From Mustelus asterias (Eukaryota), in contig NW_027590388.1 in assembly GCF_964213995.1 (NCBI RefSeq), positions 1-64,000 on the forward strand: a stretch of DNA of 64,000 bases. The letters run 5' to 3'. The notes under the pieces are model-generated. The model was not told the DNA's origin and did no database searches. It was given only the letters and a program-made list of their open reading frames with translations. A program made the translations under genes and the position numbers. Below are positions 1-64,000 of the stretch, one piece after another. Numbering within the stretch: the first letter of the stretch is position 1; every line of letters starts with the position of its first letter.

Positions 1-965
1 ATCTGGAGGAGGGGACTGAGTGTCGGGTAACAAAGTTTGCAGACGACACAAAGATAAGTGGAAAAGTGAATCATTTGGAGGGCGTAGAACGTCTGCAGAG
101 AGATTTGGACAGGCTGAGTGAGTGGGCGAGGATCTGGCAGATGGAGTATAATGTTAACAAATGGGAGGTTATTCACTTTGGAAGAAATAATAGCAAATTG
201 GATTATTATCTAAATGGAAAGAAATTACAACATGCTGCTGTGCAGAGGGACCTGGGGGTCCTTGTGCATGAGACCCAAAGACCCAGTCTGCAGGTGCAAC
301 AGGTGATCAAGAAGGCAAATGGGATGTTGGCCTATATCGCGAGGGGGATAGAATATAAAAGCAGAGATGTCTTGCTGCATCTGTACAGGGCATTGGTGAG
401 GCCACAGCTGGAATACTGTGTGCAGTATTGGTCCCCTTATTCGTGGAAGGATATATTGGCCTTGGAGGGAGTGCAGAGAAGGTTCACCAGGATGATACTA
501 GAGATGAGGGGTGTTGATTATGAGGAGAGACTGAGCAGATTGGGTTGATATTCGTTGGAATTTAGAAGGCTGAGGGGGGATCTTATTGAGACCTATAAGA
601 TAATGAAGGGGCTGGATAGGGTAGAGATGGAGAGATTCTTTCCACTTAGAAAGGAAACTAGAACTAGAGGGCACAGCCTCAAAATAAAGGGGGGTCAGTT
701 TAGGACAGAGTTGAGGAGGAACTTCTTCTCTCAGAGGGTGGTGAATCTCTGGAATTCTCTGCCCACTGAAGTGGTGGATACCTCGTTGAATATGTTTAAA
801 TCATGGATAGATGGACTCCTGATCGGTAAGGGAATTAGGGGTTATGGGGATCAGGCGGGTACGTGGAGCTGATCCACTTCAGATCAGCCATGATCTTATT
901 GAATGGCGGGACAGGCTCGAGGGGCTAGATGGCCTACTCCTGCTCCTATTTCTTATGTTCTTATG
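1..965 (+). mobile_element. CR1-clade LINE 3' part (RT C-terminus and tail), with an in-frame stop at 546-548
   Basis: TKFADDTK motif at the window start; ORFs 66-548 and 555-872 (LQRDLDRL, LVRPQLEYCVQ, RTRGHSLK, FFSQRVVNLWNSLP); tail ttcttatgttcttatg. Confidence 0.93.
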
Positions 966-1117
966 TACATGAATTGGAAAGGATGAGAGGGATATGAGCC
1001 AAACATGGGCAATTGGGACAAGCTGGGAGGGCACCATGGTTGGCATGGATCAGTTGGGCCCAAGGGCCTGTTTCCGTGCTGTATTGCTCTTTGACTCTAT
1101 GTGTTGGCTGCGTCACC

Positions 1118-1385
1118 ATCTATTGCCCATAACTCATTGCCCTTGAACTGAGTGGTTTGCATTGCTGGGGGATGTGGTAATTTCCTTCTTTAAAGGACAT
1201 TATTAAATCAGATGGATTTTTACAACAATTGTCATCAATGGACTTCTAATTCTAGATTTTTACTGAATTCAAATTTCAACATTTGCCAACGTGAGATTCG
1301 AACCCAGGGTTCACAGTGCATTGCCCTGGATCCCTGTATTATTAATCCAATAACACTATCGCTGCACCATTACCTCCCCATCCAT
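1118..1385 (-). mobile_element. Degraded DeuSINE-like (SacSINE1-type) SINE
   Basis: Similar to the copies at 25100-25465 and 23675-24110 (tattgccca...cccttgaactg; gattcgaacc B-box). Confidence 0.55.
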
Positions 1386-1927
1386 GGGGAAGGAGTCATA
1401 ATAGCCCGAGATCCATGGAATCAGAGCATGCTCTAAATTTAAATGAATGCTCACTAACACTCACCCCAAAACAATTTCACTGTTTTCACATTTTAAAATC
1501 TGCTGCAGCTGAAAAGATCTCAGAGAGATTGGTGTCCGGGAAAAATGTTGCAATCTTCAAATCTTGTCCCTGTAAATGAGGAAAGTTATAGGTGTAATTC
1601 AAGGTTAGAAATTCAAGACAGACAAACATTTCTTTTGGTCTGAGTTTGCTGTGTGTAAATCTTTCCCTTCTAACCCCCTGTAAAAGGAGTTTCCAAAATC
1701 CATCAGCATCTGTCCAGGACAGAAATTCAAAACATTCACTCCTCCTTTAACCTGGCACAGAATTACTTTAGCTGGGACAAAATTGCAGTGGAGGCAGTTC
1801 AGGGAAGATCCAGTTGGTTGATTCCTGAAATGAGGAGTTTTAGCTTTCAGGTTGAGCAGCTTGGACCTGTACTCTTTGGAGTTTTGAAGACTGAGAAGTA
1901 ATCTTAATGAAACATCTGGGAATTTAA

Positions 1928-2245
1928 GGGCGACACGGTGGCTAGCACTGCTGCCTCACAGTGCCAGGGTCCCAGGTTCAATTCCGGCCTTGGGTCACTG
2001 TCTGTGTGGAGTTTGCACATTCTCCCCATGTCTGCATGGGTTTCCTCCGGGTGCTCTGGTTTCCTCCCACAGTCCAAAGATGTGCGGGTTAGGTGGATTG
2101 GCCATGCTAAATTGACCCTAGTGTCAGGGGGATTAGCAGGGTAAATGCATGGGGTTGTGGGGATGGGGCCTGGGTGGGATTGTGATCGGTACAGACTCGA
2201 TGGGCCGAATGGCCTCCTTCTGCACTGTAGGGATTCTATGATTCA
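1928..2245 (+). mobile_element. HE1-type tRNA-derived V-SINE
   Basis: A/B-box head, V-domain gtctgc(a)tgggtttcctccgggtgctc, tail ctgcactgtagggattctatgatt. Confidence 0.9.
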
Positions 2246-2574
2246 TATGATATAAGGTGCTTGACAAGGTAGATGCTGAGAGGATGTTTCCTCTGGTGTG
2301 GAAATCAAGTAAAAATAAAGGATCTCAAATTTAAGATGAAGAGAGATCTTTTCTCTCAGCGGGTTGTTGATCTTTGGAACTCTGTCTTCACCAGTGAGGA
2401 TTGGAGGCAGGTCATTGAATATATTCAAAGCTGAGGTTTTGATCCACAAGAAAGTCAAGGGTATGGACGGGGTGGGGGAGCAAAGTAGACATGATCTTAT
2501 TGAATGATGCAGCAGGCTCGATGGGCCGAATGACGGGCTCCTGTTCCGAATTCTTATTCCGATGTTCTTGGATA

Positions 2575-3000
2575 GCTGCGCATGCGCCCTGCCACCTATT
2601 GTCCCTCTGAAGATAGAGGTTCTGAACCTGCCCCTGAAACCACGCCCATTATGACCCGTCAGACAGCAGCGCATGCGCCCTCCGTCTCCGCTGAAACAAG
2701 ATGGCGGCCGACAACTGGGGCCTGTTCCCGGGATAAAAGCCTGGGAGCTGTAAACCCGGGACCTGCAGGGTCTTATTCGGGTCTTGCAGCCTACAGCGGA
2801 TGTTTGGAAGCCATAGCTCCCTCCCTACCCCGACTCCCGGCTCCATTTCTCCCGCAACCCCACCGACTCACCCGCAGAAAAACGTGCCAACTCCCGGACT
2901 CGCAAGACTCCGAGCAAAGTGACACTGCGCACGCTCCAGATATAACACTGCGCCTGCGCATTAGGCTCCTGTGGAATGAATAGGACACTTTCAAACCCGC
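2575..3000 (-). promoter_or_regulatory. CpG-rich ZNF promoter/first exon (type 2), pointing left out of the window
   Basis: GCGCATGCGC (NRF1-like) twice and AAGATGGCGGC (YY1-like); minus-strand donor gg|gtgagt near 2871; inverted paralog at 21490-21830; the exon near 1450-1570 matches 22993-23096. Confidence 0.65.
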
Positions 3001-3504
3001 AGGGGCACCTGGGAATTAACGACGTCATTGTCAAAGACGATAATAGAATATTATCTTGTGCAATTAAGATCAATCAATTTTTAAAAATGCATTCCTCGGA
3101 ATTTGTGCGCTGATATTCTCTACTTCTAAAATTGATTTAAACCAGTGCTCTCCTGTGGGAATACCCCGAGTTTTTAAACGTTTTCCCACTAGTTTCCCTC
3201 TCTGCTCCCCTGAAGGTACTTACACTGGTTGGCTCAATCCCACAGAGACTAGTTTCTTTCACTTTCTTTCTCCCGATGCTGAATATTCTGTTTTATAGAA
3301 TGATACATCACAGATGGAAACCATTTGGCTCATCCTGCCCAGTCGGGCTGTCTTTAAGATCTATCCAATTAAACCCACAGCCCTGCTGGCAGAGTGAGAA
3401 CACTATCTATATACTGCAGCTATGCAGCAGGTGAATGGAAAATGTTTTCCAGTTGCATACCTTTCAGGCACACTCACCCCTAGAAAAATAAATTAGCCTG
3501 TGTA

Positions 3505-4390
3505 CGAAGAACAAAGAAAATTACAGCACAGGAACAGACCCTTCGGCCCTCCAAGCCTGCACCGACCATACTGCCCGACTGAACTAAAACCCCCTACCCT
3601 TCTGGGGACCCTATCCCTCTATTCCCATCTCATTCATGTACTTTTCAAGACGCCCCTTAAAAGTCACTACCGTATCTGCTTCCACTACCTCCCCCAGCAA
3701 TGAGTTCCAGGCACCCACCACTCTCTGTGTAAAAAGTCTGCCTCGTACATCTCTTTTAAACTTTACCCCTCGCACCTTAAACCTATTCCCCTGAGTAATT
3801 GACACTTCCACTCTGGGAAAAAGCTTCTGACTATCCACTCTGTCCATGCCTCTCATAATCTTGTAGACTTCTATCAGGTCTCCCCTCAACCTCCGTCGCT
3901 CCAGTGAGAACAAACCAAGTTTTTCCAACCTCTCCTCATAGCTAATGTCCTCCATACCAGGCAACATCCTGGTCAATCTTTTCTGTACCCTCTGCAAAGC
4001 CTCCACATCCTTCTGGAAGTGTGGCGACCAGAATTAAACACTATATTCTAAGTGCGGCCTAACTAAGGTTCTATAAATCTGCAACATGACTTGCCAATTT
4101 TTAAACTCAATACCCTGGCCGATGAAGGCAAGCATGTCGTATGTCTTCTTGATGACCTTCTCCACCTGTATTTCCACTTTCAGTGACCTGTGTACCTGTA
4201 CACCCAGATCCCTTTGCCTATCAATACTCCTATGGGTTCTGCCATTTACTGCATATTTCCTATCTGTATTAGACCTTCCAAAATGCATTACCTCACATTT
4301 GTCCGGATTAAACTCCATCTGCCATCTCTCCGCCCAAGTCTCCAACTGATCTATATCCTGCTGAATCCTCTGATGGTCCTCATCGCTATC
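3505..4390 (-). mobile_element. CR1 LINE 3' fragment
   Basis: ORFs 3611-4006 and 4034-4483 (WQMEFNPDKCEVMHFG, LVRPHLEY, RLRGDLIEVYKIM). Confidence 0.92.
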
Positions 4391-4394
4391 GAAC

Positions 4395-4680
4395 AAACCC
4401 CAGACAGTGAACATTATCCCCCAGACCCAAATATAAAGCGGTGAACATTCTCCCTCCAGAACTGAATATAAAACAGTGAACATTCATCCCCAGACCCGAA
4501 TATAAAACAGTGAACATTATCCCCCAGACCCAAATATAAAGCAACATTATTGCCCCAGACCCAAATATAAAACAATGAACATTATCCCCCCCAAGACCCG
4601 AATATAAAACAGTGAACATTATCCCCCCCAGACCCGAATATAAAACAGTGAACATTAACCCCCCCCCACCCCCCCACCCC
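4395..4680. repeat. ~34-bp minisatellite, ~8 units (aaaacagtgaacattatcccccagacccgaatat)
   Basis: gtgaac recurs at 4407, 4441, 4476, 4510 and onward. Confidence 0.9.
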
Positions 4681-5049
4681 ACTTGAATACAAAATTGTCC
4701 TGATGGATTCAGACAGCATTATCACAATATTCCAAATGTGTTTTTTTCCAGGAATAGATTCAGCGACTGCATCACTCGAGGCCAGAGATACTCTCCTCAA
4801 ACTCGGCTCATGTGAGGAATCCCTCCAATGAGGCTCAGGAATGCTGCAACCAGAGTCACGTGACCACCAAGTGTGTAACTGAACAAACTACCGCAACGTT
4901 GAAGATGTATTTCAGTGTGAAATGATTTGCTTCACCTGTTGCTTCAGATTTGAGAGAAAATGTCCCTTTCTGGGGTAATTTGACCTTGACCCAGGCACTT
5001 TTCAGATCTGAAAGTGATGGCCTTTAGCACAATCACAAGGCTGCACAAT

Positions 5050-5420
5050 ACAGAGTGAACACTAATCTGTTTCATTCTGCAACTATGTTGTGGTTACACG
5101 AGTAATACTTTCCACTAATTAGCTGCCAGCACCAAAAAGGCATTCAGCCTCCCACACAAATGAGCAAGAGTGCGTATGAATATCTTTGCCAGTGCAGTGC
5201 CGGGTACAAGGCTGTACATCCCAGTGAGTGGCTGATAGAATAAAACAGCATGTTCCTCGATTTCTCATAATATGTCGTTATTTTTTTCAGCAGCTCACAC
5301 TCACAAAACCAAAAATACAATGTTAACTGTGATTACAGGTTGGGCAGCACTTGCTGAACAATCCTGAGTGTGCCAATAGCTGCACTCAGAATCAATTGAA
5401 GATAATCAGTTGAGTTCATA
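5050..5420 (+). mobile_element. Degenerate Penelope-like GIY-YIG endonuclease fragment
   Basis: Frameshifted translation AYEYLCQCSAGY / GCTSQ*VADRIKQHVP / GQHLLNNPECA resembles the PLE endonuclease. Confidence 0.55.
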
Positions 5421-5771
5421 ATACGGCTCAGTTATAGTTGCGAGAAGCACCTTACATTTATACCCAGCGATCCTTTCCCTGCAAAGAAAAGGAGAATTTT
5501 CATCCTCAGTGTGAATTCGCTGGTGTAACAGCAGGTGGGGTGAGGTAGTGAATCCTTTCCCACACACAGAACAGATGAATGGCCTCTCTCCAATGTGACT
5601 GTATCTATGGTTTTCCAGCAAGTATGGATAATTGAATTCTTTACCACAATCATCACATTTCCATGGTTTCTCCATTTTCCCAGCCCCAATGTGACCGTGT
5701 CAATGGGTTTCCAACCGGAATGGATAATTGAATCCTTTACCACAATCCTCACATTTTCACGGTTTGTCCAT
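5406..5771 (-). pseudogene. ZNF copy A: truncated C2H2 gene; first finger duplicated, first copy carries stops
   Basis: ATG 5771 reads MDKP*; a second MEKPWKC at 5675 gives 2 fingers, then unrelated sequence from ~5495. Confidence 0.85.
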
Positions 5772-6721
5772 GGTGCTGGTGTCCTTCTGTCTCTCCAGGT
5801 TGGATGATTAGTTGAAGCCTCATCCACATACAGACCATGTGTATGGTTTCTCTCCACTGTGAATGGTGTGGTGTTTTTCAGGCTGTGTAACTGGTTAAAG
5901 CTCTATTCACAGTCAGTTCACTGGAGCACTCTCACTTGGGTGTGTGTGTCTCAGTTCTTTTTCTGTCACATTGAATTTTGAAATTTTCTTCCACTGACAA
6001 AACAGGGAACTATTTCTCCCTCCACTGTCAAAATCAATCATAAGCAATCACTGTCAAAAGCAGGTCATGATGAATCGAATGTCTGTGAATCCTCTTCTAG
6101 TTCCCTGCAAAAAGAGTTTTAAAAAGTACTTCAGAACTGACAATTTCAGTTTCCACAAAACATTTCTCCATCTCATTTATCTTGAGCTGTAATCCCCATC
6201 CCACACACTCTCTCTTGTCCCTGAGCTGAAATCAAACTCATTGCCCCATCTCCACTCTGAGCCCAGCTCCCTCCAGCTGGATTCAGTCCTCCAGACCATG
6301 TGCAGATTGAGAGTACAATCAAGGAGTCAATTATTTTCCTTCCAAGTCAGGGGACGTGCAGCCCCACTGACTCTGTTGTTAACACAATGGGCACACGTGC
6401 TCTGCTCACCAATGAAACACCACCGTGACCATTAACATGGGCCTGTTCCTAGGAAAGGCTCCATTTTATTTGTGCCACAGCATCAGGGGAATTACCTCCT
6501 GCACAGGCACAAAGGTATCATCAGTCACAGAAAATAATTGCAGCTGGTGTCTCAAACCTCATTTTACCATTTGCTCCCAGACATTCTCAATTCAATTTTG
6601 AAATGTGAACTGAAATCTGGCATTATGTGGTAAATTAAAACACATTTTAATGGTCATTTTCAGAATGACTATTCCCGAGAATTAATTCCCAAGTCAGTGA
6701 ATTAAAATTCTCATCAGCAAT

Positions 6722-7050
6722 GCAGGTGGCACAGTGGTTAGCACTGCTGCCTCACAGCTCCAGGGACCTGGGTTCGATTCCCAATATGGGTCACTCTCCG
6801 TGTGGAGTCTGCCCGTTTTCCCCATGTCTGCGTGGGTTTTCTCCAGATGCTCCGGTTTCCTCCCATCATCCAAAGATGTGCCAGTTAGGTGCATTGGCTA
6901 TGCTAAATTGCCCCTTAGCGTCCTGGGATGAGTCGGTCAGAGGGATTAGCAGGTTACATATGTGGGGTTACTGGAATAGGGCCTTTGTGGGATTGTTGTC
7001 GGTGCAGACTTGGCCTAATAACTTCCTTCAGCACTGTAGGGATTCTATGA
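6722..7050 (+). mobile_element. HE1-type V-SINE
   Basis: Head ggtggcacagtggttagcactgctgcctcacag; tail gggattctatga. Confidence 0.9.
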
Positions 7051-7313
7051 AATACTTTGGGAGAATTGCTATTTTAATGGGTATTTTCACAAATTCTATA
7101 AAATGATTTTTCAAAACAAATTAATATTTTCTTCAACAGATGATTAATAAATAAAAGTATTTAATAAAACAACCACCCAGTGTGGGGTTCAGGATTCTAA
7201 CTCAGGGTTTCTGAGCTCCAGGAACCACGAACTGAACCAGCCGGGAATGGTCTCCACAAAACTTCCCCAACTCCCTCCCGGGAAAAAGCTGCAAACCCGG
7301 GAGCTGCAGCTTT

Positions 7314-8100
7314 TTACTGGGGGTGTTGGGGCCTCCAGCGGGTGTTTGTGAATCCTCCCCGCCCACCTCCCAGGGTTTCCTTCCTTCCTTCCCAGAGATC
7401 AGAGTCCTCATTGATTTGAGGCCAAAGTGTAACCTCTTATTTATTGTCCCCCTCCCCCATCCTCTGATGTGAACCATCCTCCAGTGGCTGAGCCAGGATG
7501 GGGCCGTTAACCTGGGCCTGTTCCCGGGAGGGAGGGAGGGAGGGAGAAGCCCCGCAGCTGCAAACCAGGGAGCTGACAATGATTCTGAAGGGTTTGCGGA
7601 TCCACAAAGTGTTTCCAAATCCTCCCAGCCACCGCCTAACGCTGACTCCGCTTCTCCGGGACAAACAAGCGCCAAGGACAGCAATGACAGTGCGCATGCT
7701 CCACATCACAATGCCCGGGGACTGATTGACGGCAGCTCCGGACCAATAGGAAGAGGGGGCGGGGCTGGAGGACCGAGCGGGAGCGGCTGGTCCTCCAACC
7801 AATCGGAGTGAATGAGGGGCGGGACCTGAAGCATGCGCAGTGCGGGTAATGGCGACGGATGGCCGGTTTTATCGTGGAAGCGAGATCAATACGAGGTAGA
7901 GGGCGGCGCGCGGGGAATGATAAATGTGGCGGGTGGGTGGAGAGGCTTTGTAAACATGTTGTTCAAACCCAAACCCCGGAAATGAACTTCCCGGTTCCCC
8001 CGCTTTGTACCAAATGGAGCGGCAGCTTGTAGTGTTAGACCCGGGCTGACTGCCGCCATTGAGGCTGCATGTGGGAGGCCGGCAGGGATTGTGATCGGAG
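7314..8100. promoter_or_regulatory. Bidirectional CpG-island promoter (type 1) between ZNF A (-) and ZNF B (+)
   Basis: NRF1-like GCGCATG/CATGCGC on both flanks, two CCAAT boxes, two GGGGCGGG boxes; near-identical copies at 41806-42535 and, inverted, 50883-51510. Confidence 0.75.
7849..7895 (+). other. Putative first exon of ZNF B with upstream ORF start MATDGRFYRGSEINT(R), phase-2 donor
   Basis: gtaATGGCG start; 47 nt to ag|gtagag; homologous exons at 36072-36029, 42324-42374 and 50983-50928. Confidence 0.55.
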
Positions 8101-8110
8101 AGTGAAGCCC

Positions 8111-8738
8111 TGACGTCACAATGGAATGGGTGAGAGTGTGACGTCACAATGGAATGGGTGGGAGTGTGACGTCACAATGGAATGGGTGAGAGTGTGACAT
8201 CACAATGGAATGGGTGAGGGTGTGATGTCACAATGGAATGGGTGAGGGTGTGACGTCACAATCATAGAATCATAGAAATCATAGAAACCCTACAGTGCAG
8301 AAGGAGGCCATTCGGCCCATCGAGTCTGCACCGACCACAATCCCACCCAGGCCCTACCCCTACATATTTTACCCGCTAATCCCTCTAACCTACGCATCCC
8401 AGGACACTAAGGGGCAATTTAACATGGCCAATCAACCTAACCCACACATCTTTGGACTGTGGGAGGAAACCGGAGCACCCGGAGGAAACCCACGCAGACA
8501 CGAGGAGAATGTGCAAACTCCACACAGACAGTGACCCGAGCCGGGAATCGAACCCGGGACCCTGGAGCTGTGAAGCAGCAGTGCTAACCACTGTGCTACC
8601 GTGCCGCCCCAACCACTGTGCTACCGTGCCGCCCCAATGGAATGGGTGAGAGTGTGACGTCACAATGGAATGGGTGAGGGTGTGATGTCACAATGGAATG
8701 GGTGAGGGTGTGATGTCACAATGGAATGGGTGAGGGTT
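8111..8738. repeat. 28-bp tandem array (tgacgtcacaatggaatgggtgagagtg), ~9 units, interrupted by a SINE
   Basis: Units start at 8111, 8139, 8167, 8195, 8223, 8251, then 8655, 8683, 8711. Confidence 0.95.
8262..8635 (-). mobile_element. Young HE1-type V-SINE inserted in the array; 25-nt tandem duplication of its 5' end
   Basis: Full head and tail; aaccactgtgctaccgtgccgcccc at 8586-8610 and 8611-8635; absent from the paralogous array at 42838. Confidence 0.93.
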
Positions 8739-8788
8739 CCAGATGAGCTGAGACTGGGCTGGAGTCGGGCGATGGCACTGACATGTGG

Positions 8789-9082
8789 CCCGGTGGCACA
8801 GTGGTTAGTGCAGCTGCCTAACAGCGCCAGGGACCCGGGTTCAATTCCAGCCTCAGGTCGCTGTCTGTGCAGAGTTTCTACATTCTCCCCGTGTCTGTGT
8901 GGGTTTCCTCCGGGTGTTCCGGTTTCCTTCCACAGTCCAAAGATGTGCCGGTTAGACGGATTGGCCATGATAAATTGCCACTTGGTATCAGGGGGAATTA
9001 ACAGGTAAATATGTGGATAGGGCCTGGATGGGATTGTTGTCGGTGCAGGCTCGATGGGCTGAATGGCCTCCTCCTACACTGT
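8789..9082 (+). mobile_element. HE1-type V-SINE
   Basis: Head, V-domain and gaatggcctcc tail. Confidence 0.88.
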
Positions 9083-9339
9083 ATTTTATTATTCATTATT
9101 ATTAATTAATTGCAATTCTGATTTCCAGCTGTTTCTGAGTTTTAACTGTATCCTCTATTGTGAACACCGAGGCAAAATACTTGTTCAATTCATCTCCCAG
9201 CTCCTTATTTTTCATTATCAATTCCTGGACTCACTTTCTATTAGACAGTTAAGAAATGAGGTGGAGCAAGTGACTGAAGTGTCAGTATTGGGAGCACCAA
9301 TAGTTTCAAAATAGTTCTTGAAAAAGATAGGACAGGTCC

Positions 9340-9950
9340 ACAGGTCAAGGCCCTAAACTGGAGCAGGGCCACTTTTGTGGGCATTAGGCAGGATCTAGCA
9401 GATGTCGATTAGGTGAATTTGTTTGAAGGGAAAGGAATGACTGGCAAATGGGAGGTTTTAAAAGTGTGATATCAAGAGTCCAGGGGCAGTATATTCCTGT
9501 TAAGATGCAGGGAAAGAATGGTAAATTTAGGGATCTCTGGCAGACAAGGGACATTGAGGCTCTGGTCAGGTAAAAGAAGGAAGCATACATTGGGTTTAGG
9601 AATCGGGGACAAATGAATCACTCTGACTATAAAAAGTATAAGAAAATACTGAAGAGGGAAATCTGGAGGACAAAATGAGGGTATGATATGGATCTGGCAG
9701 GTAAGATTAAAGAAAATTCCAAGATGTTCTATAGCTATATTAAGAGTAAAAGGGTGGCCAGAGAGAGAATAGATCCCCTTAAAAATCAGTATGGCCATCT
9801 GTGTGTGGAGCCACAGGAGATGGGTGAGATTTTTAATGAATACTTCTCCTCTGTGTTTACTGCGGAGAGCACCATGGGTGCTAAAGAAATAAGGGAAACA
9901 AGTGATGATGTCTTGGGCACACGCATGTTACTTGGGAGGAGGTATCTGCA
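9340..9950 (+). mobile_element. CR1 ORF2 internal fragment
   Basis: ORF 9688-10041 (IKENSKMFYSYIKSKR...MGEIFNEYFSSVFT). Confidence 0.85.
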
Positions 9951-9964
9951 GCCTTATAAAAGGA

Positions 9965-10143
9965 AATTACTGCGGATGCTGGAATCGGAAACCAAGAGAG
10001 AAAATGCTGGAAAATCTCAGCAGGTCTGGCAGCATCTGTAAGGAGAGAAAAGAGCTGATGTTTCTTGTCTAGATGACCTTTTGTCAAAGCTCTGAAACAT
10101 CAGTTCTTTTCTCTCCATACAGATGCTGCCAGACCTGCTGAGA
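9965..10143. mobile_element. Penelope-like terminal fragment in inverted (hairpin) arrangement
   Basis: tctcagcaggtctggcagcatctgta..gagaaaagagctgatgtttc followed by its reverse complement; related pieces at 20893-21060, 35590-35655 and 59590-59655. Confidence 0.6.
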
Positions 10144-10629
10144 ATGGGGAGAGAGTGTGTGGGATGGAGATTTACAGCTTTTGGGGAATGAGAGAGGAAA
10201 GAATGTTCCATAGAAATTGTCTGTTCTGAATTTCTATCCTGTACTGACACTGATGACTTTTGGAAACTCATTTTACAGGATATTGAAAAAGGAATCACAG
10301 GCTGAAATCTCAAACGTCACGTCTCGATCTGACAGAGTCATATTCCTTGGGACCTCAATATCATCGGACTTTGAATCCAGAAGGAGAAATGATTGTCCAG
10401 TCTGTCGATTTGAAAAGATTTGAAATGTCAGTGTGAGTGAAAAAGCATCGACACACTGCCACACTTGAGTGAGAGTGTTCCAATGCACTGACTAAAGAGC
10501 TTTAACCAGTTACACAGTCTGAATAAATATCACACCATTCACAGCGGGTAGAGACTGTAATCTTGTTCTGTGTGTGGACGAAGTTTCAACTAATTGTCCA
10601 CCCAAGAGAGAGGCAAGGACACCTGCACC

Positions 10630-11640
10630 ATGGAGAAACCATGGAAATGTGTGGACTGTGGAAAGGGATACAGAGCCCCATCAGAGCTGGAAGCTCATCG
10701 GCGCATCCACACCGGGGAGAGACCATTCACCTGCTCTCAATGTGGGAAGGGATTCATTCAGTTATCCGACCTGCAGTCACACCAGCGAGTTCACACTGGG
10801 GAGAGACCATTCACCTGCTCTCAATGTGGGAAGGGATTCATTCAGTTATCCGACCTGCAGAGACACCAGCGAGTTCATACTGGGGAGAAACCATTTACCT
10901 GCTCTCACTGTGGGAAGGGGTTCACTCAGTTATCCAACCTGCAGAGACACCAGCGAGTTCACACTGGAGAGAGGTCATTCACCTGCTCTCAGTGTGGGAA
11001 GGGATTCACTCGGTTATCCCTTCTGCAGACACACCAGCAAGTTCACACTGGGGAAAGACCATTCACCTGCTCTCAGTGTGGGAAGGGATTCCCTCGGTTA
11101 TCCCTCCTACAGACACACCAGCAAGTTCACACTGGGGAGAGACCATTCACCTGCTCTCAGTGTGGGAAGGGATTCACTCGGGTATCCAACCTGCGGGCAC
11201 ACCAGCGAGTTCACACTGGGGAGAGGCCATTCACCTGCTCCCAGTGTGGGAAGGGATTCACTCAGTTATCCAGCCTGCTGACACACCAGCGAGTTCACAC
11301 TGGGGAGTGGCCATTCACCTGCTCTCAGTGTGGGAAGGGATTCCCTCAGTTATCCAGCCTGCTGACACACCAGCGAGTTCACACTGGGGAGAGGCCGTTC
11401 ACCTGCTCTCAGTGTGAGAAGGGATTCACTCAGTTATCCAACTTGCAGACACACCAGCGAATTCACACTGTAGAGAAACCATTCACCTGCTCTCAGTGTG
11501 GAAAGGGATTCACTCGGTCATCCGACCTGCGGAGACACCAACGCATTCACACTGGGGAGAGGCCATTCACCTGCTCTGTGTGTGGGAAGGGTTTCAGCGT
11601 TTCATCCCGGCTGCTGAGACATCAACAAGTTCACGAGTGA
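10630..11640 (+). CDS. ZNF copy B: KRAB-less C2H2 protein, 12 fingers, 336 aa
   Basis: gcaccATGg start, MEKPWKC, 12 CxxC-x12-HxxxH units with TGERP linkers, no disabling change. Confidence 0.9.
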
Positions 11641-11874
11641 TGACAGTGGTTGGATTCTGCTGTTATTGTTTCTGCTGTCAGTTGCATCCAGGACTGCATT
11701 TTGTTCATTCTCACAGTTGGTCAATGGGAAGGGTCAGAGGGTTTCTTTGTGCTGGACTGGCTGGTCTCAGCCTCCAGTGGGCTGATGCTATTTGTGTCTT
11801 TTTGCGAATACCTGATTTCAAATGTCACAAGGATCACAGAGTGACAGTGTGTTAGGACGTTTAGAGATATTTAG

Positions 11875-12347
11875 TCAGAAGAAAACAGAGGTTGGCAGTG
11901 CAAAGGTACATTTCTGAATGGAGGGCTGTGACAAGTGACATTCCTCAGGGATCAGTGCTGGGACTTTTGCTGTTTGTAATATATATAAATGATTTGGAGG
12001 AAAATGTAACTGGTTTGATTGGTAAGTTTGTGGATGACACAAAGGTTGGTGGAATTGCGGATAGCGATGGGGACTGGCAAAGGATACAGCAGGATATAGA
12101 TCAGTTGGAGACTTGGGCGGAGAGATGGCAGATGAAGTTTAATCTGGACAAATGTGAGGTAATGCATTTTGGAAGGTCTAATACAGATGGGAAATATACA
12201 GTAAATGGAGAACCCTTCAGAGTATTCATAGGCAGAGGGATCTGGGTGTACAGGTGCACAGGTTATTGAAAGTGGCAATGAGGTGGAGAAGATAATCAAG
12301 AAGGCATACGGCATGCTTGCCTTCATCGGCCGGGGCATTGAGTTTTT
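11875..12347 (+). mobile_element. CR1 RT fragment
   Basis: PQGSVLG...KFVDDTKVGG (ORF 11892-12269). Confidence 0.9.
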
Positions 12348-14036
12348 GGAAGTTTACAAACAGGATCACAAGAATGCTTAAGTAATTAATTTTGGTTACT
12401 GTTATTGTAAAGCACATGCTAAGTTTCTCTGTTTGTGTATGGATGATATTTGTGTGTTGAATGCTTCAAGCTTTGAGGTTTTCTGTCTGTGATTTAAATC
12501 AAACAGATTTTTAACAAAGGAAGTGTGATCACTAAAACTTTTTTTGTTCTGAAGTTGTGAACCTGGAGCCATATTTACTGGCCAGAGACAGGATTCCAGG
12601 ATATTTTACTAAACATGTGGGAATTTTAATCCGGATAAAACTCACTCATGAGAGAATGAGAGTTTTAATTTGTAATGGTTATTTAAAATTTGACACATGT
12701 GAAATGATTCTGACCAATCCTGTGTTGGATTGATCTTGGGTTAAACTTCCTGTCAGGTCCAAAGATTTATTCCTGACGCAAGTAACACAAAGAAAGGGAA
12801 AATTCTGGAATTGGATACTGAAGAAAAGAGTTTAAAAAGAGAGAGTGTTAAATAGAAATGTTCCCAGACCATGTGGTCATTAGATTAAAACAAAGGAAGG
12901 GTGCTGACGTCCATTTGAGAACTTTTAATCCACCCCATTTCTAACTAAGGGAGTCTATGTACAAAGAAAGCCCAAGAAAGACCCCACCAAGGGGGGTCTG
13001 GAAAGCATCATGATGAGGGCACCTGTCCATGAGATGATCACAAAGCCCCATAATGCCCAGATACTAATTTTATTGAACCTATAATGTCTGTAATCTATCG
13101 CCATTCTGATGCGCTGAGTAACTGGATAAGAATTGATGATATTCTTTGTTGGGTGGAGTTGCACATGGTCAGCCCCTGTGGCTTCTCCCCGCTGGCGTAA
13201 CTCAATAAATTGTTTGTCGATTGAATCAGGCACAACACACTGGGTACATTCCCACTTCATCCTTAGGAGTGGCCTGATAGGCCGTGGTCCAGACTCAATG
13301 TGGCCTTTGAGGGGTCGTTGTAAATGTGCATTGATAATGGTTGGAAGCACAGATCACCAGGAAATGGTTCCAGCTTTGCCAGTTGACTCTGCTGTGGGAG
13401 TGGAAGAGGAATGTTCATGTACAGATTCTCAAACTACCTCTTCACCTCCCATTCCAGAAACACCATTACAAGATTTACCAGTGGTATTGTACAGGTTGCA
13501 ATGCAACCACAAAGCTCCTGACAGACTTCCGTATTGTTAAAGACATTACTTTGTTGTATTTCTGTCCTGATGGGGGATTGAAATTTAAGGAGAGGAGAAG
13601 TGTTCCAGAGTGTTCTTCACAACCTCTCTCCCTTCTGAGCACGTGCGGGCTTTGGGCGGGGTTTCAGTCTGCAAGTCCAGGCTGGTTCCAATGCTCCTGT
13701 TTCCTTTTGTTTGCCAATGATTTTTAAACGTTGTTATTTATTTATATAAAGAACATCCTGCTTTTAACAACACATTTGACTACCTTATTTGTGGAATGAA
13801 GTTCCCACAATTGTAAAGCAGGAGATTAGTTAAATGGACAGCCTGAATTGTGTGACAATTGAAGAATAAATGATTCATTAATACAGTTGTTAGGCTCGAA
13901 ATGTAAATTTGAACACAAAAGTTTATAACGTTTAGAATTATAAAGATATAAAGAATGTTTAAAATTCTGTGGGAATTATAAAATGTTACCTTCTGGCAGC
14001 AACAGAATAGAAAAAAACAGATAACAAGACTTGTTA

Positions 14037-14345
14037 GCGTGGCGCGGTGCCACAGTGGTTAGCACTGCTGCCTCACAGTGCCAGTGACCTGGACTCGATT
14101 CCCGGCTTGGGTGACTATGAGGAGTCTGCACGTTCTCCCCCGTGTCTGCGTGGGTTTCCTCCGGGTGCTCCAGTTTCCTCCCACAGTCCGAAAGACGTGC
14201 TGGTTAGGTACATTAGCCGTGTTAAATTCTCAATCAGTGTAACCGATCAGACGCCAGAGTGCGGCAACTAAGGGATTTTCACAGTAACTTCATTGCAGTG
14301 TTAACGTAAGCCTACTGGTGACACTAATAAATAAACTTTAATACT
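14037..14345 (+). mobile_element. V-SINE (gtgacactaataaataaac-tail subfamily) inserted after the duplication
   Basis: Empty site in the paralog near 60765; flanked by ttgtta direct repeat. Confidence 0.88.
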
Positions 14346-14664
14346 TTGTTAACCTTGACTGGAGGGAATGAATCAGTTCCTGTTCAAGATGTCTCAACAT
14401 TGAATGACTGATGTCAACCAATTATTGGTCAACACTCAGGCTACCCCAAGCTAAGAGATATCGTTTGAGAGAAAGAATTGTCTTAAAATTCAGACAATGT
14501 GTGTAACTCGCTAAAAACTAAACCAGTTTCATTATTGACAAGTTATCGACCAATTGGCTAATTCCCAACAATTGGCTGAGCTGGGCTTTCTACATTTTGA
14601 AAGTATAAAAAAGGGGATTCAAGAAACCAATTTGGTTGAAGTTTTTAAAAGTTCATGGTTTTTT

Positions 14665-14918
14665 AAAGTTTATTTATTCGTGTCACACATTCACACTGCA
14701 ATGAAGTTACTCTGAAAATCCCCCAGTCACCACACTCTGGCGCCTGTTAGGGTAAACTGAGGGAGAATTCAGCATGCTCAATGTACCTAACCAGCAAGTC
14801 CTTCGGTCTGTGGGAGAAAACCCACACAGACTGGGGGAGAATATGCAGACTCTGCACAGACAGTGACCCAAGCCGGGTCCCTGGCGCTGTGAGGCAGCAG
14901 TGCTAACCACTGTGCCCG
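14665..14918 (-). mobile_element. V-SINE shared with the paralogous arm
   Basis: Same position as 60167-60450. Confidence 0.85.
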
Positions 14919-15316
14919 ACAGAGAGGTGTTGAAAGCTGTTGATTTTACAAGTTATCCATGTTTTTGGAGCGGTCACTTTTTGCCCTGGTCTGAGAAGGA
15001 TGGAGAGAAGTTTGTTCAATTGTTTAAGTTAAGCTTTCTCCTTTTACTGGTAATAGATTCTTTGCTTTTTTCATCCTTCTCTCTTGTTAAATTTTTAATC
15101 ATTAATAAACTTTCTGAATTCACCATTTAAAGCGTTCTTTCTTGCCATTTGGTTAAGTCACTGGAACCTGGTGTGATTTACGATTAGGGAGGTTATTGTA
15201 AACAAGTGAACCCTATAAATCTTCATTTAAATAAATCAAAGTTTTTACAAATGGAATGCTGTCCTTTATTACGAGGGAAATTGAACATAGGAAAGAGGAT
15301 GTTATGCTTCAGTTAT

Positions 15317-15932
15317 GATGTGGAGATGCTGACGTTGGACTGGGGTAAACACAGTAAGAAGTCTCAGAACACCAGGTTAAAGTCCAATAGGTTTATTTGG
15401 TAGCACAAGCCACTAGCTTTCAGAGCGCTGTCCCTTAATCAGGTGAATGGGAGTTCTGTTCACAAACAGGGCATATTAATCAAGACACAAACTCAATTTA
15501 CAAAATAATGGTTGGAATGCGAGTCTTTACAGGTAATCAAGTCTTAAAGGTACAGACAATGTGAGTGGAGAGAGGGCCAAGCACAGGTTAAAGAGATGTG
15601 TATTGTCTCCAGCCAGGACAGTTAGTGAGATTTTGCAAGCCCAGGCAAGTCGTGGGGGTTACAGATAGTGTGACATGAACCCAAGATCCCGGTTGAGGTC
15701 ATCCTCATGTGTGTGGAACTTGGCTATCAGTTTCTGCTCAGCGATTCTGCGTTGTTATGTGTCATGAAGGCCGCCTTGGAGAACGCTTACCCGAAGATCA
15801 GAGGCTGAATGCCCGTGACTGCTGAAGTGTTTCTCAACTTAAGGGTACACTCCTGCCTGGTGATTGTCGAGCGGTGTTCATTCATTCGTTGTCGTAGCGT
15901 CTGCATGGTCTCCCTAATGTATCTGCCTCGGG
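15317..15932 (-). mobile_element. Penelope-like element 3' end (GIY-YIG fragment and pLTR)
   Basis: ORF 15787-15978 YIRETMQTLRQRMNEHRSTITRQEC; terminal ccccagtccaacg..agcatctccacatc; degenerate hammerhead near 15411-15445. Confidence 0.8.
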
Positions 15933-15959
15933 ACAGGAGCGGTGCCAGAGGACTGGAGG

Positions 15960-17992
15960 ACAACTGATATGGTACCACTAGTCAAGAAGAGAAGTAGGGA
16001 AAAAAACAACAAATTACTGGCCAGTGAGTCTAAATTCAGCAATAGGGAAACGATTGGAAAAAATTCTGGGGGACAGAATTAATTTCCACTTGGGGAGGTA
16101 AGGATTAATCAAGGATGGGCAGCATGGTTTTGGCAAAGAGAGATCATGCCTTACAAACCTGGTTGAATTTTTGAGGAGGTGACTCGGTGTGCAGATGAGG
16201 GGAGTTCAGTTGATGTCGTCAACATGGACTTCATTAAGGCTTTTGACATGGGAGGCTGACGAAGAAGGTAAAAGCCCATGGGATCCAGGGCAATTTGCCA
16301 AACTGGACTCAAAATTGTGTTTGTGACAGGATGCCTGTGTTTAGTGATGTTCCGCAGGGATTGGTGCTGGGTTGTTTGTTACTTGTAGTGTACGTTAATG
16401 ATCTGGAGGTGAATATAGGAGGTATAAGTAAGTTTGCAGATGACACAAAAATTGATGATGTGCTAAAAACCGAGGAGCAAAGCCTTAGATGACAGGATGA
16501 TATCGACAGGGTGGCACGGAGGCACTGCTGCCTCACAGTGCCCGGGACCCGAGTTTGATTCCCGGCTTGGGTCACCCTCTGTGTGGAGTCTGCACATTCT
16601 CCCCAAGTCTGCGTGGGTTTCCTCCGTGTGCTCCGGTTTCCTCCCACAGTCCAAAAGCCGTGTTGATTAGGTGCAGTGGTCATGCTAAATTCTCCCTCAG
16701 TGTACCCAAACAGGCGCTGGAGTGTGGCGACTCAGGGATTTTCACAGTAACTTCACTGCAGTGTTAATGTAAGCCTACTTGTGACACTGGTAAATAAACC
16801 TTAAAACTTTAGTTAAATGGGCAGAATAGTGGCAAGTGGAATTCGACCCTGAAAAGTTTAGTTAATTTTTGGAGGACGAGCAAGGTAACGGAATGCACAA
16901 TGAATGGTCAGATCCTAGGAAGTACAGAGGATCAGAGGGACCTTGGTGTGAATGTCCATAGATCTCTGAAGACAGTAGGACAGTTACATAAGGTGGTTCA
17001 GAAGGCACATGGAATACTTGCCTTTATTAACCGAGGCATTGAATATATGGCTGTAGAGATTCACATTCTAATCAGTATTCTGTAACTTGATTTTGTGCCT
17101 CTGTATGCCCTGTTTCCACTCCATCTGACGAAGGAGCAGCGTTCCAAAAGTTTATGGTATTTGCTACCAAATAAACCTGTTGGACTTTAACCTGGTGTTG
17201 TGAGACTTCTTACTGTGTTCACCCCAGTCCAACGCCGGCATCTCCACATCATGGCCCTGTTTGAGAGCAGATATCCACTCCATCTGACGAAGGAGCAGCA
17301 CTCTGAAACTAATGGCATTGGCTACCAAATAAACCTGTTGTTGTTAAAACTCTTACTGTGTTCACCCAGTCCAACGCCGGCATCTCCACATCATTGAATA
17401 TAAGGGCAGGGAGGTTATGATGGAGCTGTATAAAACACTGGATAGGCCACAGCTGGAGTACTGTGTGCAGTTCTGGTTGCCACACGAGAGGAAGGATGTA
17501 ATTGCACTGGAGAAGGTGCAGAGGAAATTCCCCAGGGTGTTGGCTGGGCTGGAGTGTTTCAGCTATGAGGAGAGGCTGGATAGGCTGGCATTGCTTTTCT
17601 TGGAGCAGAGAAGGGTGAGGGGGACCTGATTGAGGTGTATAAAATTCTGAGGGGCACAGATAGGGGGCATAGGAAGGAACTTTTCTCTTTAGTCGAGGGG
17701 TCAATAACCAGGGACTTGGATTTAATTTCAGGAGCAGGAGGTTTATAGGAGAAGTGAGGAGAAATCTTTTGACCCAGAGGGTGGTGGGAATCTGGAACTC
17801 AGTGCCTGAAAGAATAGTAGAGGTGGGAACCTTCACAACATATAAGAAGAATTTAGTTCAGCTTTTGAAATGCCATGGCATACAAGGTTACGCACAAAGA
17901 ATGGAAAATGGGATTGGAATAGAACGGTCCTTGATAGCCGGCACAAACCCGATGGGCCGAAGGGCCTCTTTCCATGCTGTAAAACTCTATGA
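15960..17992 (+). mobile_element. CR1 LINE 3' half interrupted by a V-SINE (16509-16810) and a Penelope fragment (17055-17393)
   Basis: ORFs 16295-16492 (KFADDTK), 16900-17085, 17417-17629, 17754-18056. Confidence 0.85.
17055..17393 (+). mobile_element. Tandem Penelope pLTR fragments, each with a degenerate minimal hammerhead
   Basis: Direct repeat offset by 159 nt; CCAT-CTGACGA-AGGAGC..-(G)AAA..ATGG at 17121-17157 and 17280-17315. Confidence 0.75.
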
Positions 17993-18154
17993 TCACCCAC
18001 GTTGGCAGCAAGTTCAATATCATCATCAGTCACAACCTCCCCTGTATCTTCACTAACTGAAACAATCCATTTAAAACATTTTTAGTCGAGGAATGTAGCC
18101 ATATTTCTGTTAGGCCGGCATCCTGCATGGAGATTTCCAGCTGTGTGTGTCCAG

Positions 18155-18220
18155 GACAGGAAGCAGTGAGCATGGATCTGTCAATCAGCCTCAATCAGCA
18201 CCTTCAGGAGAATTGGGAGG
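18155..18220 (+). other. Conserved 66-nt upstream mini-exon of ZNF C
   Basis: ccag| acceptor and |gtgaat donor; near-identical at 25984-26049, 34871-34936(-), 46794-46859(-), 58296-58361. Confidence 0.65.
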
Positions 18221-18741
18221 GTGAATATTAGATACAGCAGAGTGAGAATGGAGGGAGAGTGTGTGGGATGGAGATTCACAGCTTTTGGGGAATGAGAGAG
18301 GAAAGAATGTTCCATAGAAACTAGAATTGTTCTGAATTTCTATCCTGTAATGACACTGATCACTTTTGTAAACTCCTTTTACAGGATATTGGAAGGGGAG
18401 GATTTACAGACATAAATCTCAAACCTAATGTCACATCAACATCTGACATCCTCACTCAATTCATCGGGATCTGAATATATCGATCTTTGATTCTCAAAGG
18501 AGAAATGTTTCCCTGTTCTGTCTGCTTCAAAAACTTTAATCATTTGTGTGACTGGAAAAGCACCAAGGCACAGATACACCCGAGTGAGAGTGTTCCAATG
18601 CACTGAGAGTGGTAAGAGCTTTAACCAGTTACACTGCCTGAAAATACATCGCAGCATTCACAGCGGGGAGAGATTGTACCCGTGTTCTGTGTGAGATTTA
18701 ACTGATTGTTTAACCTGGAGAGTCACAAGGATACCCACACC

Positions 18742-20760
<2,019 letters not shown>

Positions 20761-21489
20761 AGAGTAGATTCTAATGGTTATAATCCTCCCCAAGCATGTT
20801 CAGTGAAAAATCAGAGCTCAAGTGGGGACTGGACAGGTCTCTTACCTGCCATTTGGAAACTAAGAACAAGAAACATATCAATAAAATAATTAGAGAATAG
20901 AGCCAACGTTTCGAGTCTGAATGACACTTCGTAAGAGCTCTTATGAAGAGACATCTGGACTCAAAATATTGGCTCTATTCTCTCTCCACAGATGCTGTCA
21001 GACCCGCTGAGATTTTCCAGCATTTTCTGGGTTTTTTTCAGATTCCAGCATCCACAGTATTTCACTTTTATGATAAAATGATTCGGTCTGATTGGAATCC
21101 CCACGACCCTCCCGCATTGTTCTGACTCTACCAGCTGGGCTGTGGAATTAGTTGGATAGATCTTCCAGAGAGCCAGCAGAGACATAATGGGCCAAATGGT
21201 TTCTATTTATGCTGTTTCATTCTCTAAAAGAGTGAATATTCAGTATCAGGGACAGAGAGAAGAACCAGTGACTGCGATTGAACCCAGCCAGAATCAGCAC
21301 CATAAAGGGAGGAGTGAGAGGGAAACGATGTAAAAGCTTTGAAGTTATTGCATGGTCCTGCAGCAGAACTTTGAGAAATGGAGCACAGCAGATCACCAAT
21401 TCTCAATATTTCATTAATTTACCTCAAATGCTAACAATGTTATTTTGAATTAACTGTATGAGGTTTCAATGGCGGTTATTACCCAGCAT

Positions 21490-21830
21490 TCGCTGCGGGT
21501 GTGAAAGTGCCCTATTCATCCACAGGAGCCCAGTGCGCAGGCGCAGCGCTGTATCTGGCGCAGTGTCACTTTGCTCGGAGCCCTGCGGGAGACACTTTTT
21601 TCAACGGGTAAGAATCGGTGGGGCGCAAGGAGGAATGGAACCGGGAGCCGGGGTGGGGAGGGAACAGAGGTTTCATAAACATCTGCTGCAGGCCGCAAGG
21701 CCTGAATTAGAGCCTTCCGGTCCCGGGTTTGCAGCTTAGGGGATTTTATCCGGGATCAGGCCCAGTGCCGCAGCCGCCATTTTTGTTCAGCGGGGAGCAG
21801 AGCGCATGCGCGACCAGTGGGCGGAGCTTC
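21490..21830 (+). promoter_or_regulatory. CpG-rich promoter/first exon (type 2), probably of ZNF D
   Basis: Inverted paralog of 2575-3000; donor cgg|gtaaga at ~21608; GCGCATGCGC at 21801. Confidence 0.65.
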
Positions 21831-22531
21831 AGGATTTGGGTGACCAGGAGAGACAATGTTTGAGTCATTGACTGACAGGCCGGGTTCATGGATGCTGCCT
21901 TTCCCGGGGGAAGGTGCTGCAGGGGGAATGTGCGGCCATTCGAATAACAGAATAAAAACATGATCAAAATTAGGAGCAGGAGGGGGCATCTAGACCCATC
22001 GAGGCTGCTCTGCCATTCAGTAAAGACATGGCTTAACTCAATTTTCCTCCAGCCCCAACCTCTCCATCTCATCACTCCCTGGTCGGTAAAATTGTATATA
22101 ACACAGCTTTGAATATACTCAATGAGCCGGCCTCTACTGTTCAATGAGGGAGAGAATTTCACAGCTTACTGAACTTCTGAGAGAAGCAATTTCTCCTCAT
22201 CTCTGTCTTAGATCATTATTTTTAAGTTGTTCTCGCAGTTCCAGATTCCCTGTTGAGGGGTAAACCCTTTCAGCGTTGACTCTGTCAAGCACCTTCAGAA
22301 TCTCATATGTTTCAGTAAGATCACATCTCATTTATTTAAAATCCAATGAGCATAGATGTACCCTGCCTAACCTTTCCTCATAAAACAGACCCCTTCATGC
22401 CCAAAATCAGCGAGTGAACATTGTCTGAATTGCTTCCAATGTAAGTATATTCCATCTTAAGTAATCTTATGCTAGAAAACAGGAGGGGAGAATGTTATGG
22501 ATTTATATTCGGGACTGACAAATGACTGTTG

Positions 22532-22880
22532 GGGGTGACACAGTGGTTAGCACTTCTGTCTCATAGCGCCAGAGACACGGTTCAATTCCAGCCTCGGGTG
22601 ATTGTCTGTATGGAGTTTACACATTCTCCCTCTGTCCATGTGGGTTTCCTCTGGGTGCTCTGGTTTCCTCCCACACTCCAAAGATGTGCAGGTTAGGTTG
22701 ATCGACAGTGCTAAATTGTGTCTTTGTGTCCCAAGATGAGGGGGAAGGAAAGGGGAGGATTAGTGATGTACGTACATCAGGTTACAGGGATAGGGTCTGA
22801 GTAAAGGTGCTCTGTTAGAAACTTGGTGCAGACTAAATGGCCTAAAAGGCCTCCTTCTGCACTGCAGAGATTCTGTGATT
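22532..22880 (+). mobile_element. HE1-type V-SINE (diverged)
   Basis: Head, V-domain and tail. Confidence 0.85.
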
Positions 22881-23674
22881 TTGGAATCTCCTTGGTTAGA
22901 AGAGGATTTTCAAGCAATCTCAAACCCCCAAAAAATGTTATCTCTTAATTTCAAGCCACAATTAACATGACTCTTGTAATCTCCTTTTGCAGGGAGTTAG
23001 AATATTTGAAGATTGCAATTTTTCTCTGATTCCAGTGCTTCTGACATCTTTCCAGCCGCAGGTTTTAAATTAGAAAACAGTGAAATTGTTTCAGAAGTGA
23101 GTATTATTGAACATTTACCTATAATTTTGAGTTTTTGTGCTGTGCTCTGTTATCTGTGCTCTGGTTCCACGTCTCTGGGGCTGGTGTGACTCCGTTACTG
23201 TGGATCTGAATCCATGTCCATCCATTGCTTTGTTTCACCTCTGCCCTCCCTGATCACCTCTCTGTCATTGTCAGTTCAGAGAAGGATCTGCAGGCTGATA
23301 CCTGGGATGAAGGCGTTGTTTTGTGAGATAAGTTTGGGCCTGTACTGACTGGAGTTTAGAGGTGATCATAGTATTGACATCAGATTGTGAGGTAGTGATT
23401 AGTATAGATGAAGAGAGGATGTTTCCAATGTTGGGGATTCTAGAATTAGTCGGCAGATTGTCAAAATAAAGGGTCCCCCATTTCTGATGGCGATGAGGAG
23501 AAATGTCTTCCCTCAGAGGGCCGTTAGTCTTTGCAATTCTCTTCCCCAGAGAGCAGTGAAGGCTGCATCATTAAATATACTCAAAACACAGAGATTTTTG
23601 ATTGAAAAGGGAGTCAAGGGTGACAGGAAGAAAAGTGGAGTTAAGATTACATCAAATCAGCCATGATCTTGATG

Positions 23675-24110
23675 GGGAGACGATGGCCTTGTGGTATTAT
23701 TGCTGGACTATTAATCAGAAACTCAGCTAATGTTCTGGGGACCCGGGTTTGAATCCTGCCATAGAATCATAGTAATCCTACAGTACAGAGGGAGGCCATT
23801 CAGCCCATCGAGTCTGCACCAACAACAATCCCACCCCATAGCAGCTGGTGGAATTTGAATTCAATAAAAAATATCTGGAATTAAGAAATTACTGATGACC
23901 ATGAAACCCTTTCGATTGTCGGAAAAACCTATCTGGTTCACTCATGTCCTTCAGGGAATGAAATCTGCCATCCTTAATTGGTCTGGCCTACATGTGACTC
24001 CAAAGCCACAACAATGTGGTTGACTCTCAACTGCCCTCCAAGGGCTACTGGGGATGGGTAATAAATGCTGGCCAGCCAGCAACATCCATGTCCCATGAAT
24101 GAATAAAAAA
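23675..24110 (+). mobile_element. DeuSINE-like SINE with a nested HE1 tail (23761-23838)
   Basis: tRNA-like head, aatctgccatcctta..ggtctggcctacatgtgactcc core, ataaatgctggccagcc tail. Confidence 0.7.
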
Positions 24111-24234
24111 AATTCAATTGAACAGCTTGGTGGGCTGAATTTCTAACTATTTCTTATGATCTGTCAGGAACATGAAATGGTGAGTGTCGATCAGCATTAA
24201 TTAGCACCTTCAGGAGAATTGGGTAGTTTATATT

Positions 24235-24565
24235 ATAGAACTCATAGAAACCCTACAGTGCAGAAGGAGGCCATTCGGCCCATCGAGTCTGCACCGACCA
24301 CAATCCCACCCAGGCCCTACCCCCACATATTTACCCGCTAATCCACGCATCTCAGAACTCTAAGGGGCAATTTTTAACCTGGCCAATCAACCTAACCCGC
24401 ACATCTTTGGACTGTGGGAGGAAACCGGAGCACCCGGAGGAAACCCACGCAGACACGAGGAGAATGTGCAAACTCCACACAGGCAGTGACCCAAGCCGGG
24501 AATCGAACCCAGGTCCCTGGAGCTGTGAAGCAGCAGTGCTAACCACTGTGCTACTGTGCTGCCCC
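24235..24565 (-). mobile_element. Young HE1-type V-SINE
   Basis: Nearly identical to 8262-8610. Confidence 0.92.
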
Positions 24566-25099
24566 TAAAGTTTAAAGTTTATTTATTAGTCACAAGTAAG
24601 GCTTATATTAACACTGCAATTTCTCTTAAAGACATTGACATCCTTTGCTCCCCCAGCTTGACACATTGATTTCTGGCTAAAAAGTCCCTTTCCTAATGTT
24701 CACAATTAAAGGGCTGGTTTCCTGAGGAGATGGCTGACATTTAAAAGAACAATAAATTAATATAGGACAGAGATATGCTTAGTGTTGTTATATTGTAGAT
24801 TTGATATATTATTTATGGTTCTGTAACAAAGTACATTTATTATTATTTCTCGTTTTGTAATGTAACACTGAAGCTATGTTATATATTTTCATTCATCGAG
24901 TCATTACAGTGCAGGAGGAGTCCATTCAGTAACTCGAATCCATGCTGACTCTCTGTAGAACAATCCAGTCAGTCCCATTCCCTTTCTATATTCCCTTTCC
25001 CCTGCAACTTTATTTCCTTCATGTGCCCATCTAATTTCTGAAATATATTAAAGGGGACAGTAAACTAATATCGGACAGAGACGTGTCTGATGTTTTTTT

Positions 25100-25465
25100 A
25101 ATTCATCCTTGGGACACGGGCATTGCCGGCTGGGCCAGCATTTATTGCCCATCCCTAATTCCCCTTGAACTGAATGGCTCGCTCGGCCATTTCGGAGGAT
25201 GGTTGAGAGTCAACCACATGTAGGCCAGACTGGGTAAGGACGGCAGATTTCCTTCCCTAAAGCACATTAATGAACCAGATGGGTTTTTTGGTCAATCGAC
25301 AATTGTTTCATGGTCATCAGTCGATTCTTAGTTCTAGATTTTGTTTTTAAATTCAAATTCCACCATCTGCCGTGGCAGGATTCGAACCTGGGTCCCCAGA
25401 ACATCAGCTAAATTTCTGGATTAATAGTCTAGCGATAATACCACGAGGCTATCAGCTCCCCTGTT
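25100..25465 (-). mobile_element. DeuSINE-like SINE
   Basis: Reverse complement of the 23675-24110 family. Confidence 0.7.
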
Positions 25466-26759
25466 ATATGGTACAGATTAGATATATTATTTATAGCTCT
25501 GTAATAAAATACACTTATTATATCTGGCTGTGTAATTTTGGACTACAGCTGTATTATATATTTCCAACAATCTCTTCCCTCAGAGAATTGTTAGTATCAA
25601 GATTTCTCTTCCATAGGGACCAGTGGAGGGATTGAATATATTCAAGGATGAGTTAGACAGTGTTTGAATGACAAGGGAGTCAATAATTATTGGGAACAGG
25701 CTGGAAAATGGAGAGAAAGCTCAGGTGAGGAAGGATTTCTTCACTCAAGGATGTGGTGATGTTTTGGATTCTCTACCACAGAGGACTATAGAGCCTCAGT
25801 CATCAAAAATTTTCAAGAGAGGGATTGATAGGTTTCTAGATATTGAAGATATCGATGGATGTGGGGGACAGTGTGGGGAAAATAATGCAGAGGTAGATCA
25901 ACCAATAATCTGAATGAATGGTTGAGCAGACTCGATGGGCCGAATGCTGACTGCAGCTCCTATTTGTTCTGATTTCTGTGCTGGACAGGAAGCAGTGAGC
26001 ATGGATCTGTCAATCAGCCTCAATCAGCACCTTCAGGAGAATTGGGAGGGTGAATATTAGATACAGCAGAGTGAGAATGGAGGGAGAGTGTGTGGGATGG
26101 AGGTTCACAGCTTTTGGGGAATGGGAGAGGAAAGAATGTTCATTAGAATCATAGAATTGCTGCATCTTATCAACCGTCCCTGAGCTTTCACAATGAATCC
26201 CACTTCTGAGGACACCCTTATCTCTGACTTGTCCGTACTGCTGGCAGTCTCACAAAGCAGCTGCCTGTGTGCTGATACGGGAGGCCCTGCTCGGCTAGTT
26301 TAATGCTTCATGACTGTGTCTCTAATGAATGCTCCATAGAAACTAGAAATGTAGATTTAAATTTGGATCGTATTCTGAATTGCGATGTTTTTTCTAAATT
26401 GGCTTACAGGATATTAGACAAGGAGAAATCAGACAGAAATCTCCAACATCACATCGAGATCTGACAGAGTGACTCGACTTCTTGGGACCTGAATATCATC
26501 GGCCTTTGAATCTAGCAGGAGAAATGTTTGTTTGGCCTCTTGGCTTCAAAGGATTGTAAACATCGCTGTGACTAGAAATGCAGTGAGATACACACACCCG
26601 AGTGAGAGTGTTCCAGTGCACTGAGTGTGGAAAGAGCTTTAACCAGTTACACAGCCTGAAAATACATTGCAGCATTCACAGCGGGGAGAGACTGTACCCG
26701 TGTTCTGTGTGAGATTTAACTGATTGTTTAACCTGGAGAGTCACAAGGACACCCGCACC

Positions 26760-27617
26760 ATGGAGAAACCATGGAAATGTGGGGACTGTGGAAAGGGATT
26801 CAGATACCCATCTGCACTGGAAATTCATCAACGCAGTCACACTGGGGAGAGACCATTCACCTGCTCTGTGTGTGGGAAGGGATTCAGTCAGTTATCCAGC
26901 CTGCAGACACACAATCTCGCTCACACCAATGAGAGACCGTTTAAATGCTCTGACTGTGGGAGCGGATTCAAAAGCTCTCAGGTACTGATGATGCACCAGC
27001 GCATTCACACTGAGGAGAGACCGTTCAGCTGCTCTCACTGCTCAAAGAGGTTTAGAACATCATACAACCTGCGGAAACACCAGCGAGTTCACACCGGGGA
27101 GAGACCATTCATCTGCTCTGTGTGTGGGAAGGGATTCACTCAGTTATCCACCCTGCGGGAACACAATCTCACTCATACCAATGAGAGACCCTTTAAGTGC
27201 TGTGACTGTGGAAGTGGTTTTAAAAGCTCTCAGGATCTGGTGTCCCACCAGCGCATTCACACTGAGGAGAGACCGTTCAGCTGCTCTCACTGCACAAAGT
27301 GGTTTAGAAAAGCATACAACCTGCGGATACACCAGCGAGTTCACAACGGGGAGAAACCGTTCACCTGCTCCAATTGTGGGAAAGGATTCAATCAGTCTTC
27401 CAACTTGCTGAAACACCAGCGAGTTCACACTGGGGAGAGACTGTTCACCTGTTCCAATTGTGGGAAGGGATTCACTCAGTCATCCCATCTGCTGACGCAC
27501 CAGCGCGTTCACACTGGGGAGAGGCCGTTCACCTGCTCTGTGTGTGGGAAGAGATTCACTCATTCATCGAACCTGCGCAGGCACAATCTCACTCACACCA
27601 AAGAGAGACCGTTTTAA
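26760..27617 (+). CDS. ZNF copy D: 10 open fingers (285 aa), ended by a +1 frameshift
   Basis: gcaccATGg MEKPWKC; ccgttttaaatg at ~27612 versus ccgtttaaatg at 26937. Confidence 0.75.
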
Positions 27618-28179
27618 ATGTTCTGACTGTGGGAGCGGATTCAAAAGCTCTGGAGAACTGGTGTCCCACCAGCGAGTTCACACTGGGGAGAGACCGTTCA
27701 CCTGCTCTGTGTGTGGGAAAGGATTCACTCAGTCATCCAGCCTGCAGAAACACAAAGGCACTCACTCCAAGGAGACTCCCTTTAAATGCTCTGCCTGAGA
27801 GGCCGGCTTCAGAAGCTCTCAGGAACTGATGATCCCCGAGCACATTCACACCGGGGAGAGGCCGTTCAGCTGCTCTCACTGTTCAAGGAGGTTTAGAATA
27901 TCATCAACACTGCTGAAACACCAGTGAGTTCACACCGGGGAGAAACCATTCACCTGCTCGGTGTGTGCGAAAGGATTTACTCGGTTATCCAGCCTGCCCA
28001 GACACAACATCATCACACCCAGGAGAGACCCTTTAAATGTGGGCGTGGCTTCAAAAGCTCTCGGGAACGAATGTCCCACCAGTGAGTTCACACCAGGCAG
28101 AGGCTGGTCACCTGCTCTGACTGGGAAGGGATTCACTCAGTCAGCAAACTTGGTGAAACACCAGTGAGTTCACAAGTGA
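27618..28179 (+). pseudogene. Decayed finger array downstream of the ZNF D frameshift
   Basis: Further finger-like units with stops and indels, ending at the family terminus cacaagtga (28171-28179). Confidence 0.85.
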
Positions 28180-28261
28180 TGACAGTTCTGGGATTATTCT
28201 TGTGAATCTTTCTTGCCCCTTCTCCAGTGTCTCTATTTCCTTTTTCTAAATGGAGATCACA

Positions 28262-29060
28262 AATAGAACGTAGAACAGCATAGCACAGGAACAGACCCTT
28301 CAGCCCACCATGTTGTGTCGAACATGATGCCAAATTAAACTATTTCTTTCTGCCTGCCCTTAGTCCATATTCCTCTATTCCTTGCATATTCATGTGCTTA
28401 TTTAAAACCCCCTTAAACGCCCCTATCGTATCTGCCTCCACCACCACTCCTAGCAGCGTGTTCCAGACACTTACCACTCTCTGTAAAAAAAACTTGCCCC
28501 TCACATCTCCTTTGAACTTTCTTGAATCCCAAGATCTCTCTGTACATTAACTGGATACTTATCCTTAATATTTGATCTTCCAAAGTGCAGCACCTCTCAC
28601 TTGTCTGGATTAAAATCCATCTGCCATTTCTCCGCTCATATCTGCAGCTGATCTACATCCCACTGTATCCTTTGACAACCTTCTACACTATCTACAACTC
28701 CATCTAGTTTTGTGTCGTCTGCAAGCTTACTAACCCACCCATCCACATTTTCATCCAAGTCATTGATATATATCACAAACAGCGCAGGTCCCAGTACAGA
28801 TCCCTGCAGAACACCACTAGTCACGGACCTCTAGCCAGAAAAACACCCTCCATCACTACTCTCTGACTTCTATGGGCAAGTCAATTCTGAATCCAAGCGG
28901 CCAAGTCACCGTGAATCCCATGCATCTTAATCTTCTGGATGAGCCGACCATGAGGGACCTTGTCGAAAGCCTCACTAAAATCCATGTTCACAACATCCAC
29001 TGCTCTACCCTCATCGATCACCTTCATCACCTCCTCGATAAAATCGATCAAGTCAGTAAG
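28262..29060 (-). mobile_element. CR1 RT and 3' fragment with internal deletions
   Basis: ORF 28636-28824 (QGSVLGPALF...KLADDTK). Confidence 0.87.
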
Positions 29061-29699
29061 ATGTTGACGGTGCTCCCACTGCAGTCCTGTGATGAAAATA
29101 TAGACTGGTTGGTGAAATGTAGATAACAGGTAGAATTGATATCTAATGAGGACTTTATACTTCAGAATTGAATAAAGGGCTCATTGTTACTAACGGGGAA
29201 AGAAGGGTTAAAACCCTTACCCAGAACCCTTTTCACACACACGTGGACATCTCTGAATCTGACGCACACCAAATGGAACGTTACACAAGGGACTGGAATT
29301 CACTGGAATTTCTCAACAACCTTTCAATAGAAATGTCCTGGTACCGACTGTGACAAAGGACACAACAGACAGCAAGAACCAGGAGGAACCTTTAACCCAG
29401 AGAATGTTAATAACCTTGTTCAGGACACCGGTGCCAGGCACAGGAGGATCCCAGGAAAAACGGAACATTTAATTTCTGTCTGTTTCACAATTCTAAATAA
29501 CTAATTCTTTAACATAGGAATGTTTAAAAACAGCATTGTGATATTCCAAGGTCAGTGTGTCTGGGAAAGGGGCACACTGATGTGTTTTTATTTTAAACAG
29601 GAGGATCCATTGAAAAGCAGCTCTGGACGATACGAGCACCTCCTGACCTACTTTCAATTCATTTCAAATCACCCATCACTTTCCGTGGAATATTCTTTA

Positions 29700-30080
29700 T
29701 TCTTCCCTGGGATGTGGACACTGCTGGCAAAGCCCCAGCACACGTTGCTCAGCTCCTAATTGCCCTTGAATGGAGTGACTTGCTCAGCCATTTCAGAGGG
29801 ACAGTTAAGAGTCACCCACATCGCTGTGTGGGTCTGGATTCACATGTCGGCCAGACCGGGTAAGGATGGCAGATTTCCCTCCCTAATAGGGGGTATTAAT
29901 CGGGTGAACTGGACGGGTTTTTACAACAGTCGATAGTTTCATGGTCACCGTTTCTGACACTAACTTTATATAATTCCAGATTGATTCACTGAATTCAAAT
30001 CCCACCAGCTGCCTGTCCCCAGATCCTTTGCTGGGTCTCTGCATTACTCGGCCAGAGACATTCCCACTATCCCAACACCT
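29700..30080 (-). mobile_element. DeuSINE-like SINE
   Basis: cacatgtcggccagaccgggtaaggatggcagatttcc core. Confidence 0.65.
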
Positions 30081-31911
30081 CCCCCTGAATGGAATATTCC
30101 ACACAACCCCTTAGTTAAACAGGAAGGAGAAAAGAGAGAGGCTTTGACCTTTGGCTGACCTCATCACCAACTACAGAAACCTTAAAGCTGACCATTCTGT
30201 AAAAGTTTATAAACTTTATTTTTATAAAACACAGAGTAAGAAACAGGTGAAAAGTAACGATGGACATTCTGACTGACATCAGAAACATTGATTGACCGGA
30301 TAAACACTCACTACATCACAGAGCGATCCTCAACCATTAAAGAATTGACCCACAATAAGGAATGAGAGAGCCTTATAAAAAGGGGCAGGAGTTTACACAG
30401 AGGGGTGACACCCACAGCTGCTCAGGATGATGGAATTCAGTTCAGGAAGGGGATAAAGTGAGAAGCTTTTGTGATTCAAGACAGAAGTATTGAACAATCT
30501 GGAATCAGTGCTTCTCGAGCTTGCTGACTCGCCGAACACTTCAATTAATCTCATCATAAAAACCCCCAGTGTAAATAACATGGATTTGACTCACAAATGT
30601 TGAAACGTTGGCTTAGAGACACAAGTTTCGACTTCCCTTTCTGTCTCTATTGCTCGTGTCAATGACAGCCAGGCGACGGAGCTGAGGGCTGAATTTAGCT
30701 GAGAATAACGGGGCCTGCGCCCCAGTTGGGAAACTGCACTGTTAGAGAGATGGGAAGGTACTGGAGTGGGAAATGGGCCTCCAACCAATCAGGACATGGG
30801 AGGGGGTGACCGAGGCTGATGGTGGGGTGACCCCCGGGGTTCAGTGTCCCTGTGTCCAAAGCGGGGAGTCACAGGAACAGGGTACAGAGGAGCTGAAGAG
30901 AAACCATTTGTGTCCAGAACATTGTGAACATCCTTTTACTCTGGTTGTCTTTGATCCTCAAGTCATTTTCTGTTTGTTTTAACCATGTTCTGTTTCATTA
31001 ATAAACTTTTATCAGTAAAAATATTTGATTTTTCTGGACATTTCCTGCAGAGATTGATGCACTTTAGGGAAAGTGGGTGAGGGGTTGGCAGGCTCTTTAA
31101 CATGCTGGGCTTTCAAGAGAGCTGTTAAACATGCTCTCTCTCTGACCCCTCACTCAACTTCACTCCGTTATTTTCCAGTTCTGTTCTGGTCCCGCCTGGG
31201 GTAACATCTACTCGATCTTTTCTTCTCCTGAAGGAGCACCGTGAGTTCTAGGTTACTCGTACATAAGGACAGATGCTTCAAGCAACAGATCAAGCATGGA
31301 TGTAAAAGATTCTCCAGCTCTCTCTTTACCCCTATCCAAGTTGTGGACAGTTCTTACTCTGTGTTATTTCCCCCAAGCCCTTAATTGTCCCAATCTAGAA
31401 TATTATCCATTTTACTGTAATTTTCCTCACTTTCTGTCCCTGTGCAGTGTGTTTAATTGGATCCTGATTGTTTTGAACTCAGTTTCTCTCTGGAGTGTGT
31501 GTCAATGCCTTGATGATGTCACAATGTTGTCTCAATGCCCTGGCCACATGAACCATTTCATCTCCTGCTGTGTCTCAAGTAGCTGTGTGTGTTTGGGACC
31601 CGCTCTTCACTCCATCTCACCATGAATTTAGGCTTGTTATTTTTCACATGTAACAAATCACATCTGTACACTCACTCCGGTATCCCAAAATCATGTCACA
31701 CATTCTTAACTCTCAGATGTGCTGACGAAAAGATCAAAGTGAGTGTCTGTCTTTCTTATCTCCCCGTTATTGTCTGATATTTCATGCAATGACCGGGCTT
31801 TCAAATGTAGATTTCTTTAAAACAAAGTTCATGGATGGCGGAGTGTGTCGCAGACCAAGTATTATGCTGGCCTTCACTGATTTACAACTCCACTAATACA
31901 AAGTACAATAT

Positions 31912-32230
31912 GGCGGCACGGTGGCGCAGTGGTTAGCACTGCTGCCTCACAGCACCAGGGATCCAGGTTTGATTCCTGGCTTGGGTTACTGTCTGTGTGG
32001 AGTTTGCACATTCTCCCCGTGTCTGCATGAGTTTCCTCCGGATGCTCCGGTTTCCTCCTGCAGTCCAAAGCTGTGTGGGTTAGGTTGATTGGCTGTGCTA
32101 AATTGACCCTAGTTTCTGGGGGATTAGCAGGGTAAATATGTGGGGTTACGGATATAGGCTGGGATTGTTGTCAGTGCAGGCTTGATGGGCCAAATGGCCT
32201 CCTTCTGTGCTATCGGGATTCTATTCTATG
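31912..32230 (+). mobile_element. HE1-type V-SINE
   Basis: ggcggcacggtggcgcagtggttagcac head and full tail. Confidence 0.9.
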
Positions 32231-33533
32231 AATATAATGAAGCAATATAATGGGCGTCTTGTTGATTTTCAGCCTGGGCTAATACAGTGACCTGGAGTTT
32301 TATGACCCTTTTGGAATTGTTGGGTGGAGCCTGATTGAAAGGTCAGTGCTCTCTTTGGACATTTTTTTTAAACAGGAGAAAGATTTTAGTTTTCTTTCGT
32401 AACAAGCTCTTTGGACTGCAGACTGGGAAGTCAAAGTTTGAATTCAACATTTAAAGGACTAATTCACAACAGGTGTTAAAAAGCTGCCAAATCCAGCATC
32501 ATGTGAGCATACCTGCTTTCTGGGCAAAGCCTAGAACGGGGTGTATGTTTGAAGGGATTATTTGATTTGCAACTGTATACTTAGCTGTACTGGTTGATAC
32601 AAGATCATGGTTGCTTTTTATTGCAATTGGTAAAAGTTATGCTAATTTTTCTTCTTATACTTTCACTGTGTTCTTAAATACACTTTGTTTGATAAAAGCT
32701 TCCTAGTGGCTCACTTGAATCGTACCTGGAGTGAAATATTTATGCTCACCCATGCCAAAATCAAAGTGCAAAACTTCTGGCTCCGCTGACTTTGTAAAAC
32801 ACTTTGGAGTTTCTGACCTGGGTCATAACACGTTTAACCACGCTCAAGGTGAGTTATTCAAATTCCTTTATTGTCCAGGACAATATCTTCACAGTATCTT
32901 TAAAACAGAAATTAAACATTCCCATTTGATTTCAGGTATTAACATATTCTGTTAGTTTGTTCTTTATTGTCGATGTCAGGCTGAGGTTGTTCCCCTTGGA
33001 GCAAAGGAGGTTGAGGGGAGATTTGATAGAGGTGGACAAGATTCTGACAGGTTTAGATAAGGTGGACAAAGAAAAGCTGTTCCCATTAGCTGATGGGACA
33101 AGGACGAGGGGGGACACAGATTTAAGGTTTTGGGTCAGAGATGCGGTGGGGGGATATGAGGAAAAATATTTTGATGCAGCGAATGGTAATGACCTGGAAC
33201 TCGCTGCCTACGAGGGTGGAGGAAGTGGAGACAATAAACAATTACAAAGGAAATTGGATGGGCATTTGGGGCGTTTCAAACAGAAATGCTGACTAAATAT
33301 CTCTGAACTTCCTCACACCCTGTCACTCTGTGATCCTTGTGAAATTTAAAACAAGGTATTCACAACAAGACTCAAAGAGCATCAGCCCACTGGAGGCAAA
33401 GTCGTGAGACCGGCCAGTCCAGCAGAAAGAAACCCTCCGACCCTCCCCATTGACCAACTGTGAGAATGAACAAAATGCAGTCCTGGGTGTAATTGAGAGC
33501 AGAAACAATAACAGCAGAATTTAATCCCCATAT

Positions 33534-34376
33534 TCACTTGTGAACTTGTTGGTGTTTCAGCAGGGTGGATGAATCACAGAATCCCTTCCCACACTGAGAG
33601 CAGATGAACAGTCTCTCCCCGGTGTGAACTCGCTGGTGTGATTGCAGGGTGGATAACCGAGTGAATCTCTTCCCACACACGGGGCAGGTGAACGGCCTCT
33701 CTCCAGAGTGAACTCGCTGGTGTCTCCGCAGATTAGATAACTGAGTGAATCCCTTTCCACACTGAGAGCAGGTGAATGGCTTCTCCCCAGTGTGAACTCG
33801 CTGGTGTGTCTGCAGGTTTGATAAATGAATGAATCCCTTCCCACACTGAAAGCAACTGTATGGCCTCTCCCCAGTGTGATTGCGCTGGTGTGTCTGCAGG
33901 CTGTACAATTGAGTGAATCCCTTCCCACACTGAGAGCAGGTGAATGGTCTCTCCCCAGTGTGAACTCGCTGGTGTGCCCGCAGCTGAGATAACTGAGTGA
34001 ATCTTTTCCCACATGCAGAGCAGCCGAATGGCCTCTCTCCTGTGTGAACTCGCTGGTGTTTCTGTAGGTTGGATGACTTACTGAATCCCTTCCCACACTG
34101 AGAGCAGGTGAATGGCCTCTCCCCAGTGTGAACTCGCTGGTGTGTCTGCAGGCTTGATATCTGAGTAAATCCCTTCCCACACTGACAGCAGGTGAATGCA
34201 CTCTCACCAGTGTGAACTTGCTGGTGTCTCTGCAGAGTGGATGAATCAATGAATCCCTTCCCACACACCCAGCAGGTGAACGGCCTCTCCCCAGTGTGGC
34301 TGTGCCGATGAGCTTCCAGTAGAGAGGGCGCTTTGTATCTCTTCCCACAGTCCTCACATTTCCATGGTTTTTCCAT
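33534..34376 (-). CDS. ZNF copy E: 10 fingers, 280 aa
   Basis: Uninterrupted ORF MEKPWKC...QQVHK; upstream acceptor (34702), mini-exon (34936-34871), exon 1 (36072-36029) and promoter all present. Confidence 0.9.
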
Positions 34377-35094
34377 ATTTTCAGTCTCCTTGTATCATTT
34401 GAAACCTTGTCCACACAGAGAACACGGTATGGTCTCTCCCTGCTGTGAATGCTGCAATGTATTTTCAGGCTGTGTCACTGGTTAAAGCTCTTTCCACTGT
34501 CAGTGCACTGGAACACTCTCACTCAGGTGTGTGTTTGTGTCCCGGTGTTTTTCCAGTCACACTGCTGCTTAAAATCTTGCAGTCAAACATTTCTCCTTCC
34601 CATTCAGAGGCTGAGGATATTTAGTTTCCAAGGAATCGAGTGACTCTGTCAGATCGAGATGTGATCGTTAAGATTTATCGGTGTGATTCCTCTTCTAATA
34701 TCCTGTAAAAACAATTTACAAAATTCATCACAGTCAGTACAGGATAGAAATTCAGAACAGACAATTCTAGTTTCTGTGGAACATTCTTTCCACTCTCATT
34801 CCCCAAAAGCTGTAAATCTCCATCCCACACACTCTCCCTCCATTCTCACTCTGCTGTATCTAATATTCACCCTCCCAATTCTCCTGAAGGTGCTGATTGA
34901 GGCTGATTGACAGATCCATGCTCACTGCTTCCTGTCCTGGACACACACAGCTGAAAATCTCCATGCAGACTGCCAGTCTAACAGAAATATAGCGACATTC
35001 TCGACTAAAAATGTTTCAAATGGATTGATTCGGTTAGTGAAGATACAGGGGGGTTGTGACTGATGATATTGAACTTGCTGCCAACGTGGGTGAT

Positions 35095-35460
35095 CATAGA
35101 GTTTTACAGCATGGAAAGAGGCCCTTCGGCCCATGGTGTTTGTGCCGGCCATCAAGCACCGTTCTATTCTAATCCCATTTTCTACACTTGGTGCGTAACC
35201 TTACGTGCTATGGCATTTCAAGAGCTTACCTAAATTCTTCTTAAATGTTATGATGATTCCCACCTCTACCACCCTTTCATGCAGTGAGTTCCAGATTCCC
35301 ACCACCATCTGAGTGAAAAAGCTTTCCCTCACATCTTCTATAATCCTCCTGCCCCTGAACTTAAATCCAGGCTCCTGGTTATTGACCTCTCTACTAAAGA
35401 GAAAAGTTCCTTTCTATCCCCCCTATCTGTGCCCCTCAGAATTTTATACATCTCAATGTT
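35095..35460 (-). mobile_element. CR1 3' fragment, paralogous to 17625-17992
   Basis: Reverse-complement match including the flank to the mini-exon. Confidence 0.8.
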
Positions 35461-35819
35461 AGGCTGGATAACTTGGGGTTGTTCTCCTTGGAGCAAAGTA
35501 GATTGATTGAGGTGTACAAGGGTACATGGAGGTGTCAAAGTTTTCATGCTCTGTTTACACGTGTACAAGCTCTGACTATGGGTTATCCAGTCTCAAAACG
35601 TTGGTTCTATTCTCTCTCCACGGATGATGTCAGATCTGCTGAGATTTTCCAGCATTTATTGTTTTTATTTCCCTTTCAATTTCCTTCTCTGTCAGCGCTC
35701 TGCCTCATCAATAAGACATTGGGACTCAGAGGGTTGATGCAGTTTGATGGACAAGTTGTCTCCATTCTGAACACTGGGGAACAAGCGCCTCCCGCTGATT
35801 GACAACATTGCCCTCTACA

Positions 35820-36220
35820 AACATGTCGGCCGCACATGCGCACTGCTGCATATTGCCCCAATAAAGATGGCGAACGTTAACCCGAAACGAACATGAGGAG
35901 CTGCAGCCCCGCTCGGTACAAACTGGGTCCGGGAGGCTCTCTTCCGCATTTTGCGACTCTCACAACATGCTTACACAGCGTTTCCACCCACCTGGACGAT
36001 CCATTGCTCTCTCCGTACCGCCAATCACCTCGAACAGATTTCCGGCCCAAAATAAATGTTTTCCATCGCCATTACTCACACTCGAGTCAAAGTTGGCCCC
36101 GCCCCTCGTTCGCTCCTATTGGTTGGAGGACCGACCGCTCCAGATCGGTCCTCCAGCACTGCCCCCTCTTCCCATTGGTCCGCGCTGCCGTCAATCAGCC
36201 GGACATTGTGACGGTGACTT
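35820..36220 (-). promoter_or_regulatory. Diverged type-1 promoter and exon 1 of ZNF E (MAMENIYFGPEICS-R, 36072-36029)
   Basis: 36090-36215 aligns with 51005-51130 (GC boxes, two ATTGG); gtaATGGCG start and phase-2 ag|gtgatt donor. Confidence 0.7.
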
Positions 36221-37893
36221 GCTGTTTGTCCAATAATAATAGTGAGAGAGTCTCAGTGTAACAATGACACACACAGGCTCCAATACAATCAGAGTGGGGA
36301 TGGAGCACAGAGACAACACAGCAAAGCACTGACTTACTCTGAGTGTAACAAATACAATGTTTGTTCAAATAATAAGTCATGTTGCAGTATGTTAGTGAAC
36401 ACAGCATTAGATCCAATGTAATGATAATACAGTCAGTATCTAGTGCACCAGAACCAAAGTTTCGGCTTCATTTGATAGTGTGAGTGAGTCATGGTCTATT
36501 GATATAATGTATTTAAATTCCGGTGTGTGTTACTCTGCCCCACTGTCATTATCAGACAATAACCTATCTGTTATTCCAATTCTGCTGTATTTTACAACTG
36601 CAGCTCCTGGGGCTGATTGGAGTCTGGTATAAAAATCACAAAGGTCGGTTTCAGTGTCTCTGAGGTCATTTTAACTGCAGATAATCTGACATTAAGGGAG
36701 ACAAGAGGCCCAACAAACATTTGATTAAAATAGGAGGACAAAGTGTAAGGGAACAATGATATTTTAAGGTGTCTGTGTTATAGTGAGTGTCACTGGGAGG
36801 TGAGTGATAAAATACAAGTGGAAACATCATGACAGAGACACATGTGACTGACTCGGCCTGACTGAGAGCTGTTATACTCGAGGCGAGAATAATGAGGACA
36901 TGGGAAACTCCAGGGATTTCTGATATCTGAGGTGTGTCCGTTAGAGGAACTGAAAATAATCAGTTCCTCCTCATGGTTATCACCAGTTCGCAAGTTACAC
37001 AGACACACAGGAAAGAGATCTGATGCTCATCAAACACAATATTTTAATCTTCTGTTTGAGACACATTATGACCGAAAAGATCAAACATTAAAACCTTAGG
37101 AGAGAAACATTCAGAATGTCACAAAGATGAGTGAACTGTCCAATTAATCCCATTCACCATAACTCTGCCAATTTACCTTCTGCAAGTATTTATCCAATTC
37201 CCTTTGAAAGCTATTATTAAACCTGCTTCTAGCACGTGTCAATTTGTGCATTCCAGATCATATCAAGTTATTGTGCAAAAAATTCTCCTTATCACCCCCT
37301 TCAGTTCTGTTGTCAATTATATTAAATCTCTGTGTCCTCTGCTTACAGACCCTCCTGCACCGAGGAAATTGATTCTCTCCATCGACAAACCCTCCTGCTC
37401 CTGCGAGATAATTTCTCTCCATTGACACTATCATAAATCATTTGTCATTTTAAACACCTCTATTAAATCTCCCCATCACATTCCCTAATCTAAGATGGAT
37501 AACGCATGTTTTTCCTGCCCTGAAGAATTACATGGACTCAAAATGTTAACTCTCTGAACAGATGCCGCCGGACCTGCCGGGTTTTTCTGCTTTTCTCCCT
37601 GTTTTTCCCTCTATAATCAATCAGAAACTCTTCATGATTTTGAACATCTTGATCAAATAGGAACACACAGAGCCTGAGAGAGATACAGAGGAAAGGAGAG
37701 ACAGAAAGACTGAGAGAAAAATTGAGAAAGATTTTAAAAAGCAGAAAGATGACGCAATCAAAGATAAAAGCTGAGAAACAGAGGAAACAAGCAATACAGA
37801 GAGAATGATATAGAATTTAAGGGAGCAGGCTATCAGTTCCCAGCTATGGGGAGCAGAGTCGGCATCTCCACATCAGAGCAGAGGGAACTCAGT

Positions 37894-38229
37894 GGGTGGC
37901 ACGGTAGCACAGTGGTTAGCACTGCTGCTTCACAGCTCCAGGGACCTGAGCTCGATTCCTGGCTCGGGTCGCTGTCTGTGTGGAGTTTGCACACTCTCCT
38001 CGTGTCTGCGTAGGTTTCCTCCGGGTGCTCCTTCCTTCCTCCAAAGATGTGTGGGTTAGGCTGATTGGCCATGCTAAATTTGCCCCTTAGTGTTCTGAGA
38101 TGTGTAGGTTAGAGGGATTAGCGGGTAAATATATGTAGGGATATGGGGGTAGGGCCTGGGTGGGATTGTGGTCGGTGCAGACTTGATGGGCCGAATGGCC
38201 TCCTCCTGCACTGTAGGGTTTCTATGATT
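37894..38229 (+). mobile_element. HE1-type V-SINE
   Basis: Full head and tail. Confidence 0.9.
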
Positions 38230-38829
38230 TAGAAACTGATCCACAGACACAGCTGGCTATATCTGTGAATGGAAACTCTGAACAGAAATAACTGACTCAT
38301 TTGTAAATGTCACCACAATGTGACCTGTGAGATTCTGCCCTGACTCTGTGGACAGATATAGGCCGCATTGACAGATGTTCTCAACAGATTGTTGTCCCTG
38401 GATTTATTTTCTGCTCAGAAGTGAGATGTGCGTTTTTGAACCGGCAGCAGAGAAACAGGAAGTTGTGTTACCTGAGAATGAAACAGCCGGCGTCAGTTTG
38501 ATGTTATCACTGTGAACAGTCTTCCTGTCTGTGAGGGTGAACTCACTCTGACAGCATCAAGAACAACCACACAGATTGCTACTGGTCTCAGCATTACATT
38601 CAGCTCCATTCCTGTTTTAAACAATAAAGAAAGGAGATTATTTGGACTTTTAACAGATTCACTGAATTGGGAGATGGACTGAGGGTCATCACTGGGAGAA
38701 ATGAGGAGGAATTAGAGAACAAATGAGTTTTCCCAAACAGGGTTATTAGAAAAGAGGAGATTTAAAGTGAGTCAGGGCCTGTCAGAGGAAGTGGGAGAGA
38801 GAAACAGAGAGGATTGAATCTCCATCAAT

Positions 38830-39210
38830 TAGATGTTTTCTCAGACAGCGAAGAGAGATGAAGTCTGTTTGTGCTTTTTCAGAGAGAGGTAATGAGAGAG
38901 AGAAAACAATGAATAAGTTTAAGCATTATCTGAAATAGGAAGGTTAAATGAGTGAGTGTTTGAAAGAAAGATAGAGAGACATTAAGTGATGAACACAGTA
39001 TCCGAGAGGAGAGAGGTTAAGTGAATGTGAGACAGGAGCGAGGTTAGAGTGTAAGGGAGGTGGAAGGTGAGGTAAGTGTGAGTGAATGCCTGGAGAGAGA
39101 GAGAGAGACGTTCAGTGAGTGTTAGAGAGATGAGAGAGGTTAAGTGATTGAGTTTCTGAGAGAGAGGAGATGTTAAGTGAGTGAATGTCTAAAAGAGAGG
39201 AGAGCAGGTT
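38830..39210. repeat. Purine-rich degenerate repeat (gagagagg-ttaagtgagtg-like units)
   Basis: Recurrent ttaagtga and GA runs. Confidence 0.6.
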
Positions 39211-40114
39211 CACACCCAGGGGTCACTGAGAATGATCAAAATAAGGAGATCACCCAGAAAACTACCAACAGGAAACTTCAGCTGAACACATCACTCATTC
39301 TCAAATGGTCAGTCAGGGCTCTGATGCTGCTCAGCTTCTCTCTGTTCTGTTTATAATGGTTAAAGGCTGATAGGAGTGAGGTTTATTTAGAAGGATAGTG
39401 TATGGGAAGCACACATCAACAAAACTGAGAATTCTTGGACACACACTGCAGCTCCTTCTCTATCTCGGAATCAAATTGTTGTCTCATTGTCCCAGCAGTT
39501 AACAGGCTCCTTTGAACGTCTCCAGCTGCTACTTTAATGCAGACTTCAACCAATTTATTTGAAGCCAGTTTCTGTTCAATAAACCAGGACTGACACACAC
39601 ACATTAAAATGTTTTAGACTTTTTTGCATTTTTAGTCTGGAAACCTAAACCTGCCGTTTCACTCTCAGTCAGGAATAGATCCCAGTTTTACACCAATCTT
39701 TGACAGCACGTTTCCAGCATTCACCATTGTTCTTCCTGACTCTAAACACAGTTGTAAAGGAGCTTCTGTTCCATGTCTGGGAGCTCGGAACCATGGAAAA
39801 GAGCGGCTGGGACACATTTTTTTCACACCTCAGGATTCACCCACACGGGGACTTTGCTGTCAGTGAAAAGTGACGAAAAAGACCAAAGTGCTGTTTGTCC
39901 CTCTCAGCGTGACCCTGAAGGACTGGGTCTAGAATGAAGTTCTGTTCCTACTGTATCCTCCCTCAGATTGCCCTTTCTGAGCTCCAGCCTGGTGACGTTA
40001 AACACTCAAATGGAAAAGACAAAAATCTACAACAATGATTCAATCAAATGTCTATTTCACATTTATTCAGAATATCAAACCTCAACAGAAGAAAAAAGTC
40101 AGAGTGAACATGAT

Positions 40115-41174
40115 TCAGTCCTGGATATGATTAACAGCATCGATAAGTGTAGAATCCAAACCTTGCAGTCCCTTGTGAACTCGCCGGTGTGTTAGCAGGT
40201 GGGATGACTGAATAAATCCCTTTCCACAGACATTACAGGTGAACGGCCTCTCCCCAGTGTGAACTCGCTGGTGTTTCAGAAGATAAGATAAATGAGAAAA
40301 TCCCTTCCCACAGACAGAGCAGGTAAATGGTCTCTCCGCACTGTGAACTCTCTGATGTGTCAGCAGGTTGGATGACTGACTGAATCCCTTCCCACACATG
40401 GAGCAGGTGAACGGCCTCTCCCCAGTGTGAACCCGCTGGTGGTTCAATAAGTTGGATGAAAGAGTGAATCCCTTCCCACACACGGAGCAAGTGAATGGCC
40501 TCTCCTCACTGTGAACCTGCTGGTGTGTCAGAAGGTTGGATGAATTAATGAATCCCTTCCCACAGTCTGAGCAGGTGAAGGCCTCTCCCCAGTGTGAATT
40601 CTCTGGCGGTTCAGTAGGGCAGATGGACGGCTGAATCCCTTCCCACACACACAGCAGGTGAATGGCCTCTCCCCAGTGTGAGTATATTGGTGCGTCAGCA
40701 GATCCTTTTTGTTTTTAAAGCTCTTCGCAGTCGGAACAATTAAAAAGTTTGTTGTCAGAGTGAACAAGTTGATGTGTCTGCAGGTGGGATGACTGAATGA
40801 ATCCTTTCCCACACACAGAGCAGGTGAATGGTCTCTCCCGTGTGAATACGTTGGTGTGTCAGCAGATCTTTTTTGCATTTAAAACTCTTCCCACAGTCAG
40901 AACATGGAAACATTCTCTCATCAGTGTGAACAAGTTGGTGTGTCACAATGTGGGATGAGCGAGTGAATCCCTTCCCACACACAGGGCAGGTGAACGGCCT
41001 CTCCCCAGTGTGAACCCTTTGGTGAGTCAGAAGGTTGTATGAATGGGTGAATCCCTTCCCACAAACGGAGGAGGTGAATGGTCTCTCCCCAGTGTGACTG
41101 CACCAATGAACTTCCAGTTGTGATGGGAAACTGAATCCTTTCCCACAATCCACACATTTCCACGGTTTCTCCAT
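40115..41174 (-). pseudogene. ZNF copy F: 12 fingers, frameshifted; inverted paralog of J
   Basis: Split over ORFs 40755-41174, 40528-40878 and 40115-40648; same finger helices and tail as J. Confidence 0.9.
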
Positions 41175-41805
41175 GGTGCTGGTGCCCTTGTGTTTCTCCA
41201 GGTTGGATGATCAGTTGAAACCTCGTCCACACACACAACATACATGTAGTTTCACCCTGCTGTGAACTGTGTGATGTTTCTTCAGGCTGTGGACTGGTTA
41301 AAGCTCTTTCCACAGTCAGTTCACTGGAACACTCTCAATCGGGTGTGTGTTTGTTTCAATGCTTTTCCGGTCACACTGATGTTTAAAATCTTTGCCGACA
41401 GACAGAAGAGTCAAACATTTCTCCTCCCACATTCAAAGACCAATGATCTTCAGCTCTGAATGAACAAAGTGACTTTGCCAGTCATGATGTTCGTTTGAGT
41501 TTTCTGTCTACCAATCCTCCACTTCCAATATCCTGTAAAAAAAAATTTGGAAAAGTCATCACTGTCAGTCCGGAATAGAAATCCTGAACAGACAATTCTA
41601 GTTTCTCCGGAACATTTTTTCCTCTCTTGTTCCCCAAAATCTGTAAATCCCCGTCCCACACACTCTCCCTTCTCCCTGGGCTTAAACCCATCTCACCATC
41701 TGCATCATTTCTTTCCTCCACTCCCAGTTTTCTCCCTCCCTCTCCTCTGATTGGGTTCAGTTCTCCAGCTCCTGTCTGCAGACTGACAATAAAACCAATG
41801 GGTCT

Positions 41806-42535
41806 TACTGGGGGTGTTGGGGCCTCCAGCGGGTGTTTGTGAATCCTCCCCGCCCACCTCCCAGGGTTTCCTTCCTTCCCAGAGATCAGAGTCCTCATTG
41901 ATTTGAGGCCAAAGTGTAACCTCTTATTTATTGTCCCCCTCCCCCATCCTCTGATGTGAACCATCCTCCAGTGGCTGAGCCAGGATGGGGCCGTTAACCT
42001 GGGCCTGTTCCCGGGAGGGAGAAGCCCCGCAGCTGCAAACCAGGGAGCTGACAATGATTCTGAAGGGTTTGCGGATCCACAAAGTGTTTCCAAATCCTCC
42101 CAGCCACCGCCTAACGCTGACTCCGCTTCTCCGGGACAAACAAGCGCCAAGGACAGCAATGACACTGCGCATGCTCCACATCACAATGCCCGGGGGCTGA
42201 TTGACGGCAGCTCCGGGCCAATAGGATGAGGGGGCGGGGCTGGAGGACCGAGCTGGAGCGGCTGGACCTCCAACCAATCGGAGTGAATGAGGGGCGGGAC
42301 CTGAAGCATGCGCAGTGCGGGTAATGGCGACGGACAGACGGACAGTTTTAACCTGGAAGCGAGATCAATCCGAGGTAGAGGGCGGCGTGCGGGGAATGCT
42401 AAATGTGGCGGGTGGGTGGAGAGGCTTCATAAACATGTTGTTCCAACCCAAACCCCGGAAATGAACTTCCCGGTCCCCCCATTTGTACCAAATGGAGCAG
42501 CAGCTTGTAGTGTTAGACCCAGGCTGACTGCCGCC
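41806..42535. promoter_or_regulatory. Bidirectional type-1 promoter between ZNF F (-) and ZNF G (+)
   Basis: Near-identical to 7314-8057. Confidence 0.75.
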
Positions 42536-42787
42536 TGTGGTAAACCACTGTTAAGCTTATTGCCTGTGTGTGTGTGACATGTCTGGGCATGCCCATGCCA
42601 GCCCTGCATGAGACTCCTCCCCCCCCCCCCCCCCGTCCAGGTATGAAGGTGACTGCTCCCCACCCTCCTGCCTCAGTTGCTGGACCAGTTCATCAGCATG
42701 GGTGTGTGCTCCAAGTCTTTTGCGAATAAAAGCCGATTTGTTCTTGCAAACAAACTAGTCTTTACTTGATTGATAGATAGTGCATCA
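42536..42787 (+). mobile_element. 252-bp solo LTR with 5-bp TSD CCGCC
   Basis: TG...CA ends, AATAAA at ~42726, CCGCC on both sides; the paralog has a single ccgcc at 8053-8057. Confidence 0.88.
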
Positions 42788-42837
42788 CCGCCATTGAGGC
42801 TGCATGTGGGAGGCCGGCAGGGATTGTGATCGGGGAG

Positions 42838-43060
42838 TGATGTCACAATGGAATGGGTGAGGGTGTGACGTCACAATGGAATGTGTGAGTGTGTGATGTC
42901 ACAATGGAATGGGTGAGGGTGTGACGTCACAATGGAATGGGTCGGAGTGTGACGTCACAATGGAATGGGTGAAAGTGTGATGTCACAATGGAATGGGTGA
43001 GAGTGTGAGGTCACAATGGAATGGGTGAGAGTGTGAGGTCACAATGGAATGGGTGAGGGT
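42838..43060. repeat. 28-bp CRE-containing tandem array, 8 units
   Basis: Units at 42838, 42866, 42894, 42922, 42950, 42978, 43006, 43034. Confidence 0.95.
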
Positions 43061-43064
43061 TCCA

Positions 43065-44950
43065 AATTTGCCCGACTTCGGTCATTGCCAAGATTTTCGA
43101 GTCCATTATTAAAGCTGAGATCGCAGAGTACTTGGAAGTGCAGGATAAAGTAGGACTGAGTCAGCACGGCTTTGTCAAGGGGAGGTCATGTCTGACAAAT
43201 CTGTTAGAGTTCTTTGAGGAGCTTTTGATTTGATTTGATTTATTATTGTCGCATGTATTAACATACAGTGAAAAGTATTGTTTCTTGTGCGCTATACAGA
43301 GAAAACATAGGGACCTCAGATTGTTGTAAAGAGAGGTTGAAGATGTCTGTGAATACCTCTGCCGGCTGATCCGCACAGGATCTGAATGCACATCCGGGTA
43401 TCCCATCCGGGCCAGTTGCTTTCTGTGGGTTGACCTTGAAGAAAGCTGCTCTGACATCTGCAATGGAGACCGCAGATACAGGTTCATCCAGGGCTTCCAG
43501 GGTGGAGGGCATGCTCTCGCTGACCTCTTGCTCAAAACGAATGCATTGAGCTCATCAGGGAGAGGAGCGTTGGAGCCGGCGATTTTACATATCTTCACCT
43601 TGGAGACTGTTATGTCTTGCAGACCTTGCCATAGTCAGCGGGGATTGGTGTGGCTAGCCTGGGACTCTAGCTTGGTCCAGTATTGTCTTTTGGCATCTTT
43701 GATGGATCTCCTTAGATCATATCTGGTAACAAAGAAGTTAGATAAAAGAGAACTAGTGGACCTGATTTATTTAGATTTCCAGAAGGCCTTTGACAAGGTG
43801 GTGCAGAGGAAACTGTTAAATAAGTTAAGTGCCTATGGTGTTAAGGGTAAGATCCTGGCATGGATAGAGGATTGGCTGGCAGAAGGCAGAGAGTGGGGAT
43901 AAAGGGGTCTTTCTCAGGATGGCAGCCGGTGACCAGTGGTGTGCCTCAGGGGTCAGTGTTGGGACCGCAACTTTTCACAATATACATTAACGATTTGGAG
44001 GAAGGAACTGAAGGCACTGTTGCTAAGTTTGCAGATGATACAAAGATATGTAGAGGGAGAGGTAGTAACGAGGAAGCAGGGGGGCTGCAGAAGGACTTGG
44101 ACAGGTTAGGAGAATGGGCAAAGAAGCGGCAGATGGAATACAATGTGGAGAAGTGTGAGGTTATGCACTTTGGAAGGAGGAATGGAGGCACAGACTATTT
44201 TCTAAATGGGGAAATGCTGAGGAAATCAGAAACACAAAGGGACCTGGAAGTCATTGTTCAAGATTCTCTTAAAGTTAACGTGCAGGTTCAGTTGGCAGTT
44301 AGGAAGGCAAATGCAATGTTAGCATTCATGTCGATAGGCCTGGAATACAAGAGCAGGGATATATTTCTGAGGCTGCGTAAGGCTCTGGTCAGCCCCCATT
44401 TGGACTGTTGTGAGCAGTTTTGGTCCCCATATCTAAGGAAGGATGTGCTGGCTTTGGAAAAGGTCCAGAGGAGGTTCACAAGAATGATCCCTGGAATGAA
44501 GAGCTTGTTCTATGAGGAACAGTTCAGGACTCTGGATCTGTACTCATCGGAGTTTATAAGGATGAGGGGGGATCTTATTGAAACTTACAGGATACGGCGA
44601 GGCCTGGATAGAGTGGACGTGGAGAGAATGTTTCCACTAGTAGGAACAGCTAGAAATAGAGGGCACAACCTCAGGCTAAAGGGACGATCCTCTGAAACAG
44701 AGATGAGGAGGAATTTCTTCAGCCAGAGAATGGTGAATCTGTGGAACTCTTTGCTGCAGAAGGCTGTGGAGGCCGGGTCATTGAGTGTCTTTAAGACAGA
44801 GATAGATAGGTTCCTGATTAATGAGGGGATCAGGGATTATGGGGAAAAGGCAGGAGAATGGGGATGAGAAAAATATCAGCCAAGATTGAATGGCGGAGCA
44901 GACTCGATGGGCCGAGTGGCCTAATTCTGTTACTGTGTCTTATGGTCTAA
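43065..44950 (+). mobile_element. CR1 LINE RT and 3' end, interrupted at 43222-43725
   Basis: QHGFVKGRSCLTNLLEFFEE | VTKKLDK; ORF 43860-44867 with KFADDTK; tail tgtcttatggtct. Confidence 0.93.
43222..43725 (-). mobile_element. Rex1/Babar-like LINE fragment nested in the CR1
   Basis: LPDELNAF; KVNPQKATGPDGIPG..RSCADQPAEVFTDIFNLSL; (aaatc)n tail. Confidence 0.75.
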
Positions 44951-45497
44951 TGAGTTGAGACTGGGTGGCGTCGGACGATGTCACTGAGGTGGAAATAGGC
45001 AGTCTTGATGATGATGTGGCTGGAAGCTCATCCTGGAGTGAAATATTTCACCATGGTTGTGAACAGCCTGGTTCCGGCTCCGACAGGGAGTGGAGTTTGT
45101 CGTGGGGACTGAAGACAATGGGTTCAGACTTCCCAGTATTTATATGGAAAACATTTCTGTTCTCTTAGTCCTGGATGTCAGACAAGTCAGGATGAGTTGG
45201 AGGGGAACTTGGAGCTGATGGTGCTAACCACTGTGCCACCGTGCCGCAGAATGCTAAATGGAATGAGAGAGAGAGTGTATGTGTGAGGGGTGTGGGTGGA
45301 GATTTAAAGAATGTTCCATAGAAACTACAATTGTCTGTTTTGAATTTCTATCATGTGCTGACAGTGATGATTTTTGTAAACTCCTTTCAGTGGATATTGG
45401 AAGGAGAGGTTTTGACTGGAAAAGCACTGAGATTCTCACACCCGTATCAGAGTGTTCCAGTGCACTGATTGTGGAGAGACACAAGGACTCCGACACC

Positions 45498-45645
45498 ATG
45501 GAGAAACCATGGAAATGTGGAGACTGTGGGAAGGGATTCAGAGCCCCATCTGGGGTGGAATCTCATCGACGCAGTCACACCGGGGAGAGACCGTTCATAT
45601 GCTCCACTTGTGGGAAGGGATTCAATCATTCATCGAATCTGCTGA
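45498..45645 (+). pseudogene. ZNF copy G: truncated within finger 2
   Basis: MEKPWKC...NHSSNLLR runs into a (GA)n tract. Confidence 0.88.
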
Positions 45646-45694
45646 GAGAGAGAGAGAGAGAAAGATTGAGAGAGAAAGAATCCAACCCCTGCAA

Positions 45695-46286
45695 TCACTT
45701 GTGAACTTGTTGGTGTCGCTGCAGGTTGGATGACCGATTGAATCCATTTCCCACACACAGAGCAGGTGAACGGTCTGTCCCCAGTGTGAACTCGCTGGTG
45801 TCTCTGCCATGTGGATGACCTCCTAAACCTCTTTGTGCAGTGAGAGCAGCTAAGCAGTCTCTCGTCAGTGTGAATGGGTTGGTGGACCATCAGTTCTCGA
45901 GAGCTTTTGAAGCCACTCCCACAGTCAGAGCATTTAAAGGGTCTGTCTTGGGTGTGAGTGACCTTGTGGCTCAACAGGTTGGGCAACTGAGTGAATCCCT
46001 TCCCACACACACAGCAGGTGAACGGTCTCTCCCCGGTGTGAATGCGCTGGTCGGTCAGCAGATTGTTTAACCGAGTGAATCCTTTCCCACACACACAGCA
46101 GGTGAATGGTCTCTCCCCAGTGTGAACTCCCTGGTGTGTTTGTAAATGGGATAACTGAGTGAATCTCTTCCCACACACACAGCAGGTGAATGGTCTCTCT
46201 CCAGTGTGACTGCGCCGATGAGTTTCCAGTGCAGATGGGAACCTGAATCCTTTCCCACAGTCCCCACATTTACACAATTTCTCCAT
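45695..46286 (-). pseudogene. ZNF copy H: 7 fingers, damaged (His>Asp in finger 3, frameshift in finger 7)
   Basis: ORF 45630-46322; family stop at 45695-45697 is out of frame; 3' UTR cut at the GA tract. Confidence 0.75.
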
Positions 46287-47440
46287 GGTGCGGGTGTCCT
46301 TGTGACTCTCCAGGCTTGACAATTAGTTCAGTTACAACATAACATGGGTGCGGTCTCTCTGCTGCAATGTATTTTCAGGCTGTTTAACTGGTTAAAGTTC
46401 TTTCCACAGTCACTCAGGTGTGTGCATGTTTCAGTGTGTGTGTGTCTCGGTGCTTTTCCAGTCACACTGATGTTTAAAATCTCCTGAAGCAGACAGAGCA
46501 GAGAAACATTTCCATTCTAGATTCAAAGCTCGATGATATTCAGGTCCCAATGAACTGAGTGACTATGTTAGATTTTGATGTGAGGTTTGGTTTGATATTC
46601 GTCTTTAAATCTTCACCTTCTGATATCCTGCAAAAGGAATTTACAAACATCATCAATGTCAGCACAGGATAGAAATTCAGAACAGACAATTCTAATTTCC
46701 AATGAACATTCTTTCCTCTCTCATCCCCAAAGCTGTGAATCTCCATCCCACACCCTCTCCCTCCATTCTCACTCTGCTGTATCTAATATTCACCCTCCCA
46801 ATTCTCCTGAAGGTACTGATTGAGGCTGATTGACAGATCCATGCTCACTGCTTCCTGTCCACCACACACAAATCATAAGAAACAGGAGCTGCGGTTGGCC
46901 ATTCAGCCCATCGAACTGCCTCAACCATTCATTGAGAATTGGCTGATCTACCGCAGCATCATTTCCCACGCTATCCCCCAGATAGAGAGAGAATAGAGCC
47001 AATGTTTCGAGTCTGGAGGGAGGAAAGAATGTTCCATAGAAATTAGAATTGTCTGTTCTGAATTTCTATCCTGCACTGACACTGATGACCTCTGCAAACT
47101 TGTTTTACAGGAAATTGAAAGAGGAATCACAGACCGAAATCTCAGACGTTGTGTCTAGATCTGACAGAGTCATATTCCTCGGGACCTGAATATCATCGGC
47201 CTTTAAATCAAGGAGAAATGGTTGTCCGGTCTGGTGACTTGAAAAGATTTCAAACATCAGTGTGACTGGAAAAGTGCCAACACGCTGCAACACTGGAGTG
47301 AGTATGTTCTAGTGCATTGACTCAAGAGCTTTAACCAGTTACACAGCAATAAATATCACACCATTCACAGCGGGGGTGGGGGGACTGTTCTGTGTGTGGA
47401 CGAGTGTTCAACTGAAGAGAAAGGAAAGAACACCTGCACC

Positions 47441-48199
47441 ATGGAGAAACCATGGAAATGTGGGGACTGTGGGAAGAGATACAGAGCCCCATCAGAGCTG
47501 GAAGATCATCGGCACAGCCACACTGGGGAGAGACCATTTACTTGCTCTCAGTGTGGGGAGGGATTCACTCGGGTATCCCAGCTGCAGAGACACCAGCGAG
47601 CTCACACTGGGGAGAGGCCCTTCACCTGCTCTCAGTGTGGGAAGGGATTCACTCGGGTATCCCAGCTGCAGAGACACCAGCGAGTTCACACTGGGGAGAG
47701 GCCGTTCACCTGCTCTCAGTGTGAGAAGGGGTTCAGTCAATTATCCAACCTGCAGAAGCACCAGCGAGTTCACACTGGGGAGAGACCGTTCACCTGCTCT
47801 CAGTGCGGGAAGGGGTTCAGTCAATTATCTAACCTGCAGACGCACCAGCGCCTTCATACTGGGGAGAGACCGTTCACCTGCTCTCAGTGTGGGAAGGGAT
47901 TCACTGATTTATTCACCCTGCGGACTCACCAGCGAGTTCACACTGGGGAGAGACCGTTCACCTGCTCTCAGTGTGGGAAGGGATTCACTGATTTATTCAC
48001 CCTGCGGACTCACCAGCGAGTTCACACTGGGGAGAGACCGTTCACCTGCTCTCAGTGTGGGAAGGGGTTCAGTCAATTATCCACCCTGCGGACACACCAG
48101 CGAGTTCACACTGGGGAGAGACCATTCACCTGCTCTCAGTGTGGGAAGGGTTTCAGAGTTTCATCCGCCCTGCTGAGACACCAAAATGCTCATGAGTGA
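47441..48199 (+). CDS. ZNF copy I: 9 fingers, 252 aa
   Basis: gcaccATGg; uninterrupted ORF; its upstream intron is cut at ~47015, so the promoter is unclear. Confidence 0.82.
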   Translation: MEKPWKCGDCGKRYRAPSELEDHRHSHTGERPFTCSQCGEGFTRVSQLQRHQRAHTGERPFTCSQCGKGFTRVSQLQRHQRVHTGERPFTCSQCEKGFSQLSNLQKHQRVHTGERPFTCSQCGKGFSQLSNLQTHQRLHTGERPFTCSQCGKGFTDLFTLRTHQRVHTGERPFTCSQCGKGFTDLFTLRTHQRVHTGERPFTCSQCGKGFSQLSTLRTHQRVHTGERPFTCSQCGKGFRVSSALLRHQNAHE

Positions 48200-49504
48200 T
48201 TTCAGGGGTTGGATTCTGCTGTTATTGTTTCTGCTCTCAATTACATCCAGGACTGCATTTTGTTCATTCTCACAGTTGGTCAATGGGGAGGGTCGGAGGG
48301 TTTCTTTCTGCTGGACTGGCCGGTCTCATGACTTTGCCTCCAGTGGGCTGATGCTCTTTGAGTCTTGTTGCGAATACCTGGTTTCAGATTTCACACGGAT
48401 CACAGAGTGACAGGGTGTGAGGAAGTTAAGAGTTACTATTTCTGTTTGAAACTTCCCAAATGCTCATCCAATTTCCTTTGTAATTGTTTATTGTCTCCAC
48501 TTCCTCCACCCTCGTAGGCAGCGAGTTCCAGGTCATTACCATTCACTGCATCAAAATATTCTTCCTCACATCCCCCCTTCCTCTCTGACCCAAAACCATA
48601 AATCTGTGTCCCCCTCGTCCTTCTCTCGTCAGCTAATGGGAACAGCTTTTCTTTGTCCATCTTATCTAAACCTGTCAGAATCTTGTCCACCTCTATCAAA
48701 TCTACCCTCAACCTCCTTGCTCCAAGGGGAACAACCCTAGCCTGACATTGACAATAAAGAACAAACTAACAGAATATGTTAATACCTGAAATCAAATGGG
48801 AATGTTTAATTTCTGTTTTAAAGAAATCATGAATATATTGTCCCGTACAATAAAGGGATTTGAATAACTCAGCTTGAGTGCAGTTGAATGAAATGTCTCA
48901 ATCGCGTATCCACCCACAGTCGAGAGGAAGTGTGGAATGTGTAGCTGGAAATCCCTCCCTAACAGCACTGTGGGTGTACTTACACCTTCGGCATTATAGC
49001 AGTTCAGGAAGGCAGTGTTGGCGCTGATCGTGGCCGAGGCGGCTACATACAGCCACATATTCTGTTATAACTGAAGGACTGCAGATTAAATGTGCGGCAT
49101 TATGGGACTGGACTATCTTGACCACATTCCTGTGACTGCTCAGTTTCTGCAATCATGAACCATTAAAGCTGCTTAGCAGGGTCCTGACAGAGGACCTGGT
49201 GAGAATATTTACTCAGAATGAGTGAGAATGAAACTTATTCCAGGACCGGCTGGTGTTCAGTGGCTGAGATTCCCGAATCTGTAAAAAGGGGGTCTGACCA
49301 GTGGTAGGTAGTCCGGTAAGAAGCGTTCTCATGCATTATTTAAATTATTTTATCATGAAGTTGTGATCAGAACTGTGAGGGACTTGTAACCCAATAGTTG
49401 TTGAATTGACGGTAAACTCCAAGTAGCACTGGACTGAAAAGGGGGTCTGACCAAGAAGTGAAGTGATCTCAGGCATTGTTTAAATTACATCATCATTGGC
49501 CAAC

Positions 49505-49800
49505 TTCCCCTTTGTGATGTCACAATGGAGTCCTGCCTGAATCAGCCAATAGGAATCACTCTGCTCCGCGGTGACGTCTCTGGGTTCCAGTGCTCAGGCC
49601 CGGGCGCACGGACCCGGGAGCCCCACCCCCACCCATTGTTCCCCTCCCCCTGCACCACATCGAGCCAAGGTTTCCAGGCAACCGGCTGGCGGCTCCGGCC
49701 AGAGCGAGAAGCTGCTCGGTAATCTCCCCCTCCCCCCGGCCCGGGACTGCGCATGTCCAAGAGAGGGGGAAGCTGCGAATTGCAGGGCAGATCCTGCCCC
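49505..49800. promoter_or_regulatory. CpG-rich promoter-like segment
   Basis: tgtgatgtcacaatgg, CCAAT, TGACGTC, TGCGCATG; high CpG density. Confidence 0.45.
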
Positions 49801-49949
49801 CTGACCTTCTGAGGTGTTGATTAATAGGAAGAGTTGAAGGACCGGAAGGACTCTGGTCCTCCAGCTGATCAGAGCGCGGGCTTTGCGTGAATGAAGATTG
49901 AGCTTCAGACAGACTGAAACTTCCTCCTGTCTCCAACATCAGAGAGGTT

Positions 49950-50022
49950 GTTTCTGTAGTGAAGTGGTTGTCACGTTTGCCTGACACGCGAAAGGTCCCC
50001 GGGTCAGAACCGGGCAGGAATG
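49950..50022 (+). pseudogene. tRNA-Val pseudogene (anticodon reads GAC)
   Basis: Aligns without gaps to vertebrate tRNA-Val (GTTTCCGTAGTGTAGTGGTTATCACG...GAAAGGTCCCCGGTTCGAAACCGGGCGGAAACA); T-loop/B-box mutated to GGTCAGAAC; no T-run terminator. Confidence 0.88.
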
Positions 50023-50029
50023 TTAATTT

Positions 50030-50882
50030 GTTAATTCCAGCATCAAAGTGGGAAGGGGGAGGAAGGTGAGCTGTTGCCTGCCTGCCTGCTGTCCGGCCTG
50101 CCTGCCTGCCTGTCGTCTGGCCTGCCTGCCGTCTGGCCTGCCTGTCTTCCGTCCGTCCGCCCACTGGAGGGTGCTCTCTCCCTGGAGGGAGAGAGGACAC
50201 GGAGTGACTTTCTTTCTTTTTTCTTTCCATCTATGGGAGGGAGGACTGCACGTTTCAACATCGAGGGACTGAGTGGTTGGGCTGGTGCCCTCATCATCAG
50301 AAGGTCGGTGCCTGAAAGGGATGGGGGGGTGAAGTAAATTCAGACTGTTTTTTCCATCTGGGGGGGGGGGCGGCGGTGAAGACACCCCGGACTTGAACTG
50401 TTTGCGCCCAAAAGGGCTGGAGGAGTAAAGTCCCCCACCCACTGCTGCTGCCCCCAACACCGGCGCCCCCAACACCGGCACCCCCTCCCCTCTTTCCCCC
50501 TGACTGGGGCACCGGCCCCCCTCCGTGCCTTGTCCCTCGTCCTCCCTCCTGCTCCTCCTCTCTCCTCTCTCGCTCCGGGGAGAGAGCACCTAGATCCCCA
50601 TCCACCTACCCTGCCCTCCCTTATTTTTCCCTCCTCTTATACGTCCTGCCGTGGCAGAGCCTTCTCGGCCCACCTATGCGGGCGTGGCGGCTGCCAGAGC
50701 CCCCGCCGCTCCCAAGGCCCTGCCACCTTTTTCGTTGCTCACGCGGCAGCTCGGGGTTAAGTGCTACGCCCACCCCGACATGTCCATCGAGGCCTGTGTC
50801 AAGGCAATGGCTGGGGTTGTCGGCCCCTCAGCCATTGTCGCGGCCTCTAAGATGTCCGGCCGGGCCGTATTCTTTTTGAAGG
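50030..50882 (+). mobile_element. L1/Tx1-clade element 5' UTR and ORF1 N-terminus, 3'-truncated
   Basis: PTYAGVAA...GVKCYAHPDMSIEACVKAMAGVVGPSAIVAASKMSGRAVFFLK resembles Tx1 ORF1 (from recall); (gcct)n in the UTR; abrupt fusion to the ZNF promoter at ~50883. Confidence 0.7.
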
Positions 50883-51510
50883 CCACCCACCCGCCACATT
50901 TATCATTCCCCGCGCGCCGCCCTCTACCTTGTATTGTTCTCGCTTCCAAGTTGAAACCGTCCGTCCGCCGCCGCCGCCGCCATTACCCGCACTGCGCATG
51001 CTTCAGGTCCCGCCCCTCATTCACTCCGATTGGTTGGAGGACCAGCCGCTCCCGCTCGGTCCTCCAGTCCCGCCCCCTCTTCCTATTGGTCCGGAGCTGG
51101 CGTCAATCAGCTCCCGGGCATTGTGATGTGGAGCATGCGCAGTGTCATTGCTGGCCTTGGCGCTTGTTTGTCCCGGAGAAGCGGAGTCAGCGTTCGGCGG
51201 TGGCTGGGAGGATTTGGAAACACTTTGTGGATCCGCAAACCCTTCAGAATCATTGTCAGCTCCCTGGTTTGCAGCTGCGGGGCTTCTCCCTCCCTCCCTC
51301 CCGGGAACAGGCCCAGGTTAGCGGCCCCATCCTGGCTCAGCCACTGGAGGATGGTTCACATCAGAGGATGGGGGAGGGGGACAATAAATAAGAGGTTACA
51401 CTTTGGCCTCAAATCAATGAGGGTTCTGATCTCTGGGAAGGAAGGAAACCCTGGGAGGTGGGCGGGAAGGATTCACAAACACCCGCTGGAGGCCCCAACA
51501 TCCCCAATAA
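50883..51510. promoter_or_regulatory. Type-1 bidirectional promoter of ZNF J (+); minus-strand exon MAAAAADGRFQLGSENNT-R at 50983-50928
   Basis: Reverse complement of 41806-42419. Confidence 0.75.
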
Positions 51511-52137
51511 GACCCATTGGTTTTATTGTCAGTCTGCAGACAGGAGCTGGAGAACTGAACCCAGACAGAGGAGAGGGAGGGAGAAAACTGGGAGTGGAGG
51601 AAAGAAATGGTAGAGATGGGTTTGGATTTCAGCCCAGGGAAGAGGGAGAGTGTGTGGGACGGAGATTTACAGATTTGGGGGAACAAGAGAGGAAAAAATG
51701 TTCCAGACGAACTAGAATTGTCTGTTCAGAGTTTGTATCGTGTTCTGACAGTGATGACTTTTCTAAACTGTTTTTACAGGATATTGGAAGTGAAAGATTG
51801 GCAGACAGAAAATTCAAACCGGACATCACATCTGACAAAGTCATTCAGTTCCTTCGGAGCTGAATATCATTGGTCTTTGAATATAGAAAGAGAAATATTT
51901 GTCTGTTCTGCCTGTGGGCAAAGAAATTAAACATCACTGTGACTGGAAAAGCATCGAGACAAACACACACCCGAGTGAGAGTGTTCCAGTGAACTGAATG
52001 TGGAAAGAGCTTTAACCAGTTACACAGCCTGAAAAAACATCACAGTTCACAGCAGGGTGAAACTACGTGTATGTTGTGTGTGTGGATGAGGCTTGAACTG
52101 ATCATCCAACCTGGAGAAACACAAGGACACCCGCACC

Positions 52138-53118
52138 ATGGAGAAACCGTGGAAATGTGTGGATTGTGGGAAGGGATTCGGTTTCCCATCACAACTGGAA
52201 GTTCATCGGCGCAGTCACACTGGGGAGAGACCGTTCACCTGCTCCGTCTGTGGGAAGGGATTCACCCATTCATACAACCTTCTGACTCACCAACGGGTTC
52301 ACACTGGGGAGAGGCCGTTCACCTGTCCTGTGTGTGGGAAGGGATTCACTCGCTCATCCCACATTGTGACACACCAACTTGTTCACACTGATGAGAGAAT
52401 GTTTACATGTTCTGACTGTGAGAAGAGTTTTAAATGCAAAAAGGATCTGCTGACACACCAACGAATTCACACTGGGGAGAGACCGTTCACCTGCTCTGTG
52501 TGTGGGAAAGGATTCATTCAGTCATCCCACTTGCAGACACATCAACTTGTTCACTCTGATAACAAACTTTTTAATTGTTCCCACTGTGCGAAGAGCTTTA
52601 AAAGTAAAAAGGATCTGCTAACGCACCAATATGCTCACACTGGGGAGAGGCCATTCACCTGCTGTGTGTGTGGGAAGGGATTCAGCCGTCCATCTGCCCT
52701 ATTGAACCACCAGAGAATTCACACTGGGGAGAGGCCCTTCACCTGCTCAGACTGTGGGAAGGGATTCACTCGTTCATCCAACTTATTGAATCACCAGCGA
52801 GTTCACACTGGGGAGAGGCCGTTCACCTGCTCTGTGTGTGGGAAGGGATTCAGTCAGTCATCCAACCTGCTGACACACCAGAAAGTTCACAGTGCGGAGA
52901 GGCCACTTACCTGCTCTGTCTGTGGGAAGGGATTTTCTCATTTATCTTATCTTCTGAAACACCAGCGAGTTCACACTGGGGAGAGGCCGTTCACCTGTAA
53001 TGTCTGTGGAAAGGGATTTATTCAGTCATCCCACCTGCTAACACACCAGCGAGTTCACAAACGACTGCAAGGTTTGGATTCTACTCTTAATGATGCTGTT
53101 AATCATATCCAGGACTGA
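52138..53118 (+). CDS. ZNF copy J: 11 fingers plus C-terminal tail [19 protein letters not shown], 326 aa
   Basis: Uninterrupted ORF with gcaccATGg. Confidence 0.92.
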
Positions 53119-53754
53119 ATCGTGTTCACTCTGACAGTCTTCATCCGTTGAGGTTTAATATTCTGAATAAATATGAAATAGACCAGCTTTGTTTTTTAAA
53201 ATTGTTGTAGATTTTTGTCTTTCCCACCTGACTGTTTAACATCACCAGGCTGGAGCTCAGAAAAGACAATCGGGGGTGGATCATATGGCAAACAGGACGC
53301 AGTCCTTCAGGGTCACAGAGGGACAAACAGCACTTTGCTCTTCCTCGTCTCTCTTCACGACAGCAAAGTACCCGTGTGGTTTAATCCTGAGATGTGCAAG
53401 AATCTCAGTCACTCCCTTCTATGTTTCAGCGCTCCTAGACCAGGAACAGAAGTTCCTTTACAACTGTGTTTAGAGTCAGGAAGAACAACAGTGAATGCTG
53501 GAAGCATGCTGCTAAATCAGAGATTGGTGCAAAACTGGGATCTGTTCCTGACTGAGAGTGAAATGGCAGGATTAGATTTCCAGACTGAAAATGCAGAAAA
53601 GTCTAAAATATTTTAATGTGTTTGTGTGTCAGTGCCAGTTTATTGAACAGAAACCAGCTCAAAATAAATTGGTTAAAGTCTGCATTAAAGTAGCAGCTGG
53701 AGAGTTCAAAGGAACCTGTTATCTGCTGGGACAATTAGACAACAATTTGATTCC

Positions 53755-53803
53755 CACTGAGACCCACAGTGAATGAGGCTCCCGCGGGCCTCATACAAAA
53801 AGT
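53755..53803 (+). other. Remnant TCR V 3' end (10 nt) plus orphan 23-bp-spacer RSS
   Basis: cactgagacc, then CACAGTG (53765-53771), 23 nt, ACAAAAAGT (53795-53803); the 10-mer matches the end of the intact V (cgctgagccc) at 8/10. Confidence 0.85.
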
Positions 53804-54189
53804 GACGCAGACGTTTCAGGGTCAGAGAAAAAGAGTCGGATCTCAACGAAAATGCGCAGGAAATGAAGGCCACAATACAGCCCCAGCTGAATAATATTCC
53901 CCCACTGAGCTCAGCCATTGTCAGTGTTGTGAAATGTCACATTTGCCATCCTATTATTCCCGGATCAAATCCAACCATTCTCCGATCCCATCCGCACAAA
54001 ATCTGCAGATTACCCCGGGTGAATAACTTCCTTAATCTGTACTTAGAAAAATTCTGGATTCGGTGCCTATCTGCCCGGCGACACATTTTAAAAGTGATCT
54101 ATTATCAAATGCAGCCTCAGAATTGTTCCATTTTCAAGTCCGTGGAGCAGAAATAATAACTGATTGAAATCAGAGCTTTTCTATTTGGG

Positions 54190-54650
54190 GAATAGAGGGG
54201 TACAGTGAAGATTTACTATGCTGATTCCTGGGATGGCAGCTCTGTCATATGAGGAGAGATTAAATCCGTTAGGATTATATTCACTGCGGTTTCGAATAGT
54301 GAGAGGGGGTCTCATAGAAACTTATAAAATTCTAACAGGGTTCGACAGGGTAGATCCAGAAGACTGTTCCCAATGGTGGAATCCAGAACCATGGGTCATC
54401 TTTTGAAGATAAGGGAAAAACTGAGGTGAAGGGAAATTCCTTCATCCAGAGAGTGTTGAATGTATGGAATTCAATACCACCGAATGTAGTTGAGGCCAAA
54501 ACGTTGTCTGATTTCAAGAAGAAATTTGATATAGCTCTTGGGGCTAAAGGGGTCGAGGGGGAAGGAGGATCAGGATATTGAATTCCATGATCAGCTATGA
54601 TTACGATGAATGGCGGAGAAGGCTCCTGCTTCTAGTTTCTATGTTATGAG
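54190..54650 (+). mobile_element. Degraded CR1 3' fragment
   Basis: ORF 54218-54406 LSYEERL..LGLYSL..GGLIETYKIL. Confidence 0.82.
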
Positions 54651-54774
54651 TCCGTGAAATATTTCCTGGTGCAGAGTTGAGTGACTACTTATCCCCGGTA
54701 TACTTACAGCACTAACTATTAATTATGTTGAGTCCTGGATGCTACTCATTAATCCCTGTACGTTAGGCTGCTGA

Positions 54775-55076
54775 ATCATTGAATCCCGACAATGCAGGAT
54801 GGAGCCTGTCCCGACAACAATCCCACCCAGGCCCTATCCCCGTAACCCACATATTTACCCTGCTATCCCCTGACACTTAGGGTAATTTTGCGTGGCCAAT
54901 CCAGCAAACCTGCACAGTTTAGGAATGTGGAGGGAAACTGGAGCACCTGAGGAAACCCACGCAGACACGGTGAGAAAGTGCAAACTCCACAGAGACAGTG
55001 ACCCGAGGCTGGAATCGAACCCGTGTCCCTGGGGCTGTGAGGCAACAATGCGAACCACTGCGCCACCGTGTCACCC
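54775..55076 (-). mobile_element. HE1-type V-SINE
   Basis: Head and V-domain on the minus strand. Confidence 0.87.
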
Positions 55077-55302
55077 ATAAATGATTAAATTAGAAAAAAG
55101 GATCTGCCTTAAGAAAGATTGATGGACTGAGTTCTGAGGAAAGCGAGTTAACCAGTTAATGAGACAGAATAAGTGATGATGTGGGAGAGAGCAGAGAGAG
55201 AGCAAAGACTTTAGAAATAAGTTTACGGCCAGGGAAGGAATGTGATTGGAAAGTGCCAGCTATATTAAATCATTAACTAACAGTGATTGGTTCACTGGTT
55301 AC

Positions 55303-55625
55303 GGGGCGGCATGATGCCACAATGGTCAGCGCTGCTGTCTCACAGTGTCAGGGACCCGGGTTCAATTCCGGCTTCGGATCACTTTCTGTCTGAGTTTGCA
55401 TGTTCTCCCAGTGTCTACGTGGGTCCCCTTCGGGTTCTCCTGTTTCCTCCCACAGTCCAAAGATGTGCAGGTTAGGTTGATTGGCCATGCTAAATTGACC
55501 CGAGCGTCAGGGGATACGCAGGGTAAATACATGGAGTTGCGGGAGTGGAGCCTGGGTGGTATTGTGACCGGTATAGACTCGATGGGGCGAATGGCCTCCT
55601 TCTGCACTGCAGGGATTTTATGATT
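55303..55625 (+). mobile_element. HE1-type V-SINE abutting the V promoter
   Basis: Full head and tail. Confidence 0.87.
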
Positions 55626-55628
55626 CGC

Positions 55629-55734
55629 AGCTGACGTCAGCTCAGGGAGATGAGCCAATCGCAGCACTGAGAAACGCCTCCCTGTTTCTGAATACTTGAA
55701 GCTGCCTCTGATCTGAGTTCACTCTGTGATATAA
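55629..55734 (+). promoter_or_regulatory. TCR V promoter: CRE, CCAAT and TATA-like box
   Basis: Palindrome AGCTGACGTCAGCT 55629-55642, CCAAT 55655-55659, TATAA 55730-55734; ATG at 55793. Confidence 0.7.
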
Positions 55735-55792
55735 GACTAGAGGCAGCAACTTATTGTAAACATTGTCGCTGCTTACTGTCCAATCAGGAACC

Positions 55793-56230
55793 ATGTATCT
55801 CCTGTGTGCTTTACTGATAACAATGACCACGCTGCCCGGTGAGTCTGAGCTCAGATCCTCAGTGTGTGTTTCATGGGTTATATTTGTTCACAGATTTCTC
55901 ACACATTCTACATTTTGTTGCAGGAATCAATGGCCAAGATTCAGTTTCCCAGGACCCGGCTGAATTAACGGTTCAGGAAGGATTGAACGTAATAGTGAAT
56001 TGTAATTACACAACAACGGATGCTTTTCCAAATCTCTTCTGGTACATCCAGTATCCCGGGGAAGCTCCGAGATATTTACTGCAGAAATATAGCACGGGGG
56101 GCGGAGAAAAGTCTCCAGATTTCCCTGACCGGTTTTCTGCTGATTTGGACAAGGACAAGAAAACAGTTCCTTTAAATATCACTGGGGTCCATGTCTCTGA
56201 CTCTGCCGTGTATCACTGTGCGCTGAGCCC
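55793..56230 (+). CDS. TRAV: T-cell receptor alpha(/delta)-type variable segment: leader exon 55793-55838, intron 55839-55923, V exon 55924-56230
   Basis: Leader MYLLCALLITMTTLPG with phase-1 GT..AG 85-nt intron; V domain with VNC, LFWYIQYPG, DSAVYHCALSP; no stops; followed by an RSS. Confidence 0.92.
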
Positions 56231-56269
56231 CACACTGTTACAAAGGCGCAGTGAGCCCGTACAAAAACC
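56231..56269 (+). other. Recombination signal sequence, 23-bp spacer
   Basis: CACACTG (56231-56237), 23 nt, perfect ACAAAAACC (56261-56269). Confidence 0.95.
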
Positions 56270-56469
56270 TGCAAAGGCACTCTCACCTCCTCTCACTGAA
56301 TCAGATCTGTGACCTGGATTGTGAACTGTTAATACAAACAGAACAATTGTATAACGAAGAGTTAGTCCGAATGTTCTCATTCCATGGTGCTGAATGTGCC
56401 ATTCTTGTTTAAACACTCTGCAATGCTGAGACTGGGAGAAGTGAACAACAGGGGGCAGCATTGCAGCTT

Positions 56470-57560
56470 CCATTTTACTATTATTCCTTCCAAAGTGGAT
56501 AAGCTCACACTTACCAACGCTATACTCCATCTGCCAGATCCTCGCCCACTCACTTAGCCTATCCAAATCTCTCTGCAGACTTACCGCATCCTCCACGCAA
56601 TTCACTTTCCCACTCATCTTTGTGTCATCCGCAAACTTTGTTACCCAACACTCGGTCCCCTCCTCCAGATCGTCTATGCATATGGTAAATACTTGAGGCC
56701 CCGGCACCAATCCCTGTGGCACGCCACTAGTCACCAACTGCCAACCAGAAAAGCGCCCATTTATTCCAACTCTCTGCTTCCTGTTAGATAGCCAATCCCC
56801 AATCCACGCTAACACTTTACCCCTAACTCCGTGCACCCTGATTTTCTGCAGCAACCTTTTGTGAGGCACCTTATCGAACGCCTTCTGGAAATCCAAAAAC
56901 ACCACATCCACTGGTTCCCCTCTGTCAACCGCACTCGTTACATCAACATAAAAATCCAGTAAATTTGTCAAACACGACTTTCCCTTCATGAATCCATGCT
57001 GCGTCTGCTTGATCAAACCATTTTTTTCCAGGTGTCCTGCTATTTCTTCCTTAATGATGAATTCCAGCAATTTCCCAACTACGGACGTTAAGCTAACCGG
57101 CCTGTAGTTACCCGCCTTTTGTCTACCTCCTTTTTTAAACAGTGGCGTCACATTAGCTGTTTTCCAATCAGCCGGCACTTCCCCAGAGTCCAGCGTATTT
57201 TGATAAATTACAACCAACGCATCCTCTATTACTTCTGCCATTTCTTTCAGTCCCCTGGGATGCATTCCATCCGGGCCCGGGGACTTGTCTACCTTTAGTC
57301 CCATTAGCCTCCCAAGCACTACCTCTTTAGTAATAGTAATCATTTTAAGGACCTCATCCCCTACAGTCCCATGACCGTCAATTTTCGGTAAGCTATTTGT
57401 GTCCTCTACCGTGAAGACTGATACAAAAAACTTGTTTAAGGCCTCAGCCATTTCCTCGTTTCCCATTATTAAATCCCCCTTCTCATCTACTAAGGGTCCA
57501 ACATTTACTTTAGCTACTCTTTTCCTTTTTATATATTTGTAAAAACTTTTACTATCTCTC
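56470..57560 (-). mobile_element. CR1 ORF2 RT fragment with an open frame
   Basis: KSPGPDGMHPR, NYRPVSLTSV, LDFQKAFDKVPH, KFADDTK. Confidence 0.95.
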
Positions 57561-57566
57561 TGTCCC

Positions 57567-57770
57567 TCCCCCCCCCCCTGGGCTTTGCCCCCCCCCCCCC
57601 CTGGGCTTTGCCCCCCCCCCCTGGGCTTTGCCCCCCCCCCCCCGGGCTTTGCCCCCCCCCCCGGGCTTTGCCCCCCCCCGGGCTTTGCCCCCCCCCCCCC
57701 GGGCTTTGCCCCCCCTGGGCATTGCCCCCCCCCGAGCATTGCCCCCCCCCGAGCATTGCCCCCCCAACCC
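57567..57770 (-). repeat. G-rich minisatellite (caaagcccNg(n)), G-quadruplex-prone
   Basis: About 10 units of gggctttg or gagcattg separated by long C runs on the + strand. Confidence 0.85.
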
Positions 57771-57834
57771 ACACATCCTGGGACACTAAGTGGCAATTGA
57801 GCATGGCCAATCAACCTAACCTGTACATCTTATA

Positions 57835-57993
57835 AACAGTAAGAAGTCTCACAATACCAGGTTAAAGTCCAACAGGTTTATTTGATCGCACGAGCTTTCG
57901 GAGCACTGCTCCTTCATCAGGTGAATGGCCACTCACCTGATGAACCTGGTGTTGTGTGCCCACCCCAGTCCAACGCCGACATCTCCACGTCAT
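57835..57993. mobile_element. Inverted Penelope pLTR fragments
   Basis: Same family as 15317-15445 and 17055-17393; hairpin ttcatcaggtga / tcacctgatgaa (57913-57944). Confidence 0.75.
57889..57923 (-). ncRNA. Minimal type-I hammerhead ribozyme with intact core
   Basis: CAC-CUGAUGA-A-GGAGC(AGU)GCUCC-GAAA-GC-UC-GUG. Confidence 0.7.
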
Positions 57994-58729
57994 CTTATGG
58001 ACTGCAGATTGATTCTCTGTAGAATCCTGTTCTTTCTCTCTATCAACATTCCTCTGCAAGTTTTATTTCCTTCAAGTACCCATCCAATTTCATTTTGAAA
58101 TGATTGAATCTTCTGTTCCACCATCCTCATAGGCAGCGAGTTCTAGATCATGTGCTCTCCCTACCTAAATATAAATCTTCCTCAAATCCCTGCTCTACCA
58201 CTACTCAAGTAATGTCCTGTATGTTACACTTTTATCCAGTATTATAGACATCTGTCTGGCAGCCTGCATGGAGATTTTCAGCTCCCTGTGTCCAGGACAG
58301 GAAGCCGTGAGCATGGATCTGTCAATCAGCCTCAATCAGCACCTTCAGGAGAATTGGGAGGGTGAATATTAGATACAGCAGAGTGAGAATTGAGGGAGAG
58401 TGTGTGGGATGGAGATTTACTGCGTTTGGGGAATGAGAGAGGAAAGAATGTTCCATAGAAACTAGAATTGTCTGTTCTGAATTTCTGTCCTGTACTGACA
58501 CTGATGAATTTTGTAATCTCCTTTTGCAGGATATCAGAAGGTGGGGATTTACAGACAGAAATCTCGAATCAAACGTCACATCAACATCTGACAGACATTT
58601 GATTGATTGGGACCCGAATATCATTGGCCTTTCAATCTTGAAGGAGAAATCTTTTAATGTTCTGTCTGCGTCAGAATTTTTTATAACATAAATGTGACTG
58701 GAAATACACCAAGACACAGACACACCTGA

Positions 58730-58837
<108 letters not shown>

Positions 58838-58851
58838 TGAGATTTAATTGA

Positions 58852-59310
<459 letters not shown>

Positions 59311-61124
59311 TGACAGGGGTTGGATTCTGTTTTATTGCTGCTGTTAATCACATCCAGGACTGAACCATGTTCATTCTGACAGTTGGTGAAGTGGGAGGGT
59401 CGGAGGGTTTCTTTCTGCTGGACTGGCCGGTCTCACGACTTTGCTTCTAGTTCGCTGATGCTCTTTGAGCCTGGGAGAGCACATTGCCACTGAAATGATC
59501 CACAAAAGCTGATGAAGGACATTTATTTTATCCTGGATAGTAAATAGTGTTTTTCCTACCACTACAGGTAGATTTAAAATAAATACAGAAAGGACTGGAA
59601 AAACACAACACGTCTTGCAGCATCTGTGGAGAGAGAAACAGTGTTAATGTTTCACACTACTGGATTGGGAATCAATCTTGTAAACCTCCTCTGAACTGCT
59701 TCCAATGTATTTATATCCTTTGTTTAATAGGAGACAAAATTGTACCCTGTGTTCAAGGTGCAATCTCAGCAACGCCCTGCACAACTGAAGCATAACATCT
59801 TTACTTCTATGTTCAATTTCTCTCAGAATAAAGGATAACATTCCATTTATAAGAACTTTGATTTGTTTGAACTAAGATTTATGAGGGTTCTCTTGTTTAC
59901 AATAACTTCCCTCATCGTAAATCACACCAGGTTCCAGTGACTTAATCATATGGCAAGAAAGAACACTTTAAATGGTGAATTCAGAAAGTTTATTAACCAT
60001 TAAAAATGTAACGAGTCAGAAAGATAAAAAAGCAAAGTATCGATCAACAGCAAAAGGAGGAGAGCTTAACTTCAACTTCTCCATCCTTCTCAAACCAGGA
60101 CATGAAGTGATGGCTCTGAAAACGTGGATAACTTGTAAAACTAACAGCTCTCAACGTCTCTCTGTAGGGGACAGTGTGAGGCACTGCTGCCTCACAGCAG
60201 AGGGTTCGAGTCCCGGCTTGGGTCACTGGCTGTGCGGAGTTCGCCCATTCTCCCCGTGTCTGTGCAGGTTTCCTCTGGGTGCTCCGGTTTCCTCCCACAG
60301 TCCGAAAGACGTGCTGGTTGGGTACATTGGCCATGCTAAATTCTTCCTCAGTTTACCCAAACAGGCACCAGAGTGTGGCGACTGGGGGATTATCAGAGTA
60401 ACTTCATTGCAATGTTAATGTAAGTCTATGTGTGACACTAATAAACAAACTATAAAAAAAGTTAACTTTTAAAAACTTCTACCAGATTGGTTTCTCGAAT
60501 CCCCTTTTTTATACTTTCAAAATGTAGAAAGCCATCCTCAGCTAATTGTTAGGAATTAGCCAATTGGTCTATAACTTGTCAATAATGAAATTGATTTGGT
60601 TTTTAGCTAATTGCACATATTGTCTTAATTTTAAGACATACCTTTCTCTCAAACGATATCTCTTAGCTTGGGGTAGCCCAAGTGTTGACCGATAATTGGT
60701 TCACATCAGTCATTCAATGTTGAGACATCTTGAACAGGAGCCGATTCATTCCCTCCAGTCAAGGTTAACAAGTCCTTTCATCTTTCTTTATTCTGTCAGC
60801 ATGGGAAGGGAACATCTTATAATTCCCACAGCATTTTAACCATTCTTAAAGTGTTTATAATTCTAAAAGTTATAAACCTGTGTTCAAATTTATATTTCCA
60901 GCCTTTATAACATATGTATTAATGAATCATTTATTATTTAATTGTCTCACAATTAATGCTGTCTATTTAACTAATCTGGCTGCTTTCCAATTGTGGGAAC
61001 TTCAGGCCACAAAAAAGGTAGTTAGAGTCGTAGAGGTTTACAGCATGGAAACAGGCCTTTCGGCCCAACTTGTCCATGCTGCCCAGTTTTTACCACTAAG
61101 CTAGTCCTAATTGCCCTGGAATAT

Positions 61125-61265
61125 TACTCATGATCTGTGCTTCCAAGCATTTTGAATGTGCATCTACAACAAGCAAAAACATGTGATTCATGAAAGGCCC
61201 CCCAAGGGCCACATGTAGTCTGGACCACGGCCTATCAGGCCACTCCCGAGGATGAAGTGGTAATG
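61125..61265 (-). mobile_element. Gypsy/Ty3 integrase fragment
   Basis: PLHPREWPDRPWSRLHVALGGPFMNHMFLLVVDAHSKCLE. Confidence 0.82.
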
Positions 61266-61888
61266 TACCCAGTGTGTTGTGGGGAATGAACTCAGAAGAA
61301 TCATTCAACACTCAAACCTGATTCAATCGACAAACAGTTTATTGAGCTAGGCCAGTGGGGAGAAGCCACAGGGGCTGACCATGTGTAACTCCACCCAACA
61401 AAGAATATCATCAATTCTTATCCAGTTACTCAGCCCATCCCGGCTGGACACAATCCAATCAGAATGGTGATAGATTACATACATTATAGGTTCAATAAAA
61501 TTAGTATCTGGGCATTATGGGGCTTTGTGATCATCTCATGGACAGATAGGTGCCCCCATCATGATGTTTTCCAGACCCCCTCGTCTACCATCCTTGGGGT
61601 TTTCTTTGTACATAGACTCAGTTTGAAAAGGGGTGGATTAAAAATTCTCAAATGGATGTCAGCACCCTTCCTTTGTTTCAATCTAATGACCACACGGTCT
61701 GGGAACATTTCTATTTAATAATCTCTCCTTTTAAACTCTGTTCTTCAGTATCCAATTCCAGAATTTTCCTTTTCATTGTGTTAATTGTGTCAGGATTAAA
61801 TCTTTGGACCTGACAGGAAGTTTAACCCAAGATCAATCCAACACAGGATTGGTCAGAATCGTTTCATATGTACCAAATTTTAAATAAC

Positions 61889-62465
61889 TGAAGGGGGCGA
61901 CCTTTATGCTTAATATCATGGATATTTTTACGTGTGTATATCAAATTTATTTTAAAATATTGTCAACAGTTCACAGCAATGCGATGACTCATGGAGAGGC
62001 TCCTTGCACCCCCTAATCACTTCAGACAGCCTTAATCACTTTAGACTCCAAGCAGGGAAACACAGACAATAGCTCAACTGATTAGATTATGCAAGAAGCT
62101 CAAATCACAAAGGGAGCCCTCCAGAAACAGATCAGCCCAGGGGAAATGGGATCAGCTCCACCTATCTATAATGGCTGTTTTAATATCTCGCTATTGTGCC
62201 ACTGCTTTGTGTTATGAGCTGGTACTGATCATGTAACTTGTCGTAAATGTTGAACCTATTACCATATGTTTGGCATGAAGTTCAAAACCCTATAAACTGT
62301 AAAGCGCATAATGGCCAGGCAGAGCAGTTGACGAGCAGCTGTCTCTCCCCAGGCCTGCGGTTTTGTTATTTTAAACAGAGAATAAAATTTGTGTTGCCTT
62401 TTTGTACTGTACTCATGTCTGCTTGTCTTTCATGCTGGTAGGAAGTGAGAAAACTTCCCCTTACA
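61889..62465 (+). mobile_element. 577-bp solo LTR with 5-bp TSD ATAAC
   Basis: TGAAGGGG...CCCCTTACA ends, TATAAA ~62291, AATAAA 62381; empty site in the paralog near 12680. Confidence 0.9.
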
Positions 62466-63329
62466 ATAACCATGACAAATTAAAACTCTCAATTTCATGA
62501 GTGAGTTTTATCTGGATTAAAATTCCCACATGTTTAGTAAAATATCCTGGAATCCTGTCTCTGGACAGTAAATATGGCTCCAGGTTCATAACTTTTGAAA
62601 AAAAAAGCTTTATTCATTACACTTCCATTTTAAAAATCTGTTTGATTTAAATCACAGACAAAAAACCTCAAAGCTTAAAGCGTTCAACCCACAAATATCA
62701 TCCACACACCAACAGAGAAACTTAGCATGTGCTTTACAATAATAACCAAAATTAATTACTTAAGCATTCTTCTGATTCTGTTTTTAAACTCCCAAAAATG
62801 CCTTTAATTAAAGACTCAAGGTAAGGTTAATTCCCCAGAAAGATAAACCTTAACAAATGTAGCCCAAAACAATGATAAAACACATCTACAAACATCCACA
62901 CAAAAACAAACAAAACACACAGATTCTCACAGCTTGCAAATTTCAAACAATGAATCCTCAGCATTCTCTCTCGCAGCTATAACTTCTTAAAGCGACAGAG
63001 CACTACAAGCTCACAACTCCTTGATTAAAATAAGATGCAAGATCCTTCATTGTAACTTAACCCTTTTTAAGCCAACTTCCAAGGCCTGATTTTATCAGCA
63101 ACATCTAATCTTTGTTAATTTAAAATCCCAAACACGTTACCACCTGCAAACTCTTTGTTCTTTATCTGGTGTTGAGGTGACAACAAAATAAAATTCTCAG
63201 TTATTCCAAATTCCTCCAGGGTATGCTTAAAATTTCCACATTTAACTGGCTCCAATAAATCCACAATTATAAACTAAAATAGACACGAGTTTCTGGGTGA
63301 TTTAAAAACAAGTTAAAAACAAGATGCCA

Positions 63330-64000
63330 GAGGAAAGATAGAACAGGAGGAAAGAAAGGAGGGGGAGTTGCACTTTTGATTCAGGAAAACATCACGGCAG
63401 TACTGAGAGGGGATATATCCGAGGGTTCGCCTACTGAGTCAAAAGGGTTGAACTGAGAAAGAAGGGGGAAATCACTTTGATATGGTTGTACTATAGGCCC
63501 CCAAATAGTCGGTGGGAAATTGAGGAGCAAATATGTAAGGAGATTACAGATAGTTCCAAGAAAAATTGGGTGGTAATAGTCGGGGATTTTAACTTTCCCA
63601 ACATTGACTGGGACAGCCATAGTATTAGAGGCTTGGATGGAGAGAAATTTGTTGAGTGTATTCAGGAGGAATTTCTCATTCAGTATGTGGATGGCCCGAC
63701 TAGAGAGGGGCAAAAGTTCACCTCCTCTTGGGAAATAAGGAAGGGCAGGTGATAGAAGTGTGAGTGAGGGATCACTTTGGGACCAGTGACCATAATTCCA
63801 TTAGTTTTAAGATACCTATGGAAAATGATTGGTCAGGTCCAAAAGTTAAAATTCTAAATTAGGGAAAGGCCAATGTTGATGGTATCAGGCAGGAACTTTC
63901 GACAGTTAACTGGGGGAGTCTGTGGGAAGGCAAAGGGACGTCTGGTAAGTGGGAGGCTTTCAAAAGTGTTTTAACCAGGGTTCAGGGTAAGCACATTGCT
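63330..64000 (+). mobile_element. CR1 ORF2 endonuclease fragment
   Basis: YYRPPNS, VIVGDFNFPNIDW, QYVDGPTREG, SDHN. Confidence 0.9.

Follow-up and report, generated by a model that had tools for sequence, protein, structure and literature searches.

What lies between the promoters and the fingers in a large family of shark zinc-finger genes, and does any of it encode a peptide that selection has kept? The question is raised by a stretch of 64,000 nucleotides from Mustelus asterias (64 kb, referred to here in its entirety as the window), which carries a tandem cluster of C2H2 zinc-finger genes interspersed with LINE fragments. An earlier note on this DNA had proposed that in one of these genes, the focal gene, a short exon 1, a 66-nt mini-exon and the start of the finger exon are spliced into a single conserved frame, the remnant of an ancestral N-terminal region that survives as a uORF or micropeptide ahead of the finger ORF. 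The features that bear on this proposal are collected in Table 1.

Table 1. Coordinates of the features discussed, with positions numbered from the first letter of the window unless a contig is named
Feature	Position	Strand	Remarks
Main ORF, focal gene	33534..34376	-	280 aa, 10 C2H2 fingers (10 PF00096 stretches)
Untranslated 5' part of finger exon	34377..34702	-	326 nt; decayed acidic spacer and 2-3 relic C2H2 fingers; three uATGs
Intron	34703..35991	-	1289 nt, GTGGGT...TTACAG; donor CAG/GTGGGT
66-nt "mini-exon" block	34871..34936	-	Very uniform; inclusion absent among listed joints
Exon 1, ATG1 to sequenced donor	35992..36072	-	81 nt in focal gene; 85 nt in most focal-type copies
uORF1, 15 aa (MAMENIYFGPEICSR, then stop)	36025..36072	-	Wholly within exon 1
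Promoter-like region, CpG-rich, TATA-less	36073..36290	-	CpG o/e 1.0 over 35850-36250
B-type exon 1, gene B	7849..7932	+	16-aa uORF, ends TAG; codon-8 stop absent
B-type exon 1, +4-nt class	42324..42411	+	Class accounts for 29 among 100 B matches listed
B-type exon 1 with GCG expansion	50891..50983	-	19-aa uORF ending TAG
Insertion-bearing B promoter	G000:C107 near 263340		
Insertion-bearing B promoter	G000:C71 near 15058330		

The focal gene has what is expected of a member of a tandem C2H2 cluster, namely a finger array, conserved linkers, a multigene neighborhood and purifying selection, and the nearest named relatives of its finger ORF are from sharks (five matches among seven candidates, four of them named). 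No effector domain was found in the ORF by Pfam, with KRAB, SCAN and others all absent among the 25 best of 32 families. Copies of the gene unit are numerous in the genome, with 881 first-look candidates for a mini-exon query and 1176 for a promoter query (40 scored each), which would put the family at several hundred and up to about 1,000 finger-only C2H2 genes. Five places including the window (G000:C356, C1203, C150, C96, and C119) are 99-100% identical over the promoter, exon 1 and mini-exon queries and may represent either a very recent segmental duplication or redundancy of the assembly.

Two further elements of the window deserve mention in their own right. An antigen-receptor-like V segment lies on the forward strand within the zinc-finger cluster (55925-56269; Pfam V-set, E 1e-17), followed by a recombination signal of heptamer, 23-nt spacer and nonamer (56231-56269); this segment may be of the T-cell-receptor kind. 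At 50594-50882 there is what is presumably a LINE ORF1-like fragment on the opposite strand, for which Pfam returned no family.

Selection on the finger protein itself is clear. The CDS is open over 117 codons in 61/64 copies, and across the first three fingers of 44 sequences dN/dS is 0.47 overall. Where the CDS was set beside the leader frame by frame, it has 0.39 in frame vs. 1.49 and 0.71 in the other two frames. The start ATG is kept in 62 of the 64 copies, every one with A at -3 and G at +4, while the median retention of a triplet is 0.66. Purifying selection acts from the Met of MEKPWKC onward. DNA-contact positions stand apart from the rest of the same 44 sequences (dN/dS 0.92 on and 0.38 off these positions), giving a hint that they may be under diversifying selection, as in other ZNF expansions. 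The focal start Met shares the A(-3)/G(+4) context and sits at the position of a linker glycine, which it would have replaced in a change from TGEKP to TMEKP.

How exon 1 is joined to the fingers was examined in the assembled contigs of four runs, mapped on 34330-36330 at 88% likeness, to which paralogs contribute. Among the 15 best-supported of 47 joints the dominant one connects 34701 with 35991 (cut +1, minus-strand GT..AG ends), at a depth of 359 in run X17 and 89 in run X18, both from one sample. This joint carries the end of exon 1 at 35992 straight to the finger exon at 34702 and skips the mini-exon. Its donor sits 37 nt past the one that had been proposed at 36029, and no joint at 36029, 34936 or 34871 occurs among the same 15, so the predicted junctions are unused there; minor isoforms using the mini-exon or the 36029 donor may exist. 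Pairing with U1, a rough guide based on the usual consensus, amounts to 8/9 at the sequenced donor, with 7 and 5 at the donor of the earlier note and 6 at that of the mini-exon. When 36072-36029 (44 nt), 34936-34871 (66 nt) and 34702 onward are joined in silico, the single frame of 45 aa that had been described does appear, however, it is not the frame produced by the sequenced joint.

The X17 and X18 runs are not on record as RNA, but they likely are RNA because of their depth pattern, their small sizes and the canonical ends of the intron. Summed contig depth reaches 657 and 1230 over 35938-36071, falls to 20-37 in the adjoining intron and is 43-57 upstream. X17 contigs also match 34511-34702 and 34347-34455 without differences, at depths near that of the joint, and contigs of X17, X1, and X4 cross the supposed mini-exon donor unspliced. 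A processed pseudogene was considered as the source of the joint and is unlikely, given that the genome, in an assembly that may be incomplete, yielded 0 copies in which the sequenced exon end is followed by G and a non-T base.

The proposed frame fares no better when exon 1 is followed across the genome. The lengths of 47, 56, and 51 nt reported for the other exon-1 copies of the window are correct (84, 93, and 88 nt to the GTGGGT donor, minus 37), but the conservation of phase drawn from them is not, as the statement that all are of phase 2 is true of three hand-picked copies only. Using the 36029-type donor, 71 of 82 focal-type copies (88 genome-wide pattern matches minus six of other promoter subtypes) are of phase 0 and 11 of phase 2, five of the latter being the focal group. 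The 44-nt length of the focal gene stems from a 1-nt deletion common to the five near-identical copies, the closest sisters being one base longer; the focal type also includes a -3 indel class. Of 297 B-type matches, the first 100 divide into about 62 of phase 2, 30 of phase 0 and 8 of phase 1; these phases were worked out from coordinates, which misplaces a few copies where indels lie downstream. Length varies largely within a 4-nt repeat. The 51-nt copy at 42324 had been set aside as the only shifted one, facing a truncated pseudogene; its length holds, but a shift of this kind is not confined to a pseudogene, since its class is common among the B matches listed. The copy at 50983 continues from 8 nt past its donor into unrelated sequence, the presumed LINE-like fragment at 50594-50882, as do other GCG-expanded copies seen in tiles. 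At the mini-exon block that comes next (46859) the acceptor reads TG in place of AG.

Stop codons tell a similar story. The GT at 36028 that was proposed as a donor is part of AGG-TGA, the in-frame stop of uORF1, and the uORFs at 7849 (16 aa) and 50983 (19 aa) likewise terminate within exon 1. In the 84-nt B class 17/21 copies stop after seven codons, gene B being one of only four of these 21 without the codon-8 stop, and genome-wide TRR occupies codon 8 in 147/368 B promoters, all 100 of those listed being stops. That three different stops occur at this codon was considered as a sign of stop-codon selection and set aside: a single transition turns TAA into either TAG or TGA, and some copies have CAA or TAT there. 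The frame of gene B is indeed open, as had been noted, and gives 63 aa in silico under the 36029-type donor. In 30 copies (12/32 B, 18/44 focal type) a finger-exon acceptor could be assigned to exon 1, and the proposed frame reaches the finger exon in six of these, gene B and the five near-identical focal copies, which amounts to effectively two events. Under the sequenced joint uORF1 spans 7-75 aa and is mostly short. In B exon 1 pN/pS is 0.99 (13 synonymous and 30 nonsynonymous variants in 32 copies), next to 0.96 and 1.41 in the other frames; since copies are related by descent, such variant and frame counts are not independent events. The predicted junctions are unused among the listed joints, lengths are not kept modulo 3 and substitutions look neutral, so that what the earlier note had named as refuting it is largely observed. 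A recent 1-nt deletion and a mis-called donor between them account for the 45-aa frame.

The mini-exon block itself remains peculiar. No coding signature was found in it: pN/pS in the proposed frame is 1.44 over 57 copies, with three stop-creating variants, and the acceptor AG is present in 37/53 aligned copies and lost in 16. It is without indel in 55 of the 57 copies, and its minority letters amount to 1.7% vs. 3.1% and 6.3% in intron 2. Together with about 80 nt of the following intron it forms the most uniform part of the unit, the leader and the finger CDS having about 15% minority letters. Contigs of two other organisms match the block at 99-100% and cross its supposed donor unspliced. 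At E up to 0.5 Rfam gave 0 matches over 34300-36400. The uniformity may stem from gene conversion, from the spread of a cassette or from a cis-element.

One part of the proposal that does survive is that an ancestral N-terminal region was cut off from the fingers. The leader within the finger exon is about 350 nt long across the family. Together the search loci, 600 kb of tiles and the window supplied 92 distinct finger-exon acceptors. An xEKPxKC start lies at most 700 nt from the acceptor in 65 of them and further off in five, with none in 22. The frame from acceptor to fingers is open in 0/65 leaders, the distance from acceptor to start is 0, 1, and 2 modulo 3 in 23, 20, and 22, and 51/65 leader indel events have lengths that 3 does not divide. 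With a profile built on 363 real fingers, finger-like pieces are recognized in the sense strand of 61/64 leaders and in the antisense strand of 0/64. Segments of the leader have dN/dS of 0.63-1.0, alike across frames. A word-based protein search of longer proteins with the 49-aa relic peptide, a weak search, gave one candidate and 0 matches, and Pfam found no domain in this peptide. A profile of six relic peptides matched 22 proteins, of which 16 were retrieved and 10 looked up; four long matches with short repeated hits may be low-complexity noise. Those that have a name are gene models predicted in Pristiophorus, Heterodontus, and Carcharodon, and their N-termini are unrelated. In a few of these shark models the relic is in frame with fingers, and two models (P0016 and P0005) keep TGE where the Mustelus family has TME. 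The relic is therefore an old one that sharks have in common, and, as judged from gene models and not from observed proteins, the linker glycine is probably where the present start arose. A 114-aa predicted protein of Carcharodon (P0010, XP_041031445.1) opens with MAVERGLF, which by eye resembles the focal-type exon-1 peptide, then passes through the relic fingers and stops short of the finger start.

If the peptide of exon 1 drifts, its beginning does not. ATGGCG follows the upstream 16-mer in 368/393 promoters while codons 3 onward drift, and the ATG is preceded by GTA in 44/44 focal-type copies and in all of 32 B copies except one with TTA. In three of the 44 focal-type copies the first ATG is lost and the second exon-1 ATG remains. 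Counting from ATG1, we take the promoter to contain CCAAT boxes at -106 and -50, reversed CCAAT at -162 and -212 and a GC box at -32; a presumed NRF1-like motif, GCATGCGC, is found in sister promoters and is deleted in the focal copy. Other promoter types of the family have what we read as a fuller motif, AAGATGGCGG. The invariant ATG with its GCG flank in one orientation resembles a TISU element, and the AAG upstream flank of that element is missing. A YY1-bound ATG element near transcription starts has been described, its ATG being the CDS start in 64% of human TISU genes and something other than the CDS start in 36%, and in human cells the element blocks leakage (PMC2518114, in excerpt). 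Promoter function would be the simplest reason for the conservation of ATGGCG, and its use as a translation start is possible. The B-type promoters at 7699/7849, 42174/42324, and 51133/50983 look bidirectional: NRF1-like motifs point in both directions, and each promoter is flanked on either side by finger genes. Separately, in two B-type promoters elsewhere in the genome (Table 1) about 90 nt have been inserted between the NRF1-like motif and the ATG, flanked by what looks like a short target duplication.

This leaves the matter of how ribosomes find the fingers. The leader defined by the sequenced joint has six uATGs with frames of 5-23 aa over the 407 nt from ATG1 to the main ATG, that is, AUG-initiated short frames upstream of the CDS in spliced RNA, with the presence of ATG1 and ATG2 in the mRNA depending on where transcription starts. 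The three exon-1 ATGs are G(-3)/G(+4) and strong under the classical rule; these contexts, together with the blocking of leakage by TISU in human cells, argue against simple leaky scanning. In zebrafish reporters, A at -3 activates initiation and U/G at -3/-2 repress it (PMC11685710, in excerpt), a rule that fits the GTA context of ATG1. Within the finger exon 55/64 leaders are without a strong-context uATG, and 22/64 have an out-of-frame uORF that overlaps the main ATG. New leader uATGs are neither favored nor purged, ATG ranking 43-46 of 64 triplets. An apparent depletion of leader uATGs (3.0 vs. 8.0 in shuffled sequence) was examined as a possible mark of selection and discarded, as finger-coding DNA is equally ATG-poor (3.0 vs. 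3.1 per 351 nt). The finger ORF is likely reached by a combination of leaky scanning and re-initiation after short uORFs, since it is under selection and the leader is in RNA; in this respect, too, the inference of the earlier note is supported. uORFs are ubiquitous across vertebrate mRNAs (PMC4890304, in excerpt), which makes scanning or re-initiation past them an ordinary mechanism, and zinc-finger mRNAs of zebrafish are under translational control (PMC11620358, in excerpt).

Taken together, we consider it probable that the focal gene is an effector-less, finger-only ZNF copy in which exon 1 is spliced straight to the finger exon, leaving a decayed leader of about 400 nt whose unconserved uORFs are scanned past or restarted after. 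Translation of the ancestral gene would have begun further upstream; its front end would have decayed, and the role of start would have passed to a Met in the place of the linker glycine. ATGGCG of exon 1 may have been kept as a YY1/TISU-like core-promoter element and not for the sake of a peptide. Translation of the fingers would proceed by leaky scanning past the uATGs with G(-3)/T(-2) and by re-initiation after the short uORFs, of which the focal uORF1 ends 359 nt before the main ATG, and the uORFs would be expected to damp output.

The other explanations differ in what they ask of the upstream frames. A micropeptide of 45 aa under selection, built from the 36029 donor, the mini-exon and the finger exon, can draw on the fact that its frame exists in silico in both the focal gene and gene B, agrees with the relic phase-2 entry frame of the finger exon, and passes through a mini-exon that almost never suffers an indel, with the majority of listed B copies of phase 2 by length. 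We nevertheless regard it as highly improbable, as the sequenced joint has another donor and skips the mini-exon, most paired copies break the frame, the bulk of the focal type is of phase 0, many B promoters have TRR at codon 8, pN/pS is 0.99 and 1.44 in exon 1 and the mini-exon, and the mini-exon acceptor is often lost. It is also unlikely, if less so, that a different spliced uORF is the selected one, with the focal gene as a frameshifted exception: the majority focal-type frame, read to the GTGGGT donor in phase 1, gives 29-30 aa, or 51-52 aa with the mini-exon. That frame is open through exon 1 in 39/44 copies, the -3 indel class included, 0/30 mini-exon variants create a stop in it, pN/pS is 0.61 in exon 1 and 0.76 in the mini-exon, and all 13 paired copies (13/13) give 51-52 aa with the mini-exon. 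That signal falls short of significance (p = 0.14), however, and is not specific to the frame, exon 1 having 0.54 in another one; only about 80 related copies have it, the B type lacks it, with the same ATG giving 7-75 aa, and the frameshifted focal group is itself present in five copies.

Two further possibilities concern the ATGs and not the peptides. The exon-1 ATG could be an efficient TISU-like start that throttles finger translation throughout the family, with only the start selected and the peptide free, which we hold to be possible though doubtful. Re-initiation reportedly favors short uORFs, which most uORF1 are. The proposal would also account for an ATGGCG kept in 368/393 promoters over drifting codons and for the second ATG that persists where the first is lost, and zinc-finger mRNAs are translationally controlled in zebrafish (PMC11620358, in excerpt). 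YY1 binding alone, however, predicts the same conservation, other promoter types have the presumably fuller AAGATGGCGG, and there is no selection for or against new leader uATGs. Somewhat more doubtful still is that the uATGs are mostly irrelevant because the mRNAs that are translated begin past them or have a different leader. The fall in X17 depth from 1230 (36005-36071) to 57 (36072-36138) is a weak hint, from contigs, that the 5' end may be near ATG1. On the other side, contigs that show no difference from the focal leader span 34511-34702 and 34347-34455 near joint depth, which places the exon-3 uATGs and the third exon-1 ATG in RNA.

What follows from this reading is firstly a correction. 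Rejecting the micropeptide removes a false lead, and the use for annotation and gene evolution remains: in other sharks the N-termini that gene predictors assemble from the relic vary, whereas the evidence puts the start at MEKPWKC in a family that is finger-only. A broader picture, to which we give only a slim chance, is of a shark family of up to about 1,000 genes whose start moved into the finger linker and whose ATGGCG was kept as a dual promoter and initiation element, such that a uORF free in sequence throttles every mRNA and re-initiation rescues the fingers, an arrangement that would have been maintained from before the two shark superorders split. If true, uORF throttling would be a case in which a whole zinc-finger family, expanded outside tetrapods and teleosts, is controlled at the level of translation, and with re-initiation it would amount to translational dosage control of DNA-binding proteins that lack effectors. 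A literature search with most subscription journals outside its reach found nothing on chondrichthyan uORFs or catshark zinc-finger clusters.

Comparison with known systems sets these genes in context. MZF1-uPEP is said to be a conserved-peptide uORF or micropeptide. Micropeptides of this type share with the shark frame a small ORF upstream of a zinc-finger CDS; the shark frame differs in that its exons are not joined as predicted among the best 15 of 47 joints, neither the peptide nor its frame or length is conserved, and frame-specific purifying selection is absent. KRAB-ZNFs and the cyprinid FiNZ-ZNFs (PMC10547256, in excerpt) are alike in their hundreds of clustered copies, in carrying 10 tandem fingers, joined by TGERP linkers, on a single exon and in the relaxed or diversifying evolution of DNA-contact residues (0.92 vs. 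0.38 in the focal family). The shark family differs in having no translated N-terminal effector, the region before the fingers being a frameshifted relic (0/65 open) and the Pfam families shown including none of this kind, FiNZ being without a model of its own. Loss of KRAB has been reported in cartilaginous fishes (PMC8455134, in excerpt). The TISU/YY1 element (PMC2518114, in excerpt) has the same invariant ATG and GCG in one orientation, downstream of CCAAT, GC-box and NRF1-like motifs, whereas the shark flank is GTA and not AAG and the element heads a uORF, with both YY1 binding and initiation being putative. Finally, uORF-bearing leaders of vertebrates (PMC4890304, in excerpt) likewise have several short AUG frames upstream of a main start in better context, where repression is expected from position and context and not from the peptide, but the shark leader is in addition a fossil of the gene's own former coding region, repeated family-wide.

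Follow-up and report, generated by a model that had tools for sequence, protein, structure and literature searches.

A V(D)J recombination signal with a 23-nt spacer (23-RSS) stands behind the zinc finger (ZNF) gene ZNF J of the shark Mustelus asterias, preceded by the last 10 nt of a V exon, in the window analysed here (the whole stretch of 64,000 nucleotides examined, on contig C356). On its heptamer, spacer and nonamer this orphan RSS is a true TCR V signal. The probable explanation is an ordinary germline double-strand-break repair junction that left a headless 23-RSS, which would probably be used occasionally for harmless non-coding joints. The features of the window are the following.

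50883..51316, forward strand: promoter and predicted non-coding exon 1 of ZNF J, beginning at the left edge of paralog homology
51317..51779, forward strand: predicted intron of ZNF J, GT...AG in the sequence
51616..64000, forward strand: core of the amplified unit, 99%+ identity to the copies on C71, C105, C165 and C87
52138..53118, forward strand: ORF of ZNF J, 326 aa with 11 C2H2 fingers (ORF and domain search)
53166..53171, forward strand: AATAAA, first candidate poly(A) signal, read in the sequence
53663..53668, forward strand: AATAAA, second candidate poly(A) signal, read in the sequence about 90 nt before the junction
53755..53756, forward strand: junction, the letters CA, a 2-nt microhomology common to the ZNF parent and the V parent
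53755..53764, forward strand: V stub of 10 nt, TCR alpha/delta V family A, the same as the intact V exon ends in L014-L020
53755..57271, forward strand: V-array-derived insert of about 3.5 kb, about 95% identical to C315 and C1630 in two blocks
53765..53803, forward strand: orphan 23-RSS, heptamer and nonamer the same as those of intact family-A V genes
55793..56230, forward strand: intact TCR alpha/delta V, leader at 55793-55838 and V exon from 55924
56231..56269, forward strand: 23-RSS of the intact V, read in the sequence
56469..57557, reverse strand: LINE (reverse-transcriptase) fragment containing the right end of the insert

The orphan RSS consists of the heptamer CACAGTG at 53765, a spacer of 23 nt and the nonamer ACAAAAAGT ending at 53803, in agreement with the structure proposed in an earlier sequence-only reading of this DNA. 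It is the sole match in the window to a 23-RSS with a consensus heptamer (chance expectation 0.01), and matrix scoring places it second of the 2632 CAC sites in the window, the first being the RSS of the intact V. The matrix was built from 13 further V signals, and the score of the orphan RSS is among the lower ones that true V signals reach. The spacer contains a 7-bp inverted repeat (53772-53794) that is inherited from the V family, being present in intact V signals. The same reading had followed the match to the ZNF paralog F as far as 53754 (equivalent to 39467) and had taken the 10-mer before the heptamer for the end of a TCR V; both observations stand, with all 17 of the closest ZNF parents that were read extending the match through 53756 and the 10-mer being the exact C-A-L-R-P 3' end of intact V genes at 7 of 7 parent loci read. 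The ZNF and V sides overlap by CA with no added bases, and the position of the break is ambiguous by 0-2 nt due to the microhomology.

Both parental types are present in the assembly. A search with 53600-54150 gave 40 scored matches, 13 of them full-length at about 100% and 27 starting at 53755 or 53757; the seven of these 27 V-side parents that were read all have intact V exons with the C-A-L-R-P end and the same RSS, and the parent type with intact V and RSS occurs at no fewer than 22 places at 96-98%. When the ZNF flank served as query, the same 13 places were recovered together with 27 matches that end at 53756, and the 17 of these 27 that were read all go on into ordinary ZNF flank like paralog F. 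Exact parent copies were not among the matches, the best being 97-98%, and the repair signature is therefore read from paralogs. The insert contains, in order, the V stub, the RSS, the intact V and the LINE. The intact V has its leader, V-set exon, both cysteines and the Trp as well as its 23-RSS; its best single-chain matches are TCR alpha chains and its closest named relatives are shark proteins. The LINE is cut off at 57271 in two V-array parents and runs on in the window. ZNF arrays flank the insert to the left and to the right (C356 holds 42 ZNF clusters), whereas five stretches sampled from the parent V arrays, 107 kb in all, contained no zinc fingers. It had been proposed that the ZNF gene stands where a V exon was lost, which is true relative to the next V; from the arrangement of the flanks, however, it looks as though a piece of V array has lodged in a ZNF array and not a ZNF gene in a V cluster, such that the direction of the event would be reversed.

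In this probable repair event, the left end of the insert would have been joined via the 2-nt microhomology and the right end via homology between two copies of one LINE. In keeping with this, both parent types exist, the two sides overlap by 2 nt, no CAC heptamer lies close to the break in the ZNF parent, and V exons of the V field are often broken internally, at other positions (relic breakpoints at about -137, -46, -150, mid-exon and -30 to -38). A simple local deletion between a ZNF gene and a neighbouring V was also considered. Among the extant parent regions it finds no support, since none of the eight ZNF-parent regions read matches the insert downstream and the closest ZNF and V parents have no listed contig in common; a suitable ancestral arrangement may have been lost. 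The junction also falls in TGCA (WGCW), an overlapping AID hotspot at the V end, the letters of the V parent around the break being TGTG-CA; in sharks, WRCH/DGYW motifs of TCR alpha V are targets of AID (PMC5931798). An AID-induced break is nevertheless a very improbable origin, the motif having four letters and having been spotted post hoc, with PMC5931798 dealing with thymocytes and no sign here of AID in germ cells.

What counts against a random break is its position, which lies within the 3 positions expected of a RAG cut at a cryptic heptamer. The chance that one random V-array break would fall in that 3-nt window is about 0.05% (one V per about 5.9 kb), a figure softened only by the many V/ZNF borders and by the choice of the finding for its adjoining RSS. 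By sequence comparison, the V side of the junction starts directly after TACTGTG, within the 2-nt microhomology. TACTGTG is the cryptic heptamer of VH replacement, cutting at which leaves a footprint (PMC3918983, PMC3585286, PMC3526766), and a germline RAG cut of the V at this heptamer, with the 10-nt coding end ligated to a break that had arisen independently downstream of the ZNF gene, would place the stub exactly where it begins. RAG activity has been argued for in shark germ cells (PMC2193156; PMC2193153), and the assembly itself holds signal joints (below). This origin is nonetheless unlikely, in our judgement and not by calculation, for several reasons. An RSS is lacking on the ZNF side, where the 35 nt past the break contain no CAC heptamer, and there is no nonamer behind the cryptic heptamer. 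Signal joints of the cryptic heptamer were found in none of three matches (with a partial pattern, and with a deletion circle that would be lost), and no second junction at the same site was seen among 66 23-RSSs in non-V context (again a partial pattern) or among family-A signals. Other V relics break elsewhere, at the positions given above, and cryptic signals are cut by RAG 30-50 times less than true ones (PMC2150985), a true RSS lying 10 nt away. The resemblance to a VH-replacement footprint is limited to a retained stub beginning exactly past the cryptic heptamer; unlike VH replacement, the partner is a ZNF flank without an RSS instead of an upstream V, and the V is unrearranged, of TCR type and inherited. 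RAG transposition of a signal-end fragment, the hallmarks of which are an insert starting at the heptamer, a second RSS at its end and a 5-bp target duplication (PMC2193153), was rejected, 10 nt of V preceding the heptamer and the right end lying within a LINE.

Four perfect heptamer-to-heptamer signal joints are present in the assembly (control pattern 0), those in the V field being 12/23 joints.

C71:14,376,803-804 (L184): signal joint in the V field
C110:113,696 (L189): signal joint in the V field
C122:398,928 (L168): signal joint in the V field
C8:50.40 Mb (L126:1528-1529): signal joint in a light-chain-type array

In two of the three V-field joints the 5' 12-RSS of a D segment is fused to a V-type signal, and unjoined copies of that D are found on C90, C110, C111 and C115. 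A loose version of the pattern gave 27 matches, mostly on contigs without receptor genes; counted here are the four in which both nonamers were read. The three V-field joints suggest RAG action on inherited DNA of the TCR V locus, and the four together lend some support to a germline RAG cut at the ZNF junction. As a separate observation, the light-chain-type V-J cluster on C8 has its intervening segment doubled with the perfect signal joint mid-way, as if an excision circle had recombined back.

The V field in which these joints lie is extensive. A pattern of V end plus 23-RSS gave 354 matches in the assembly (control pattern 0); among the 100 matches listed, 21 are on C71:4.5-17.1 Mb in both orientations and 72 on C87-C124, several of which also bear ZNF parents. 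Across C71:4.5-18.45 Mb and C87-C124, V segments in both orientations are intermixed with C2H2-ZNF arrays; on C71 the V field covers more than 12 Mb, and zinc fingers extend as far as the J-alpha cluster. The field also holds a second amplified V relic at six places, in which about 30-38 nt of V and a 23-RSS stand behind unrelated retroelement-like DNA.

C71:7.53, 14.25 and 15.42 Mb (L162-L164): sites of the second V relic, which is also found on C90, C111 and C138

At L168:4030-4250 and in L167, 23-RSS copies are stacked head-to-tail behind one V family. A pattern search for headless signals with an 8-nt stub found none in the assembly. Away from any receptor locus seen, a 37-bp tandem satellite at C6:115.022-115.030 Mb and on, whose unit is a consensus heptamer, 23 nt and ACAAAAAC, forms a long head-to-tail array of 23-RSS look-alikes and dominates the matches to a loose 23-RSS pattern.

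The earlier reading had supposed that the ZNF gene could be joined to a J segment. No J, C or credible 12-RSS was found in the whole 385,734 bases of the window's contig C356, which has no N and carries two V islands. The joining is geometrically possible for one of the 13 copies of the junction described below, that on C71 (20.4 Mb; copy at 15,162,672, forward strand), which is in cis to J-alpha and C-alpha. Here at least 26 J-alpha segments with 12-RSS lie at 18.372-18.417 Mb. The C exon (18.419 Mb) and the exon for the transmembrane part (18.432 Mb) follow on the same, forward strand, placing the orphan signal 3.21 Mb upstream of J-alpha/C-alpha, in deletional orientation and inside the V field. 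C-alpha was located via J-type 12-RSSs and tblastn; the profile of the Pfam TCR-alpha constant family PF09291 found nothing. C-alpha was not found on the other 11 copy-bearing contigs, and no delta D-J-C was found within 100 kb before the C71 J cluster. A second J-alpha/C-alpha cluster lies on C546:137-240 kb with a C exon 84% identical to that of C71; on this identity the two distinct clusters (C71:18.37-18.43 Mb and C546) would represent a duplicated TCR alpha constant locus.

The C71 copy, as a V-less 23-RSS upstream of J-alpha in deletional orientation, raises the question of a functional deleting element like deltaRec, in which ZNF transcription would open the RSS, megabase deletions of V, NAR-TCR and ZNF DNA would occur at high frequency in alpha-beta thymocytes, and this use would have driven the amplification. 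The RSS is unchanged in the 13 copies and has a same-strand promoter 2.7 kb upstream, non-coding transcription is known to make RSSs accessible (PMC3655464), and deltaRec provides a precedent (PMC2198968). This role is improbable, however, as the copies are 0.1% apart, indicating recent spread, with the RSS no better conserved than its flanks, and the intact V and several ZNF genes of the unit are equally possible as the selected cargo, if any of it was selected. A combined account, in which a germline RAG cut at the replacement heptamer gave a V signal to a transcribed ZNF gene and the chimera spread as a promoter-driven deltaRec-like element, is very improbable; were it true, T cells would delete megabases of ZNF genes and would differ clonally in ZNF dosage. 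Nothing in the sequences compared points to selection for the deleting or decoy role that had been suggested.

The junction occurs at exactly 13 places in the assembly, as found with two patterns, and some of these places may be second haplotypes such that the number of loci may be below 13. Over 3.5 kb the copies differ by a mean of 0.11% with 4 of 78 pairs identical, and differ by 1.6-2% from 17 ZNF parents and by 3.2-3.5% from the seven V parents compared. The unit continues beyond the window to about 72.6 kb of C356 and starts at 47.5 kb in some copies, the near-identity running from 47.5-51.6 kb to 72.6 kb in six other copies (a partial reading, where these are covered that far). At about 72.6 kb it ends in another ZNF-J-type paralog in direct orientation. 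This pattern of divergence fits one junction event followed by recent spread, and a unit of at least 20 kb flanked by direct ZNF-J-type paralogs may have spread by unequal recombination among ZNF paralogs. A misassembly, or a single junction duplicated by the assembler, would find some support in the location of 12 of the 13 copies on contigs below 3 Mb in a very repetitive region, and in the possible second haplotypes. It is highly unlikely, given that the copies have differences of their own, 74 of 78 pairs being distinct, and flanks that diverge at different points, that C356 has no N, and that fixed diagnostic columns set all 13 copies apart from the parents on both sides.

Public sequencing runs were consulted over window positions 53100-56450, and no RNA run was listed as containing the sequence. 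Run X1, which may be the source sample, has a contig of 98 letters that spans the junction without a mismatch. Only 28-30 of these letters belong to the ZNF side, short of the 31-letter rule; the contigs of X1 track the window from the ZNF gene through the RSS to the intact V. The depth of the junction contig was 46 and that of the parent-V contig 4.4, values that do not serve as expression measures in a run of unrecorded kind; the continuity and depth of the X1 contigs would fit read-through RNA. Runs X2-X5 (three other samples with the same label) and X6 (another label) show parent-type letters, and X3, X4 and X6 contain both parental loose ends. No junction contig was among the contigs listed for X2-X6, contigs being unable to show absence, and a presence/absence polymorphism of the junction across individuals is only a lead. 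Likewise, no loose end of a coding joint behind 53764 was among the contigs listed, in runs whose tissues are not on record and whose contigs cannot show absence.

The promoter and exon 1 region of ZNF J is 90-94% identical to paralogs at 42419 and 7940, with an exon 1 splice donor predicted from sequence alone. The ORF is open in 13 of 13 copies, and the domain search found no effector or other domain besides the C2H2 fingers. Its stop lies 637 nt upstream of the junction, close to the roughly 650 nt first estimated, and a joint product would code for nothing, as had been foreseen. The suggestion that joining would give the ZNF gene a new 3' end is not supported, the AATAAA signals at 53166 and 53663 preceding the RSS and a joint lying behind the likely transcript end. 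Since these poly(A) signals come before the RSS no new ZNF product is expected, and a new 3' end would need read-through. Two other open frames lie nearby on the forward strand. One begins at an upstream out-of-frame ATG (52071) and runs for 106 codons into the beginning of the ZNF ORF, with comparable frames present in other ZNF paralogs, and an open frame at 50594-50882 ends exactly at the start of the ZNF J promoter. The latter has no Pfam match and presumably resembles the start of a Tx1-type ORF1.

Truncated V relics and V pseudogenes with intact RSSs form a known general class, and the kappa-deleting element (Kde) is a V-less deleting signal of the deltaRec kind. The ZNF-linked RSS is a member of this known class, as a V relic with an intact RSS and a V-less signal: it has no V exon before its 23-RSS and is in cis, upstream and deletional relative to J in one of 13 copies. 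As in other V relics, most of the V exon is gone, the RSS is intact and low-level non-productive use would be expected; it differs from them in the 10 nt of V left, the open ZNF gene with its own promoter in front and the amplification to 13 places. The deltaRec of human and mouse is similarly a 23-RSS without a V exon upstream of J-alpha, use of which would remove the DNA in between and yield no coding product, and is described as conserved between the two species, with a conserved upstream protein-binding region and high-frequency rearrangement (PMC2198968). In contrast, the ZNF-linked RSS is young, multi-copy and a left-over V signal behind a ZNF gene. The germline-joined Ig genes of sharks also represent inherited rearrangement at a shark receptor locus, and signal joints are held by this assembly too; those Ig genes were joined RSS to RSS with both signals removed, whereas the present junction retains its RSS and has a receptor gene on only one of its two sides (PMC2193156, PMC2193153). 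In the elasmobranch antigen-receptor complex, TCR alpha/delta V exons are likewise scattered far from J-C (PMC12227049). The main text of that report contains no occurrence of 'zinc' or 'ZNF', whereas here the V field is mixed with ZNF arrays up to the J cluster. Among the papers listed by a literature search, mainly of openly available main texts, none dealt with ZNF genes within the TCR V field of sharks or with the fusion of a ZNF gene to an RSS. A ZNF partner, an amplification to 13 places and a V field interleaved with ZNF arrays were likewise absent from the papers listed.

On the preferred explanation, the orphan RSS would act in thymocytes as a blank V. RAG requires a 12/23 RSS pair and not a V exon, and TCR alpha undergoes successive V-J rearrangements. 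Mouse thymocytes make low-level use of Vbeta pseudogenes and of cryptic signals (bioRxiv 10.64898/2026.09.01.748595). From the dispensability of the V exon, this use in mouse and the opening of RSSs by transcription, occasional use follows as likely, and we would expect with reasonable confidence that the orphan RSS is used at some level in thymocytes. Each joint would delete the DNA between the RSS and a J or D with a junction that codes for nothing, and a later V-J rearrangement could overwrite it, which would explain the tolerance of a blank signal. The blank signals number 13 against about 350 V-linked ones. The ZNF protein would be unchanged, and the mRNA probably too.

The junction is probably what ordinary repair left behind in a restless locus, and it illustrates how a single step can create a V-less signal of the deltaRec/Kde kind that then multiplies. 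Its 13 copies offer a PCR-ready test of whether the promoter of a host gene suffices to make an orphan RSS a target for RAG. The setting may be more important than the junction, being a TCR alpha V field interleaved with ZNF genes and holding perfect signal joints. As ZNF arrays lie within the V field up to the J cluster, every T cell would lose many ZNF genes through ordinary V-J joining. RAG also appears to have been at work on the inherited DNA of the TCR alpha/delta locus. The architecture of this shark locus and its retained signal joints are therefore of interest in their own right.
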